From Polyangiaceae bacterium (lineage in GTDB: Bacteria; Myxococcota_A; Polyangia; Polyangiales; Polyangiaceae): a stretch of DNA of 64,000 bases. Shown here piece after piece: positions 1-64,000 of the stretch (positions within the stretch are counted from its first letter, which is position 1; each line of letters starts with the position of its first letter). The notes beneath the pieces were generated by a model. It was not told where the DNA came from. It saw only the letters and a program-made list of their open reading frames with translations, and did no database searches. The stretch lies in NCBI GenBank assembly GCA_050287085.1, contig JBNKBE010000007.1:128001-192000 (forward strand), in the 5' to 3' direction. A program made the position numbers and the translations under genes.

Positions 1-3000
1 GGCGCTTGTGTCAGCAGCAAGATGCCTGCTGAGGACTTGCCGGACTACGAGTCCAAGCTTGTCTACGGCGCTGAGGGCCCCGATGATCCGCGGGCACAGT
101 GCTTTCCAACGGCCGCTTGCTTTGACCTGGGCGAGCCACTCAGCGCGGATGAAGATTGTGTGGTGACGTTATTTGTGCCCGAAGGGCGCGAGCCCAACTT
201 CGGTTTGCGCATGGCCGAAGGTGAAGGGGGGATCGAAGGCGATTCCGGTCGTTACATCGCACTCGACGAAGGATCGAGTGGTTGGGCGCTAGTGGTGGAA
301 CGTGACGTCGAAGGTGGGACGGAGGTCAAGGCGCGCCTGCCGCAAGCGGCTTGTGCCGAGCTCGACGAGGGTACCGTAGCGGACGTATTGGGTACCGTCG
401 CTTGCCCGACCAAGGTGGCGGCGCTGCCAACATGTGGTCCCTGGTCGATCATCGAAGGGGAAGTTGTTGCGGTCGTGCTTCATTCAGAGCCCGAGCGTGA
501 CGCGGGCGCGCAGACCGAGTCAGACAGTGGTTCACCGGACAATGGTTCACCGGACTCGGGCGCCGACTCGCCGACGCTCGAGATTGTACTGGCATCTGGG
601 GAGACGCTTGGTCCGGTGGCCCTCAATGCGACCCTGGCGCTCGAAGTTGATGGCGTTGACGTCGAGGAGGCGACGTGGAGTTCGAGCAACGAGGATGTTG
701 CCACGGTTGAAGATGGCGTTATCACGACCCACGCACTCGGCGAAGCGACCATTCGCGTGGAGTTTGGTGGCCAGTGGGGAGAGATCGTGATCACGGTTGC
801 AGAGAGCGGTCTGGGCACGACCCTCAGCGCTCATCTGGTTGCGCTGCGCTTGGAGGTGGAAGGGGCTGAGCTGCCCGAGTCGCTGATCGTCAACGAAGAG
901 CTGGAGGTGCTGGCGGTCGGTACCTACTCCAACGGAGTTGAACGCGAGCTAACGGACGACGTTACTTGGGCGGCGACACCAGCCGGCTTGATCGAGATCG
1001 TCGAACCTGGCGTCCTGTTGGCGCGCTCTGTGGGGCTTGTTGAGGTGACGGCATCCCGGGAAGGGATCTCGGTCGGCACTGAGATACTCGTGGTCGCCCC
1101 GATGGCGGGCGGGGGGGATTCTGACGCCTCCGCTCCTCCCGTTGCCGCGCCGCAACGCTTGACTCTGTCGGCGGCACCCGAGCCTCTGTGGCCGGGGCAG
1201 AGCTTCGCCTTTGTCGCAACGCTCATCTACGACGACAACTCGGTGGCGGTGTCTCCAGCCGGCGTGCAGTGGCAGAGTGCCGATCCCAGCGTGGCGCTTG
1301 TGTCCGGGACGGGTGTGGTCACGGGCGTAGCCGCTGGCACGACCTTCGTGACTGCGACTCTCGGTGCGGTCAGCGTGTCCAAAGCGGTTGCTGTGACGTT
1401 GCCCGAGCTCGTGACGTTGACTGTGGATCCGCTCGAACCCCTGGCCCTACACGCCTTTGAGCAACTGAAAGCCACGGGGCAATACGCTGACGGTTCGCAG
1501 GCCGAGCTCTCTGACTCAGTGGTGTGGAGCAGCAGCGACGAGTCGATCGTGCGGGTCAGTTCCGGGGGCCTATTGTCGGCATTGGGACCGGGTAGCGCGC
1601 AAGTGGCGGCCGCTGTTGGTGGCTTATCAGCAACTCTAGACGTGACCGTGGTCACGATCGATGCTCTGACGCTGAGCGTTCAACCCGTGGCACCGACCCC
1701 AGTGGGCCGACAGGTGCAGCTGTCGGCTGTGGCGAATGCCAACCAAGGGGCGCCGGTGGACGTCACGGGCCAAACGACTTGGATCTCTTCGGACTCGAGC
1801 GTTGTTCAAGTCAGCGCTGACGGTCTCGCCACCGCCAAGGGCGAGGGCACCACGACCGTGACGGCGAGCTATGAAGGTGTGATCGCTGAGCTCGAGTTCA
1901 CCGCACTAGCGGCGGTAGCCGAACAACTGGTGGTCACCCCGAGCAGCGCCAAGGTCGGAGTTGGAACGAGCTACGCCCTTAGCGCTACGCTTCGCTTCTC
2001 CGACGGTTCAACCGAGCCTGTTGGAGCCAGCGCGACCTGGAGTTCGAGCGATAGTTCCATCGTTACGGTGGGTAGCACGGGAGTTGTGTCGGGGGTCTTC
2101 GCGGGCACCGCAACTGTGACGGCGAGCGTTGGAGACCTGCGGGCGAGTTCGGCTGTGACCGTTGAGAACGTGGTGCCTGACGAGCCCAAGCCGGACCTTC
2201 AGATCGTGCCCTACGGGGACGGGGGTCTCGGACGCCAAGGCGAGGTGACGGCATTTGTCCTGGTGCCGGCTCGCTCAGATCAAAGCGTCCCGATCCCGGA
2301 CTACCCATCGGATTCAGACTCGCAGCGAAGGCTGGCCGCGGCTATCGTTCCTATTGACTTCAGCTACACCCAGGCGGCCGAATGGTCCGTCAACGGAGGT
2401 AGCGTCGCTCTCGATGGGCCGGCCTACGTACACCACACTGCTGCCCGCGTGGTGGTCACCGCGGTCTACGAAGGATTCGAATACCGCTACGCGTTCGATT
2501 CCATCCCGATTGCTTCGGTGGCTATCGTCCTCAATGGGGAGGTTGTCTCGGACAACTCCGAGGTCGACTGGGGTTCGCGCTACCTGCCCTGGCTTCGGGT
2601 CTACTGGGTTGATGATGCTTCCCGCGACGTGTTGTCCAATGTCGAGTGGGAGACCAGCAACATCGCGCAGAACGGACCGCAGATCGAATTCGATCAGGTC
2701 GGGTCAGCATCGCTGACAGGCACCTTTGCCAACAAGTCAGCAACCGTGAACTTTGATGTTCAGCCGTTGGCGTCCGACATATTCGCCGCTGTACCCCGGT
2801 TCGAAGCCTATCTGGAGGATGTCAGTCCAAGGACGGTGGGCGAGGTGCTAGCCACTCATGTTTATGCCGTAACCGAGCAGGCGACTTCGGATGTCTCCGC
2901 CGATGCGGTGTTCAGTGCAATCGGCGCTACGGCAACACCCGTCAATCAGGGCGAGAGCTCCTACTTTGATCTCGATCTTCATACCGTTGGCACTGTCGAG

Positions 3001-3579
3001 GTGACCGTATCGTGGGGCGGTTTGACGAAGGAGTATACAATCGAAGTCGTTCCCCAAGCGGTGCTGCGCATCGTCCCAGTGCAGCTGGCCCACCAGGTTG
3101 AGGTACGAGGTACCCTCGTGCTTTCGGCCCAGCTCGAGGTTGGCGAGACGATTACTCCGCTGCCCTCCGATGCCGTCACGTGGGGTTCCAGCTCTGAATC
3201 GCTGCCTGTCGTCGATGGAGCGGTGACCGGGGGTCCCATTGGGAGCTACACAGTCACGGCGTCATACGGCGAGCTGAACGCTGAGACAGAAGTAGAAGTC
3301 GTCCCGGTCTGGACGGTGTTGCCCGCATTCACTTCGATGCCCACTGAGAGCAGTCGCTATCTCCAGAGTGTGCTTGTCGACACCGGCTTCGGGGAGCCTA
3401 GTAGCGTCGAGATCGAGTTTGCAGGGTCCGGGGGGGCCATAGGCCACGATACCATCGACGGTCCCCGGGTGAGTGCGGGCATTGAGCCTGGCGTTGGCTA
3501 CTACGACCTGACTACGACGATCGGCAACGTGGCCTATACGCATCGAGAGACGGTCGAAGTCTACGTGCCGCAAGAGTGA
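1..3579 (+). CDS. Large surface protein with multiple bacterial Ig-like (Big_2) repeats; probably 5'-truncated by the window edge
   Basis: Repeated W-S-S-S-(D/N)-x-x-(V/I)-(A/V)-x-V...G-x-(V/A)-T...G-x-(A/T)-x-(V/I)-T-A units. Frame is open from base 1 (G-A-C-V-S-S-K before the ATG at 22), which resembles a lipobox, so the true start is likely upstream. Confidence 0.85.
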   Translation, partial: GACVSSKMPAEDLPDYESKLVYGAEGPDDPRAQCFPTAACFDLGEPLSADEDCVVTLFVPEGREPNFGLRMAEGEGGIEGDSGRYIALDEGSSGWALVVERDVEGGTEVKARLPQAACAELDEGTVADVLGTVACPTKVAALPTCGPWSIIEGEVVAVVLHSEPERDAGAQTESDSGSPDNGSPDSGADSPTLEIVLASGETLGPVALNATLALEVDGVDVEEATWSSSNEDVATVEDGVITTHALGEATIRVEFGGQWGEIVITVAESGLGTTLSAHLVALRLEVEGAELPESLIVNEELEVLAVGTYSNGVERELTDDVTWAATPAGLIEIVEPGVLLARSVGLVEVTASREGISVGTEILVVAPMAGGGDSDASAPPVAAPQRLTLSAAPEPLWPGQSFAFVATLIYDDNSVAVSPAGVQWQSADPSVALVSGTGVVTGVAAGTTFVTATLGAVSVSKAVAVTLPELVTLTVDPLEPLALHAFEQLKATGQYADGSQAELSDSVVWSSSDESIVRVSSGGLLSALGPGSAQVAAAVGGLSATLDVTVVTIDALTLSVQPVAPTPVGRQVQLSAVANANQGAPVDVTGQTTWISSDSSVVQVSADGLATAKGEGTTTVTASYEGVIAELEFTALAAVAEQLVVTPSSAKVGVGTSYALSATLRFSDGSTEPVGASATWSSSDSSIVTVGSTGVVSGVFAGTATVTASVGDLRASSAVTVENVVPDEPKPDLQIVPYGDGGLGRQGEVTAFVLVPARSDQSVPIPDYPSDSDSQRRLAAAIVPIDFSYTQAAEWSVNGGSVALDGPAYVHHTAARVVVTAVYEGFEYRYAFDSIPIASVAIVLNGEVVSDNSEVDWGSRYLPWLRVYWVDDASRDVLSNVEWETSNIAQNGPQIEFDQVGSASLTGTFANKSATVNFDVQPLASDIFAAVPRFEAYLEDVSPRTVGEVLATHVYAVTEQATSDVSADAVFSAIGATATPVNQGESSYFDLDLHTVGTVEVTVSWGGLTKEYTIEVVPQAVLRIVPVQLAHQVEVRGTLVLSAQLEVGETITPLPSDAVTWGSSSESLPVVDGAVTGGPIGSYTVTASYGELNAETEVEVVPVWTVLPAFTSMPTESSRYLQSVLVDTGFGEPSSVEIEFAGSGGAIGHDTIDGPRVSAGIEPGVGYYDLTTTIGNVAYTHRETVEVYVPQE
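523..555 (+). repeat. 15-bp in-frame tandem repeat (DSGSP/DNGSP)
   Basis: gacagtggttcaccg gacaatggttcaccg gac. Confidence 0.85.
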
Positions 3580-3648
3580 GTTTGCGCGGTGCGCAGGACG
3601 TCGAGTGCTAAGATGAGGTGAAACAGCTCGTGTGACACGCGAGCTGTT

Positions 3649-5088
3649 TCACCGCTGCGCTGGCGTAGCCGGCGCGGCTGTGGATCCAAGATCAGCTGCC
3701 CCGTCCGCCAGCGGCATTGCCGCAAGCTCTTCCAGTCTTGCCCATGCACGGGCATGGGCCGCCTGCGCTTGCGCCAGTTCGACACGAAGTTCGAGCGCTT
3801 CTTGCTCCAACTGGAGCGCCGCTGTCAGTGGCTCAGTTCCAGTCATCAGACCACCTAGAACTGACTGCAAAGTGGTACCGACCTGCGGCAGCAGCGCATC
3901 CTGCACCAAAGCGACTTGCCTTTGCGTATCGTCTACCTCGACGACTGTGGCGTGCAGCTCCCCCAAGAGCGCGTCCCGTTGGGATTGACTCTCTAGCAGC
4001 AAGGCGGCTGCATTGCCGCGTTTGGCTGCTGCTGCTTCGTCGTAGGCGTTTTGCCACAGTGGAATACTGACCGCGGCCGAGACCATGAAGGCGTCGTCAC
4101 CGGCGCGGGGAGGGGCTGGAGTCTGTTGCCCCTGCCCCACGACGAGCCATTCAGCGCCCAGTCCGAATTTGGGGTAGGCGGCGCTTGCTTCCGCTTCGCT
4201 CGCTCTGGTTTCTGCGCTAGCCTGGAGCGTTGACACTCTAAGGCGGGGGTGGTTTTCGACGTGGCGTGACAGAGCCTCGAGCGTGAACGTGGGGCTTCGG
4301 AGCGGCGGCGCGTCGAGCGCGCCCTCCAGAGCGGAGTTGGCGTGGCCCATGAGCGCCTGAAGTCGGGCCTTGAGACCACGCTCGACAGCAGCCAATCGTG
4401 CCAAGGTATCGTTTGTGCGTGTGGCGGCAAGACTCACGCGCCCAGAGTCAGCGATCGAAGCGCGACCAATCGCGATGCGTGCGTTTACAGAGCTCTGGAC
4501 CCCTTGCAACATGATCTGGTGGTCGTGGTGTAGGAGCTGCATGCGGCGGTTCAGCCACAACTGCCAGTAAAGGTCGCTCACCTGGCGGACCAGTCCCAGG
4601 GTGTCGGCATTGAGTTGCGCATGCACGGCTTCCGCGCGCAGCGCCGCCGCGTCAGCGCTGCGGCTCAAAGCGGTCGGCCACGGAAACCATTGCTGCACCC
4701 CAACGCGGGCGATCTGGGGCCCGAGGCGTGTTTCTATCGCGCTGAGAAAGTATCCGAACGTCAGCGTTGGTTCAGGCAGGCGCCGACTCGGAGCGATGGC
4801 GTGAACAGCCGCTTTCCAGCGCTGGAACGTGGCAGCGATGTGTGGGCTATGCTCCAGGGCCAGGCGAATACAAGATGCCAGCGGCGCGCGCCCCGTGGGC
4901 GTATTGGTAGTGGCCGCAGCATCGACTTGCGGCGCTTGGACCGGTCTTGCCGGAGCTGCGGTGTGCTTCACTTGGGCTCGCTCATCGAAAGCCGTTCGGA
5001 AGTTTTGCCTGGCGACCGACTCCTGAGAGGTCGCGCAGGCGGTGAGCAAGAGCCATCCAATCGACAAACTCGCCTTCATGGTGCGCAC
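3649..5088 (-). CDS. TolC/CusC-family outer membrane efflux lipoprotein
   Basis: Lipobox LLTAC; LPEP-L-FGY, VQQWFPWP and VSIPLW motifs; two helical OEP repeats. Confidence 0.85.
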   Translation of the reverse strand: MRTMKASLSIGWLLLTACATSQESVARQNFRTAFDERAQVKHTAAPARPVQAPQVDAAATTNTPTGRAPLASCIRLALEHSPHIAATFQRWKAAVHAIAPSRRLPEPTLTFGYFLSAIETRLGPQIARVGVQQWFPWPTALSRSADAAALRAEAVHAQLNADTLGLVRQVSDLYWQLWLNRRMQLLHHDHQIMLQGVQSSVNARIAIGRASIADSGRVSLAATRTNDTLARLAAVERGLKARLQALMGHANSALEGALDAPPLRSPTFTLEALSRHVENHPRLRVSTLQASAETRASEAEASAAYPKFGLGAEWLVVGQGQQTPAPPRAGDDAFMVSAAVSIPLWQNAYDEAAAAKRGNAAALLLESQSQRDALLGELHATVVEVDDTQRQVALVQDALLPQVGTTLQSVLGGLMTGTEPLTAALQLEQEALELRVELAQAQAAHARAWARLEELAAMPLADGAADLGSTAAPATPAQR

Positions 5089-5165
5089 AGTAGCGCGGCA
5101 GATGCGTCCAGTGCCAGGTGCTCAGTCGGCTTTCGCCTACGTTCGGAAGCTGCTACACGGCTCAG

Positions 5166-6380
5166 GTGCGCCTGCGAGTCTCTGGTTTTCTCCCCGGACC
5201 CCAACTTCCCACGACGCGCGGGGAGAAGGTTACGATTTGGGTGTTGGGCACGGCTCTCGGTAGCCTTTTTGTCGCGGAGCTGCTCAGTAACTTCACGCGC
5301 GATCGACTGAGCATGCTCTTCGTATTGTTGGCCTGGGGTCCCATGCTAGTGCTCCACGAAGCGGCCCATGCCATTGTCGCTCGCGCCCTGGGCTGGAGCG
5401 TGAGCGAGGTTGTAATTGGCTTCGGACGCGACATTTTCGCGTTTCGAGTGGGTGCGACCTTGGTGCGCGTGAAGTCGTTGCCGGTGGAAGGGTATGTCGT
5501 GCCCACGCCACAGAACCTGCGGCATGTGGGGCTGAAGAGCGCGCTTGTTTATGCCGCCGGTCCGGGTGCAGAACTGCTCTTTGTGGCCCTGGCGTGGCTG
5601 TGGGTGGGACCTGAGTTGCTACAGCGCGGTGGCTCCATCTCGGTTCTTGCGTGGCAAAGCGCTGCGCTTGCAGCGACCCTGGGTGCGCTCTTCAACTTGG
5701 TGCCGTACTCAAGCGGCCACGGGATGAGCGACGGCCTAGGGATCTTCATGAGCCTGATGGTCAAGCCGGAGCAGTTTGCGGTACGCCTTGCGGTGCCGGC
5801 GCTGCGCCGTATTCGCGATGCAGTGCACGGGGAACGCTACGCGGCCGCGCGCGCCGCGGCAGAGCTCATGCAAGAGCGTTTTCCCGGAGATGTTAGGGCG
5901 TTGGCTTATCTAGCCGTGTGTCAAGCCGCAGAGGGGGCGCAGGGTGACGCGCTCGACGCTTTGGAGGCACTGGGGCACCCGGACGATCAAGCCTCTGAGG
6001 TTCGCAACGAGATGCTGCTCTGTGCGGCCTGGGCCGTTCTATTGGGTACCGACAACACGCTCTTGCATCAGGCCGAACACGCTTGCCGTCGCGTGCTCGA
6101 GCGGGATCCTCAGAGCGCCCTCGCGCTGCTCTTGCTCGGTCGCGTGCAGCTTAGGCGCGGGCGGGAGGCGGATGCCGTGCAGGCGCTGCTCACGGGCTAT
6201 AGCTACGCTCGCGATCGCACCGAAGAGGCTCAATTCGCGGCATACCTCCTGCTAGGGGCTTTGGCGTCAGGCGACACGAACCTGGTCGACCGTTTCGCAC
6301 CTTTGGCCGACCAGCTATCTTTGGGACCCAGGCTTAGAACGGAGTTGGGTCTGGCTCTGGAAGCCCGTTCGGCCGTCTGA
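5166..6380 (+). CDS. M50 (site-2 protease) metallopeptidase with C-terminal TPR domain
   Basis: HEAAH zinc motif, IGFG, AAGP and NLVP....SDG motifs; Ala/Leu-rich TPR-like helices follow. Start uncertain (5118/5166/5241). Confidence 0.8.
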   Translation: MRLRVSGFLPGPQLPTTRGEKVTIWVLGTALGSLFVAELLSNFTRDRLSMLFVLLAWGPMLVLHEAAHAIVARALGWSVSEVVIGFGRDIFAFRVGATLVRVKSLPVEGYVVPTPQNLRHVGLKSALVYAAGPGAELLFVALAWLWVGPELLQRGGSISVLAWQSAALAATLGALFNLVPYSSGHGMSDGLGIFMSLMVKPEQFAVRLAVPALRRIRDAVHGERYAAARAAAELMQERFPGDVRALAYLAVCQAAEGAQGDALDALEALGHPDDQASEVRNEMLLCAAWAVLLGTDNTLLHQAEHACRRVLERDPQSALALLLLGRVQLRRGREADAVQALLTGYSYARDRTEEAQFAAYLLLGALASGDTNLVDRFAPLADQLSLGPRLRTELGLALEARSAV

Positions 6381-6394
6381 ACATGGGTGGGCCC

Positions 6395-7135
6395 TTAGGG
6401 GGACAGGTGGCGCGAAAGCGCGGAGATGGCATCGCCCGTGGCGCTACGGACTTGTCGCACGAAGTCGTCTTCGACCGTCGCAGCGAGAGTCTCCGACGTT
6501 CGCTTCGTGAGCTCAGCGCTACTGGCCGCGCTGAAGACCGACGAGCATAGCAGCGTTGCGTCACCCAATTCGAATAGTGCGACCATGCCTTGTACCCTTC
6601 CGCCGCGATAGCTTTCGCCTTGTACGCTTGGAAGCAGAAACTCGCTGAAGTCGAGGAGGACCAGGAAGGGACGTTTGTCCTTGAGGGTCTGGAACTGGCT
6701 CAGTTCCACAATGGCCTGCTCTTCACTGGTAACGTCCACGGTGACGTCTTCGAGCAGTCGATTGCGCAGGAAAGCCGTCTTGCCTCCAGCGGGTGTCGCC
6801 TGACCGCGCACCCAGTTTTCCATCTGTTCACGTGGCACGACCAATACCTTTGCACTGGCGTCTCCGAGCCGTTTGCGCATCCAGGCCTCATCACATGCTT
6901 GGGGATGGCTATCGGCCTGCGCTATCAGTGTTCTACTCAAAGCGTCACGAAGAGCATTTAGCTGTTTCGTCGCCGCGCCAGGGGTCGGGGGTGGCTTCTC
7001 TTGGGTGCATGCGGTCGCAAATAGCAACATGACGAGGAGAAGTAGCGCTTGCACTAGGGTGCCCAAGGGAGGCTTTGATCGGAGCGAGGCAGCGCAGTCT
7101 GCGCGGTGGGTTTCGTCGAGAAGGAAGCGGAGCAT
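6395..7135 (-). CDS. Hypothetical lipoprotein
   Basis: Hydrophobic stretch ending FATAC; fills the gap between neighbours. True start may be downstream. Confidence 0.6.
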   Translation of the reverse strand: MLRFLLDETHRADCAASLRSKPPLGTLVQALLLLVMLLFATACTQEKPPPTPGAATKQLNALRDALSRTLIAQADSHPQACDEAWMRKRLGDASAKVLVVPREQMENWVRGQATPAGGKTAFLRNRLLEDVTVDVTSEEQAIVELSQFQTLKDKRPFLVLLDFSEFLLPSVQGESYRGGRVQGMVALFELGDATLLCSSVFSAASSAELTKRTSETLAATVEDDFVRQVRSATGDAISALSRHLSP

Positions 7136-7190
7136 GCTCCTTCACTCTACCGCAGGCTTGTGCGTGATGGCAAAGCGACGACAGGGGACT

Positions 7191-8225
7191 TCACACGAGG
7201 TGGTGGCGCGTCAAGTAAACACTGAGCACGCGCAGGTAGGCTGGATCGGCGAACCTGGCTGCGTGGGCGAGGCAAGAGTGGGCCAGCTTGATATCGTGTT
7301 CGTCCTCGAGCGTCGCAAGCGCCGAGGCCGCGACGGACGTGGCAGTGGGGGAGTGCGGTGGTGATCGTCCCAGTCCTGCACCCAGCTGCCGGGCCGCCCA
7401 GGGCTCCTCGAAGGGCGGGCAGTCCAAGCCAGCGTAGCCCACCGCCAGCCCGAAGGTCGCGAGGTCGCCGACATGTGGACCGAGCCAAGGAGCACAAACA
7501 CAAAGCGCGTGCAGGCCGGTAAGTAGGTGCAGCGCGAAGAAGTCGTGGGTCGTGTCGAAGAGCTGTAGGGCTATCCGCGTGGCGTCCGGCAATGGGCGTG
7601 CCGAGCGGGTAGTGGGCCGCAGCAGGCCGGCTTCCAGGAGGCTTTCGCAGCGGGACGAGAAGGTGCTGCCCGGGCGGGAGGGGGTGCTCCTGCGGAGCCG
7701 CGTGAGGTAGGTGGCCACGTCGACTTCGAGTCGAGGTCGGTCCAGAGCGCTTTGAACTCTCACATCGGGGCCCGAGCAAGCCAGCAGCGCAAGTCCGGCC
7801 GTGATCTCGGAGGCGACGCCAAACTCGATCCCGTATCCAAGGCGGATCAAAGGATGATAGGTGCTTGCTAGCCAGCCCGAGGCCAAGGGCGGTAGATACT
7901 CTCGCAAGCAGTTTCGTACGCCGAGGCGGCTGGCTTCCTGGGCAAAAAACTTCATGTAGCTCGGGTGAGCGTCCATGTCGCCCCAGTGGTTGGCCCACGT
8001 CTCCGGGGTCAGACGGATATGCGAGCCGGCGAGCGTTTCAAGCCGCGGGACGCAGCGCCAATACAGGCGATCGAGTTGTGTTTCGTCAGCGCCCAGGGCC
8101 CACAGGGCTAGAAGCGCCATCGGTGTGTGGTCGCTGAAGCCGTTGGGAGGATACCAGGGGCAATAGGATTGCGCATGGGTTGCGAGCCGTCGGTGCAGAA
8201 ACGCCGGAACCACCCTTTCAACCAT
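7191..8225 (-). CDS. Questin oxidase family (DUF4243/AflY-like) oxidoreductase
   Basis: GFSDHTPMALLAL, YHPLIRLGYGIE, DFFALHLLTG and DEHDIKL motifs. Confidence 0.75.
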   Translation of the reverse strand: MVERVVPAFLHRRLATHAQSYCPWYPPNGFSDHTPMALLALWALGADETQLDRLYWRCVPRLETLAGSHIRLTPETWANHWGDMDAHPSYMKFFAQEASRLGVRNCLREYLPPLASGWLASTYHPLIRLGYGIEFGVASEITAGLALLACSGPDVRVQSALDRPRLEVDVATYLTRLRRSTPSRPGSTFSSRCESLLEAGLLRPTTRSARPLPDATRIALQLFDTTHDFFALHLLTGLHALCVCAPWLGPHVGDLATFGLAVGYAGLDCPPFEEPWAARQLGAGLGRSPPHSPTATSVAASALATLEDEHDIKLAHSCLAHAARFADPAYLRVLSVYLTRHHLV

Positions 8226-8332
8226 GTCTGGAACATGTCGCGTCGGCTGCGTGCGCGCTAGCAGATGTTTCGGTGGCACTCCGGGCAATACCCGCCTGTC
8301 GCCGCGGACCGGGGCCCGATATACTTCCCTAC

Positions 8333-10711
8333 ATGCCCATCGTGGAGTTTCGCTATCTGACGGGGATCCGGGGCGCGTCTTTTTCCAATGCGCGGCTCCG
8401 CGGGAGCTGGGACGCGACGGGGCGCTTTGCTGTGCCTTGGACAGATCAACCGATGGAAGCGTTTACGGCTGAGGATGGATGCCCGGCCTTTCGAGCGAAT
8501 GTTAAGCTGCATCCAGATGGTCGTGGAGAGACCTTTCACTGGGGGGTGGTGCTTGCGGCGCCAGCCGGGGCCAACGTTTGGGGCATCCCCACCGAGCTGA
8601 ATGCGGCGGACTCGTTGGATCGCCATCGGAGCTTCCGACTGGGCGATGAGGCGTCGCAGCGTCAGGACTACTTTCTCACTTTTGCGCGACGATTGGGGGC
8701 TCGCAAGTACTGCACTTCGGCGGGCGTTCATGCGCACTTCTCTGTTTGGGCGCCCCACGCCCGCTCGGTGTCCGTTGTGTTTGCGGACTCCGAGCAGCCA
8801 TACATATCCGACGCTGGGCTCGGTGCCTTGGCGGGGCGCAGCCTCCCGCTCGTCCGCGCTCAAGACGGTGTTTGGCATGGGCGGAGCGAAGATACTTTTG
8901 TTGCCCTTGAGGGGGCTGCGTACATGTATCGGATTGTCGATGAGCAGGGGATCACACGCTTTCGCACGGACATCTTTTCCCGGCGTCAGGCCGGGTTCGG
9001 AAGGGTGAACCCGGAGGTGGAGGCTTGGGATCGCAGCACGGCCAGCCTGGACGGCTCAAAGAGCTGCAGCGTCGTCACGGCTCAGGATACGGTTTCGAGC
9101 ACGCTCGAAGTGGGTGGTCCGCGTGTAGCGCGTGAGGTGTTTTGGAAAGATGAGTTTGACCCCGCTCGCCCCGTGCCCACGCGGCTGGAAGACCTAATAG
9201 TCTACGAACTCCACGTGGGTGGATTGGGATATGGCAGAGCGGGTTCCGGCACGCTGCGTGACGCCATTCGATTCGTTGACCACCTTGCGCAACTTGGGGT
9301 CAATTGCGTAGAGCTCATGCCAATCAACGAATTTGGCGGCAACGCGGGCTGGGGCTACGGTCAGACGCACCACTGCGCTTTTGAGTCGAGCGCGGGCAGT
9401 CTCGACGACTATCGGCACTTCGTACGCACCTGTCATCAGCGCGGTATCGCCGTTATTCAGGACGTTTGTTACAACCACTACGATCCCGATGCGGAGCGGG
9501 CGCAGTGGCAATATGACTCCGCAGACCCAGAGCACAACATCTACTTCTGGTATGAGGGAAGCGTTGATGACCATCCTCACCCCGACGGCGGATTTCTAGA
9601 CAACGGCTCTTCCGGTTGGGCACCACGTTATCATGAGGAGGTGGTGCGCCAGCAATTCATTGCCAGCGCCGCGTTGTTGCTCGACGAGTGCCACGTGGAC
9701 GGATTTCGTGTTGACCTGACTCAGGCTTTTCATCGCGATAACGCGCTACATTCCAACGGACTTCAGGTCGACCGAGCCAATCAATACGGCCAGAAGCTGC
9801 TGCGGGAATGGTCGCGGACCTTGCGCCTCCTCAAACCGAGTGTACTGCTGATTGCCGAGGACCACACCGCTTGGACCAAGGTAACGGAGTCACCCGATCT
9901 CGGGGGGCTTGGTTTCACGGCTCGCTGGGAGGCTACCTTCTACCATCACCTGATTGGAGACAGCGATGCAGGAGGGGGTCGCGCGAGGATCCTGCGGAGT
10001 GCGGGGTTCGGTGGTGACGGTCCTCTGGGGCTTTTCGAGTTGGCGGGGGCGCTGCATGACAGCCAGTTCAATCGGGTCGTCTATCATGAATCGCACGACG
10101 AGGCGGGCAACGCTGGCCATAGTGCGCGCACGCTTGCAACGGCCGTGGCCGGGGCACCGCTGGTAGGTGCAACCCGACGCTACGCGGAAGCGAGAGCGCG
10201 ACTGGTGTTCAGCTTGTCGCTATTTTCGGCAGGCACACCTCTATTCTTCATGGGCGAGGAGCTAGGCTTCGTGGAGCCCTATCGTTTCGATGACTTCTTG
10301 CAGCATCGTGAGGACTTCGATGCTCTGCGATCGGGACAGGGCGCCGCCTTGTTTGCGTATTATCAAGATGCAATCGCTCTGCGGAAGCGGCGACCTGGGC
10401 TGCGTGCCCAGAATATCGACGTCATTCACGCCAATCCGGAGGGACGTGTGCTGGCCTTCACCCGTAGGTCCGGCGTCGACGAAACGCTGGTCGTAGCTTC
10501 ATTCAGCAATCGGCCCTACGATGCTGGCTACATCATTCAAACGGACGCTTCCAGGTTGCCGGATGGGTCGTATCGGGAGGTGTTGAGTAGCGATGGAGCT
10601 CGCTATGGAGGTTGGAATGTTGGCAACTATGGCGCAGCCATTCCAGCCAGTGGTGGGCGCTTTCAAGCCCGACTTCCGGCATGCGGCGTGTTGGTATTCC
10701 ACCGCATCTGA
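8333..10711 (+). CDS. GH13 alpha-amylase family enzyme (branching enzyme/TreZ-like) with CBM48-like N-terminus
   Basis: FSVWAPHA, VYELHVG, WGY, DVCYNH, DGFRVD (nucleophile), IAED (acid/base), SHDE, GTPLFFMGEE. Confidence 0.9.
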   Translation: MPIVEFRYLTGIRGASFSNARLRGSWDATGRFAVPWTDQPMEAFTAEDGCPAFRANVKLHPDGRGETFHWGVVLAAPAGANVWGIPTELNAADSLDRHRSFRLGDEASQRQDYFLTFARRLGARKYCTSAGVHAHFSVWAPHARSVSVVFADSEQPYISDAGLGALAGRSLPLVRAQDGVWHGRSEDTFVALEGAAYMYRIVDEQGITRFRTDIFSRRQAGFGRVNPEVEAWDRSTASLDGSKSCSVVTAQDTVSSTLEVGGPRVAREVFWKDEFDPARPVPTRLEDLIVYELHVGGLGYGRAGSGTLRDAIRFVDHLAQLGVNCVELMPINEFGGNAGWGYGQTHHCAFESSAGSLDDYRHFVRTCHQRGIAVIQDVCYNHYDPDAERAQWQYDSADPEHNIYFWYEGSVDDHPHPDGGFLDNGSSGWAPRYHEEVVRQQFIASAALLLDECHVDGFRVDLTQAFHRDNALHSNGLQVDRANQYGQKLLREWSRTLRLLKPSVLLIAEDHTAWTKVTESPDLGGLGFTARWEATFYHHLIGDSDAGGGRARILRSAGFGGDGPLGLFELAGALHDSQFNRVVYHESHDEAGNAGHSARTLATAVAGAPLVGATRRYAEARARLVFSLSLFSAGTPLFFMGEELGFVEPYRFDDFLQHREDFDALRSGQGAALFAYYQDAIALRKRRPGLRAQNIDVIHANPEGRVLAFTRRSGVDETLVVASFSNRPYDAGYIIQTDASRLPDGSYREVLSSDGARYGGWNVGNYGAAIPASGGRFQARLPACGVLVFHRI

Positions 10712-10718
10712 GCCGCAG

Positions 10719-12293
10719 CTAGCGCGGGGTTGCTACCCCAAACACTCCTAGGCACATTTCGTCGAGGGTCTCTTCGCCGAGCAGGACGTCACGCGGCTCC
10801 GTCAAGCCCTGATCGTCCAACGCCTCGCGTACGAAGGGGTTGTCGAGGGAGTTGTCATAGGTGCAACGCATATGCAGGGTGTCGCCCCCTTTCAGCACGG
10901 GTAGCGCTTCGAGAGGAGCGTCGTAGAAATACCCCCGTTGCCAGTTGAAATCCCAGCGGGGCGTTTGAATCAGGCACTCCTCAGCCGGCTGATCTTGGGG
11001 CACCTCACGGCTTACCGTCACTACCATGTCGGTACCAACGTAGTGCATGTGTGTGCCCATGGCCCAAACGCGAATGCCGCCGCCTAGACTTTGGGGGATC
11101 TTGAAGTCCATGGCTTCTACATGCGCTCGCGCTCCGGCCGGAATGCGAAACTCTGGCGTTTCGGTAGAGTCGTTGTCTCCGGCTAGCAGCCCCCCATACT
11201 CGTTCGGAGCCGCGAAGTTGCCAATCAAAGCCAAAGCTCCCTCGTATTCGGGGGCTTCGTCTGCAAGCTCGAGCTGCACCTGAGTTCCCTCGTCCACCTG
11301 AGCCCCGACTCCGGTGGGGTGATAGTGTACGTTCACCACTAGGAGAGACCCAGCGGGTAGGGGAATGGCGACTTCAGGTGGCGTGCGCAGGGGCACGCTG
11401 CCCGGGGCCCAGGCGCTGATGAGCGAGGTGCTGGAGAGGCCCGGTCCGCCGAAGCAGTCGTAGTAGCCGTCGTCGCCGGCGCGTGCCGCCGACTCACCCG
11501 TTGAGTCTACGTAGGTGAGCACATGGTGTACGATTGCACTGTTGCCCGGAATGACTTGGCTCGCCTTCAGCCAAGCGTTTTGCGTCAACCCAGGGTCGAT
11601 CGCAAAGCACAGGAAGCGATCACCAGGTCCTTCGACCTCGATCTGTCCCGGTACCGCGTAAACCTTCGCGCTTGGGCCGAGGGCCAGAGACGGAATGGCT
11701 GGGATCTCCCGGGCTGTCTTTGGGTTCCCCTCGGGCGTTCCGAGATCTACCCAAGCTTGGAGAATCTGCTCTTCTTCGAGAGTCAGTCGAGGATCGTCCT
11801 TGAACGGTAGCCTGGGTTTGCATTCGTCGGTGTTCTCGGCGAGAAAGGGCGGCATGGTGCCTTCGAGCACGCTCTCCAAGGCAAGCTCAGAAAGCGCGCT
11901 TGCTTGCTCGTAGGTATCGAGCGCGAAGGGTGCTATTCCGCCTTGGGTGTGGCAACCGCCGCAGCGACTGATGAGCAGTGGCGCCACAGCCCCGTGCCAC
12001 GTAATGTCGCCCTGCGCCGAAGCATCTGGGGAGTTCTCGTCAGGTCTCGAAGGAGTTCCGGCGTCTTTGGCGCCCTCATCGTTTCTCGTCTGATCCGGGG
12101 GCAAGCCTGAATCGATGGAGGCCACCGAGGCGTCGTCTCGACCGGTGCGGTCTGACCCTTTTGACTCGTCACTGCTGCAGCTCGTTCCAAGACCCGTGGC
12201 AAGGACGGAAGCGCACACGCAGGCGCGACCAAGCCTCGGACGTCGGGATCGATGTGACTTGGTCGTGTCCGGTGTGGCGTTCGGTTGGGACAT
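10719..12293 (-). CDS. Copper type II (PHM/DBH-like) monooxygenase lipoprotein with N-terminal c-type heme motif
   Basis: CGGCH; VHHVL, VHYH, THMH, WDFNWQ and DEMC motifs; lipobox-like GTSC. Start re-set to ATG 12293. Confidence 0.8.
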   Translation of the reverse strand: MSQPNATPDTTKSHRSRRPRLGRACVCASVLATGLGTSCSSDESKGSDRTGRDDASVASIDSGLPPDQTRNDEGAKDAGTPSRPDENSPDASAQGDITWHGAVAPLLISRCGGCHTQGGIAPFALDTYEQASALSELALESVLEGTMPPFLAENTDECKPRLPFKDDPRLTLEEEQILQAWVDLGTPEGNPKTAREIPAIPSLALGPSAKVYAVPGQIEVEGPGDRFLCFAIDPGLTQNAWLKASQVIPGNSAIVHHVLTYVDSTGESAARAGDDGYYDCFGGPGLSSTSLISAWAPGSVPLRTPPEVAIPLPAGSLLVVNVHYHPTGVGAQVDEGTQVQLELADEAPEYEGALALIGNFAAPNEYGGLLAGDNDSTETPEFRIPAGARAHVEAMDFKIPQSLGGGIRVWAMGTHMHYVGTDMVVTVSREVPQDQPAEECLIQTPRWDFNWQRGYFYDAPLEALPVLKGGDTLHMRCTYDNSLDNPFVREALDDQGLTEPRDVLLGEETLDEMCLGVFGVATPR

Positions 12294-12364
12294 GGCCGGG
12301 GAGTGTAGCACCAACACGCGCTGAGCGCGTGTTTGGGCGAAAGCTGCGGCGCCAGACGGCTGCG

Positions 12365-12991
12365 TTAGAGCTGACGGAGCGCCAGGATGCGCCAGGTGTT
12401 CTGCCCGTGGTTTTGGACATGTACAAATAGTCTCGCACCGACCGCTGCGTCGGCGCCGAGCACAGCAGACACCTGCACGGTGCCCGCCAGGGCTGGGATT
12501 GCGACCGATTGTACTGTTGGTGCTTCGCCGCCGACGGAAAACCCAATACATCCGCGGGTTGGTTCCGGAGCGCTCAGGTCGAAGTGCACGACCTCGAGCT
12601 CGATGATGTCACCGGCCGCAAGCGGCGCGCGAAGCGCCTGGCTCAGCGTGACGTAGTTGCAGCGTGTCGTATCGACCTCGAGCCAGCTCCCCTCGGCGTA
12701 ATACCCCGCGACGGGGCTGCATGTCACGGGCTGACGAGCCCAGGGCCGAAACGGGTCGTCGCTTGCGGCAACGGGCGCCCAGGCGTTTGGATCGTCCAAA
12801 CGTCTGGGCGCGCCGGCGTCGCGTTCGCAGGGCGCGCCGGCGTCGCGTTCGCAGGGCGCACCGGCGTCGCTGGCCATGGGGGCAGCGCGCGTCGATCGGT
12901 TGCAGGCTGTGCTGAGCGCGTATGCCGCGATGGCTCCCCATCGAAGCCATCGGCTACCAGCGGGGCGAAAGTCCCGATACAGTTCCGTCAT
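12365..12991 (-). CDS. Hypothetical lipoprotein with DAGAPCER repeats
   Basis: Lipobox-like LSTAC; same strand as and just upstream of the monooxygenase; C-terminal HVQNHGQN. Start uncertain. Confidence 0.6.
   Translation of the reverse strand: MTELYRDFRPAGSRWLRWGAIAAYALSTACNRSTRAAPMASDAGAPCERDAGAPCERDAGAPRRLDDPNAWAPVAASDDPFRPWARQPVTCSPVAGYYAEGSWLEVDTTRCNYVTLSQALRAPLAAGDIIELEVVHFDLSAPEPTRGCIGFSVGGEAPTVQSVAIPALAGTVQVSAVLGADAAVGARLFVHVQNHGQNTWRILALRQL
12806..12870 (-). repeat. 24-bp tandem repeat, about 2.7 copies, in frame
   Basis: gggcgcgccggcgtcgcgttcgca x2 plus gggcgcaccggcgtcgc. Confidence 0.9.
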
Positions 12992-13931
12992 GCGGCTACC
13001 TTTTGTCATTGCCATTGCCTGCTATCTTCTGGGCTGCGGTATCAGCGAGTGTCCTGTTCCAGCCGCGGCTCAGGTGCAGCAGTTACCGTCGCGCCTGTCC
13101 GAGATCGCCTTGTTCGCGGACTTCTCCGCGCGCGTCGTGGCTCGCGAGGTGATGCCCTATCGGCCGCGTTTTTCATTGTATAGCGATGACCTGTCGAAGG
13201 AGCGATGGATTCGCCTGCCGGGTGTGATCGACGCCCGTGACATGGACGATTGGAGTTTTCCGGTTGGCACCCAGTTCTTCAAGCAGTTCAGCTCGAACGG
13301 CGTTGTGCTTGAAACGCGCGTATTGCAACGCATTGGTGAGGCTCCCGAGGACTGGGTCGCGGCGGCTTATGTTTGGAATGGATCGCAGAGCGAAGCGTAT
13401 CGCGCCGAGGAAGGCGCGCGCGACGTGCTGGACAGCGACCACGACGTACCCAGTTCAGGGCAATGCTTTGCTTGTCACGGTGGTTCCAAGAGCCGTGTGC
13501 TTGGCTTCTCGGCGGTTCAACTGGAGCCGAGCGCGACGGCCTGGCTGGCCGCCGAGGGGAGGCTCGACCCGGCGCCGGCACAGCCGGTGGAGGTGCCCGG
13601 GTCAAAGCTCGATCAGCAGGCCCTCGGCTATCTGCATGCCAATTGTGGCACTTGTCATAATGCCCGCCGACCTCCGTCCGGCGCGCTTCGCTGCTACGAT
13701 CCGCGCAAGACGTTGAACCTCAGGCTGGAGCTCAACCGCATGCAGAGCGTCGCAGATACTGGGGCGTATGAAGCGCTTGGGCTCACCGGTACGGTGTTGG
13801 GCAGGCCTGAGACATCCCGCCTTGTGGGCAAGATGCACAGCGTATTGTTGCCGATGCCGCCACTGGCCGCTGACCGCGTCGACCGAGCAGGGGTCTCCCT
13901 GATTTCGGATTGGATTCGGTCTTTGCGATGA
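12990..13931 (+). CDS. Diheme c-type cytochrome lipoprotein (SO2930-like)
   Basis: Lipobox LLGC; LYSD..SKERWI.LP, FPVGT...KQF, LETR, CFACH, LGYLHANCGTCH and MPP motifs. Confidence 0.8.
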   Translation: MRLPFVIAIACYLLGCGISECPVPAAAQVQQLPSRLSEIALFADFSARVVAREVMPYRPRFSLYSDDLSKERWIRLPGVIDARDMDDWSFPVGTQFFKQFSSNGVVLETRVLQRIGEAPEDWVAAAYVWNGSQSEAYRAEEGARDVLDSDHDVPSSGQCFACHGGSKSRVLGFSAVQLEPSATAWLAAEGRLDPAPAQPVEVPGSKLDQQALGYLHANCGTCHNARRPPSGALRCYDPRKTLNLRLELNRMQSVADTGAYEALGLTGTVLGRPETSRLVGKMHSVLLPMPPLAADRVDRAGVSLISDWIRSLR

Positions 13932-13945
13932 GTTTCCGTCTGGTG

Positions 13946-15760
13946 CTATTGCAATTGCAGGCGCGCGCGGAGGCCGTTGTTGCGTTCGCTTAGCCGTTCG
14001 ACCAGCAGCTGCGTTTCCGGGGTGCTGGGAGCCACCTGCCGGAGGTGGTCGAGCAAGCGCTCCCCCACCCCTTTGTCGCCGGTGAGAGCTACTGCGCTGC
14101 CCTGATCGAAGATCTCGCTGCGCAGGTGGCCTAGGGTTGTCCAGTCGGTGCCATGCAGCGGCTGCGCGTATCGGAGTACGCGGCGGATGGAACGCTCCGC
14201 TGAGTCGACGCCCCGGTCGCGGTCCGAGCTACCCAAGGCGTGTGGTGCGAAACGAAGCCAGAGGTTCTGCGGGGTGAGGTGAGCAACCAAACGGCGATCC
14301 CAACTCGGATTCAGTTCGACCATGAGCGGACGAGCATCGGCGAGTTGACTCAGGGCGAACTCCCCTGCCGCGCCTTGTATCGCCACGTCGCGGATCAGGG
14401 GTCCCAGCTGCGGCTCCCGCGAAAGCAGCTGTGCGGCGAGCCCGCCGTGTGCAAGCAGCGGTCTGGGAACGACCAAAACGTCGGGGCGTAAGCCGCCGCT
14501 GGCTTGTTCAGCCCAGAACCTCCACGCCACGGCCGCATCTTGGGCCAGCAGGAGGCTGCCCGCAGGCAACCGTTCAAACGCTTCGTGAGTCCATTGTCGG
14601 GTGGCCGACACCGAGCGCCGATCCAGCTCCTGGCGTGCCCGCTCGGCGCCCAGGAGCAACACCCCGATGTGGAGGACAAAGACCAGCCGGAGTCCGAGAT
14701 TGGCGAAAGGGAGCCTGCGATCTGCAAGCCAGCCCACCGTGAAGTGGGCTCCACTGGCCCCCATTACCGCCGCACCCGCCAGAGCGAGCAGCCTCAAGGA
14801 GGGCTCGTTGAAGGGAATGGCCAGCGCTACCCATACACAAGCCACCGCCGTCGCGGGTCGCTCGGAAGGACGAAAGCCGGTCGCGACGATCCCCAGGAGC
14901 GCCAGCACCAGCGAGTACCAACCGAGTTCCGAAAACAGCGGCAATGGCGTTTCGGGGGGGGCGGCGTTGGGCAGTCCGAGAGCAAAGCCGAGGCTCATGC
15001 CCCCAGTCGGCGCCAGGCGCTCGAGGGTGCTGGGTACCAGGCACACCACGCCAGCGATTCCAGCTGCGAGCACCAGAATGCCAACCTGACGCAAGGTGGG
15101 GAGCTCGTCGCGGCAGGCGGCGCGCGTCACGGCGGCAAGCAACCCGGCCAGGCCCACGGCATGGCTCTCCACGAGGCAGGCGCCTAGCAACGTCCCCTGC
15201 AGCAACCATCCAATGCTGGAGCTGAGCGGGGCCCGCTGGGCGAAGAGAGCGATCGCGATAGCGAGCAGAGGACTGCCGCTAGTCGTGGAGGCAAGCCGCC
15301 AGTCGGTGGAAAGCGATGCCGTGAGGGCGGCGCAGAGCGCGAGCAGTAGGCGCAGGGGGCTTGTGTGACGGCGGGGCCCGCGGGCCCAGGCGAACAATAG
15401 GGTGGTGGTGACGCCGCTCAGCAGTGCGCTTGCCAGCTCCAGGCGGAAGAGCTTTCCGCCGATGGGCAGCAGGGAGAAAAGTCCGCCAAGGGCACCCGAC
15501 AGCACACCCTCAGCGCCGACTTGGACCACTCCCAAGGCGCGCACGGTATGCACGTCACTCTCCCAGCGAGGTGCTCCTTCCAGTCGGAACAGGGCGAGGT
15601 AGAAAGGCAGCCCGAACGCTATCCAGCTGGCGATGGCTCCCAACCATGGGGGCGGGGTGTTTGCGGACGCCCTACGTTCGGCGGGACTCGACTCATGCGG
15701 GGGCGGCACCAATTCAGGAGCTGCCATGTTGGGGCGCCCCGGGCCCACTTTTCGGGTCAC
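13946..15760 (-). CDS. Multi-pass membrane protein, DUF2723/GT-C glycosyltransferase-like
   Basis: About 10 TM segments; LLPIG..LFR and C-terminal LP.GS.LL...D, LRPDV motifs. Confidence 0.55.
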   Translation of the reverse strand: MTRKVGPGRPNMAAPELVPPPHESSPAERRASANTPPPWLGAIASWIAFGLPFYLALFRLEGAPRWESDVHTVRALGVVQVGAEGVLSGALGGLFSLLPIGGKLFRLELASALLSGVTTTLLFAWARGPRRHTSPLRLLLALCAALTASLSTDWRLASTTSGSPLLAIAIALFAQRAPLSSSIGWLLQGTLLGACLVESHAVGLAGLLAAVTRAACRDELPTLRQVGILVLAAGIAGVVCLVPSTLERLAPTGGMSLGFALGLPNAAPPETPLPLFSELGWYSLVLALLGIVATGFRPSERPATAVACVWVALAIPFNEPSLRLLALAGAAVMGASGAHFTVGWLADRRLPFANLGLRLVFVLHIGVLLLGAERARQELDRRSVSATRQWTHEAFERLPAGSLLLAQDAAVAWRFWAEQASGGLRPDVLVVPRPLLAHGGLAAQLLSREPQLGPLIRDVAIQGAAGEFALSQLADARPLMVELNPSWDRRLVAHLTPQNLWLRFAPHALGSSDRDRGVDSAERSIRRVLRYAQPLHGTDWTTLGHLRSEIFDQGSAVALTGDKGVGERLLDHLRQVAPSTPETQLLVERLSERNNGLRARLQLQ

Positions 15761-15834
15761 TTCCGAACCCCGGTCCAGGACACTCTATCCGTTGGACTTG
15801 ACTTGGCTATCGGCACCGCAACAGGCTAAAGATC

Positions 15835-17178
15835 GTGCCCACTATTTTAGTCGTCGACGATAGCCCGACCATCCGTGATGTCGTGGCTCTCGTGCTCGAG
15901 GGGCATCGCTACGAGACGCGCGCGGCCGCGGACGGTCGTCAGGCGCTCGCGCTGCTGGAAACAGAGACAGTGGATCTCGTCTTGCTGGACTTCGTGATGC
16001 CCGTCATGAACGGCTACCAGTTTTGTCGGCATCTGCGTGCGGACGCTCGTTTTTCTGGGTTGCCGGTGGTGTTGATGAGCGCCAAGGGCGACAAGATCCG
16101 GGGTCAGTTCGTGCAGCAGACGGGGGCGATTGACGCGATCACGAAGCCCTTCGATCCCCGCGCTTTGCTGGCGGTTGTGGAGGGGGCGCTCAAGCGGGCC
16201 AGCCGCGACTTGACGAGTCCAGCGGGTCCGCGCTCCAGCGGCGAGATCAACATCGGCGAGCTGGATGGTATCGCTGACGTGGCGGAGCGGTCGGAGGCCG
16301 TCCGGACTGCTTTTGTTCGTGCCCTTTCCCGGCGACTAGCCGAGCCGATGCGTTTACCCGGGAGCGAACTCGAAACGCGTCTAGATGCCGTGCTGGATAT
16401 GCCGGCAGCTCATCAACTTGCCGGCATATTGCGTCTGCTCGAGGATGAGGAAGACGGTGACGCTGCCCTTTCCGGCGACCTCAGCTTCATCTCCTTGCCG
16501 GAGGTGATGCAGATGTTGGAACTCCAGCGGCAGAGCGGTGCGCTTCGTATGTGCGCCGGAGATCAGGAGATTGCGCTCTATCTTGCCAATGGTCGTATCG
16601 ATATCGCCAAGTCCAAGAATTTGCCCGCGAGCTTTCGATTGGGGCGCTTTTTGGTCGAGGACAGCGTGGTTAGCCGCGAGTTGCTCGAGCCGCTCGCGTC
16701 GGAGGCGGAGAGCGATCGCCTGCTCGGCGAAGAGTTGATAGAGCGCAGTCGAGCGACGGAGGAGCAGATTCGGGAGGCACTTCGACGACAGACGAGCGAA
16801 CTGGTATATGAAGCGGTTCGCTGGAGGAGCGGGCGCTTCTATTTCGAGAACAACGAGGGCTGTCCGGAAGCGACCCTAGCGGCTCTGCAGCTCGCGCCAG
16901 GTGGACTGCTTATGGAGGGCTTCCGGAGGGTCGATGAGTGGCAGCTCATCGAGGGCTCTTTCAAGTTTGACGACGTGCTTCGCTGTGACGAGGCGGTGAT
17001 GAACCGCTATGGCCAAACGCAAGAGCTGACAGCGCAGGAGGAGCTGGTGTTGGCCAGCATCGACGGGAAACGCACCGTCCGGCAGATCGTCAACGCGGTC
17101 GACGCCAGCACCTTCGACGTTTGCAAGGCGCTCTATCAGTTTCTTCAGGCCCGCTTGGTGCGTCGGCACGCCCTATGA
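15835..17178 (+). CDS. Response regulator: receiver domain plus DUF4388 (PatA-N-like) domain
   Basis: ILVVDDS, LLDFVMP, MSAK, ITKPF; ALSGDLSFISLPEVMQML, W..G.F.F and LLMEGFRRVDEW. Confidence 0.9.
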   Translation: MPTILVVDDSPTIRDVVALVLEGHRYETRAAADGRQALALLETETVDLVLLDFVMPVMNGYQFCRHLRADARFSGLPVVLMSAKGDKIRGQFVQQTGAIDAITKPFDPRALLAVVEGALKRASRDLTSPAGPRSSGEINIGELDGIADVAERSEAVRTAFVRALSRRLAEPMRLPGSELETRLDAVLDMPAAHQLAGILRLLEDEEDGDAALSGDLSFISLPEVMQMLELQRQSGALRMCAGDQEIALYLANGRIDIAKSKNLPASFRLGRFLVEDSVVSRELLEPLASEAESDRLLGEELIERSRATEEQIREALRRQTSELVYEAVRWRSGRFYFENNEGCPEATLAALQLAPGGLLMEGFRRVDEWQLIEGSFKFDDVLRCDEAVMNRYGQTQELTAQEELVLASIDGKRTVRQIVNAVDASTFDVCKALYQFLQARLVRRHAL

Positions 17179-17615
17179 AGGGGTGCAACGCAACGGGCTT
17201 CTCGGTTCGGCAACTGACGCCAGTTGAAGCACTGAGTGCTGAGTCCCTGCTGCGACTGAGCTCGTCCGAGCTGTCGGTTGCTGAAGAATTGGCCAAGCCC
17301 CACGCGGAGGTATGGGGTTGCTTTGGCGTCGACGAGTTGCTGGCCTGTGCCCTGATTTGGTGGGTGGGCGATGAGTTGCAGCTGGTTGATATCTCAACCG
17401 CTCCGGCCCAGCGCCGGCGTGGTGCTGCGCGGCTCTTGCTCGGTGAGCTGGGTCATGAGGCGCGCTCGCGCGGGGCTCTTCGGATCGAGCTCGAGGTGAG
17501 GGCGAGCAACGAAGGCGCTTTGGGTCTGTATCGTGCGTTGGGATTCTCGACGCGGCGGCGGCGTCCGGGGTACTACGGCGACGACGACGGACTCGAGATG
17601 TGGATGGCGTTATGA
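17175..17615 (+). CDS. rimI: Ribosomal-protein-alanine N-acetyltransferase (GNAT)
   Basis: QRRRG.A, LEVRASNEGALGLY..LGF, RPGYY..DDGLEM; ATGA overlap with the upstream gene. Confidence 0.8.
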   Translation: MKGCNATGFSVRQLTPVEALSAESLLRLSSSELSVAEELAKPHAEVWGCFGVDELLACALIWWVGDELQLVDISTAPAQRRRGAARLLLGELGHEARSRGALRIELEVRASNEGALGLYRALGFSTRRRRPGYYGDDDGLEMWMAL

Positions 17616-18883
17616 CCGGTTCGGGTTGGAGACGTGTATCGGCTTGGTCGGCTCTGGCGCTTCTCCTGTGCGCTTGTGAGCACCGGGAAGTGCAGACCAA
17701 GACTCAGGCAGAGCCGAGCCCCAACGCCACGATCGTACCTCAGCCCCTGCTCACGGGCACTGGGTGGGTGGCCACCAAGCCCAGTGCATTGCCCGTTCCG
17801 AGCGGAACTGCACCGGTCGGAAAGCAGTTGCGGAAGGAGAACACCCCGCAACCTGTCCCCTTCGATCCAACAAATCCTCCCAAAGCACTTCCAAAAGCCA
17901 GCTTGGCAGAGACCCCCTTGATGCTCGACGCGGTCTTCAGCTGGCCTGCGGTTGCGACGCGCGCCACGTTTCACGGCTTGCGTGGTGCCGCGCTGAAGAG
18001 CACTCGGGCCGCAGTCGAGCGGCGTATCCGGATTGATCTCCGCGTGGAAGACCAACTCCTGCTGGAGCTCCGATCCCCGTCTTTTGCTCTCCAGCGCGGC
18101 ACATCCATGGGGGCACGCAGTGACTACTTGGGCTTCATTCTTGGATTCCCGCGGGGCCGTCAGCACCGACTTATTCCTCAGGGGGTCGTCCGCAATCTCT
18201 TCCGCGAAGGGCGGGCTGATGCCAGTCCGCTGCTGAGCGCTGTCGAGGAGGTGCTTGGTCCAGCGCAACATGGTGATGTACCCGTGGCTCGCTCCCGACT
18301 TCGTACCGGGCATGGCACCGTTACGTTGTCACAGGCGACCTACCCGAAGCTTGGGGCGGGGGGAGTGTTATTGTGCCGTTTTCTCATCGAGCTCGTGGGG
18401 GTCGCGCCGAACTCCACGGCGTGCCGGGTCGACATGGTTCCGTTGGCGGCTGAGTTTGAAACCGAGCGTGGCGGTCGCTTGGTCTTCGATGTGACGCGGG
18501 TGCAGCGCGGACCCGATGAACAAAGCGAGCTACCGGTGCTGCCGCCTCCTCAGGTTGATTGGGAAGAGGGGCGCATACCGCTGGCTTCGGGTCTTGTATT
18601 GCCACCTGAGTCGGGTCGATCGTTGCGTCCGGGCGCTCCGGCCGCGACCGCGTCGCTGCGCATTCGCAATCACGAATCGGTAGCGGGGCATGTGCTGCTC
18701 AACCAGGCGTTGGTGGCGGTCGTGCGCTCCGACACGGAGCTCGAGCTATCCGGGCTCGACCAAGGCGCCTATACGGTGGAGGTCGTGGACTTCTTTGGCC
18801 ACACGCTTCTGTCTAGGCGGGCGGCTGAAGTGCCGGGAACGCTCGACGTTGGGGAGCCAAGTCTAGACGTGGGAGCCCCCTGA
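17612..18883 (+). CDS. Hypothetical lipoprotein
   Basis: Lipobox LCAC; ATGA overlap with the rimI stop. Confidence 0.7.
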   Translation: MTGSGWRRVSAWSALALLLCACEHREVQTKTQAEPSPNATIVPQPLLTGTGWVATKPSALPVPSGTAPVGKQLRKENTPQPVPFDPTNPPKALPKASLAETPLMLDAVFSWPAVATRATFHGLRGAALKSTRAAVERRIRIDLRVEDQLLLELRSPSFALQRGTSMGARSDYLGFILGFPRGRQHRLIPQGVVRNLFREGRADASPLLSAVEEVLGPAQHGDVPVARSRLRTGHGTVTLSQATYPKLGAGGVLLCRFLIELVGVAPNSTACRVDMVPLAAEFETERGGRLVFDVTRVQRGPDEQSELPVLPPPQVDWEEGRIPLASGLVLPPESGRSLRPGAPAATASLRIRNHESVAGHVLLNQALVAVVRSDTELELSGLDQGAYTVEVVDFFGHTLLSRRAAEVPGTLDVGEPSLDVGAP

Positions 18884-18949
18884 ACTTGGCTCAATATGGC
18901 ACATTGTGACCCACTTTGACACTGGGCCATTGCAAACCAGAGGACACCG

Positions 18950-21229
18950 ATGCCTGCGAGTTGGTCCCCATCTTGCACTTTCCGGGGGATGACTCGTCGA
19001 TCCTGCTCTCCTAGGGCCGCTCGCCGCGCGCGTTTGGGTCTCGGACTCAGTCCCTCGCTGGCCCTGTTGGCCGTGTTTTCGATCGCTTGTGCGGCCGCAC
19101 CCGCTGCCGACAAGCCGGGAGCGGAGATTGTGCCGGCAGACGCCTTGCCCCACGCCCAAGCACTTTCCGCGCTGCAGGAGGAGGTCAAGGCGATTGAGAC
19201 CCTCGATGGTCCGGGACTCATCGCGAGATTCCCCGCCCCTGTCCGGGATTCGCTCAGCTTCGATGCCACGAAGGCCGAGTTCATCGATCGAATCCAAGCC
19301 TCGAGCCTGGCCCTTGACGACCAGGAGTTGGAGCTGCTCGGTCAGAGTGGTGTGTTGATCTCCGGGCGGCAGGTGTTTCCAACGTTTCTACGCGGTTATG
19401 CCGCCATCTATATGGAACACCTGCCGGTATTCGTATCGGCCGACGCCATCCTCAATGCTGTCCACCGGTCTTTCGACAAGATCCTCTTCGCTTTTGAGGC
19501 GCGCTTATTGCGCGATGATCTGGGCGCGATGCTGGGCGCGATGCAGGAGGCGCTGGCCGGAGCGGGCGGGTCCGAAGTCGCAAAGCGCGACGCGTCTCTC
19601 TACCTGGGGGTGGCGCGCCGCTTACTAGCGGGCCCTGAGGCGCCGGCGACGGATCAGAGGGTTGAAGAACTGGCGGTCGCTGCGGAGGCGGCGACAGGCA
19701 CCGACGCCATTTCGCTTTTTGGTGTTAACCGGGATATCGACTTTTCACAGTTCACGCCACGCGGACACTACGTCGGAAGAGACGAGCTTGAGACTTACTT
19801 TCGCGCCATGATATGGCTTGGGCGCATCGATCTCAGAATCGTCGAAACCATGCCTGATGGGGGTCAGGTCTTTCGTCGCGACCAGTACGAGGCCGCCCTG
19901 CTACTGAATGAGGTGCTGAGCGGGCGTGCGCTGGAGTTGTGGCGGGGTATCGACCAGGTGGTCCGGCTGTTCGTTGGCGAGAGCGACTATATGACCCCGG
20001 ACGCGTGTGGCGCTTTGATTGAGGACCTAGGAGGGCTCGAGTTGGCGCGCGCTGCCGCCGACGCCGACGTGGTGCGAGCGCTCGCAGCGGGCGGATACGG
20101 TGAGCAGCAGATAGCGAGTCATTTGATGGTCAATGACGGGACGAGCAAGACGCTGCCCTTGAATCGTAGCTATGCCATTCTTGGACAGCGTTATGTCGTC
20201 GACTCTCACGTATTCAGCGAGACCGTCTACGATCGCGTCGCGGATCGTCTCATGCCAAACCCGCTGGACGCCGCTTTCGCGGCGTTAGGCAACAACGCCG
20301 CATTGGCGTTTCAGCCCGAGATCGTCGGCGGTCAGGCGCTGCCAGGTGCCCTCGGTCGGATGAGGCATCTGATCGACGCCCATCCAGAAGATTTCTGGCA
20401 GGCCAACTTGTACAATCTGTGGCTGTCTGCGCTGCGCGCCTTGTCGCTTCAAGACCAGCAAGATGGGGTAGGGCTGCCGGAGGTGGCCCAAACGAAGGCA
20501 TGGAGCCGGCGAGTGCTGAATACGCAGCTGGCGTCGTGGGCGGAGCTTCGCCACGACACCCTGCTATACGCCAAGCAATCCTACTCGGGCATTCCAGCCT
20601 GCGACTTTCCCGACGCCTACGTAGAGCCCTACCCCGAGTTCTTTCGGGCTTTGGTGCGTTATGCGGAGGCGGGAGTCGGCTTGGTCGATCTGGCTGCAAG
20701 AGACGATGTCTTGGGCTCCCAGGTTGCCAGCTATTTTGACAACTTGAAGACGGCTGCGGAATGGCTAGCCCAGATGGCAGAGCAGCAGCGCCAGGGTGAA
20801 CCCTACACCGAGGAGCAACTCGCGTTTATCAACGATGCGGTGAGGGTCGACAAAGAGGACGTCGTCTGCACCACGGTTGATTTGCCCAACGGCTGGTATG
20901 CCAGGCTGTTCTATGAAGCCAGCGACTCTATCGAGATGGACCTGACGATCGCGGACGTGCACACCCAGCCGGCGGACTGGGGAGGAGCTCTCGTCGGACG
21001 CGTATTGCATGCGGCGACAGGAACGCCGCGGCTCATGGTGGCGACCGTGGACACCTGCATGGGCCCGCGCGCGTACGTCGGCATGGCAAGTGCGTATCAC
21101 GAGCTCGTCAGCGAGAACTTCAAACGCTTCACCGACGAGGAGTGGCAGCAGCTCTATCTCGAGGCCGGCGCCCCCGATGTACCGTGGCTCGAGGGGGTGC
21201 TCAGTCACCCCGCGACCGGACAGCCGTAG
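18950..21229 (+). CDS. DUF3160 domain lipoprotein
   Basis: DFSQFTPRGHY, YFRAMIWLGR, GQRYVVDS, LASWAELRHDTLLYAKQSY and IADVHT motifs. Confidence 0.9.
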   Translation: MPASWSPSCTFRGMTRRSCSPRAARRARLGLGLSPSLALLAVFSIACAAAPAADKPGAEIVPADALPHAQALSALQEEVKAIETLDGPGLIARFPAPVRDSLSFDATKAEFIDRIQASSLALDDQELELLGQSGVLISGRQVFPTFLRGYAAIYMEHLPVFVSADAILNAVHRSFDKILFAFEARLLRDDLGAMLGAMQEALAGAGGSEVAKRDASLYLGVARRLLAGPEAPATDQRVEELAVAAEAATGTDAISLFGVNRDIDFSQFTPRGHYVGRDELETYFRAMIWLGRIDLRIVETMPDGGQVFRRDQYEAALLLNEVLSGRALELWRGIDQVVRLFVGESDYMTPDACGALIEDLGGLELARAAADADVVRALAAGGYGEQQIASHLMVNDGTSKTLPLNRSYAILGQRYVVDSHVFSETVYDRVADRLMPNPLDAAFAALGNNAALAFQPEIVGGQALPGALGRMRHLIDAHPEDFWQANLYNLWLSALRALSLQDQQDGVGLPEVAQTKAWSRRVLNTQLASWAELRHDTLLYAKQSYSGIPACDFPDAYVEPYPEFFRALVRYAEAGVGLVDLAARDDVLGSQVASYFDNLKTAAEWLAQMAEQQRQGEPYTEEQLAFINDAVRVDKEDVVCTTVDLPNGWYARLFYEASDSIEMDLTIADVHTQPADWGGALVGRVLHAATGTPRLMVATVDTCMGPRAYVGMASAYHELVSENFKRFTDEEWQQLYLEAGAPDVPWLEGVLSHPATGQP

Positions 21230-21274
21230 TCAAAAGCTTCTGCAAGGAATGTCCTCTAGCCTCTCGGCGTAGCA

Positions 21275-23182
21275 ATGGGCTACTTCCGCTGGGAGGTGAT
21301 GAGGAGCATGACTATGAGGCCGAAGAGCGAGCAGAAGGCAAGTTGGTTTGGGGTAGCGCTGATTTGTGCGACGACGGGTTGTTCGGTGACTGTCGGGGGC
21401 TCGGACGACGACGCGGGCACCAAGAAGAAAAGCCCCAGCTCAGAGGGCAAAGGCGATGATTCCAAGACGGAAAGAGCCGATTCGGGGGGACCGGAAGAGA
21501 GCTCAGACGACGATGCCGGCGGCATCGAGCGTGATGATAGCGGTCGAGACGTAGACGCGGTTGACGCAGGCTCGAACGGCGTCGGAGCCGACGATGAAGA
21601 CGCGGGCGCGGCGGTGGAGCTTGGCCGTCTCGACTGCGGTTCCATCGAAGGGGCCCGTGTGATCGAGCCGAGGGGTAGCGACAATGACCCCACCTGGTCC
21701 GGCACGATCTACATCACAGATAGCGTGACCGTCTATGCGACGCCGTTGACCATCAAGCCGGGTACTCGGATCGTGATGGCTGCCGGCGCGCGTCTGGGCA
21801 TTACTGGCGGGACGGTTGTGGCTGAGGGCACCGAGTCCGAACCGATCGTCTTCTGCGGTCGCGAGGCTGAAGCTGGCTATTGGCGGGGCCTGACAATTGA
21901 CGATGACGTTAAGGCTGATTCGGTTTTCAAGCACGTGGCGATCTTGGATGGGGGCGGCGGTGACGCTTCAGCGGCCCTGTCGGTCTCGGCGGAGATTGCG
22001 ATTGAGGACGTCCTGGTTGAAAACTCGGCGAGCGCCGGAATTGCGGCCAGCACGCTGAAGGCGGGTGGTCGCGGACTGTCGCTCAAAGGCAACGCCACAG
22101 CGGCGATCCTCAGCGGGCCGAAGGCCATGACGAACTTCCCACTCGGGGGTGTGATCGAGGACAACGGCGAGCAGTTGGTGCGTTTGGCATTCGATCAGAT
22201 CCGTAGTTCCGTCGTCATGCCCAATATCGGAGTCCCCTATCTGCAGGAGGACGCTATGCTCGTGCAGGAAGGCGCGGACTTCACCATCGAGGCAGGCGTT
22301 GAGTATCGATTTGATGTTGATACAGGCATCGAGATCGGATGGAACAGAGGGGATGTTCGTTGGCACGTCAATGGGACCGAGGACGCACCGGTTGTATTCC
22401 GCGGGCAACAGGAGGGGCCCGGGGGTTGGGACGGAGTCATCATCGGGGAGAAGGTGCGCACGGATTCGTCGGTGAGCTTTCTCGAAGTGCACGACGCGGG
22501 CGGCAACGACAGATACTCACTGGCCACCTACGCTGCGCTTCGGATGAATGACATCCTGCTCAGCGGCAATGCCTCAGGGGCCTATATCGGCGAAGCGGGC
22601 GCGCACGATAGTTCCTCGGATTGGACGATTGTAGACAACGACGGCTACCCCCTGACGCTGGAACCCGAGGCCCTGCTGAAGCTGCCCAGCGCCAGCCACT
22701 ATGCGGGCAACGAGCTAGCTCGAGTGCGAGTGCGCAAGGGCGCCATCGAAAGCTCGGGAACCATTCCAAAGCTGGATGTTCCGTTCCTTGTGCTCGAAGA
22801 CCTTCGCCATTCCTCGGATGGTGAGCTTACCATCGAAGCCGGCGTCGAGTTTCGGATGGCCCCCGACTCCCAAGTGACGTTCGGCTGGAACAATGCCCGG
22901 ACGGCCCTCTTTGCGGAGGGCAGCGAGGATGAGCCGATCCGCTTCATCGGAGAGTTGGAAGAGCCCGGTAGCTGGATCGGAGTGAACATTGGCACTGCAC
23001 TTCGCAGTGATTCAAAGCTACGTTGGATTCAGTTCTCCCACGCGGGGGCTAATGGTGGCGCGGCGCTCCAACTGGCGAGTGCGGTAGACATGAAGAATTG
23101 CTCGTTCAGCGACAACGCCGGAGATGCCCTGAGCCAGAAGTCTTCAGACGATACCGACTATTCGGTGGACAATAGTCTGTAG
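21275..23182 (+). CDS. Lipoprotein with acidic linker and three right-handed beta-helix-type repeats
   Basis: TTGC lipobox; G(T/S)E..P(I/V).F.G.....G.W.G motif occurs three times. Confidence 0.75.
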   Translation: MGYFRWEVMRSMTMRPKSEQKASWFGVALICATTGCSVTVGGSDDDAGTKKKSPSSEGKGDDSKTERADSGGPEESSDDDAGGIERDDSGRDVDAVDAGSNGVGADDEDAGAAVELGRLDCGSIEGARVIEPRGSDNDPTWSGTIYITDSVTVYATPLTIKPGTRIVMAAGARLGITGGTVVAEGTESEPIVFCGREAEAGYWRGLTIDDDVKADSVFKHVAILDGGGGDASAALSVSAEIAIEDVLVENSASAGIAASTLKAGGRGLSLKGNATAAILSGPKAMTNFPLGGVIEDNGEQLVRLAFDQIRSSVVMPNIGVPYLQEDAMLVQEGADFTIEAGVEYRFDVDTGIEIGWNRGDVRWHVNGTEDAPVVFRGQQEGPGGWDGVIIGEKVRTDSSVSFLEVHDAGGNDRYSLATYAALRMNDILLSGNASGAYIGEAGAHDSSSDWTIVDNDGYPLTLEPEALLKLPSASHYAGNELARVRVRKGAIESSGTIPKLDVPFLVLEDLRHSSDGELTIEAGVEFRMAPDSQVTFGWNNARTALFAEGSEDEPIRFIGELEEPGSWIGVNIGTALRSDSKLRWIQFSHAGANGGAALQLASAVDMKNCSFSDNAGDALSQKSSDDTDYSVDNSL

Positions 23183-23270
23183 CCGAAGACGAGCGAAGTG
23201 GCTCGAGCAGGAGTGGCGTTGTCCGACGCCAGCTCCTGTTCGAGTCGCGGCTTCTCGTTCGATTTCGGCT
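23181..23270. terminator. Long imperfect inverted repeat filling the gap between convergent genes
   Basis: agccgaa/ttcggct, acgag/ctcgt, gctcgagcaggag/ctcctgttcgagt and tggcgt/acgcca arms. Confidence 0.6.
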
Positions 23271-23946
23271 AGAATGCGTAGGCGATGCCTAGGCGTCCGT
23301 AGACCGGAGGGATCAGGAAGGTACCCTGAGCGGTGGACAGAACTCCGGCAGTCAGCGAGCCTTCGATCTGGTCTCCGCGGATGGCGAGGCGCAGGCCCGC
23401 CCGCAGGGTGGTAGCAGGGAGTCGGTACCAACCGTCCCGTGCATTGTCATAGACTTGCCTGCGATAGGCCGCGCTGTGGGTCATTCGAGCGGCTACGAAT
23501 TGTTCGATGCCGAGCTCCCCGAGTACGCCGAAGCGGGCTCCAGAATGGCCCACCAAGAGCGCACTTTGCCAACCTGGTGCAGACGCGGTGTAGACGGCGT
23601 TTTGCGCATGTCTGAAGACGAGCCCACCCTCTACGTGAACGCCGAATAGGCGGTGGGGGATGAGCGTTGTGCGGGTGGTTGCGGCCAGCGCGTAGTCCCC
23701 TACGTCCAGCTTGGCGTAGGGGAGGGTCAGGGTTAGTTGCGCCAGCACTGGCGAGCGCCATGAGTTCGGGTCGAAGCGCCGAGCCAGGGTAGCGTCGAAC
23801 GTTAAGCCCGAGTCCAGGCCGGTCCCGAGCGCAGCGCTCGTCGGCGTATCCGCTCCGGGGTACGTAGCCACTTGGGCGCGGGCCGAAGCGATGGCGAGGG
23901 TGCAGGTCAACCAGGCGGCGACCAGTACGATGGGTGCGCGCGTCAT
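23269..23946 (-). CDS. Exported protein, probable outer-membrane beta-barrel
   Basis: Signal peptide ending ARA-Q; alternating beta strands; C-terminal GIAYAF BAM-type signal. Confidence 0.65.
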   Translation of the reverse strand: MTRAPIVLVAAWLTCTLAIASARAQVATYPGADTPTSAALGTGLDSGLTFDATLARRFDPNSWRSPVLAQLTLTLPYAKLDVGDYALAATTRTTLIPHRLFGVHVEGGLVFRHAQNAVYTASAPGWQSALLVGHSGARFGVLGELGIEQFVAARMTHSAAYRRQVYDNARDGWYRLPATTLRAGLRLAIRGDQIEGSLTAGVLSTAQGTFLIPPVYGRLGIAYAF

Positions 23947-24998
23947 CGTTCCCCCTTTTCTGACGCGAGTTCTGATTCGAGGGCGTCGAGATAGCTGAGG
24001 GTCGCCCCAACGACTTCTTCGGCGGCGGTCCAGGGCAGGTCGTGGCCTGCTCCGGGGATCACTTCGAGCTTCGCATTGCCGTAGAAGCGGAGCTGTTCTT
24101 CTTGGAAGGTCACTCCGATCGCGGTGTTGAGCTCGCCGGCAATGAACAGAACCGTCGGCTCATAGTTCTGGAGTCCAAGTGTGAAGTCCCAGACGTAGCG
24201 ACCATTGTCCGTGCCGTCTTGCAGGATTGCTTCGTTGGCCACAGCGCCCATGCGCCAGAAGGGTTTCGGATCGGACTTGGAAAGGTGGTAGGCGGGTTGG
24301 GCGTCGCTGAAAGCGCCCAGTGCCAGCAGGTAGTCCCGGCGCGCGTGTCCTTCGGGGCTCAAGACGCGTTCAGCTGCGATGAAGTCATTGAGCCCTTCGC
24401 TGAATAGGTCCAGCGAAAGGAGCTCGTCTGCGACCTTCGTGTAGAGTGCGCCCGTGAGCGGCCCGGGTTCGAGGAGTACGGCGCCCTGAACGCGCTCCGG
24501 ATACTGGGAGATGTAGTGACTTGCTAGCATCCCTCCCCAGCTATGTCCGATGAGGTAGACGGGTGCGTCGCCCGCGTAGTGGTCGATGATGGCCGTTAGA
24601 TCCTGGACGAAAGAGTCGATGCTGATGTGCTCTGGATCCAGGCGCTCGCTGAGTCCGCTGCCCGCTTGGTCCCAGAACACGAGCCGGTGTTCGTCTTCGA
24701 GCCGGCGCCCTCCGGTGGCCCCTCTCAAACGAAGAAGCCCGCGGTAGTCGCCGCCCGGACCACCGTGCAGCATGATGAGGGTGGGTGCGCCAGCGGGACC
24801 GAATGCCTCGGCGTGGAACCGAACGCCTCGCAGCGTGATCTGAGGCAGGTCGGGGTTCTCCCGAACCGTGCGGGGGACGAGCTGTCCGGACTCCGTAGGG
24901 TCGGAACAGCTCGCCGCCGCCGTGGCCAACAGGGCGATCCAGCAACGAGGGTCGTGGGGTCGAAGGCGAGTAGGTCTATGTCGGTATATGTGGGTCAT
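23943..24998 (-). CDS. Alpha/beta hydrolase lipoprotein (proline iminopeptidase-like)
   Basis: HGGPG, DQ.GSGLS, GHSWGG nucleophile elbow, AGH; lipobox AASC. Confidence 0.85.
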   Translation of the reverse strand: MTHIYRHRPTRLRPHDPRCWIALLATAAASCSDPTESGQLVPRTVRENPDLPQITLRGVRFHAEAFGPAGAPTLIMLHGGPGGDYRGLLRLRGATGGRRLEDEHRLVFWDQAGSGLSERLDPEHISIDSFVQDLTAIIDHYAGDAPVYLIGHSWGGMLASHYISQYPERVQGAVLLEPGPLTGALYTKVADELLSLDLFSEGLNDFIAAERVLSPEGHARRDYLLALGAFSDAQPAYHLSKSDPKPFWRMGAVANEAILQDGTDNGRYVWDFTLGLQNYEPTVLFIAGELNTAIGVTFQEEQLRFYGNAKLEVIPGAGHDLPWTAAEEVVGATLSYLDALESELASEKGER

Positions 24999-25144
24999 AG
25001 GCGTCCTTGGGCGATGTGCGTCGAGAGTCGACGTCCGCTGCCACCAGAGTGGAGCCCTTGAGGGGCAAGCGCGCCCCAGCCCACAAGCCCGTGCGCCCAA
25101 GGGCGGATCAAGACCCGTGCGAGTTTCTTAGCTATTGAATATTG

Positions 25145-26455
25145 CTAGGAAACCTTGTCGTTCGCCAGCGTCCGCACCCGCTGGGCCCGCCGAAACTCGG
25201 TCGGCGTCTGCCCCTGGCTACGTTTGAAGTAGCTGTTGACGGTGGACTTGGAATTGAACCCGCAGCGCAGCGCGAGTGACAGAACCCCGCTTTCCGGCTC
25301 GCTGGTCAGGAGCTGCTTGAGCGCCGCTACGCGGTGATCGTTGACGAAAGCATGAAAGGTCTTGCCCACATGAACATTGAGAACCTGACTGACGGAATGG
25401 GGCGGCGCCCCGAGGTGCGCTGCGAGCTCCGGCAAGGTCAGGTCAGGATCCCGATACAGATGCTCGTGGGCCATCGCGCGCTCAAGCCCGCTTTGCAGCT
25501 CCACCACCTCCGCCTGCGTCAGGCGATTGCGTTGGTACCTTGACTCGAGCCGCGCGACCCCCGACCCGTGGGGCGAGGGCTGAGGGGCGCTGGGCGTCCC
25601 GCCGTGCGCCAAGGTCGGACCGCTCATGGTTGCGTCTTGAAGTGGGGTTGCTACCTTGTCGTCACGAAGTGCCGGCTGGGTGGTGGTCGGCTCGTAGGAT
25701 TCATCATCGGCGAAAAGGGACGCTGCCCTGGCCTTCGCTTCCACCTCCGACTGCGCCAATGCCATGTAGCCGATGAGAAAGAGCACGAGCGCTGATGCTG
25801 CCGGCACCCCGTGGCGCAGGACGGGTGGAATGCTGTGGCCTCCGAGCCTGAGCCCGAAGCCGACCGCCACCAGAGACCAGACCGCCGCGTGGGCCCACAA
25901 CATGCGGTATAGCCAACGAAGATCCACGCTCGATATGGTGCTGAAATAGCGCTCCACGCGTTCACTATGCCGTCTTAGATGAACAAGAGCGGAGCCCAGG
26001 TAGGCAACAGCCTGGGCGAGTTGCACGACGTCGAGTAGCGATAGAGCCAGCGGGGCATGCCCGGTCAGCACTTGTGACAACAGGACGCGCTTCTGCTCGC
26101 CGTCGCGGAAGTAGAACGCGTGGGCCATGTAGGCCAGATCCAGAAGGAAGGGAAAGGCATGGGCCAGATGCCTGAGTCGGAGGTGCGTCAGGGTGCCCGA
26201 CAGCGTTTGAACGTAGAGGAAGAGCAGCGGACTGAAGAGAAAGGGCAGCGGCGCTGCCAAAGCCAGCAGGTGAGGGTTTTCCTGCGCGAATCTGAGCTCC
26301 GCGTAGCCCAGCCCGAGCATGGTGGTAAGGGCCAATACGAGCGTGCCCAGCAGGCGATTGGCCAGCGGATCCTCGGGTCGCTTCCACAGCGCAATTCCGA
26401 GCGCGAGACCTTGCACTGCGCCCAGCAAGATCAGCGCGTAAGCCAGGTCCGCCAT
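25145..26455 (-). CDS. Membrane-anchored AraC-family transcriptional regulator
   Basis: About 7 N-terminal TM helices; C-terminal LYRDPDLTL.ELA, SQVLN, FVNDHRV, GFNSKST and TPTEFR. Confidence 0.9.
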   Translation of the reverse strand: MADLAYALILLGAVQGLALGIALWKRPEDPLANRLLGTLVLALTTMLGLGYAELRFAQENPHLLALAAPLPFLFSPLLFLYVQTLSGTLTHLRLRHLAHAFPFLLDLAYMAHAFYFRDGEQKRVLLSQVLTGHAPLALSLLDVVQLAQAVAYLGSALVHLRRHSERVERYFSTISSVDLRWLYRMLWAHAAVWSLVAVGFGLRLGGHSIPPVLRHGVPAASALVLFLIGYMALAQSEVEAKARAASLFADDESYEPTTTQPALRDDKVATPLQDATMSGPTLAHGGTPSAPQPSPHGSGVARLESRYQRNRLTQAEVVELQSGLERAMAHEHLYRDPDLTLPELAAHLGAPPHSVSQVLNVHVGKTFHAFVNDHRVAALKQLLTSEPESGVLSLALRCGFNSKSTVNSYFKRSQGQTPTEFRRAQRVRTLANDKVS

Positions 26456-26528
26456 GCTCGCTCCTATAGCAATAAAGGGCCTGGACGCGAAGGTCCGGTC
26501 TGCCCATGCGGAGGGGTCTGCTGACGCT

Positions 26529-27674
26529 CTAGAAGCGGTATTGCCAGTCGGCGCGGCAGCCCGTGGTGTTGCAGCCCAGGGTTACGGGGCCCGAACCATC
26601 GTGGCGACCGAGGTCAACCGCAATCAGGACGCCGGCTGCAACGCTAAGAGCAGCGCCACCCAACGTGAGGCCCAGGGCCCATCGTTCAGCAAGGATGGCA
26701 TTGTCTGCCGACTTGGAGGCTTCGAGCTGCACTCTCTCGCCAGCGGCCTCTGACTTGGCGGATGAGGCGATCGCGTAGAAGACGCCAGCGCCGCCCAGGG
26801 TGGCCAGGGCTCCTCCAGATAGCGTCCACGTCAAGGGTCGGATGCATGCAACGCCGCTGCACCGGCTGACGGCATCGGATGGCACGCCGCGGGTGGGGCC
26901 GTCACCCGGCGTCCCCCGCGCGTCGACCGGCATCTGAGCGACACTTTCTTGCACCAGGGTGACGGGCACGTCGATGGCGCGATCGCGGGGCAGGTCGAAA
27001 TTGCGCGTCTCGTCGCGGTATCCTCTGAGTTCCAGGGTCAGTTGGTGAAAGCCCGGTGCGATCTCGCCGCTCCACGGCGTTAGACCGAGCCGCGTGCCGT
27101 CGATGGACACCACCGCGCCTGCGGGTGTCGAAAGGACCGTCACCTGCTGAACGCCGCGGCTCTCGAGAGCTCGCTCCAGGCGGCGAATTGCGGTATCAGC
27201 CGTGGCGCGGTCCTCGCTATCGGGGGCTCGTCTCAGATAGGCGCGAAAGTGCTCTAGCGCGCGCGCATCGTTGTGCAACTCTTGGTAGGCCAGCGCGATG
27301 TTAAACGAAAAGGCTGGACTCGGGGTGAGCTGATCAGCTCGTTCGAGCAGCTCCACGGCTTCGGCAAAACGTCGCTCTGTGAACGCGACCACGGCGGCGG
27401 CGTAGGCTTCCTTGGAGCGCTGGAGTGCGTCGTTGGGGGGCGTAGACTCGTCGGGCGTCGCATCCGAGTGGGGACCTTCGCCGGCCCGCGCTTGAGCCGG
27501 GGTCGGGGGCTCGCCGGATGGTGGATCGACGGTTTCGGGAGCTTCCGGGGATGATGCGGGCGCAGGTGACTGAGCCTGCGCGAAGCGGGTCGTCGAGGCA
27601 ACGAGCAGACACGCGATCCCGAATGCCGAGGAAAGAGTGTGGGCACGTCGTCGCTTGCCGGTGACTGAGCTCAT
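26529..27674 (-). CDS. TPR + PEGA domain protein
   Basis: TPR (FNIALAYQEL...ALEHFRAYL); PEGA (STPAGAVVSIDG..LG.TP...PG.H...ELRGY); C-terminal hydrophobic hairpin. Confidence 0.9.
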   Translation of the reverse strand: MSSVTGKRRRAHTLSSAFGIACLLVASTTRFAQAQSPAPASSPEAPETVDPPSGEPPTPAQARAGEGPHSDATPDESTPPNDALQRSKEAYAAAVVAFTERRFAEAVELLERADQLTPSPAFSFNIALAYQELHNDARALEHFRAYLRRAPDSEDRATADTAIRRLERALESRGVQQVTVLSTPAGAVVSIDGTRLGLTPWSGEIAPGFHQLTLELRGYRDETRNFDLPRDRAIDVPVTLVQESVAQMPVDARGTPGDGPTRGVPSDAVSRCSGVACIRPLTWTLSGGALATLGGAGVFYAIASSAKSEAAGERVQLEASKSADNAILAERWALGLTLGGAALSVAAGVLIAVDLGRHDGSGPVTLGCNTTGCRADWQYRF

Positions 27675-27933
27675 AGAAGACGAGTTGGAGCGGACAACGT
27701 TCGCGGCACTGAGGTTGAGTGTCGTCGGAGGCAGATCAAACGCCCGCTGCTAGCGCTAGCTAACGGCAGATTCCCTTCAACATTGAGGCTTTTTGAGCTC
27801 GCAGGCCACAAGGGATCGGCAAGCCATTCAATTGTCGAGCGTGGTGCCGCTGTACACACATGAAGACGCAGCGACCAAACGCGATTCTTCGCTTGTTGCT
27901 CAAACCTGCGCGGAAATCGGTATACCAGCCGGC

Positions 27934-28908
27934 ATGCCATTGGACGTTTCCGAGAAACAGGCTTCGCTTTCGCGGCTTCGGGGCAACTATTGGACGCTGT
28001 CGCAGCATTTTGCTCGCATGTTGCAGGGGGTGCCGGCGAGTCGTCGTCTGAGCGTCACCGTAACCGATCCGGAGCGCGGTCTTGTCCCCCTATCCGGCTG
28101 TCTTTCCGAGCCGCCGGGGGCTACGGCCCTGGTCATCATTGTTCACGGGCTGGGTGGCTCTGCCACAAGCGGCTACATGCGCAGCGCCGCCAACGCGGCA
28201 TGGCTACGCGGCTACGCCGCTTTGCGCCTGAATCTGCGCGGCGCAAGCGGCGATGGGTCGGATTTCTATCACGCAGGGTTGGGTTCCGATCTCGACGCGT
28301 GGTTGGACCATCCGGACGTTGAGCGCTACGCGAGGCGGGCCGTGCTGGCCTACTCGCTCGGGGGGCACGTCGCGCTGTCACACGCCCTTCTGGGCTCACC
28401 GCGCTACGGGGCGCTTGCGACGCTGTGCAGTCCGCTCGATCTTGCCTCGGCGCAATACGGCTTCGACCACGTCATGCCTAGGGTCTACCGAAAGCACGTC
28501 CTCGAAAGCCTCAAGGCCATGTATCGCGTCGTCGCGCGCTCCGGAGTAGCCGGCTATCCGGCGAATCGACTTGGGGAGATTCATACGATCTACGAATGGG
28601 ATGACCGGATCGTCGCACCACGATTTGGGTTTCCCAGTGCGGCCGAGTACTATCGCTGCGTGAGTGTAAAGCCCAAGATGGCCGGTCTCACGGTGCCCAC
28701 ACTCTGCGTCCGTGGGTTGGATGATCCGATGGTCGTCGACAATGCGTCGCTTCCGGCGCCGGGCGCATGCTGCGAAGTATTTGATGCGCCGGGTGGACAC
28801 GTGGCGTTTGGGCGGGGCTTTCGACTCGGGGCCGGGCGGGGTACGCCGGAGTTGCAGGTGATCGATTGGCTTGCACGTCACGCCTTCGGCCATGAGCTTT
28901 CGAGATGA
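27934..28908 (+). CDS. YheT-family alpha/beta hydrolase
   Basis: VHGLGG...SGY, NLRG, FYHAG, YSLGG, YEWDD..VAP.FGF.SA.EYY, DDPM, GGHV. Confidence 0.85.
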   Translation: MPLDVSEKQASLSRLRGNYWTLSQHFARMLQGVPASRRLSVTVTDPERGLVPLSGCLSEPPGATALVIIVHGLGGSATSGYMRSAANAAWLRGYAALRLNLRGASGDGSDFYHAGLGSDLDAWLDHPDVERYARRAVLAYSLGGHVALSHALLGSPRYGALATLCSPLDLASAQYGFDHVMPRVYRKHVLESLKAMYRVVARSGVAGYPANRLGEIHTIYEWDDRIVAPRFGFPSAAEYYRCVSVKPKMAGLTVPTLCVRGLDDPMVVDNASLPAPGACCEVFDAPGGHVAFGRGFRLGAGRGTPELQVIDWLARHAFGHELSR

Positions 28909-28979
28909 GCCCAGAGGGTGCGCTGCCATCAAGCTGGGCACCGTCCAGCGGCTTAGGGTCCGCAAGGGGGGAGGCCACC

Positions 28980-30995
28980 TTAGAGCGTCGCTTCGATTCC
29001 GATATTGGGGATCGGGAGCCAAGGAATCGAGTCGACAAAGCAGCCGCGCGCGGTGCAATCCAGGTCGTATTCTTCGTCCAGAGCGCTGGCGTTGAGGACT
29101 TCGAGCACGGCGGTGATGCTGCGCGCATCTCCTAGTTGCCACTGTTTCTCCACCCGGGCGTCGACTCGAAAGTATGGCCGCGTGCGGCGGCGCCCGCTGG
29201 TAGTCCGGTTCTTGCCACCCTGAAATGAACGCACGGCTTCGAGCACGCTTGGGTCTTCGCGCGCAAGGTCGAGCAGATCTCCGAGGTTTCCACTGCCCGC
29301 TTTGGGTGGTGCAATGACATCCGGCGGACGCCCCGTGTAGAAGACCGCGCGTCCGCCCATACGCCACCCGAGCGGAAGGCGGTAGCTTAGCGCGGCGTTC
29401 ATGACCAGCAATCGGTCCCATGCGGAGGCAGCGCTGTAGCGCCCAACGGAGCGGGTGGAGCGGAGTAGCGTTGCGCTCAGCAGGCCCCCCAGGGTGTGGT
29501 GGAAGCTGCGTCGCAGTAGGAACTCCAGCCCGATGCTACGTCCGCTCGTACGTGCTTCATGATCCAGATCTTTGGGTATGTTGGATAGGCCGAGAGCGTC
29601 GGTTGTATTGAAGTGCAGGGTGTGGAATGCGCTGGTCCGCGCGCGCAAGTTCCAGGGCAAGCTACGGTAGTAGGTGACGCTGTGCTGTACAGACTGCTGT
29701 AGGCCCTCATCGAGCGTAGAGAGCGCCAAGCCTGGAACGGGTATGACGAATGACGGTGGTTGGTGCGCAACGCCGAAGGCGTGTTCCAGCCCGCTGCTGG
29801 GAGTCAGCTCATAGCGGGCATTTAGGCGTGGTTCGAAAGCGGGACGAATGACACCACGACTCGTGTACACGTCCCCGCGGACGCCGGCCCGCAACTGAAA
29901 CGCACCCCAGCGACGGACCGCTTCGGTGTATGCTCCTGTCACGGCCTGACGCCGTGTTCCGAGCGCGCTTTTGTATTTTTCGGGACTGGCGTTCTTCTGC
30001 TCACCTACGGTTGCGATCCAGGGCGCAAGGGCCCGATAGGCATCGACTCGGATATCGAAGCCCGCGCCCCATTGCGTTTGGCCGAGGGGTTGCGAGTTGT
30101 CGACTCGTAGATTGATGGATTGCTGTCGTATCTTTCCGACGGAACCGCGGTCCGCGGTTTCGTCGAAGCCAAGTGTGGCCGCTATCGTGGTGGAACCGCC
30201 GTCGAGTCGTTCTTGGCTCCAGCGGAGATCTCCGCGATGAAACTCCGAGCTCAAGGCGGCATCGTTGCGTCCGAAGCGATCGTGAGAGCCAAATAGGAAC
30301 AAGCGCAAGGATTGGCCGCGCCCGAGATTCTGGTCGACGATTCCTTGGTAGTCCCAGTAGGACATCGTCACGTCGGGCAGTAGCGTTTTGACCAGGGGCT
30401 CGAATGCGAAGTAGCGTCCAGCGAGCAACGCAGTCGCTCCCGCCCCCAGCGGGGCTTCCACCTTGACGCCGGTGTCGACCGGCAAGAGTCGTGCGCTCTG
30501 GTGGTGCTCATCGCTGAGCTGCGCCAGCTTTCCTTCGATGACGCCACCTGAGTAGCGGCCAAAGCGGGCGGAATAACCTCCGGGGTGGAGGGTGGCCGTC
30601 TCGACCATTCCAGGCGCCAGGATGCTCGGTCCGACACCCATATGGTAGAGCTGGGGGATGGCGATCCCGTCGATCAGGTAGCCCGAGTTGCCGGGCGGAG
30701 CGCCTCGGATGAAGTAATAGGGCAGTCCCGTGACCATCGGCGTAACACCGGGCAAGACGTCGAGGGCGCGGAATGGGTCATTGAAAGCCCCCGCCAGAGC
30801 CCGCACTTCCTCGGCGCTCAGGCGATCGACGCTTTCTTCTGCTGGGGCGCTGACTACAACCTCAAAGGGCACGGTGGGTTCAAGCGCATCGCTCGTCTGT
30901 TCACCTCCTGAGCAGGGAGCTGCCCAACCCACACTGAGCCAGATGCAGGCGTGGGCCCAGTGGAGCCCACGGTACGTACGCGTAAGCATAAGCAT
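28980..30995 (-). CDS. TonB-dependent receptor
   Basis: Plug (DPFRAL.VLPGV, IRG, IDG, PGGYSARFGR..GG); barrel EPRL, R.DAR and C-terminal PNIGIEATL. Confidence 0.88.
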   Translation of the reverse strand: MLMLTRTYRGLHWAHACIWLSVGWAAPCSGGEQTSDALEPTVPFEVVVSAPAEESVDRLSAEEVRALAGAFNDPFRALDVLPGVTPMVTGLPYYFIRGAPPGNSGYLIDGIAIPQLYHMGVGPSILAPGMVETATLHPGGYSARFGRYSGGVIEGKLAQLSDEHHQSARLLPVDTGVKVEAPLGAGATALLAGRYFAFEPLVKTLLPDVTMSYWDYQGIVDQNLGRGQSLRLFLFGSHDRFGRNDAALSSEFHRGDLRWSQERLDGGSTTIAATLGFDETADRGSVGKIRQQSINLRVDNSQPLGQTQWGAGFDIRVDAYRALAPWIATVGEQKNASPEKYKSALGTRRQAVTGAYTEAVRRWGAFQLRAGVRGDVYTSRGVIRPAFEPRLNARYELTPSSGLEHAFGVAHQPPSFVIPVPGLALSTLDEGLQQSVQHSVTYYRSLPWNLRARTSAFHTLHFNTTDALGLSNIPKDLDHEARTSGRSIGLEFLLRRSFHHTLGGLLSATLLRSTRSVGRYSAASAWDRLLVMNAALSYRLPLGWRMGGRAVFYTGRPPDVIAPPKAGSGNLGDLLDLAREDPSVLEAVRSFQGGKNRTTSGRRRTRPYFRVDARVEKQWQLGDARSITAVLEVLNASALDEEYDLDCTARGCFVDSIPWLPIPNIGIEATL

Positions 30996-31111
30996 TTACC
31001 CCGCAGCCTATGCGTCCAGGGCCGCTTTGGGTAGCGCTTGTCGAGGCGGTGAGACGCCGCTCGAGGCAGCCGCGGACCTGCGGTCGAACCACGGCGGAGG
31101 AACCAGGAAGG

Positions 31112-32194
31112 CTAGATGCCGGCGTCTGTCATGGTGGTGTCGCTTGGAACGCCCGCATCGGTGCCGGCTGCCGGATCTGCCTTGGGTATGCACAGTCCCG
31201 GTGCTCCGAAAGCCGCTTCGAAGTCGGCCTTGTCAGCGGCGTCTTCCGGCATGCTACATTCCCAGGATTCGAGCACGCAGTCAGCGTCGGTTTCGCATAG
31301 CGGCAGGCAAACGCCCGGATCTCCTAGCACGGCGGGGTCAAACTGCGGAAGGCAGAGTGAGGGCCCCAGACCATTGGCTGAGTCATGGCAGCCCGTGCTG
31401 CCGGAGCTATTGAAGAACGTGCAGGTCGAACTGCAGATCCCGTCGCTTTCGTCCAGCGTGAGGCACCAACCTCCCGCGCAGTCTTCGGGAGCCGTGCAAG
31501 TTTCGCCGTCGGCCTTGCCATCCGGTTGCGTGTCGGTGCACAGCCCGAGGAGTTGGTTGCACACCTTGTCTTTGCCGCAAGCCTTGTCGTCTAGACAGCT
31601 CGGCAAACAGGCACCTGTGTTATCGCTGTCAAGGGGTAGACACCGCCGCTGGGAGTTTTGGCCGCACTTCGGCACGTTTTGACCGGCTTGGCACGCCTCC
31701 AGACAATAGCCGGGACCCCCCTCAACGGAGACGCAGGTCGTGCCGGTCTGGAATGCTGGACAGCTCTCGGGTTGGCCTTCACAGCGCAATGTACAAATGC
31801 CATCAGCTACTTGGCCTTCCCCGAAGAAGTCTGGGTCTTCGCGCAAGCACAGCAAGCCGGTCGAACACTCCTCGTCGGCGGCGCAGGGATCGCCAATCAG
31901 TTTGCCATCGGGCGTCGCTGGAGAAGCGCCTGCGCTCCCCGCGGCCTGACCGCCCGCCGAGGCTCCTCCTTGTGCATCCCCCGAGGCGCCTCCGCTCGTA
32001 TCACCACCACTTCCCGAGCTGTTGTTGTCGCCGCCTGCGCCAGCTTCACCCTGGGCGGGCTTGGTTGTACCCCCGTCTTGGCCTGACTGGCCTGCCTGCC
32101 CTGACGCCTTGCTCGACTCGTCGGAGCCGCACGCGCTAAGGACGGCGGGTGTTAACAGCAACGCTAGGGCCCAGGAATGACGAGCGCAGTTCAT
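31112..32194 (-). CDS. Cysteine-rich lipoprotein with Gly/Ser-rich linker
   Basis: Lipobox LSAC; repeated C-x4/5-C..C motifs such as GDPCAADEECSTGLLC. Confidence 0.8.
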   Translation of the reverse strand: MNCARHSWALALLLTPAVLSACGSDESSKASGQAGQSGQDGGTTKPAQGEAGAGGDNNSSGSGGDTSGGASGDAQGGASAGGQAAGSAGASPATPDGKLIGDPCAADEECSTGLLCLREDPDFFGEGQVADGICTLRCEGQPESCPAFQTGTTCVSVEGGPGYCLEACQAGQNVPKCGQNSQRRCLPLDSDNTGACLPSCLDDKACGKDKVCNQLLGLCTDTQPDGKADGETCTAPEDCAGGWCLTLDESDGICSSTCTFFNSSGSTGCHDSANGLGPSLCLPQFDPAVLGDPGVCLPLCETDADCVLESWECSMPEDAADKADFEAAFGAPGLCIPKADPAAGTDAGVPSDTTMTDAGI

Positions 32195-32398
32195 CGTCGC
32201 AGCATAGCGGCTAATTGCACGCCCTGGCGGAGTAATTGCGGCGCACGCTAGGCCACGGCTGATTTTTCCAGCCACAAGCGGCTGCTGACAGACGATCTTT
32301 GCGATTCGACCGCAGGAGTTGGCATCGAAGTGCTCAGCTCGACAACGTCAATGGCGGACCGTTTCACTCGGGGGCGAGCGCCCTCTTGCCGGGGGCTT

Positions 32399-32941
32399 TC
32401 AAGGATGTTTCGGCAGATAGTCAGCGAAGGCTTCCACGGGGTGAAGTGACTCGTAGACTCGCGCTCGGGCAACCCGCACCCGGTCGTCTGCCATCGCCTC
32501 GGTGGCGACATGGTAGAGCCACTCGGCGATACGTTCGGAAGTGGGTGTGAAGGGGAAGACGCAGACTTTGATGCCACCAGGGTGTTCATTCTGGGCGCCC
32601 CCGAGGACTCCTTCGAAGGCGGCCTGCGGTGAGCCGCAGTGTCCGTGAACCGCCTGTCGCGACTGGACCAACTGGGTGCCAACGAGACTCAGTCCTTGGG
32701 TGACCTCGTCGTAGCTTTCGCGGCCAAGGGCGAGGGAATGGTCAAGCAGTCGATGGCACGCTTGGAGCACTTGCTCATCGAGTACGTCGAAGTCTGCCAC
32801 GAACCCCTGCGCGTCGAGGGCATCGGCTTCAAGGGTTAGCTCGAATAGCCAAGTGTGACCGTGGAGCGAGATGCAAGGCCCAAGATGACCCCGCACGTGG
32901 TGTGCAAAGTGGATGTGGATGCCGCTGGTAACTCGATACAT
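32399..32941 (-). CDS. queD: 6-carboxytetrahydropterin synthase / PTPS family protein with internal insertion
   Basis: AHH, C..LHGHTW, DF, LDH, PTSE.IA and V.ES motifs. Confidence 0.75.
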   Translation of the reverse strand: MYRVTSGIHIHFAHHVRGHLGPCISLHGHTWLFELTLEADALDAQGFVADFDVLDEQVLQACHRLLDHSLALGRESYDEVTQGLSLVGTQLVQSRQAVHGHCGSPQAAFEGVLGGAQNEHPGGIKVCVFPFTPTSERIAEWLYHVATEAMADDRVRVARARVYESLHPVEAFADYLPKHP

Positions 32942-33075
32942 GGGATCGCCCGGGGTGGGTCTAGGGGGAGGTCTGTGTCCCTTAGCGCAGCCGCCCCGAA
33001 AACGCCATGTGGCGTCCGCGCGGAGTTGGCGACGGTCTCGACCAGCTCGCGACTGACATTGCCATTCGCGGGTCC

Positions 33076-33594
33076 TTACGAACCCAGCACGCGGCGACGT
33101 TCTTGTGCGATATGCCGGTGCACGTTGCGCTGCGCCTCGACCCGCTCGACCAGGGTCCAAACATCACCAGCGTGGCTTTCCCCGGCGCAGGTCAGGAGCA
33201 GGTCTGTGGCTCGCTCAGCTCCGATCGCACCGAAATGGCGACCCGGTAGCTCGACCACCGCAGTCCTGGCTCGAAGCCCCTCCAGCACCCGTAGCAGCCG
33301 CTCGGTCACAGTTTGGAAGACGTCCTCGTCGAATTGGTCGCGTGCGCCCAGTCCGAGCAGCAGGATCTTTTCGAAGGGCAGGCGCGGTTTGCCCTGAACT
33401 AGCACCACTTCTCCGACGGATCCGGTGGCAAACCCCCGGACGATGAGGCGAGAGATGGTACCCGCCAGGCGCCAGTCGACGAGTCCTGCTACGCCGCGAG
33501 GCGGTTGTTCGTCAGCAAGCAGTCCAGCCACGAGCACCTCGGTGCCGATTTGGTCCAGGGCCGCAAGGTCGGGCGAAGTGAAGCGAAGATCCAC
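33076..33594 (-). CDS. Stand-alone M17 leucyl aminopeptidase N-terminal domain protein
   Basis: PPRGVAGLVDWRL.G.ISRL, G..GE..L and LLLGLG; no catalytic domain. Confidence 0.75.
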   Translation of the reverse strand: MDLRFTSPDLAALDQIGTEVLVAGLLADEQPPRGVAGLVDWRLAGTISRLIVRGFATGSVGEVVLVQGKPRLPFEKILLLGLGARDQFDEDVFQTVTERLLRVLEGLRARTAVVELPGRHFGAIGAERATDLLLTCAGESHAGDVWTLVERVEAQRNVHRHIAQERRRVLGS

Positions 33595-33667
33595 GTTGAA
33601 CGCAGCCTAGGTGAGGTCCCAGAAGAGTACAATACGAGCTCTGGCTGAGCTCGCGCTTGCCGTGATG

Positions 33668-34078
33668 TCAGGTAGGCCTGAGCCGCTTGGCGAGCTCGTC
33701 CAACACGCCGTTGACGAACTGCGAACTGCGATCAGCGCCGTAGCGTTTGGCTAGCTCCACGGCCTCGTCCAGGATGACTTCGACCGGTACATCCGGACGC
33801 AACATCAGCTCTCCGGTGCCGAGCCGCAAAATGTTGCGGTCGACCGGGCTCATTCGCTCGAGCCGCCAGTTGGACGAGGCCTGCTGGATCTTGTCGTCGA
33901 TCTCTTCGCGGTGCAGCCAAGTGTCCTGCACCAGTGGGTTGGCGTAGGCACGCCCTTCCACGTCGCCGGGCATTTCGCGCCAGAAGTGAGTTGTGACTTC
34001 TGCTGCACTGTGGCTTGCGGCCTCTGCGGCGAACAGCATCTGCAGGGCGGCCTCGCGCCCACTGGTCCGAGCGCCCAT
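33668..34078 (-). CDS. nusB: Transcription antitermination factor NusB
   Basis: REAALQML, NWRLERM..VDRNILRL, EAVELAKRY and FVNGVLD. Confidence 0.97.
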   Translation of the reverse strand: MGARTSGREAALQMLFAAEAASHSAAEVTTHFWREMPGDVEGRAYANPLVQDTWLHREEIDDKIQQASSNWRLERMSPVDRNILRLGTGELMLRPDVPVEVILDEAVELAKRYGADRSSQFVNGVLDELAKRLRPT

Positions 34079-34081
34079 GAT

Positions 34082-34561
34082 TCAGAGCTGCTGTTCTTTG
34101 AGTTTGCGGTCCAGCGAGACCATTTCCAAGGCGGCCAGGGCAGCGTCGGCGCCCTTGTTGCCGGCTTTGGTTCCGGCCCGCTCGATGGCTTGTTCGATGG
34201 TGTCCGTAGTCAGTACTCCAAAGGCAACCGGCACGCCGGTGTCAGCCGTTGTTCGACTCAACCCGTTGGCAGCGGCGCCGGCCACGTAGTCGAAGTGAGG
34301 CGTCCCGCCGCGGATCACCGCTCCCAAGGCGACGATGGCGTCGAAGCGCCCGGTCCGGGCCAAGCGTGTGGCGATGGCGGGCATCTCCCAAGCACCGGGT
34401 ACCTCGACCAAGGTCAATTGGTCATCGCCCACTCCGTGTTGCGCAAACGCGTTGCGGGCACCCGCTACCAACTGCGAGACGATAAAATCGTTAAACTTCG
34501 CCGCCACGATCGCGAAGCGCGCTTCTGGGATGGGGAGCAACGTGCCTGTCAGCGTCAGCAT
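34082..34561 (-). CDS. ribH: 6,7-dimethyl-8-ribityllumazine synthase
   Basis: [46 protein letters not shown]. Confidence 0.97.
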
Positions 34562-34571
34562 GGCGGGTTGT

Positions 34572-35741
34572 TTACGCCTGAAGGGGCACCGTGTCGAGCA
34601 CTTCCAACCCGTGTCCTCGGAGCCCGACCAGACGGGGGGGATTGTTGGTTAGCAAGCGGATCCGCGCCAAGCCGAGGGCGCGCAGCACCTGAGCGCCAAG
34701 ACCGTATTCGCGTATGCAGTGCTCGTGGGTATCCGCTTCCGACGCGTCCGGCCCCGACGCATCGGCTCGAAGCGTCTCCAATTGAGCGGTGAGTGAGCTA
34801 TGGCTATGCCCGGGGAGGTATACCAAGACGCCGCATCCCTCCTCTTCGATGCGCTGCAGCGCCAGTCTAGGGGAGGGCGACTGCTTGAGGCCGGTACTGC
34901 TGAGCGCGTCGCTCAGGGGCTGGGCCCGGTGCATGCGGCACAGGGCCGAATCAGTTGGGGTTCCGTACACCAGGGCCAACACCTCCACATCGTCCGGTGT
35001 ACGGAAGACGATGGCATCCCAATCGTGGCCGGTTTCCTGCAAGCGAACGCGGCTTTGGTGAACACGCTCGACGAGCAGCTCCGTCCGAAGCCGGAACTGG
35101 ATCAGGTCGGCGATGGTCAGGATGCGCATGTCGTGTTCACGCGCGAACACCTCGAGATCCGGCATTCGGGCCATCGTGCCGTCGTCCTTCATGATCTCGC
35201 AGATCACCCCTGCAGGATGCAGTCCGGCGAGTCGCGCCAAATCAACGGAGCCTTCCGTTTGTCCTGCCCGTACCAATACGCCTCCGTTGCGGGCCCGCAG
35301 CGGGAAGATATGCCCGGGGCATACGATGTCGCGGGGTGAGGCCGTCGGCGATGCCGCGACGGCGATGGTATGGGAACGGTCGGCAGCACTGATGCCCGTC
35401 GTGACGCCGCTGCTCGCCTCGATGCTGAGCGTGAAAGCAGTTCCGAGCGGTGGTCCGCCGCGCCATTGGGGTAGCGTCATCATGGGCAGCTCGAGCCGTT
35501 CCACCTGCGCTTCCGTGAGCGTCACACAGATGAGCCCTCGGCCGTACTTGGCCATGAAGTTGACGAGCTCAGGTGTCACCTTGTCGGCCGCGAAGACCAG
35601 ATCGCCTTCGTTCTCGCGATCCTCATCGTCGACCAAGATGATCATCTTTCCGTCGCGAATGTCATTGATACAGCGGCTGACGTGGCCTAGCAGGTCCGGA
35701 TCGACGTCGGCGTGGCGCAGCGCACCCAGCGTGTCACTCAT
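34572..35741 (-). CDS. ribB: 3,4-dihydroxy-2-butanone-4-phosphate synthase fused to a degenerate GTP cyclohydrolase II-like domain
   Basis: [47 protein letters not shown]-terminal [10 protein letters not shown] and LLTNNP are present but the Zn-binding cysteines are not. Confidence 0.92.
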
Positions 35742-35919
35742 ATTTCGGCCAATAGCACGACCGGCGTTTTCGTGCCTCCAGTGTTTCGAAGTGAACGCTG
35801 TGGCTGAACGAGCAGGGGGGCGCACGAGCCGCTTTTTTCGTCGCGGTCTTCATGTTTGCTCATCGTCGACCAGCCGCAATAGTTGACCCGTACCAGTTGG
35901 AACGGCTACCCCATAGGGG

Positions 35920-37140
35920 ATGTCGCTTTCCCCAAGTCCGGGTTTTGCGCAAGGACCCCAGGCACAACGCGTGTTTCATCCTCGAAGAAGTACCCCCGCC
36001 GACGTCGTTCGTCCCACACGGGCGGAGATTAGCCTGCCCAATCTGCGACACAATCTCCGCGTTTTGGCGCGGCGCACGCAGGCGCAGATATGGTGTGTTC
36101 TGAAGGCGGACGCCTACGGGCATGGGGCGAAAGCATGTGCGCGTACTTTGGAGCGGGCGGGTGCGGCGGGCGTCTGTGTTGCGCTAGTCGAGGAGGGAGT
36201 CGAGCTGCGCAGCGCGGGTATTACGCTTCCCATCTTGGTGATGGGCGGCTACTACGCCCGAGCGTACGACGAGTTGGTCGAGCAGCAGCTCACCCCTGTG
36301 CTGTGCAATGTCGAGCAGATCCGTCTCTACGCGGAGGAGGCTCGCCATCGGGGGCTTGCGCGCGTGCCGGCCCACATCAAGTTCGACACGGGCATGGCGC
36401 GCCTTGGTTTTCTACCGGCGCAGGTGGACACCTGTGCAAATGCCCTACAGGAAGCTCCAGAGCTGCATTTTGAGGGACTGATGACCCACTTCGCGTCGAG
36501 TGATCGCGCCACTGTCGAACGCCAAGCGGCGGTTTTCGAGCGTGTTAGGGCGGCCCTAGATATGCGAGGTCTGCGACCAGAACTCCGGCACGCAGCCAGC
36601 ACTGGCGCAATGCTTCTTCACGCCGACGCTCACTATGACGCGGTGCGACCGGGCCTTGGCGTGTTCGGGGTCGAGCCCGAAGCGGACACCGCTCCCGACT
36701 TGCGGCCAGCCATGCGGGTGCTGACAACGGTGGTTGCGCTTCGGGACCTTCCTGCCGGAGCCGCCGTGGGGTACTCCGGAATATGGCGCGCGCCAGGCCC
36801 CGCCCGGATCGCCACCATACCCATGGGGTATGCCGACGGTCTGAGTCGCCTGAACTCAAATGTGGGATATGTACTGATTCGTGGGATGCGAGCGCCCATT
36901 GTAGGGGCAGTGAGCATGGATATGACCACAGTGGACGTGTCTGCGATCCCCGAGGTGTCACTCGGCGACGAGGTGGTGGTTCTTGGTTCCCAGCGACTGC
37001 CTGTTGGGACCGAGCACAGCGCGGGGCAAGAGATTCAGTGCATCAGCGCCTCGGAACTTGCGGACCGGGAGGGCACAATTCCGTGGGAAGTGTTGACCAA
37101 TATTTCGCGACGAGTGCCGCGCTTTTATCGAGAGGCATAG
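35920..37140 (+). CDS. alr: Alanine racemase
   Basis: VLKADAYGHG (PLP lysine), KFDTGMARLG, MTHFA, VRPG, GYADG and MD motifs. Confidence 0.95.
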   Translation: MSLSPSPGFAQGPQAQRVFHPRRSTPADVVRPTRAEISLPNLRHNLRVLARRTQAQIWCVLKADAYGHGAKACARTLERAGAAGVCVALVEEGVELRSAGITLPILVMGGYYARAYDELVEQQLTPVLCNVEQIRLYAEEARHRGLARVPAHIKFDTGMARLGFLPAQVDTCANALQEAPELHFEGLMTHFASSDRATVERQAAVFERVRAALDMRGLRPELRHAASTGAMLLHADAHYDAVRPGLGVFGVEPEADTAPDLRPAMRVLTTVVALRDLPAGAAVGYSGIWRAPGPARIATIPMGYADGLSRLNSNVGYVLIRGMRAPIVGAVSMDMTTVDVSAIPEVSLGDEVVVLGSQRLPVGTEHSAGQEIQCISASELADREGTIPWEVLTNISRRVPRFYREA

Positions 37141-37282
37141 TCTAGGGCCGCTGGCGCCGCGTGCTGGGCCTCGGTGGGGTCAGTTCATGCTAGCAAAGTG
37201 GAATCCCAAGTTTTTCGCATTTTTTCCTGACCTGTCTGGCGCACGGAAAGCATAGTCGGTAGCTTCGCCTTGGGCGCGCGGT

Positions 37283-37372
37283 GAATCGAGTGACAGCGAA
37301 TCGAGTGACAGCGAATCGAGCAACTTCCCACCGTACGATTGACCGCAGTACGATCTACCGCTGTGCGATTGA
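37283..37372 (+). repeat. Two adjacent 15-bp-period tandem arrays
   Basis: gaatcgagtgacagc x2.5 (37283-37320); ccaccgtacgattga/ccgcagtacgatcta/ccgctgtgcgattga (37328-37372). Confidence 0.85.
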
Positions 37373-37399
37373 AGGCGGGCCTGCGATAGGGATCCGGGC

Positions 37400-38473
37400 G
37401 TGACCCTCGTTGTCTATTCCCCTGACGACGAAGCGGGAGCCATGCTTTGTTCGGCCTTGGCGCGACAGTCGGTTCCGAGCCGATGGTCTCGGAACTTCGA
37501 GATCATGGACGGAAGCGCGCTGGTGGCGGTAGTCGACGACGCGCTCCCGCGCTTCGAAGAGCTGATCGAGCAGGCCAAGGCAAGACCCTGGATGCGTTCA
37601 TACCTGATTTCGACGCACGTTCAGTCGCAGCTGGTGCCTGCGTCCAGGTTGGTGCAGAAGCCCTTTGACGCCGCTTGGTTTGCCTGCGCCCTGCGCTTCG
37701 AATACCAACTGGCAGATCTCGATCGGCAACGTCATACGGAGACTCAGCGCTTGGAAAGCGAGCTTCAGCACTCCCAGCGGCTTGCCCACCTCGGCCAGAT
37801 TGCGGCGACGATGTCGCACGAAATCAACAATCCACTGGCCGTCATTCGGAGCTGCGCCGCGTGGATCGCGGAGTACGCGGCGCAAAACCCTGAGCCCGAC
37901 TTGGTGGAAGTGGCCGCAGACCTTGAGCTGGCATCGGAACGCATAGGGGGCTTCGTGGAACAAATGAGCGGCTTTTCTCGCAAGGGTCCGCCGTCGTTGC
38001 GTGATGTGCCGATAGCACGGGCGGTCGAAGTGGCGCTCCGCCTGGTGCGCCCGCGAGCAGCCGAGAAGGGTGTTCAGCTAGAGTTGGTCGATCCCAACGC
38101 GATGCTGCATCGAGCCATGCATGATTCCGGGCGCATATCACAAGCCATTTTGAATCTGCTGGCCAACGCTGTGGATGCCGCCGCGCTCGGTGGAAGACAA
38201 GTGTGGATTGATGTCGAGCGTAGTGCGGCACATCTTCACGTTCGCGTTGCTGACAACGGTCCCGGCGTGCCAGACGAGATCGGCTCGCGCGCGTTCGAGC
38301 CGTTTGCCACAACCAAGCCTCCCGGGCAGGGTACCGGACTTGGGTTACCTTTGTGTCGTGCCATCTTGCTGGAGCATGCTGGAAACGTCACCCTTTCGGC
38401 GCGACCCGGAGGTGGGACTGTCGCTGAGCTCGTGTGGCCGGTTGGAGGGCCCCTGCGCGGGGAGGTGCACTGA
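37400..38473 (+). CDS. Cytoplasmic sensor histidine kinase with degenerate receiver-like N-terminus
   Basis: H-box SHEINNPL, N-box NLLANAVDA, DNGPG, FEPFATTK, GTGLGL. Confidence 0.92.
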   Translation: MTLVVYSPDDEAGAMLCSALARQSVPSRWSRNFEIMDGSALVAVVDDALPRFEELIEQAKARPWMRSYLISTHVQSQLVPASRLVQKPFDAAWFACALRFEYQLADLDRQRHTETQRLESELQHSQRLAHLGQIAATMSHEINNPLAVIRSCAAWIAEYAAQNPEPDLVEVAADLELASERIGGFVEQMSGFSRKGPPSLRDVPIARAVEVALRLVRPRAAEKGVQLELVDPNAMLHRAMHDSGRISQAILNLLANAVDAAALGGRQVWIDVERSAAHLHVRVADNGPGVPDEIGSRAFEPFATTKPPGQGTGLGLPLCRAILLEHAGNVTLSARPGGGTVAELVWPVGGPLRGEVH

Positions 38474-38892
38474 TGTTGTGGCTCGAGCTCGCGGCTCAGC
38501 GTTTTCCTCTCCGGCCTGGGGAAACGACTCTTGGGCGAAGTCTCTACTGCACGGTTGTCGTCGGTGGTCGGATGGCGTCTCGCGAACACGCGACTATTGT
38601 CGTTCGGGGTGAGCAAGCGCTGCTCAGTGACGCAAACAGCCGCAACGGCACCTTCCTCAACGGCGCTCTTATCACCGCGCCGGTGCCGATATCGGCGGGC
38701 GACGTGATCGGCATCGGTTCTAGTACCATGAGGGTCGTCGAGCTTTCTGCCGATGAGGACGCGGCCAGCACAACCGCGGAGCGCAACCTGGACGAAGCCT
38801 CACTTCGGGAAGAACTGACGACCCTGAGTGACGTTTCATCAGTGCCGGCTGTCTCGCGTTCGAGCCGGAAGCCAAAGCCGCATTCCAAATAA
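38473..38892 (+). CDS. FHA domain protein
   Basis: LGRS, SREHA and S.NGTFLNG motifs; TGATG overlap with the kinase stop. Confidence 0.9.
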   Translation: MLWLELAAQRFPLRPGETTLGRSLYCTVVVGGRMASREHATIVVRGEQALLSDANSRNGTFLNGALITAPVPISAGDVIGIGSSTMRVVELSADEDAASTTAERNLDEASLREELTTLSDVSSVPAVSRSSRKPKPHSK

Positions 38893-38928
38893 GGTAGCGA
38901 CGGCGGTCGGGGTGTTTCCGGGTGGGAG

Positions 38929-40602
38929 CTAGCGCGTGATCGGCTTGTACTTGATCCTGTGCGGTTCCAGCGCATCGGAACCGAGTCGTCGCTTCTTGTC
39001 GGCCTCGTAGTCGTCGAAGTTCCCCTCGAACCATATCACTTGGCTGTCTCCCTCAAAGGCGAGCATATGCGTGGCGATGCGGTTGAGAAACCAACGATCG
39101 TGGCTAATGACTACCGCGCAGCCGGGAAAGCTGAGCAAAGCTGCTTCCAAGGCCCGTAGGGTTTCCACATCGAGGTCGTTGGTGGGTTCGTCGAGAAGCA
39201 GCAAGTTGCCGCCTGTGCGCAGGAGCTTCGCTAGGTGAACGCGATTGCGCTCACCACCTGATAAAGAGCCGATCTTCTTTTGCTGGTCGCTCCCGCGAAA
39301 GCCAAACCAGCTGCAGTAGGCGCGCGAGGCGACTTCTCTAGGGCCCACGTTGATGCGGTCTTCCCCGTTCGAGATCTCCTCCCATACGGACTTGTCGCTC
39401 GCCAGTGTGGCACGGCTTTGGTCTACGTAGGAAATGCTGACCGTCTCGCCGACGGTGAGGGTGCCGGCGTCGGGCTCTTCCTGTCCCGTGATCAACTTGA
39501 ACAGCGTGGTTTTGCCGGCGCCGTTCGCTCCGACCACGCCCACAATGCCGCTGCGCGGGAGGGAGAAGGTCAACTGATCGATCAGCAGCCGATCTCCAAA
39601 GCCCTTCGTCAAGGCGTCACCGACGAGTACCGTCTCGCCAAGGCGTGGTCCCGGTGGGATGCTGATTTCAGCCGCGTCTTTGCTTGCCTTGGTGGCGGAG
39701 GCGGACAGTTCGTCGTAAGCGCGCAGGCGTGCCTTGCCCTTGGCCTGACGGGCTTTTGCGCTCGAACGCACCCATTCGAGCTCTTGCTTGAGCTTGCGTT
39801 GAAGCGCGCTCTCCTGCTTCTCTTCGTCAGCCAATCGCGCTGACTTCTGTTCGAGCCAGGCGGTGTAGTTGCCCTTGAATGGATGGCCATGGCCGCGATC
39901 CAGCTCGAGGATCCACTCGGCGACGTTGTCCAGGAAGTAGCGGTCGTGGGTGACGGCGACGACGGTTCCTGGGAAGTCGTGCAGGAAGCGTTCGAGCCAC
40001 GCGACGGACTCTGCGTCGAGATGGTTTGTGGGCTCGTCGAGCAGGAGCATATCGGGTTTGGCGAGCAAGATCTTGCACAGAGCCACGCGGCGCTTCTCAC
40101 CACCGCTGAGGTGTTCAATCTTGGCGTCCCCGGGAGGCAAGCGCAGGGCGTCCATCGCAATGTCGACCGTCGAGTCCAGGTTCCACGCATCGGCGGCGTC
40201 GATCTGGTCTTGGAGCTCGGCCTGTCGCGCCATGAGCGCGGTCATGGCCTCGTCATCCATTGGCTCGGCAAACTGCATGTTGACCGCTTCGAAGTCGGTG
40301 AGCAGCTTTCGCGTTTCGGCTACCGCAGATTCGACTGCGTCCCGCACCGTCTCGAAACCCTCGAGCTGCGGTTCCTGTTCGAAGTAGCCGATCTTCGTTC
40401 CGGGATGAGGTTTGGCTTCACCCAAGAACTCCTGGTCTACCCCTGCCATGATGCGGAGTAGTGAGGACTTCCCGCTGCCGTTTACGCCCAGCACTCCGAT
40501 CTTCGCACCGGGGAAGAAGGCGAGATGGATGTTGCTCAGAACCTTCTTGTCCGGGGGGTGGACCTTGGTCACCCCCGTCATCGTAAAAATGAAGTCAGCC
40601 AT
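38929..40602 (-). CDS. ettA: Energy-dependent translational throttle protein (ABC-F)
   Basis: [30 protein letters not shown]...[16 protein letters not shown]...WFEGN, PHRIKYK. Confidence 0.95.
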
Positions 40603-40796
40603 GACGATCAGCGCCCGATCCTAGGGATAGGAGTGGCGGGCAGGCAACAGCGAAAGGGAGAGCTGCACTCGCGAGACTCAGATCGGCCCCGGGGCGGCAC
40701 GTATTGCGCAATCGTGTTCGCGTGCCTCGGCGCTGAGAAGGCCCGCCGCCGCGTCGTGTCGATCCGAAGGGGCGGGGCCGCGGCGATGCCCCTGCT

Positions 40797-42260
40797 TTGG
40801 CGTACCGAGGACCGGCTCTCTCTGTGGTTGTTCGGTCAACCATGCCTTCTGGATCGGTTCCTGGTGGGGGCATCGCGTCAAGCAAAGCGCTTGTTTCCTG
40901 GCGACAGGTAATTACGCTTTGGCGAGTGATCCGAACCTGGCGGGCATATTGGCTTTTTGCCACCGTCTTTGCATCCTATGGACTGCAGTGGGCCCTAGCC
41001 CGCGGCCGCTGGGTGGGCGCCGGCGCGCGTTGGGAGCGCGTGCATCAACTCAATGCGGAGCGCCTCTTTCGAGGCTTTGCGCGGCTTGGTGGAGTCTACA
41101 TCAAGCTTGGACAAGTGCTCAGCGTCCTGGGCTCCTTCCTACCAGAAGTGTACTCTCGCACGTTGGAGCAGCTGCAAGACTCGGTCCCGGCGAAGCCTTT
41201 CAGCGACATCGTCCGGCGACTCGAGGAAGGACTGGGGCCAGACGCTCTCGAACGTTTCCAAAGCATCGACCGCGAGCCCATCGCCGCGGCGTCGTTGGCA
41301 CAAGTCCACCGCGGCGTGACGGCGCAGGGTGATGTAGTGGCGATTAAAGTGCTCTACCCGGGCATCGAAAAGCTGGTTGAGAAGGACATTCGACTTCTGC
41401 TGTGGGTGGCGCGGATCGCCCGCCCCCTGTTTGGCTTTGGAGACATGCGGGCTCCAGTGGCGCAGCTGCGGGCGATGCTGGTGCATGAGACCGACTACGT
41501 CCGGGAACGACAGAACATCGAGCGCGTGCGAGCCATGTTTGTCGATAGAGACGACCTGCTGGTGCCTCGCGTGTACGAGCAGCTTTCGGGGCGTGCCGTG
41601 CTGGTCATGAGCTATGAGTCAGGGATCAAGGTTAGCGACGTTGACGCTCTCGCCGCACACGGGATTGATCGCGATGCGATCGCAGCGACGATCACCGACT
41701 GCTTTCTCTGCATGTTGCTGCAACATCATGTCTTCCACGCCGATCCTCATCCCGGCAATCTGCTTGCGCGAGCCGGCAATCGGGTGGTGCTATTGGACTA
41801 CGGCGCGGTGGAGGATATCCGTCCAGAGCTCGTTTCAGGACTGAAGAAAGTCATGCTGGGTGCGCTCAGCCGCCGCAGCAGTCAGGTGATCGAAGGCGTC
41901 GAGGAAATGGGTTTTGTTGCGGAGGGCGGGGACCGCGAGCTACTCAGAGAGCTGGGGGAAGAATACCTGGCGCGCCTGAAGCAGATAAACATCAAGGATT
42001 TTGGACATCTCAGTCCGGCAGAGCTGCGGGCCTTGAGCGGGCTAGACCAATTGCGAGGGCGCATGCGGCGCTTCACTTCGAGCGTTCAGTACCCGGAAGG
42101 ATACTTCTACGTCGAGCGCACCCTGTCTTTGCTGTTTGGAGTGATCGGGCGTCTGGCGCCGGGCAAGGGACTGCTCGGCGTGGGCGCCCCATTTGCTGCC
42201 CGTGCACTGATGCGTGGATATGCACACCAGGGCCCGCGCCCTCAGCGGGCAGTCCCGTGA
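40797..42260 (+). CDS. ABC1/UbiB/AarF atypical kinase family protein
   Basis: IKLGQ, LQD, AAASLAQVH, VAIKV.YP, FHADPHPGN and LLDYG. Start uncertain. Confidence 0.9.
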   Translation: MAYRGPALSVVVRSTMPSGSVPGGGIASSKALVSWRQVITLWRVIRTWRAYWLFATVFASYGLQWALARGRWVGAGARWERVHQLNAERLFRGFARLGGVYIKLGQVLSVLGSFLPEVYSRTLEQLQDSVPAKPFSDIVRRLEEGLGPDALERFQSIDREPIAAASLAQVHRGVTAQGDVVAIKVLYPGIEKLVEKDIRLLLWVARIARPLFGFGDMRAPVAQLRAMLVHETDYVRERQNIERVRAMFVDRDDLLVPRVYEQLSGRAVLVMSYESGIKVSDVDALAAHGIDRDAIAATITDCFLCMLLQHHVFHADPHPGNLLARAGNRVVLLDYGAVEDIRPELVSGLKKVMLGALSRRSSQVIEGVEEMGFVAEGGDRELLRELGEEYLARLKQINIKDFGHLSPAELRALSGLDQLRGRMRRFTSSVQYPEGYFYVERTLSLLFGVIGRLAPGKGLLGVGAPFAARALMRGYAHQGPRPQRAVP

Positions 42261-45200
42261 CTATGCCGCCTCCGGCGCGCTGGCGTCATCGACTTCCGCC
42301 GGACTTGAGTCGGCTTGTTTCCAAGGCGTTGTGTGTGCTCTTCGGCTTGATCGGGGCGCTGCCCTTGGGAGCCGCGTTCCTAATCAAGACGTCATGGGTG
42401 CAGGCCTGGGCTTCGGCGGAGACGGCGCGCGTGATCGCCGAGGTGGTCGGCGTCGATGCGGGCTACCGCGTAGAACTGACGTTGTTGCCCTTTGAGCTCC
42501 GCCTGGACGACGTGGTGGTGGCGGGGAATGACGGTGCCGGGCCGGCGCTGCGGGCAGCCAGCGTGCGAGTTGCTCCGCGGCCCTTTGCACTGCTCGGAGG
42601 GCGATTGGACGTGGGCGAAGTGGAGGTCACGCGACCCAGGCTGCGGCTGATCGTGGAAGACGGAAAGCTCTCCAACGTGACGACGACCTGGTCCTCAGGG
42701 AGCAGTAACACCCAGTCGTTGAAGCACTGGCCGTTTCGGATCATCTCTTTGACGGACGCAGAAGTCGATCTGATGGTCGATGGCATGCGCGCCTCCGTGA
42801 CCGCCCTTGACTTGGACCTATTGGCCCAGCCGGACGAGTCTTTGGAGCTCCTCCTTCGCGTCGGAGAGAGCACGCTCAGCGCGCCACCGCTTGGTGCTTC
42901 CGAAGCGGGCCCCACACCCGCGTACGATAGCGATCGCTTGTGTCAATTGGAAGCGCGCGTACGTTGGGACGAGCGCGGGCTATTGGTGCGACGGCTCGCG
43001 GCCATCGGCAGCGCGGACATCGATCCGACTCCCGGCAGTGACGTGAACTGTCGGCTTGGCTCGGAGACACCAGAGGGGCGAGTTGCGCTCAGGGCGGAGG
43101 CGCTGCGCTACCAGTCCAAGACGGCACAGCAACCCGCGCGACTTGAGGGTGAGGTCATGCTCCGTGCGCCGCTCGAACTCGCCAATAGGATCGGAGGAGA
43201 GCTGTTGCCTTGGGGCGGCTGGGTCGGACTCACTGGCGCCCTTCGGTGGACCACCGGTGATCCGCTGCCGGGCTTCAGCGGCCGAATAAAGACTTCTGAT
43301 CTCTGGTATGGGCCGCACCGCGTGGTGGACTTCATCGACGGCCCCATCGAGGTGATCGGAGATCGTGTTCTTTCGCCGGAGCTCAAGACTGGATACGCAG
43401 GTGGCAAAGTGCGCGTGCTGGACTTTCAGCTCGAACCCCTGGAAGCGGGGGTACCGCTTCGTGCCGGACGTGTTGTCATCAAGCGTGTGCCCTTCGTTGA
43501 TTTGATGCGCGACACCTACGTGACCAAGGACGCGATCGTTGACTTCATGATCGACGATACCGTCGTCGAGAACTTTCATGGTACGACAACGCCTCTTGTC
43601 TTGGACGGGGACTTGCGCGCTTTCGCTGATGGCTTTCAGATCCTCAGCGCCTCTCATCGCGACCCGACGGCGAGGCGCCTGTTCGGAATCAATAGTCGAA
43701 CTTCGGTCGTCGGCAAGTTTGGTGTCCGCCTTAACGGTCTGCACTTCGATGACGAGACGGTCACCTTTGGCAACAGTCAGCTCAACGCGAGCGTGCGCGT
43801 TGGCTTTGCCAACTGGATTGAGCTTGAGCAGCCCAAAGGGCACATCGACCTGGCCGACGTAAGTCCGCTTGTGACCCTGCCGATGGCGGGCATGGCTCAA
43901 CTCGAGACGACCATGGGAGGACCGCGAGACGACCCGCAATTGAAGAGCACCCTGTCCGTCGAGGGGTTGCAGCTGGCCGGATTTCCGATCGGCGATCTAG
44001 AACCAACGGCGCTTCGCTTTCGCCCGCTTGTCGTCGACGTCGACAAGGCGCGAGTCAAGAAGGGCGCGAGTGTCTTTGAGTTGGCGCATGCTCGATTCGA
44101 CTTCCAGAGCGGGCCTGCGCTGCTGCTGAACGCGGACCTAGATGCAGCGGACGTGGATATTCGAGACTTCCTTGCGATGTGGCACCTGGACCATGACCCG
44201 CGATGGGAGCACTTGACGGGGGAGGTTGGGGGAAGCAGCCGTCTTCGCTTTGTCATTGGCGGCAAAGACGATCCCTGCAAGGGAGGGCGCTTATTTGCCA
44301 ATGGGCGACTTGCGCTTGGTCGCTTTGCCGCTTTTGGGGAGGGCTACGACTCCGGCGAAGCGGATGTGGCTTTCGACTGGTTAGACCCTCAAGCGAGCCA
44401 ATACGGCATGACGCTCCGCGTGCCGTCTTTCGTCGCGCGCAAAGCTGAAGGGATAGTCCTCGGGACGCTGGACATCAATCCTGGCGCGACGGTGCACGCC
44501 AGCGTGGTTGGCAGTCGCATTCCGCTCTCTCGCGTTGATGCTCTGGGCGCTCTGGGGGCCAAGCTGGGTGGTACAGCGTCTTTCAATGCGACCTTCGGCG
44601 GGCGCCTGGACGCGCTCGAGGCGGACTTCAAGGGTCGTCTGGGTCCCGTATTCGTCGGGCGGCATCGTCTTCCCGAGTCCTCGCTTTCCGCTCGATTGGT
44701 GCCGCGAAAGCTGCCGCAGAAGGCAGGGGCGGGCAAGACGAGCTGTGGATACCCGGTTTCGAAGCCCTTTGACGAACTGGCCTACGCGGTAGATGAGCCC
44801 ACGGGGGACTACTACGTCAGCGGTTCACTGTTTGGGTCGATGATCCGACTCGAGCAGATGCGGATCGACAACGCTCGTTCCAAGCATGTTGCGGGGGTAG
44901 TCAAGTTCGACGCTCTGGATCTCACACCGCTGCTTCGCTCCCAGTTGCTGGACGATGAGGCAGCAACGGTTGGCACGCTGACCGGGCGGGTGGAGATTGA
45001 AGATCTGCCCTTGGACGATTGGAGCTCCGGGTCAGGCCTGCTGGAGGTCGACCAACTTCAAGTGGGGTCGGCCGGCCTTGTTGCCAATGTGCTCGGCACG
45101 CCGCGTCTAGTGCTGGGTAAACGCCGACTCAATCTGGACAAGATTGTCACTCGCGTCACCTCGCCTGATGGCTACAGTACCGTCGTTGACGTAGGGGGCC

Positions 45201-46639
45201 AGGTTGACAAACTAGGGCTCGAAAACGAGCTCGATCTGCGGCTCGAGCTGCGCCCCGTTGAGCTGGTGCGCTTCGAGTCGCTGATCGGAGCGGACGGCAG
45301 CATTGCTGGGACGCTCGCGGGTGTGCTGGAGTTGCACGGTCCGCTCGACAACCTGAGGCAAGAGGGGGGCGTCTCCATTCGCGGCGGGGAATTCGAAGCC
45401 GCCGACGCTAGCTGGGCGATCACCGACGGGGAGGTCGACGTCGTGATCGAGGGCGGTGCGCTGACGATCCAGCGGGCTCAGGCCGTGCTCGGGGGTGGCC
45501 TGGTGCGGGCCAGCGGCTCAGCCCCGCTGCGCGGTCTATCGCTCGGCACCTTGCGCGGGGAGATTCAAGTGGAAGACGCACGCCTCCCGCTTGGCCCGGA
45601 CCTGCTTGCCGTCGCAGACGCGAACCTCGAGGGGCAATGGGAGCTCGGTGGGGATGAAACAGAGCAGCGACCTAATATCAAGGGTACGGTGACCCTGGAG
45701 AGCTTCGAATACTCACGCCCCGTCAACCTTTCGGCTGACATTGCGGCGCTCACCGGTCAGCGCGGCAAGACCACCTTCGAGCACTACGATCCAGCGCTCG
45801 ACAAAGTGAACTTCGACTTGAGCATCACCGCGCGGCAAGCCCTGCGCATCAACAACAACCTAATCGAAGCGCGGCTCTCCATCGACCGCCCGGGACTTCA
45901 GCTCCAGGGAACGAATCAGCGCTACGGGGTTCGTGGCCGTGTCCAAGTGGAACCCGGCGGACGCATCCACTTTCGCCGCAACGAATTCGAGGTGACGAGT
46001 GGCGAAGTGCGCTTTGACGATCCCACGGAGGTGGCTCCACGCGTCGACCTGCGAGCGTATACGGACTATCGTCGTTTCTCCAATACCACCGCCACCGGCA
46101 GTCACGCGGCCCAGGCCGTGACCGGCGCAAGCGCAATGGGTGCCGCCGCGGGTCAGTGGCGTATCGCCATGCACGCCTACGGCGATGTTGACGAACTCAA
46201 GCTGGATCTATCGAGCCAACCTGAGCTATCCCAAGACGACATTTTTCTACTGCTCACCCTGGGCTTGACGCGCGCGGAGCTCGATCAGGCGAACCTCCAA
46301 GGGACCGTGGCGCTCGAGGCGTTGGGATCGCTCACGGGGGCAGACAGCGTTGTCCGCAGTGCTATCCCCGTGATCGATGAATTCCGCTTCGGCAGCGCCT
46401 ATTCGGCGCGCACCGGCCGGAGTGAGCCGACCGTTACGATCGGCAAACGGTTGACGGAACGACTCCGTGCCTACGTCACCACCGGCCTAACCGAGTCCCG
46501 CGAAGTGCGATCCAATGTTGAGTGGCGCCTCGACTCGCGGACGAGTGTCGAGAGCTCCTACGACAACATCAACGATATCTCGAGCTCGAACGTCGGCAAC
46601 ATCGGCGCCGACGTTCGGTGGCGTCTCGAGTTTGATTGA
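42257..46639 (+). CDS. tamB: Translocation/assembly module TamB (AsmA-like, DUF490)
   Basis: N-terminal TM anchor, long beta-taco repeats, C-terminal LSSQPELSQ.DI..LL and GKRL...GADVRWRLEF. Confidence 0.88.
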   Translation: MTMPPPARWRHRLPPDLSRLVSKALCVLFGLIGALPLGAAFLIKTSWVQAWASAETARVIAEVVGVDAGYRVELTLLPFELRLDDVVVAGNDGAGPALRAASVRVAPRPFALLGGRLDVGEVEVTRPRLRLIVEDGKLSNVTTTWSSGSSNTQSLKHWPFRIISLTDAEVDLMVDGMRASVTALDLDLLAQPDESLELLLRVGESTLSAPPLGASEAGPTPAYDSDRLCQLEARVRWDERGLLVRRLAAIGSADIDPTPGSDVNCRLGSETPEGRVALRAEALRYQSKTAQQPARLEGEVMLRAPLELANRIGGELLPWGGWVGLTGALRWTTGDPLPGFSGRIKTSDLWYGPHRVVDFIDGPIEVIGDRVLSPELKTGYAGGKVRVLDFQLEPLEAGVPLRAGRVVIKRVPFVDLMRDTYVTKDAIVDFMIDDTVVENFHGTTTPLVLDGDLRAFADGFQILSASHRDPTARRLFGINSRTSVVGKFGVRLNGLHFDDETVTFGNSQLNASVRVGFANWIELEQPKGHIDLADVSPLVTLPMAGMAQLETTMGGPRDDPQLKSTLSVEGLQLAGFPIGDLEPTALRFRPLVVDVDKARVKKGASVFELAHARFDFQSGPALLLNADLDAADVDIRDFLAMWHLDHDPRWEHLTGEVGGSSRLRFVIGGKDDPCKGGRLFANGRLALGRFAAFGEGYDSGEADVAFDWLDPQASQYGMTLRVPSFVARKAEGIVLGTLDINPGATVHASVVGSRIPLSRVDALGALGAKLGGTASFNATFGGRLDALEADFKGRLGPVFVGRHRLPESSLSARLVPRKLPQKAGAGKTSCGYPVSKPFDELAYAVDEPTGDYYVSGSLFGSMIRLEQMRIDNARSKHVAGVVKFDALDLTPLLRSQLLDDEAATVGTLTGRVEIEDLPLDDWSSGSGLLEVDQLQVGSAGLVANVLGTPRLVLGKRRLNLDKIVTRVTSPDGYSTVVDVGGQVDKLGLENELDLRLELRPVELVRFESLIGADGSIAGTLAGVLELHGPLDNLRQEGGVSIRGGEFEAADASWAITDGEVDVVIEGGALTIQRAQAVLGGGLVRASGSAPLRGLSLGTLRGEIQVEDARLPLGPDLLAVADANLEGQWELGGDETEQRPNIKGTVTLESFEYSRPVNLSADIAALTGQRGKTTFEHYDPALDKVNFDLSITARQALRINNNLIEARLSIDRPGLQLQGTNQRYGVRGRVQVEPGGRIHFRRNEFEVTSGEVRFDDPTEVAPRVDLRAYTDYRRFSNTTATGSHAAQAVTGASAMGAAAGQWRIAMHAYGDVDELKLDLSSQPELSQDDIFLLLTLGLTRAELDQANLQGTVALEALGSLTGADSVVRSAIPVIDEFRFGSAYSARTGRSEPTVTIGKRLTERLRAYVTTGLTESREVRSNVEWRLDSRTSVESSYDNINDISSSNVGNIGADVRWRLEFD

Positions 46640-46719
46640 TCCGCAGTTCGCATCGACGCGCCCGGCGCTGCACGAGTTTGCATGATCCGCAGCTCGCATC
46701 GACGCGCCCGGCGCTGTAC
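46627..46719 (+). repeat. 46-bp tandem duplication spanning the tamB stop codon
   Basis: cgagtttg(at/ca)tgatccgcag(t/c)tcgcatcgacgcgcccggcgctg(c/t)ac starting at 46627 and 46673. Confidence 0.9.
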
Positions 46720-46731
46720 CAATGGCGGTTC

Positions 46732-47424
46732 TCAAGCCGCCAGGGACGAGCGTCGATTCATCCCAGACTTCGGACTCTTGCTGTGGTCCTGGGCGGCAGC
46801 GTCGTCCTGGGCGGCAGCGCAATCCTGGGCGGTCGCGTCATCCTGGGTGGCAGCGCCCTGGTTCGGAGAGACAAGCTGTGCGGGAGACACAAGCTGCGGA
46901 CATTCGACGATAGCCACGTACTGCTGGCCGCGAGTGCGTTCTGCTGTGTCTGCCACGACGGCGGAACCCGCGGGATGACCTAAGAATGGCTGAGCCAGGG
47001 CGCCCACCGAGACACCCGGGGAGGCCGGGTTGAAGCCCGACGCCTCAACGAGCTCATCAAACGTCCATTCACCATCAGGATCAGCAAAGAAGTCCACCGG
47101 CAGCTGGTCGAGGATGACACGATGACGCATGATCTTCATGCTGGGCCTCAGGCTGCCATCTACGGCAGAGCTGCTGTCGAGCGTGCTTGGACGGTCGTCG
47201 GACGCGCTTGGGGCAGCTTCACGGGTTCTGGACTGCAGTGAGATTGGAGCTTGTGTCGAATCAGTCTGCGTCGCATCCGAAGACAGCGGAGCGACTGAGG
47301 ACAGCGGAGCGACTGAAGACAGCGGAGCGACTGAGGACAGCGGAGCGACTGAAGACAGCGGAGCGACTGAAGACAGCGGAGCGCGACTGGGGATGCTCGA
47401 CGGCAGGGGCAAGGCGAGGTGCAT
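46732..47424 (-). CDS. Hypothetical protein: small globular core flanked by 6-aa repeats
   Basis: Protein-like core RVILDQLPVDFFADPDGEWTFDELVEASGF...; (SSVAPL)n N-terminal and (AAAQDD)-like C-terminal repeats. Start could be about 47148. Confidence 0.5.
   Translation of the reverse strand: MHLALPLPSSIPSRAPLSSVAPLSSVAPLSSVAPLSSVAPLSSVAPLSSDATQTDSTQAPISLQSRTREAAPSASDDRPSTLDSSSAVDGSLRPSMKIMRHRVILDQLPVDFFADPDGEWTFDELVEASGFNPASPGVSVGALAQPFLGHPAGSAVVADTAERTRGQQYVAIVECPQLVSPAQLVSPNQGAATQDDATAQDCAAAQDDAAAQDHSKSPKSGMNRRSSLAA
46786..46857. repeat. Degenerate 18-bp tandem repeat, 4 copies
   Basis: gtcctgggcggcagcgtc / gtcctgggcggcagcgca / atcctgggcggtcgcgtc / atcctgggtggcagcgcc. Confidence 0.8.
47279..47383. 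repeat. 18-bp tandem repeat, about 6 near-perfect copies
   Basis: ga(a/g)gacagcggagcgact repeated. Confidence 0.95.
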
Positions 47425-47540
47425 GGCGTTGGTCCGTAGGTAGAACTGTGAGAGTTGACCCCGGGGTGTTGACCCTTGGGGCGTGCGGCGCAGCGGGCCG
47501 GCAGGAGGCAGTTGCGACCCGCTGCAGGACGTACGGTACC

Positions 47541-47619
47541 AACACTGAACAAAGAATCAAGTAAATGTTCAGTGGTTGTATGTAAACACTAGAAATTAAA
47601 CGGCAAAAAACACTGAACA
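47541..47619. promoter_or_regulatory. AT-rich operator-like region with direct and inverted CACTGAACA boxes
   Basis: aacactgaaca at 47541 and 47609; inverted tgttcagtg at 47566; markedly AT-rich against the background. Confidence 0.55.
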
Positions 47620-47627
47620 GACTGCCG

Positions 47628-49526
<1,899 letters not shown>

Positions 49527-49581
49527 CGAATGGCTCGCTTCGACGAGGAGTATGGAGGGGTCGCCACGCGCGGGGGCGAGG

Positions 49582-50439
49582 TTAATTGCAAAACTCGAAC
49601 TCCGAGATGGTGGTCTCGATGTTGAAGTTGCTCGACACGGTGTGTCGTTCGGCGAAGAATAGGTGCAATGGGTATATCCCGTCGGGCTCTAGTCCCACGC
49701 GTTCAGCGACGTCGTCGAGTTCGACGCTTTGTGTTTGGCTCGCGTGGATGCCTCCGAGGTCGATGACGAGTTGACGGTTGATGAACACCCACAGATCGTC
49801 GTCCCCGCGAAAACGAAAGGTCTCGCCTCCGCGATACTGAAAGGAGGTCGCAACTTCGAGAGTGAAGTGATAGTTGCGCGTACTGCCCTCGTTCCCGAAT
49901 CCGAGACCGGTAAGGGGGAAGAACTGCGACTGGCGGTAGGCGTACATGCCGTCGCCAATGGACACCAGCTCTAGGTTTGCGCCAAACTCAAGGTTGACTC
50001 CCGACTTGGTGTGATACCAGTCGTCGAAGTTGTCAGCTCCGGTGGTGCTGGGCGACGTGGTGGCGGGCGCGTAGACGGGCTTGTCATCGTCGCCCAGCCG
50101 CACCTGGACGATGCCTTGCTCTACGCCCGCCGGGAAGTCTCCTTCGAAGTCGGGGTGGTCCGAGCGAAAGTCCCGCAATGTGGCTTGCAGCGTCGGGGGG
50201 CCCGGGGCTGGAGCGTCACAGCGAGCCCAGACGCCGAGCTCGCAAATTTGGGTACCGGTGCCGCAAACGGAGCGACAGGGGCGCGTGTCGCCTGCCTGGC
50301 ATTCAGCTTCGTCCGCTGCGGGTGCGGCCGCATCTTGGGGGCCGCGCCGGCTTATGTCGCTGCGTGCGCCGCAGCCGACCGCGTACAGCAGCGCGAGCGC
50401 GGCGAGACCGGATTCAGCCCGCGACTGGAATGTCTTCAC
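49582..50439 (-). CDS. Fibro-slime (PA14-like) domain lipoprotein
   Basis: Lipobox AVGC; RDF...HPDFE, FFPL, NYHFT, F.FRGDDDLWVFIN..LVIDLGGIH and FFAERH. Confidence 0.9.
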   Translation of the reverse strand: MKTFQSRAESGLAALALLYAVGCGARSDISRRGPQDAAAPAADEAECQAGDTRPCRSVCGTGTQICELGVWARCDAPAPGPPTLQATLRDFRSDHPDFEGDFPAGVEQGIVQVRLGDDDKPVYAPATTSPSTTGADNFDDWYHTKSGVNLEFGANLELVSIGDGMYAYRQSQFFPLTGLGFGNEGSTRNYHFTLEVATSFQYRGGETFRFRGDDDLWVFINRQLVIDLGGIHASQTQSVELDDVAERVGLEPDGIYPLHLFFAERHTVSSNFNIETTISEFEFCN

Positions 50440-51076
50440 ACTGCGAACCCTTGGCCTGGCGATTTTCGAACTCGACGGTGCACGACAGGGCACCCGAGAT
50501 CGATTCGGCGAATTGGATGACGAGGGGCGCCAGCTCGTACCAGTCGCGTGGGCCATCGATGCGAGCCCGAATGACGCCATCCGGATCGAGGATCCAGGTC
50601 TCTGGAAAGAGTTTTGTCCCGTACTTGCCACGTACCACGTCGCTTTCAGCGTCAACCAGAGTGGTGAAGTTGGCCGTTTCTCCGAGCACCGAGGAGAGGG
50701 TTGCGCTGGCGTCGCTTGCGCTTTCATCCGTCGTGACGGTGAGCAGTTCGATATCGGGGTAAGCGGCCAGCACCTTCCCTAGCTGCGCAAGGGATGGCAT
50801 CTCCTGCAGACAGGGGGCACACGTCTTCGTCCAGAAGTTGAGAACCACAACCTTGCCGCGGTAGTCTGAAAGCTGCACGGGGCGCCCCGTGAGGTCTTTG
50901 AGCTCGAATTCGGGCGCTAGGCGATTGCGGGCCGCATAGTCAGGAGACAGCGAGCATAAGGGCGTGCACACGCGGCGTTGTTCCCCCTCCTTCATGGCCG
51001 AGACGAAAGAGAATACGCCGCTTGCTGCTACGCCGATGAACAGCACCTGCGCGAGTTGTCCGAAACGCCCGTTCAT
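50414..51076 (-). CDS. TlpA-family thiol:disulfide oxidoreductase
   Basis: APEFEL.DL.G..V.LSDYRGKVVVLNFW..TCAPC..EMP and FPET motifs. Confidence 0.9.
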   Translation of the reverse strand: MNGRFGQLAQVLFIGVAASGVFSFVSAMKEGEQRRVCTPLCSLSPDYAARNRLAPEFELKDLTGRPVQLSDYRGKVVVLNFWTKTCAPCLQEMPSLAQLGKVLAAYPDIELLTVTTDESASDASATLSSVLGETANFTTLVDAESDVVRGKYGTKLFPETWILDPDGVIRARIDGPRDWYELAPLVIQFAESISGALSCTVEFENRQAKGSQCEDIPVAG

Positions 51077-51348
51077 GGCGCCTACATTACCCCATGCGGC
51101 TCCAGGCGGAAGGGGCCGTGACGCATTGAGCACAAAAAGCCTCCAGGGCGCTCCGGTAGAGCCCAGGACCTCCCCGCCGGGCCAGGGGCGAGCAATCTTC
51201 GGCGCGGTCCGAGGGTGACACCGCGCCGCATCGGGTGTTATGGGCGGCGCGCGAGTCCCTTCCGCGTTTCGGGGTTGCCTACGGTGGGACCGTGTTTCAT
51301 GCCGGAACAGCCTCTCGTTTACGCACGCACCCCTCGATTTCGGAAGCC

Positions 51349-52167
51349 ATGAAACTCCTACAGCGACTCGAAAAGCGACTACTGGCGCAGGTGGCACAAG
51401 CCAGCGTGGACTTCTCGCTTATCGAGCCAGACGACCGCGTCATGGTGTGTCTCAGCGGCGGAAAGGACTCCCACGCGATGTTGCATCTGCTGCGGGAGAT
51501 CCAACGCAAAGTGCCGTTCCGCTTTTCGCTCGTGGCGGTCAACCTCGACCAAAAGCAGCCGGGGTTTCCCGCACATGTGTTGCCCAGCTACTTTGAAGCC
51601 CAAGGCTACGACTACCGCATCATCGACGAGGATACATACTCCATCGTCAAAGAGAAGGTGCCCGAGGGAAAGACGTATTGTTCCCTCTGCTCGCGCCTGC
51701 GACGCGGGGTGCTCTACAACGCGGCGGAGGCTTTAGGGGCGACCAAGATGGCGTTGGGGCATCATCGGGACGACTTCATCGAGACCCTGTTGCTCAATCA
51801 ACTTTACTCCGGGCAGATCAAGGCGATGGCGCCCCGACTGCTTGCCGATGACGGTCGCAACGTGGTGATTCGTCCGCTCGTGTACTGTTCGGAGGCGGAC
51901 ATTGCCGAGTTCGCAGCGCTGCGTGAGTTCCCGATTATTCCGTGCAATCTGTGTGGTTCACAGGACAACTTGAAGCGAGTCCGCATCAAGCAACTGATCG
52001 CCGACTTGGAACGCGACAATCCAAACATTCGCGGCAATCTCTTTGCGTCCTTGGGCAACATCCGGCCCACGCATCTGTTGGATCGAGGGCTGCGACGCGA
52101 AACGACGGACGAGGCTTCGCGGCCGCTGTCAGGCGAGCTCATTCCTGCGGCGTCGCTGCGCCGCTAG
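51349..52167 (+). CDS. ttcA: tRNA 2-thiocytidine(32) synthetase
   Basis: SGGKDS PP-loop, NLDQKQPGFP, CSLCSRLRRG, GHHRDD and CNLCGSQ. Confidence 0.96.
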   Translation: MKLLQRLEKRLLAQVAQASVDFSLIEPDDRVMVCLSGGKDSHAMLHLLREIQRKVPFRFSLVAVNLDQKQPGFPAHVLPSYFEAQGYDYRIIDEDTYSIVKEKVPEGKTYCSLCSRLRRGVLYNAAEALGATKMALGHHRDDFIETLLLNQLYSGQIKAMAPRLLADDGRNVVIRPLVYCSEADIAEFAALREFPIIPCNLCGSQDNLKRVRIKQLIADLERDNPNIRGNLFASLGNIRPTHLLDRGLRRETTDEASRPLSGELIPAASLRR

Positions 52168-52201
52168 ACGACTGCAGAAGCGCCCGCTGACGCTTTGCAG
52201 G

Positions 52202-53764
52202 TCATCGATCCGGTTGCTCTGAGCTCAATACTGCCAGCTTCCGCTGGCTCTTGCGCAGGGACGGCGCGGCTTCGTAGCGCGGCGCGTCGAGTCTTGGGTG
52301 CTGCGCGCCCCGCACCCCGTAGCCGAGGGGTGCAAACGCCTTTCGGTAATCGGAAAAGCGGCCGCCTGCGCGTACGGCCTGCAGCACGGCAAGCCCTTCC
52401 GCCTCGTCGCCCTGGGCCATGATGAACTCCACCCAGGCCCACTTCGCGCTTGTGGAACGGACATCGGCCCGGCCTTTCAAGCCCCGCCGCAGGCGCGAAA
52501 GCCGGGCGTCGACGACGTCGATTCCCGCGAAGGCGCTGCCGTCCAAGGGGGTCTTGCGTTTGGCACAGAACGGGGCGATTCCGAGGGCGATAGGGAGTTG
52601 CTTGGACAACTCGCTCACGAACTCCACGCCCTCATCGATATCTGCGTCACTCTCCCCGGGTAGCCCCAGCATCAGGTAGAGCTTGAGGCGTTTCATCCCG
52701 ACGGCGCGGGCTCGTTCCGCGGCGCCGCGGTAGTGATCCTCTCGCCCTCGCCTCTCGATTTCGCCCCGCAGGCGCTCGCTGATGCCGTCGAGCGCGGTTG
52801 TCAGCGTCTGGTAACCCGCTTTGCGCAGCGCGATGAGGAGGGGTTCCTTCAAGCGATCGGGGCGAAGACTCGAGAGGCCAACCCCCTTGCCGGCTTCCGC
52901 GAGCGTGGTGACGATTTCCGCAATCTTAGGGTGGTCGCTGACGGCGGCCCCTACCAACCCCACTTTGGGGGCTTCGGCCGGCACGAAACTCAGGATCGTG
53001 TGCTGATCCACCAAGCGCATACCCCCGTTGGTCGAGCGGCGCATGACGCAGTACTGGCATGAGCGGCTACATCCTCGCTCCGCTTCGATCAGAAACATGT
53101 TGGCCAGCTCAGCGTGTGGGGTCACGATTTGGCTTCGGGCTGGCAGCAGCGCGTCGCTGGCGCGTCCGATGGGAGGCAGATTGCTGCCGTGACGGTCGGG
53201 TACGAAGATGTGCGGGTGCGCGGCCAAAGCATCCAGAGCGCTCGCTCGGGAGGGTGCCCCTAGGACGGTGTCGACGGCGAATTCGGCAATGTCTTCGGCC
53301 TCACCGAGCACGATTGCATCCACGAACGGGGCCAGTGGCAGGGGATTCGAAAACGTCAGCGGGCCGCCGGCGAGAATGAACGGGGCGTTCTCGTCGCGAT
53401 CTTTGCGCAGCGCGGGGATCGCGGACGCGTCCAGCATGCGAATCAGTCCAGCCAGTTCCAGCTCGTAGGCGACGCTCAAAGCGATGATGGGAAAGTCCCG
53501 GAGCGGCCGGCGATACTCGTAGCTCACCGGCTCCTCGACGCGACCTTGGTCGTCGGTTGTTTCCGGAAGGAAAACACGCTCGCAAGCGACGCCGGACATT
53601 CCCTGAAGGGCCCGGTAGATCTGTTGGTAGCCGAGCGAGCTCATGCCCACCGCGTACGGTGAGGGATAGGTGAGCGCGACTCTCAGCGGAGCGTCTTTGT
53701 CGAGACGTCCAACCTCAGCGTCTAGGCGCTGCTGGATGAGCTTGCGGGTCGCGTGGGACAGCAT
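52202..53764 (-). CDS. Radical SAM protein with B12-binding-like N-terminus
   Basis: RGCSRSCQYC CxxxCxxC motif; YP..YAVGMSSLGYQ, SSLR and YLMLGLPGE. Confidence 0.88.
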   Translation of the reverse strand: MLSHATRKLIQQRLDAEVGRLDKDAPLRVALTYPSPYAVGMSSLGYQQIYRALQGMSGVACERVFLPETTDDQGRVEEPVSYEYRRPLRDFPIIALSVAYELELAGLIRMLDASAIPALRKDRDENAPFILAGGPLTFSNPLPLAPFVDAIVLGEAEDIAEFAVDTVLGAPSRASALDALAAHPHIFVPDRHGSNLPPIGRASDALLPARSQIVTPHAELANMFLIEAERGCSRSCQYCVMRRSTNGGMRLVDQHTILSFVPAEAPKVGLVGAAVSDHPKIAEIVTTLAEAGKGVGLSSLRPDRLKEPLLIALRKAGYQTLTTALDGISERLRGEIERRGREDHYRGAAERARAVGMKRLKLYLMLGLPGESDADIDEGVEFVSELSKQLPIALGIAPFCAKRKTPLDGSAFAGIDVVDARLSRLRRGLKGRADVRSTSAKWAWVEFIMAQGDEAEGLAVLQAVRAGGRFSDYRKAFAPLGYGVRGAQHPRLDAPRYEAAPSLRKSQRKLAVLSSEQPDR

Positions 53765-53958
53765 TGGGGTGTGTGTGAGAGGGCGAGGCCTCGCGGCTCA
53801 TATCAGATTCGGCCCTCGAAAAGGGCCTGCGTGCGCTCATTCTGGTGACGAGTGGTTTCGGGGAGGTTCGTGAGCGCGGACTTTGGTCGACAATTTGGCT
53901 ATGACCTGCGCCAGTGGCGGCGTCCAGGGTATCAAAACGAGTTGGTTCGAACGACTCT

Positions 53959-55203
53959 ATGGCGGGCGGTGCGCGGCGTGCCCTGAGCCACGTCGGGGGA
54001 CGCATTTTGCTTCGTGGGGGTGACGGTGAGCTGCGCCGCGTGCTGCGTGGCGCGCTGCAGGTATCACCCGACGAGCTCCGTACGCGGCGGCACGTGCATG
54101 GTTTTCACCCCTACCCAGCTCGCCTTCATCCGGACACCGCCAATCGGTTGATCGAGGGGCTTTCCAAGGAGGGGGAAGTGGTGTTGGACCCGTTTTGCGG
54201 CAGCGGCACCGTGCTTGTGGAGGCACGCAGCCTTGGCCGTCGTGGGGTTGGTGTTGACGCCAATCCGCTGAGCGTGGCTCTTGCGCGCTTCAAGTTGGGG
54301 GCTGACGACAGCCAGGCTCGTGGACGTTGGCTGCGGGCCGCATTTGCTGTGGCCAAGGCGGCAGATCGCGAGCGTTGTGCGGGCGTTCAGGGGGTAGCGG
54401 GCATCGACAAGCAGGATGAGGACCTGTTTTCACCGCGGATGCTCTCAGAGCTCGGCTTGCTACGCACGCAAATCGCAGCCGTGGACGATGCAGCGACGCG
54501 CACGGCGCTGCTGCTCGTGTTGTCTTCCATGCTGAATAAGGTTTCGCGTCGGGTGGACGACGGCGGGGAGAAAGCGCGGGTCGCTGAGCGTCCGTCCGGG
54601 TTTGCTATTCGCTTCTTCAAGGACCGCGCCCAGGAAGTGGGGCGGCAGATGCTGGACTTCGCTCGCTCCTTGGCGCCTGAGGCGCCGGAGTGCGCTGTCG
54701 ATTTGGGGGATGCACGTGAGCTTGCATCGGTGGCGGACGGATACGCCTCCTTGATCGTAACGTCGCCTCCCTATCCCGGGGTCTACGACTACTTCAGTCA
54801 CCACGCCGCCCGGATCCGTTGGCTGGAGCTAGACGCTCAGCATCTGGCGCAGCGCGAAATCGGCGCCAAACGCGAGCTATCTCGCCTGCAGGGCGAAGAA
54901 GCGCTGGATGCCTGGCGGCGCGACCTAGTTGACTTTCTCCGTCAAATGCGGCGCGTCTTGCGTCCGGACGGGGCGGCGTGTTTGGTCCTGGCGGACACGG
55001 CGGCCGCCGGGACGGTGTTTCCCGCGGACGAGCTGGTACGGGCCTCGGCGCAAGCCGCAGACTTGAGGTGGGTGGCAACGGCATCGCAGGATCGACCCCA
55101 CTTTGATGCGATGGCGCGCCGGCTCTTTGCGGGGCGGCCCAAGCGCGAGCACCTGATCTTGCTGCGTCCCGCGGGCGACCCCGTGCAAAGCCCTCACGCA
55201 TAG
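53959..55203 (+). CDS. Amino-methyltransferase (N4-C/N6-A DNA MTase type), apparently orphan
   Basis: HGFHPYPAR, motif I DPFCGSGT, then motif IV TSPPY. Confidence 0.8.
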   Translation: MAGGARRALSHVGGRILLRGGDGELRRVLRGALQVSPDELRTRRHVHGFHPYPARLHPDTANRLIEGLSKEGEVVLDPFCGSGTVLVEARSLGRRGVGVDANPLSVALARFKLGADDSQARGRWLRAAFAVAKAADRERCAGVQGVAGIDKQDEDLFSPRMLSELGLLRTQIAAVDDAATRTALLLVLSSMLNKVSRRVDDGGEKARVAERPSGFAIRFFKDRAQEVGRQMLDFARSLAPEAPECAVDLGDARELASVADGYASLIVTSPPYPGVYDYFSHHAARIRWLELDAQHLAQREIGAKRELSRLQGEEALDAWRRDLVDFLRQMRRVLRPDGAACLVLADTAAAGTVFPADELVRASAQAADLRWVATASQDRPHFDAMARRLFAGRPKREHLILLRPAGDPVQSPHA

Positions 55204-55225
55204 TGGACTAGGTAGTGGACTAGGT
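55201..55225 (+). repeat. 12-bp tandem duplication including the MTase stop codon
   Basis: tagtggactagg tagtggactagg t. Confidence 0.9.
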
Positions 55226-55582
55226 CCGGTCCCGGGCGCTGTCGATTTCAGGTTTGAAATGTCCCGCCTTCTGGACTGACTGCCGTACTGACGCGGCTGT
55301 GCGAATTCGGAACAGCGACCCCGGCGCGGGCAGACGCTCCCCGGTTGGGTGATGCAATATGGGTCATATCCAGGGATCCTCATGAACGTTGCGTCCCGTT
55401 GCGCGGGCCTCCGGGACGTTGGCGCCGTCTTCGCCTCTGGTTGGGGCCAGTTCGCTCTCGGTCAGTAGTAGTTCTCCCAGAGCATCCGAGTGGCCAACGC
55501 AGGTTAGTGGCGCTTGCACAAGCGGAACCAATACTGCAAATCTGCAACCAGCTAGACGCCGATAGTGTGGTTATGTGTCTGA

Positions 55583-55595
55583 AATCATTAGATTG
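55583..55595 (+). promoter_or_regulatory. IHF-like binding site
   Basis: aatcattagattg against WATCARNNNNTTR (one mismatch), directly upstream of the sigma54 motif. Confidence 0.45.
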
Positions 55596-55600
55596 GCTCG

Positions 55601-55618
55601 TTGGCACGCAGGGTGCAT
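55601..55618 (+). promoter_or_regulatory. Sigma54 (-24/-12) promoter
   Basis: ttGGcacgcagggtGCat: TGGCACG, exact GG-N10-GC spacing, one mismatch to TGGCACG-N4-TTGCW. Confidence 0.75.
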
Positions 55619-55627
55619 ATAGGTGGG

Positions 55628-55762
55628 CATGTAGCGACTCGCTACAGACATCTTCGTCACAGGGGCCTGGCTTCCCCTCCCTCCCCTCATCCGGGTCCCT
55701 GTGCAGTTTTTTTGCGACGCGGTCTTGTCCCCCCCCCTCCTAGGCCGCGTCGCTCTTTTTTT
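55628..55762 (+). ncRNA. Candidate sigma54-dependent small RNA with three stem-loops and C-rich loops
   Basis: SL1 55630-55646; SL2 55658-55703 with loop cttcccctccctcccctcat then T7; SL3 55714-55753 with loop tgtccccccccctcct then T7; no credible ORF. Confidence 0.65.
55714..55762 (+). terminator. Rho-independent terminator
   Basis: gcgacgcggtct...aggccgcgtcgc 12-bp stem followed by tc-ttttttt. Confidence 0.75.
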
Positions 55763-55835
55763 GTTCGCTGCATCCAGAGAGTCGTGGCGTCGCCCCGGTC
55801 GATCTTCAGTGGGTTGACCGCGCGGGCGCAACCGA

Positions 55836-56465
55836 TCAGCTAGATCCTGCCAGGCGCTGTTCTAACTCCGCCTGGAGGCGTCCGAGCTCGCGCTGCGCTC
55901 GTTGGGTGCGCTTGAGTAGCTTACGCAGCTCGGCTCGGGTGTACAGGTTAAGCCGCGGGAGGTCTCCAAAAAGGTTCCGCCGTTCCAGTTCGTCGAGGGC
56001 GCGAACGCACTCCACCTCCGTCTTGCCCCCGCGTCCGGGACTGCCGTAGCGTTCACGCACGAGACGTTCGAGTTTGGCAGCGCTCCAACCCTCCTTGTCT
56101 ACGCGTTTAAGCAGATCCTTGCGCTTGGCGGCCGGTAGAGATGCGGTGGCCACGAAATGGCGCATGTCGAGGTTTCGCCACGGTGGTTTGAGGTTGAGCT
56201 CTTTGGCCACCCTGTAGACTCGCACGCAGCGACTCAAGGTGGATACGCTGGCTGCCTTGAGCACTTCTGCCTGCAAGCGTCGCAGGCTCCATTCTTGCCG
56301 ACCCCGCGTATCTTGCCAGCCGAGCTGCTCCAGGATCATACGCCCCACGTCGTAGCATTCGTCCACCTTTAGGGCTTGGGTGCGTGACTTGAGTGCGGCG
56401 GGCCAGGGCAGGGCGCGCGCCTGCGCTGCCGTGATGCTGCTGCTGCCATCGCTCTTGCGCGCCAT
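55836..56465 (-). CDS. DUF1016/YhcG N-terminal-like helical DNA-binding protein without a nuclease domain
   Basis: YDVGRMI, S.STLSRC.RVY, L...HF and GWS..KLERLV pattern; basic; C-terminal coiled coil. Confidence 0.55.
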   Translation of the reverse strand: MARKSDGSSSITAAQARALPWPAALKSRTQALKVDECYDVGRMILEQLGWQDTRGRQEWSLRRLQAEVLKAASVSTLSRCVRVYRVAKELNLKPPWRNLDMRHFVATASLPAAKRKDLLKRVDKEGWSAAKLERLVRERYGSPGRGGKTEVECVRALDELERRNLFGDLPRLNLYTRAELRKLLKRTQRAQRELGRLQAELEQRLAGSS

Positions 56466-56604
56466 GCCTTCAGCCTAGCAGACCCATTTTCCCGTCGAAC
56501 GCCCGAAGCGGCCGCGGCGAACAAACACCGCTGCGGCTGAAGCATTCTGTTCAATGAGTAAAGAGGCATGAGCTCGTCTACTCGACGCCATCCTATGCTT
56601 GTTC

Positions 56605-57141
56605 TTATGGATAGGCCTTCTGGGGATAGCTGTCACGAGTTGCCTGCAGAAAGGAGAACCCGTTTAGCTCCAACTGGCCAGCGCTGAACAGTTGGGTGAG
56701 CGGCTCAGATAGTGTTTCACCCGGGGCGACGCGTTTGAGCACTCGCTGTACATTTGAGAATCCGAAGCCATGGCTTACGACCGCAAGCGCGCCTTCGGTG
56801 GTCAGTCCCTTGCCGCGATGACGCGGTCGCAGGCCGAGGTAGAGCTCTAGCGTGTGCGTCTGCAATACCGCGCGCAACGCAAACGCCCCCAACGTTTCCA
56901 GAGAGTCGCTGTCGCACATAGCCCAGATGCCGAAGCCGAACTCCATGAAGTCGCGTTCGCTCTGGGCAACCAGATCATTGGCCTTGTCCAGGGTCATGGG
57001 GCCCGGTGAGCCGAGGTAGCGCGCCACCTCCTCGGCCGGGAATAGGCGAACCAACGTGGCTAGGTGCTGCTCTTGCAAAGGCACAAGCACCGTGCGAGCG
57101 GTAGTGAGCACGTGACCTGTGCTGTGTTCACTCTCCCACAC
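56605..57141 (-). CDS. GNAT N-acetyltransferase (RimJ/RimL-like)
   Basis: LTTART.L.P, GFGIWA and P.HRGKGLTTE motifs. Confidence 0.75.
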   Translation of the reverse strand: MWESEHSTGHVLTTARTVLVPLQEQHLATLVRLFPAEEVARYLGSPGPMTLDKANDLVAQSERDFMEFGFGIWAMCDSDSLETLGAFALRAVLQTHTLELYLGLRPRHRGKGLTTEGALAVVSHGFGFSNVQRVLKRVAPGETLSEPLTQLFSAGQLELNGFSFLQATRDSYPQKAYP

Positions 57142-57187
57142 GAGTCAGTGCCCGATTGGTTACCATGAGGACGACGCTGCAGGCATC

Positions 57188-57577
57188 TTACTGGGTGACG
57201 CCGTGAGCGTGTAGCCACAAAAGCGCCGCTTCTGCGGAGGCCAGGTTTGTCGCAAGCGGAATGTTGTGGACGTCGCAAATCCGCATCAGGGCGGAGACGT
57301 CTGGCTCGTGCGGCTGGGCCGTCAGTGGGTCGCGAAAGAAGATCACCGCAAGCACCTCTCCTTCTGCCACGCGTGCGCCGATCTGTTGGTCGCCGCCGAG
57401 GGGGCCCGACAGCAACGGGATCACATCGAGCTGTGCCTTTTCTCGCAGCAGGCCACCGGTGGTTCCCGTGGCCACGATATTGAATTGTTCGAGCAGTTGC
57501 CTGTGGTCTTTGGCGAAGCTGATCAGGTCCAGCTTCTTTTTGTCGTGGGCGATGAGCGCGATGGTCTTTGCCTTCAC
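57188..57577 (-). CDS. mgsA: Methylglyoxal synthase
   Basis: [49 protein letters not shown] and ATN. Confidence 0.96.
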
Positions 57578-57735
57578 CCGCCGCACGATACCCTTCCGCT
57601 GACGCTGCGCCAAGGGGGTGCCCGGGTACGGACGAACAGTGGGTCCTGGCTCACGGGCGGACGGCGCTTCTGCGAGTCGTGGGGCATTTGCCGTTTGTGC
57701 ATGCACGCACTAATGCGGGGAGCATGGCAGTTGAT

Positions 57736-60700
57736 ATGCCGGCGGAGCGCCGAACCCCGCTGTTCGAGCGTCATCAGAACGATCTGGTACACTGGAGCCC
57801 TTGGGACGCTGCGGTCATCGAGCGGGCGAGGCGAGCGGATCGACCCCTGCTCGTGGTCTTGACCTTCACGGGCTGTGGTCTCTCCGGACGATTCCAAAGC
57901 GAATGCTTCGATGAGCCTGAAATAGCTCAACTCATGAATGAGCGCTTTGAGTGCGTGCTGGTGGACCGTCATGAGCGCCCGGACGTGGAGGCTTGTTTCC
58001 TTCCGGCCGCTCTCGCCGCGAACCCCGATTGTGCCTTGCCCCTCACGCTGTTTCTGACGCCTGAGCTCACGCTGATCTTCGCCGCACCCTACCTGCCGGC
58101 GAGCGCGAGCGAAGGGCGGGGCTTTCGCGAGCTGCTCGAACGAGTGGTCGACGTATGGGATCGCGACCGCGATGAGCTGCATCGGCGGGGAGCGGAACTG
58201 CTCGAGCATGCTCGGCGGGCGCATCAGGCGTTGCCTGTCGGGGACGTGCTGACGCAACAAGCGCTGGAGGCGCGGCACGCTTTGCAGGCCGCGCTTTCGT
58301 TGGATACCCCGGGAGCGGAGTTCCCCATGCCTGCGGTGCTCAGCTTCTTGCTGTCGGAGCAGCTTGAGAACCCCGACCCGCTGCTGGGTAGCGCGCTACG
58401 AGGGCGACTCGATCGCCTGGCCAGCGACGGCCTACGGGATCCGATCAGCGGCGGATTCGCTCGCTGCGCAGCTGATCTTGCCTGCACGGTTCCGTTTCCG
58501 GAGCGCGGTCTGAGCGACAACGCACAGCTGGCGCTGGTCTATCTGGAAGCGGCCGAGGTATTGGGGGACGAGCGCTACGCAGAAGTGGCTCGAGGAGCGC
58601 TCGACTTCATCGTCCGAGAGCTAACGACGGAGCAGGGCGCCTTCGCCACGACCTTGGGCGTCGACGGTCGCAGCGAACGCCCTCTGGTTCACCTCGAGGT
58701 CGACGTGGGTGAGCTCAAGGAGCGGCTTTCACCCGCAACACTTGAAGTTGCGTTGCGAGCGTTTCGGCTCACGGAAGCGGTTTCGGGGGAGCCGGCGCTA
58801 GCGCGGGTGGGTGAGCCACCAAGCGTGATCGCGGCGCTGTCCGACGCGGACGAGGCTCAGGTGCAGCTGGCCATCGAGGAAGCCCGACAGGTAATTGCGG
58901 CGCAACGACAAGGCACTCACGTCGTACGTGACTCGCTGGTGGTTGCGGGTTACAACGGTTTGGCGATCCGAGCTCTTGCCGTGGCGGCACTTCACCCCGC
59001 CTTTTCGAGCCAGCGCGACGTCTATCTCTCGGCAGCGCAGACCGCGGCGAAGGCGGTCCTACTGGAGCAATGGTCGAACGGTGGCTTGTCGCGAGTGGCA
59101 GCCCCCCGAGCGCTGGGTTCGCGTGCGATGCTTCAGGACTTCGCGCTCCTCGCGGAGGGGTTGCTGGCGCTATTTGCGGCAACTCAGGATGTCCAGTATC
59201 GAGATCGGGCCATGGCGTTGGCCGTACAGATGCGGGAGCGTTTTGTCGATTCTACCGGTCGCGCACTAGCGCTGGAGCCCGACGCTGCGCCGGAGCTTCC
59301 GTTTCGGCCTACGGCCAGTCACGACGGAGCACTGCCACCGGCCTATGCCACCTGTGCCGCCGTGTTTACCCAGGTCGGTCAGCAGTGCGCTGATGACGCG
59401 GACGCAAGCGAGTGGTATGAGCTCGCGCGCGCCGTGCTACGCGCTGAGAGTCAGCGCATGACACGGGGGGCGCGAGCTCACGCGGCGGGCCTACTGGCGG
59501 CACGTACGTTAGCGCGACAGCTCGTCTCGCGCGACGACGCTGCGCGGGACCAGGACACTCTGCTCGCCGCTCTTCCGATCGCAGGGGGCGCCACCGAGTC
59601 AGCGAGCCGTGGCTACTTTCGGCGCCTCGGCTTGCCCCAGGGCGCCTGTCATCGTTTGCCAAAATCCAAGCTCTGGGTGTCCAGGATTGGACTTGGAAGC
59701 TACCGGCTGTCCCTCTCGCAGCTCGAGTCCCGCTTGGCGGCATCGCTGGCGTTGAGCGAAGGGGCCAATTTCCTCGATACCGCGCCGAGCTACGGCAACG
59801 GTGAGGCGGAGCGGGCATTGGGGGGCGCGATCGGCTCCAAGGTGACATCGGGCGCGCTGCGGCGCGAAGAGCTGGTTGTGATGACCAAGGTGGGGCTCTC
59901 CAATCAGCCACCCGGGGGGGCTCTCGCGGGCTGGACAACGCTCAGTGGGTCCACCGGCTACAGTCTGTCGCCGGCGTGGCTCGACGAGCAGATCGCGAGC
60001 TCGGCTCGACGTTTGGGACTGCAGCGCGTCGATATCGTGCTGGTTCACTCTCCTGAGCTTCTGCTCCCGCACCGCACGCGGGAAGCGCTGGTGGCGGAAC
60101 TAGCAGGGGCGCTAGCACACCTTGAGTCGCTGCGGCTTGAGGGACGCATTGCGAGTTATGGTGTTTCCCTCGGACGGCTGCTGGGCGACGAGGCGTTGCG
60201 GCCCACTGAACTTTGTGCGGCGGTGGCGCGTGCCGGGGCGAAAGGCTTTGAACTCGTGCAACTACCACTCAATCCGCTCGAGCTCGGTGCTGCGGAGGTG
60301 CAACCGGGACAAGGCGCCAGCTGGCTCGAAACGGCGCACCAAAACGACTGGTCCATCGTGGCCCACCGCCCGCTCAACGCGTTGGCGGGCGACACTCTGA
60401 TTCGATTTGCCGACGCTCCCGAGGTGGACGCCTCGGACTACGAGGGTGTTCATCGGACGTTGCGAGAACTCGAGGAGGAGTTTCGGATGCGGCTCGGCGC
60501 CGTTCTGGCCGCTGTCCCAGACATCGAGCTGCCCGTTTCCGAGTTCTTCACATGGGCCGATCGGGTCGGCGAATACGAACTGTCGAGTCGCGAGTTATGG
60601 GACGACTTCGAGCGCCACATCTTGAGCGCTCACCTTCCGGGGCTGCTTCACGCGCTCAATCGGGCGTTTGCTGGAAAGCAGCTGGACGGTCTATGGCAGA

Positions 60701-61032
60701 ACTGGCGGCAGCGCTACGTAGTGGCGCTGGAAGCTTGGGTGCTGGCGGCGCGGCGCCGTTCTGGAGAGGCGACCAACGCGCGCAACGCGCCCTTCCACCG
60801 GGTGTTGGCGGAGCGCGCGCCTGCGGATCTGCGCGGGGCGAGTCTTTCGCGTTTGGTCCTTTGGAACCTCAGCAGCGCGGATGGGATCGCCAGCGTGCTG
60901 ACCGGTTTGACGACCTGTTCGCATGTACAGGATGCGCTGGGTACGCTGCGTTGGCGTGAGGCGGACGAGCCGCTCGACGACCTGCGCGACGCAGTGGCGG
61001 CCATGCCCACGCTAACCTCAGGGACGCCCTAA
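57736..61032 (+). CDS. Fusion: DUF255 thioredoxin-like/YyaL (SPATA20) domain plus aldo/keto reductase
   Basis: VDRHERPDV, P.T.FLTP, GGFAR, VPF.E..L.DNAQL, NGLAI, QDFA; then IGLGSYR, LDTAPSYG.G.AE, TKVG, VHSPE and QLPLN. Confidence 0.82.
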   Translation: MPAERRTPLFERHQNDLVHWSPWDAAVIERARRADRPLLVVLTFTGCGLSGRFQSECFDEPEIAQLMNERFECVLVDRHERPDVEACFLPAALAANPDCALPLTLFLTPELTLIFAAPYLPASASEGRGFRELLERVVDVWDRDRDELHRRGAELLEHARRAHQALPVGDVLTQQALEARHALQAALSLDTPGAEFPMPAVLSFLLSEQLENPDPLLGSALRGRLDRLASDGLRDPISGGFARCAADLACTVPFPERGLSDNAQLALVYLEAAEVLGDERYAEVARGALDFIVRELTTEQGAFATTLGVDGRSERPLVHLEVDVGELKERLSPATLEVALRAFRLTEAVSGEPALARVGEPPSVIAALSDADEAQVQLAIEEARQVIAAQRQGTHVVRDSLVVAGYNGLAIRALAVAALHPAFSSQRDVYLSAAQTAAKAVLLEQWSNGGLSRVAAPRALGSRAMLQDFALLAEGLLALFAATQDVQYRDRAMALAVQMRERFVDSTGRALALEPDAAPELPFRPTASHDGALPPAYATCAAVFTQVGQQCADDADASEWYELARAVLRAESQRMTRGARAHAAGLLAARTLARQLVSRDDAARDQDTLLAALPIAGGATESASRGYFRRLGLPQGACHRLPKSKLWVSRIGLGSYRLSLSQLESRLAASLALSEGANFLDTAPSYGNGEAERALGGAIGSKVTSGALRREELVVMTKVGLSNQPPGGALAGWTTLSGSTGYSLSPAWLDEQIASSARRLGLQRVDIVLVHSPELLLPHRTREALVAELAGALAHLESLRLEGRIASYGVSLGRLLGDEALRPTELCAAVARAGAKGFELVQLPLNPLELGAAEVQPGQGASWLETAHQNDWSIVAHRPLNALAGDTLIRFADAPEVDASDYEGVHRTLRELEEEFRMRLGAVLAAVPDIELPVSEFFTWADRVGEYELSSRELWDDFERHILSAHLPGLLHALNRAFAGKQLDGLWQNWRQRYVVALEAWVLAARRRSGEATNARNAPFHRVLAERAPADLRGASLSRLVLWNLSSADGIASVLTGLTTCSHVQDALGTLRWREADEPLDDLRDAVAAMPTLTSGTP

Positions 61033-61164
61033 GGGCCCGCGGACGGAAAAGTCATACTGGCCGATCCTCGCTCGCGACTGACTTTGCCGTGCGCGGGCCC
61101 TGAGGGGTGAGCCGGATGACAACAAGGCTGGCCAGAGCGGTGGTCGCCCGCTAGATTCCGCGCC

Positions 61165-62475
61165 GTGAAAATTGCAGTCATTGGAACGGGCTACGTCGGC
61201 CTCGTCGCGGGCGCGTGTTTTGCGGAGTCCGGAACTCAGGTGGTTTGTGTCGATGTCGACCAAGCCAAACTGGATCGCCTCAAGCGTGGAGAGGTTCCTT
61301 TCTTTGAGCCCGGGCTCGATGCCCTCGTGACGCGCAATTGGCCCGAGCGACTGGAGTTCACAACTGACCTGACCGCCGCGCTCGACGGAGCGGCGGCCGC
61401 GTTCATCGCGGTCGGCACGCCGCCTAACGAGGACGGCTCGGCGGACCTCTCGGCAGTACTCGGGGTGGCGCGCCAGGTAGCGCAAGCTGCCACGAGCGAG
61501 CTTGTGCTGGTGCTCAAGAGCACGGTGCCTGTTGGCACGAACGACAAGGTGGTGGCTGTCGTTGAGGAGCACGCGCGCGTCAACATCATGGTGGCGAGCA
61601 ATCCTGAGTTTCTGAAAGAAGGCGACGCTCTCAACGACTTTCTCAAGCCCGATCGCATCGTAGTCGGCGTTCGTGAGGAGCGCGCGTTCGAGATCTTGTC
61701 CCGCCTCTACTCGCCCTTCAATCGACAACGCAACCGCATGCACCGCATGTTGCCGCGCAGCGCGGAGATCGTGAAGTATGCGTCCAATGCGATGCTTGCG
61801 ACGAAGATCTCGTTCATGAACGAGATAGCGCTCCTCTGCGATGCAGCGGGCGGAGATGTGGAGCAAGTACGGATCGCGGTGGGAGCCGACCGGCGTATCG
61901 GGTTTCCGTTCCTGTATCCGGGACTTGGCTTCGGTGGTAGCTGCTTTCCGAAAGATCTACGGGCATTGGTACAGACGGGCTCCGAGTATGGTCTCAAGAT
62001 GGAGGTTGCGTCGGCTGCGGTGGTTGCCAACCACAAGCCCGTTGCGCGTGTTGTTGAGCATCTTGAAGCGGACTTTGGGACGCTCGAGGGCAAACGCTTG
62101 GCATTGTGGGGGCTCGCGTTCAAACCCAAGACCGATGATGTTCGCGAGGGGCCGGCATTTTCGCTGATTGAAGCGGTTATCGCGAAGGGGGCCACCGTGG
62201 CTGCCAGCGATCCAGAGGCGCTCGAAACGGCCCGGGCCAGGCTTGAGTTCATGGGTATTTCCGGCGGAGTGGCGCTGTGCGCGAACCCCTACGAGGCGTG
62301 CCGAGACGCTGACGCGCTGGTGCTGTGTACGGAATGGCGGGAGTTCAACTCACCCGATGTGGGAAAGCTGGCGGCGCTCATGCGCGGTCGGCGTGTGTAC
62401 GATGGCCGCAATGTGTGGAGCCCGGAAGAGTTCAAAGAAGCCGGGTTCAGCTATCGCGGCATTGGGCGTTCGTGA
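61165..62475 (+). CDS. ugd: UDP-glucose 6-dehydrogenase
   Basis: IGTGYVG, KSTVPVGT, NPEFLKEG, GFGGSCFPKD, GLAFKP.TDD.RE and DGRN. Confidence 0.96.
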   Translation: MKIAVIGTGYVGLVAGACFAESGTQVVCVDVDQAKLDRLKRGEVPFFEPGLDALVTRNWPERLEFTTDLTAALDGAAAAFIAVGTPPNEDGSADLSAVLGVARQVAQAATSELVLVLKSTVPVGTNDKVVAVVEEHARVNIMVASNPEFLKEGDALNDFLKPDRIVVGVREERAFEILSRLYSPFNRQRNRMHRMLPRSAEIVKYASNAMLATKISFMNEIALLCDAAGGDVEQVRIAVGADRRIGFPFLYPGLGFGGSCFPKDLRALVQTGSEYGLKMEVASAAVVANHKPVARVVEHLEADFGTLEGKRLALWGLAFKPKTDDVREGPAFSLIEAVIAKGATVAASDPEALETARARLEFMGISGGVALCANPYEACRDADALVLCTEWREFNSPDVGKLAALMRGRRVYDGRNVWSPEEFKEAGFSYRGIGRS

Positions 62476-62845
62476 GCTGATCCGTGCTGGGCGTAACGGG
62501 CATCGTCGTTTGCTTTTCGCGGAACACGGGATGCTCCGATTCGGTCGGGCTTGACGCTCGGCGTTCAAGGGCACCTAGCATGCGCCGCTCTGAAACGCTG
62601 TAGACTGTCGACAATAGCGATAAGGGCAACCGGTGGCGAAAGCGCCGGACGCAAAGCTCCTGGCCTAAGGAGATTCGTTTCTAGGGCTTGAAGAGTTGCC
62701 GAACCGGGTCCGCAGCACCGCTGCTTGGCTGTGGCTCAGCGGGGTGGTTCCGTACCGCCGCGGGGGCTCGCCCAGGGAGGTGTCCTGGACGCTTTGCTCT
62801 CGGTCGGGTCCGCTTGGGCCGGCGCAACTGGAGGACGACACCGTG

Positions 62846-63979
62846 ATGAAGAAGAGCCTGGTTGGATTCGCCTGGTGGCTGCTCGCCGCCTGCAGCAGTG
62901 ATGGCACGAGCGGCGGAGCTCGGGTGGATTCAGTCGAAGCGCTACCTCAGACTGAGGAGACGAGCGCGGGTGAGGCGTTGGGCACCGCTGGCGTTGTGCA
63001 GGTGGGTGCGTTGGGCGCGGGTAGCCGGACCTATGATTCCGCGGAGGCGCTCGCGGCGGGCCTAGGGGATGCCGTCGCTGCTGGACACGCGCTCGGCGGG
63101 ATTCACTTTCGGCTGATAGACGCACCAGTGGCGGCCGATGCGCTGTACGTGACTGTGTGCGCTGTTGACGTGCAATATCGCTCGGCGCCGGGCGACGCGA
63201 TGGCTGCCGCAGGGGAACCCTTGCATGAGTCCGAGCGTGTCCGCCCGGAGGATGCCGGCGTACGAGATGCAGCGCCCATGGGCGATCGGGTCGTTGATGC
63301 GGGTCGTCACCGCGCCGAAAACCACGCTTCGTTTGATGGCGGTCATGATGGGGCGGACGGGGGCGCCCCGGACGGGCAATGGGGTTGGGTTCGGCTTCGC
63401 GACGAATGCACAAGCACGGACCTGCTGACGCTGCAAGAGGGGGCCTTTGAGGAGCTTGGCTTCGCTGCGTTGCCGGCGGGCCGCTATGGACAGATACGCT
63501 TGAGGCTCGAGGAGTCCTCGGCCGTCATCGACGGGGAGGAGCATCCGCTCGTGGTTCCGTCAGCCGCAAGCAGTGGGTTGAAAGTGTCTGGCGGTTTTGA
63601 CGTCGCCGTGGGTGAGGTCACAGTTGTGACGCTCGATTTTGACGCCGCCCGGTCCCTTCATGTCGACGGGGCTGGGAAGTACCATTTGCGTCCCGTACTC
63701 TTCCTGGCGTCCGCTGAGCGCAAAGACGCGCACGGCAGCAACGGAGAGACCTCCGAGCATTCGGCGATGACCGCGCGACCGGACGAGCGAGGAGAGCGGG
63801 AAGCCGCCAGCGCCCCCAAAGCACATGGCCGGTCCGGGGTGAGCGGCGCCACGAGCGCCATTGATGGTGGGGCTCCGTCAGCGAAGAAAGGTCCCCGAAA
63901 GCCGGAGGGGGCGAGCCCATCGCAGGGCATGGGGGGTGGCCGCGGGAGCCAGCCCCGAGGTGGTCACGAGCTCGAATAG
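62846..63979 (+). CDS. DUF4382 domain lipoprotein
   Basis: GGAGG RBS at 62831, lipobox LAAC; DAP, DLLTL, LPAGRYGQIRL, VPS...SGLK, LDFDA..S and Y.LRPV. Confidence 0.82.
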   Translation: MKKSLVGFAWWLLAACSSDGTSGGARVDSVEALPQTEETSAGEALGTAGVVQVGALGAGSRTYDSAEALAAGLGDAVAAGHALGGIHFRLIDAPVAADALYVTVCAVDVQYRSAPGDAMAAAGEPLHESERVRPEDAGVRDAAPMGDRVVDAGRHRAENHASFDGGHDGADGGAPDGQWGWVRLRDECTSTDLLTLQEGAFEELGFAALPAGRYGQIRLRLEESSAVIDGEEHPLVVPSAASSGLKVSGGFDVAVGEVTVVTLDFDAARSLHVDGAGKYHLRPVLFLASAERKDAHGSNGETSEHSAMTARPDERGEREAASAPKAHGRSGVSGATSAIDGGAPSAKKGPRKPEGASPSQGMGGGRGSQPRGGHELE

Positions 63980-64000
63980 CTGCGACGAGCCCCCTCGCCA

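Follow-up and report, generated by a model that had tools for sequence, protein, structure and literature searches.

The gap at 55534–55762 on the forward strand of the window, the 64,000-nucleotide stretch of Polyangiaceae DNA analyzed here, is very likely the gene for a regulatory RNA of ∼135 nt with two C-rich loops. Judged from sequence comparison, the locus is almost certainly that of a real transcribed RNA, and it belongs to a family that is an undescribed, modular, multi-copy variant of the C-loop small RNAs, provided with the control region of the myxobacterial RNA Pxr and standing outside Pxr as defined. The locus is contained in a gene-free gap between an N6/N4 DNA-methyltransferase-like gene (53914–55203, +; Pfam PF01555) and a convergent gene for a 209-aa hypothetical protein (55836–56465, −; no Pfam family), both of which lie outside the RNA.

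The gap comprises, in order, two ctgcaa copies, an IHF-like stretch, a −24/−12 site, three hairpins, and two U7 runs, and all elements listed in a preliminary description of this DNA are present in the sequence, some of them in a different position or reading. The two ctgcaa copies had been described as a direct repeat at 55535 and 55543; both are found, one base to the left (55534 and 55542), and are better read as a single imperfect palindrome of type TTKCA-N4-TGMAA (55534–55547), a predicted enhancer site for a PxrR-type activator. The IHF-like region (55572–55595), scored against the IHF consensus, includes the forward match previously placed at 55583 (55583–55595, one mismatch), but the register kept in relatives is the reverse one at 55572–55584 (three mismatches). 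The sigma54 −24/−12 promoter, formerly given as 55601–55618, occupies 55602–55617 (+) and would direct initiation near 55628–55631. The predicted RNA (55628–55762, +) opens with a 5′ hairpin (55630–55646), followed by hairpin A (55658–55703) with a 20-nt loop (55671–55690), a pyrimidine-rich linker (55704–55713), and hairpin B (55714–55753) with a 16-nt loop (55726–55741), which together with the U7 ending at 55762 is the probable 3′ end or terminator. As previously described, CCCCUCC is present in both loops (at 55674 and 55734), a U7 follows each C-loop hairpin (55707–55713 and 55756–55762), and the stems contain G·U pairs, of which there are three. A perfect copy of the enhancer palindrome at 55246–55259, 356 nt upstream of the promoter, is a possible distal site; it is one of 12 genome-wide, where ∼6 are expected from base composition.

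The forward strand of the locus folds with a z score of −5.72, none of 200 shuffles being as stable, compared with −1.34 (22 of 200 shuffles) for the reverse strand, and both C-rich loops are predicted to be unpaired. Comparison among relatives shows that this structure is conserved. In an alignment of 53 copies, which are kin and were fitted to the structure of the covariance model, 98.7% of the cells are paired as opposed to 30–53% in slid controls, and 16 of the 17 stem pairs change on both sides (8 of the 9 modelled pairs in hairpin A and 8/8 in hairpin B). A plain MAFFT alignment of 12 copies still gives 11/17 such pairs. This covariation supports the proposed stand-alone RNA with unpaired C-rich loops. 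The window copy itself scores 82 and 80 bits with two covariance models, both of which had it in their training sets.

What is kept across the family is two stems of free sequence, the C-runs of the loops, a pyrimidine linker (89% U or C), and a final U-tract, whereas the 5′ hairpin varies in sequence and length, the leader ranges from 3 to 181 nt, and some leaders have no hairpin. At least four C residues are found in all 53 first loops and in 47 of the 53 second loops. The suggestion that the loops are CCCCUCC anti-Shine-Dalgarno elements thus stands as far as a conserved, unpaired C-run is concerned and falls as a strict motif; CCCCUCC itself occurs in only 37/53 first and 29/53 second loops, making an anti-Shine-Dalgarno role plausible but not strict. 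Stems that are free to vary around fixed, open loops imply that the function of the RNA would reside in the loops.

Upstream of these copies, the promoter is conserved. A strict sigma54 pattern has two matches in the whole 64-kb window, and 0.29% of 205-nt stretches drawn at random from the genome contain it; it precedes the RNA, in the same orientation, in 32 of the 49 genus copies with enough flank and in 15 of 26 family copies. A relaxed pattern, chosen after the misses of the strict one were known, raises these counts to 46/49 and 25/26 against a background of 4.5%, with 0 and 1 copies, respectively, on the opposite strand; together with the loops shared by the 53 aligned copies, this supports the earlier proposal of a stand-alone small RNA driven by sigma54. 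A standard sigma70 scan of the locus found nothing. At a fixed offset from 71 promoters, the reverse IHF-like box has a mean of 2.5 mismatches versus 4.9–5.3 at four control offsets, and the palindrome TTKCA-N4-TGMAA is present at its own fixed offset in 42 of the 71 as compared with 1/71 at a control offset. An enhancer matrix built from the family with the source genome left out ranks the window site second among 3054 sigma54-like sites of that genome and a four-hairpin array on contig C1 tenth. The top site belongs to a further C-loop hairpin gene (C1:142495), and the hairpin census detected no such RNA at the other seven of the top ten. The source genome encodes one RpoN, 30 activators, and four IHF/HU-type genes. 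The sigma54 site is absent from three of the 49 genus copies and from copies in genus g28, so the regulator is not universal in the family, and some copies may have switched promoter type. C-loop hairpin RNAs with no sigma54 site, and with an upstream sequence that is sigma70-like by eye, were seen at L065, L070, and L103–L108, and the same was observed at the g28 loci L203, L204, L206–L209, L211, L212, L214, and L216.

The family is widespread in Polyangiales. A blastn search of 60 relatives matched the hairpin region in 8 of 17 same-genus genomes, and a covariance model from 12 copies found matches in 15 of the 17 other genomes of the genus, with 1 to 10 in each. Of the 64 matches to this first model 63 were examined, and the 53 scoring ≥39 bits were aligned, with 10 weaker ones left out. 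The second model, for which 26 candidates per genome were scored so that all counts are lower bounds, matched at least 60 of 150 genomes of the taxonomic family; in a sample of the order it matched at least 13/25 genomes of that family and at least 12/26, 8/9, 3/25, and 2/8 in four others, many at only 26–43 bits, with no match among the scored candidates in 15 further families. In the phylum sample at least one genome outside the order was matched. At L223 (genome G196), outside the order, a possible relative scored 34 bits; it has two C-loop hairpins and a U tail, and no sigma54 site lies close by. A collection-wide DNA pattern returned 41 matches, of which 22 scored under 22 bits or not at all and 19 scored 60–94 bits, the latter in records titled Polyangiaceae (11), Deltaproteobacteria (3), uncultured bacterium (4), and Pseudomonadota (1). 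In the Rfam check proposed for the locus, neither the region nor 20 family loci gave a match that reached a family cut-off, save one unrelated tRNA, and a literature search that mostly excluded subscription papers found no report of an RNA of this kind from Polyangiales.

Including the window copy, the source genome (G000) has four family loci. The array on C1 (486040–486490, +; locus L077) carries the enhancer, IHF-like box, and sigma54 promoter seen in the window and then four hairpins whose C-rich loops are nearly identical, and a perfect enhancer palindrome lies just 3′ of it (C1:486499). The gene that tops the enhancer ranking (C1:142495–142620, +; L237, ∼500–625) is a single-hairpin paralogue that was missed by the genome-wide model searches. 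The remaining locus (C8:236130–236225, −; L071) is a one-loop paralogue without a recognizable sigma54 site, possibly decayed or re-wired, with syntenic copies in five other genomes. Tandem clusters were also observed (L143, L145, L156, L149, and in genomes G419 and G371), either as complete units of promoter and RNA spaced by a few hundred bases or as long hairpin arrays.

The only syntenic counterpart found for the window copy is in genome G014, where the same methyltransferase-like gene lies upstream and a homologue of the 209-aa protein lies beside it. The nearest Atlas clusters of this protein are unnamed and mostly from Myxococcota, and DUF1016_N, seen in 21% of the members of one cluster, is a weak lead. 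Elsewhere in the neighborhood, a 12-nt tandem duplication (55201–55224) spans the stop codon of the methyltransferase-like gene, and a long open reading frame (57568–61032, +) combines a thioredoxin-type DUF255 region with an aldo/keto-reductase domain.

The hairpins could in principle be a 3′ end or terminator of the neighboring genes, a dispersed repeat, or a small coding gene in place of an independent RNA, and the last hairpin could indeed stop the convergent gene, the downstream gene being convergent in 37 of the 53 loci. On crude ORF calls, however, the upstream gene points away from the RNA in 26/53 loci and the same way in 23, the hairpins are accompanied by the promoter, IHF box, and enhancer, and the core lengths are spread over all three frames (12, 18, 23). 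Variable neighbors, upstream genes that point away, and lengths in every frame argue against read-through and coding alike; a coding role is rejected, as is methyltransferase read-through, which had been named as a finding that would undo the small-RNA reading, and we regard the whole of this explanation as very improbable. A different question is whether two terminators yield designed forms of 85 and 135 nt, as first proposed. The window copy does have U7 after both hairpins, and Pxr is reported to exist in long and short forms (PMC10217877), but that study ascribes these forms to nuclease processing, by RNase D. Within 8 nt of hairpin A, six or more U residues are found in only 13 of the 53 copies, whereas the final tract has at least five in all 53 and at least six in 42; the U7 of the linker is particular to the window copy, its counterpart being missing from the syntenic G014 copy. 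Neither window hairpin passes a standard terminator scan, which requires a loop of 3–8 nt. The poor conservation of the first U-tract and its loss in G014 make two designed terminators unlikely, and the claim of two terminators does not hold for the family, although the window copy might terminate partly after hairpin A.

The closest known system is Pxr (RF01812) of Myxococcus xanthus and relatives, which is reported to gate fruiting-body development and to depend on its C-rich loop, a C-to-A change in the first loop abolishing function (PMC5684412, PMC5568312). The gene upstream of Pxr encodes PxrR/Nla19 and is described as required for Pxr synthesis (PMC10217877), and a preprint reports contacts of Pxr near the Shine-Dalgarno sequences of several mRNAs in a species without Hfq (bioRxiv 2025.09.11.675593). 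The family resembles Pxr in its sigma54 promoter, enhancer palindrome, IHF-like box, and similar length, in a host whose genome (97% complete) gave no match to Hfq, and in a C-run loop, the GGU(U)C5 context of which recurs in 23/53 family copies though not in the window copy. It differs in that RF01812 has no match at E values up to 10 in the region or the source genome and none in 20 family loci (cut-off 80 bits), and the family covariance model scores 12 Pxr copies at 14–23 bits, where non-Pxr controls reach 14. The C loop of Pxr is in the first of three stem-loops, whereas the window RNA has its C loops in hairpins two and three, after a variable first hairpin; C-loop modules number one to four in the family versus one in Pxr. 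Moreover, the Polyangiales RNAs are multi-copy, scattered, and never beside the activator gene (0/45 loci, comprising 36 from Polyangiales and nine weak matches elsewhere in the phylum), whereas Pxr lies directly downstream of pxrR/nla19 and is reported as confined to Cystobacterineae. Membership in Pxr is ruled out by the lack of an RF01812 match, the weak model scores, and the absence of an RNA beside the activator. In the phylum samples RF01812 was above cut-off in none of 121 genomes and a probe pattern was found in none of 301; Pxr carriers thus seem to be absent from the samples, which therefore give no view of the family model on whole Myxococcaceae genomes.

The control region, by contrast, is shared with Pxr. 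Natural Pxr genes were taken from metagenome contigs (23 matches, of which 20 were scanned and 12 were true Pxr at 87–129 bits with RF01812), and each of the 12 has the family palindrome further upstream, in two to four copies; most also have an IHF-like box about one turn further out than in the Polyangiales family. The family matrix, which was never trained on Pxr, scores the 12 Pxr promoters at 10.7–21.1 bits, compared with a 99th percentile of 9.8 and a maximum of 13.6 over 600 background sites. In the other direction, a Pxr-derived matrix ranks the window site first of 3059 and lifts 59 of the 71 promoters of the family past the 99th percentile. The sites behind this matrix had been selected by a pattern resembling that of the family, so that only the family-to-Pxr direction is independent. 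The source genome also contains a probable PxrR orthologue, an activator with receiver, AAA+, and Fis-type domains on contig C8 (∼98966–100432), hereafter the C8 activator. Among the 30 activators it is the best match to the helix-turn-helix of PxrR/Nla19 and the best blastp match of all 10 full-length PxrR-like proteins (52–55% identity, next 43–47%) in a one-way comparison. It forms one clade with these proteins (SH-aLRT 100) in a quick tree of 28 of the 30 activators, with two partial ones omitted and no Myxococcaceae paralogues included. No kinase gene adjoins it in the source genome. Of 18 family genomes, 17 have exactly one activator carrying the PxrR recognition helix. Across the class, the PxrR tail used as a query found such an activator in 25/301 genomes, but this search was insensitive and missed known carriers. 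In six of the 36 Polyangiales loci (L243, L247, L248, L252, L260, and L268, by eye) the enhancer lies just 3′ of the PxrR-like gene, mostly with a sigma54-like site, at the position that pxr occupies in Myxococcaceae, but before a short ORF; in L268 this ORF encodes a lone receiver domain (Pfam PF00072), and four others look alike by eye. The Pxr-like character first suggested for the RNA is consequently supported by an enhancer of the same type and a probable shared activator, a stronger link than was originally claimed, and it is highly likely that a PxrR orthologue drives the window RNA.

Other C-loop RNAs resemble the family in form. The Cuckoo RNAs of Alphaproteobacteria (RSs0680/CcsR and SmelA075/SmelA099 types) are likewise described as two to four adjacent hairpins with variable stems, a fixed C-rich loop, and several copies per genome (PMC4615179, PMC3927594). 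Their defining CCUCCUCCC loop motif is in neither loop of any of the 53 family copies, and RSs0680a is reported as RpoH-driven and Hfq-bound (PMC4615179), whereas the family is sigma54-linked. The absence of this motif, the different phylum, and the lack of an Hfq match in a nearly complete genome rule out membership; one hairpin of the C1 array does carry CCUCCUCCC. The best Rfam match, the alphaproteobacterial ar7 (RF02342), has CCCCUC-loop hairpins and U-rich linkers, but it scores 23.3 bits in the window and at most 35.6 in 20 loci, too far under its cut-off of 60 for membership, and the resemblance is most likely convergence. Staphylococcal RNAIII-type RNAs, compared by description only, likewise leave C-rich loops unpaired, for which pairing to ribosome-binding sites has been proposed (cited in PMC4615179), but no sequence, promoter, or taxonomic link to the family was found.

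These features are consistent with a mechanism in which the phosphorylated C8 activator would bind the palindrome at 55534–55547, IHF would bend the DNA between enhancer and promoter, and sigma54 polymerase would start near 55628 and stop at the U7 of 55756–55762. The resulting 135-nt RNA would hold two C-rich loops open on stems free to drift, and the loops would initiate base pairing at G-rich or Shine-Dalgarno sequences in several mRNAs, preventing their translation without Hfq, with several paralogues under the same enhancer adding dose. Given that the RNA is real, action by pairing with mRNA is likely by analogy; the whole account of a stand-alone trans-acting RNA with PxrR-type activation, IHF, sigma54, and loop pairing is favored with moderate confidence. 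Of its elements, the structure, promoter, enhancer, existence of the activator, and range of the family are established by comparison; that the RNA is transcribed, bound upstream by the activator, paired to mRNA, and repressive are predictions.

Two alternatives accept the RNA and alter one part of this account. In one, the enhancer likeness is generic to myxobacterial activators and a different member of the 30 in the source genome drives a real sigma54 small RNA; the window enhancer copy is imperfect, and the enhancer offset is ∼−68 in the family versus −92 to −153 in Pxr. Against this, many family palindromes are identical to those of Pxr, only one activator, mostly single-copy, has the PxrR recognition helix, and the palindrome stands beside a PxrR-like gene in several loci, which leaves another activator improbable. 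In the other, the gene and its regulator are the same and the identical C-rich loops would titrate a C-binding protein. CsrA binds GGA loops and is titrated by RNAs of the CsrB type. The source genome has one match to CsrA together with KhpA/B-type KH proteins, and none to a cold-shock domain, and a family locus may contain one module, two, or an array of four, with loops that are nearly the same. Shine-Dalgarno use is evident in this genome, with GGAGG at −15 to −11 of 2929 ATG genes 90 times as compared with 10–23 further upstream. Scans that used gene starts from our own crude caller showed no target enrichment: strong loop complements (−16 kcal/mol) near start codons were found for 194 of 4328 genes versus 224 and 187 in control windows, 7-mer complements were in modest excess (35 versus 13–24), as for any Shine-Dalgarno-like word, and no target stands out in the source genome. 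A sponge is still unlikely, if less so than a different activator; no C-loop-binding protein is linked to any locus examined, CsrA recognizes GGA rather than C-runs, and for the known RNAs of similar form, pairing at ribosome-binding sites is what has been reported or proposed (PMC4615179, bioRxiv 2025.09.11.675593).

With the enhancer of Pxr and a probable orthologue of its activator present across Polyangiales, the origin of Pxr, the best-studied myxobacterial small RNA, becomes testable through the Polyangiales family, as does the question of whether the two main myxobacterial lineages have an RNA gate on development in common. Pxr has been placed in Cystobacterineae and reported as recent in origin (PMC5684412). 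We put forward, tentatively and at rather less than even confidence, that the circuit of PxrR activator, enhancer, and C-loop RNA predates the divergence of Myxococcales and Polyangiales, and that Pxr descends from an ancient family as a derived member reduced to a single copy. Rather than by common descent of Pxr and the family RNA, the C-run could also have arisen twice under one regulator, being a simple element. The palindrome is a candidate PxrR binding site, and none was found defined in the portions of the Pxr literature consulted. If the older circuit is real, Cystobacterineae would not have invented Pxr recently and de novo, Polyangiales would have expanded the C-loop family to as many as eight to ten copies and to arrays, and both lineages would share an RNA checkpoint on a starvation or development programme.
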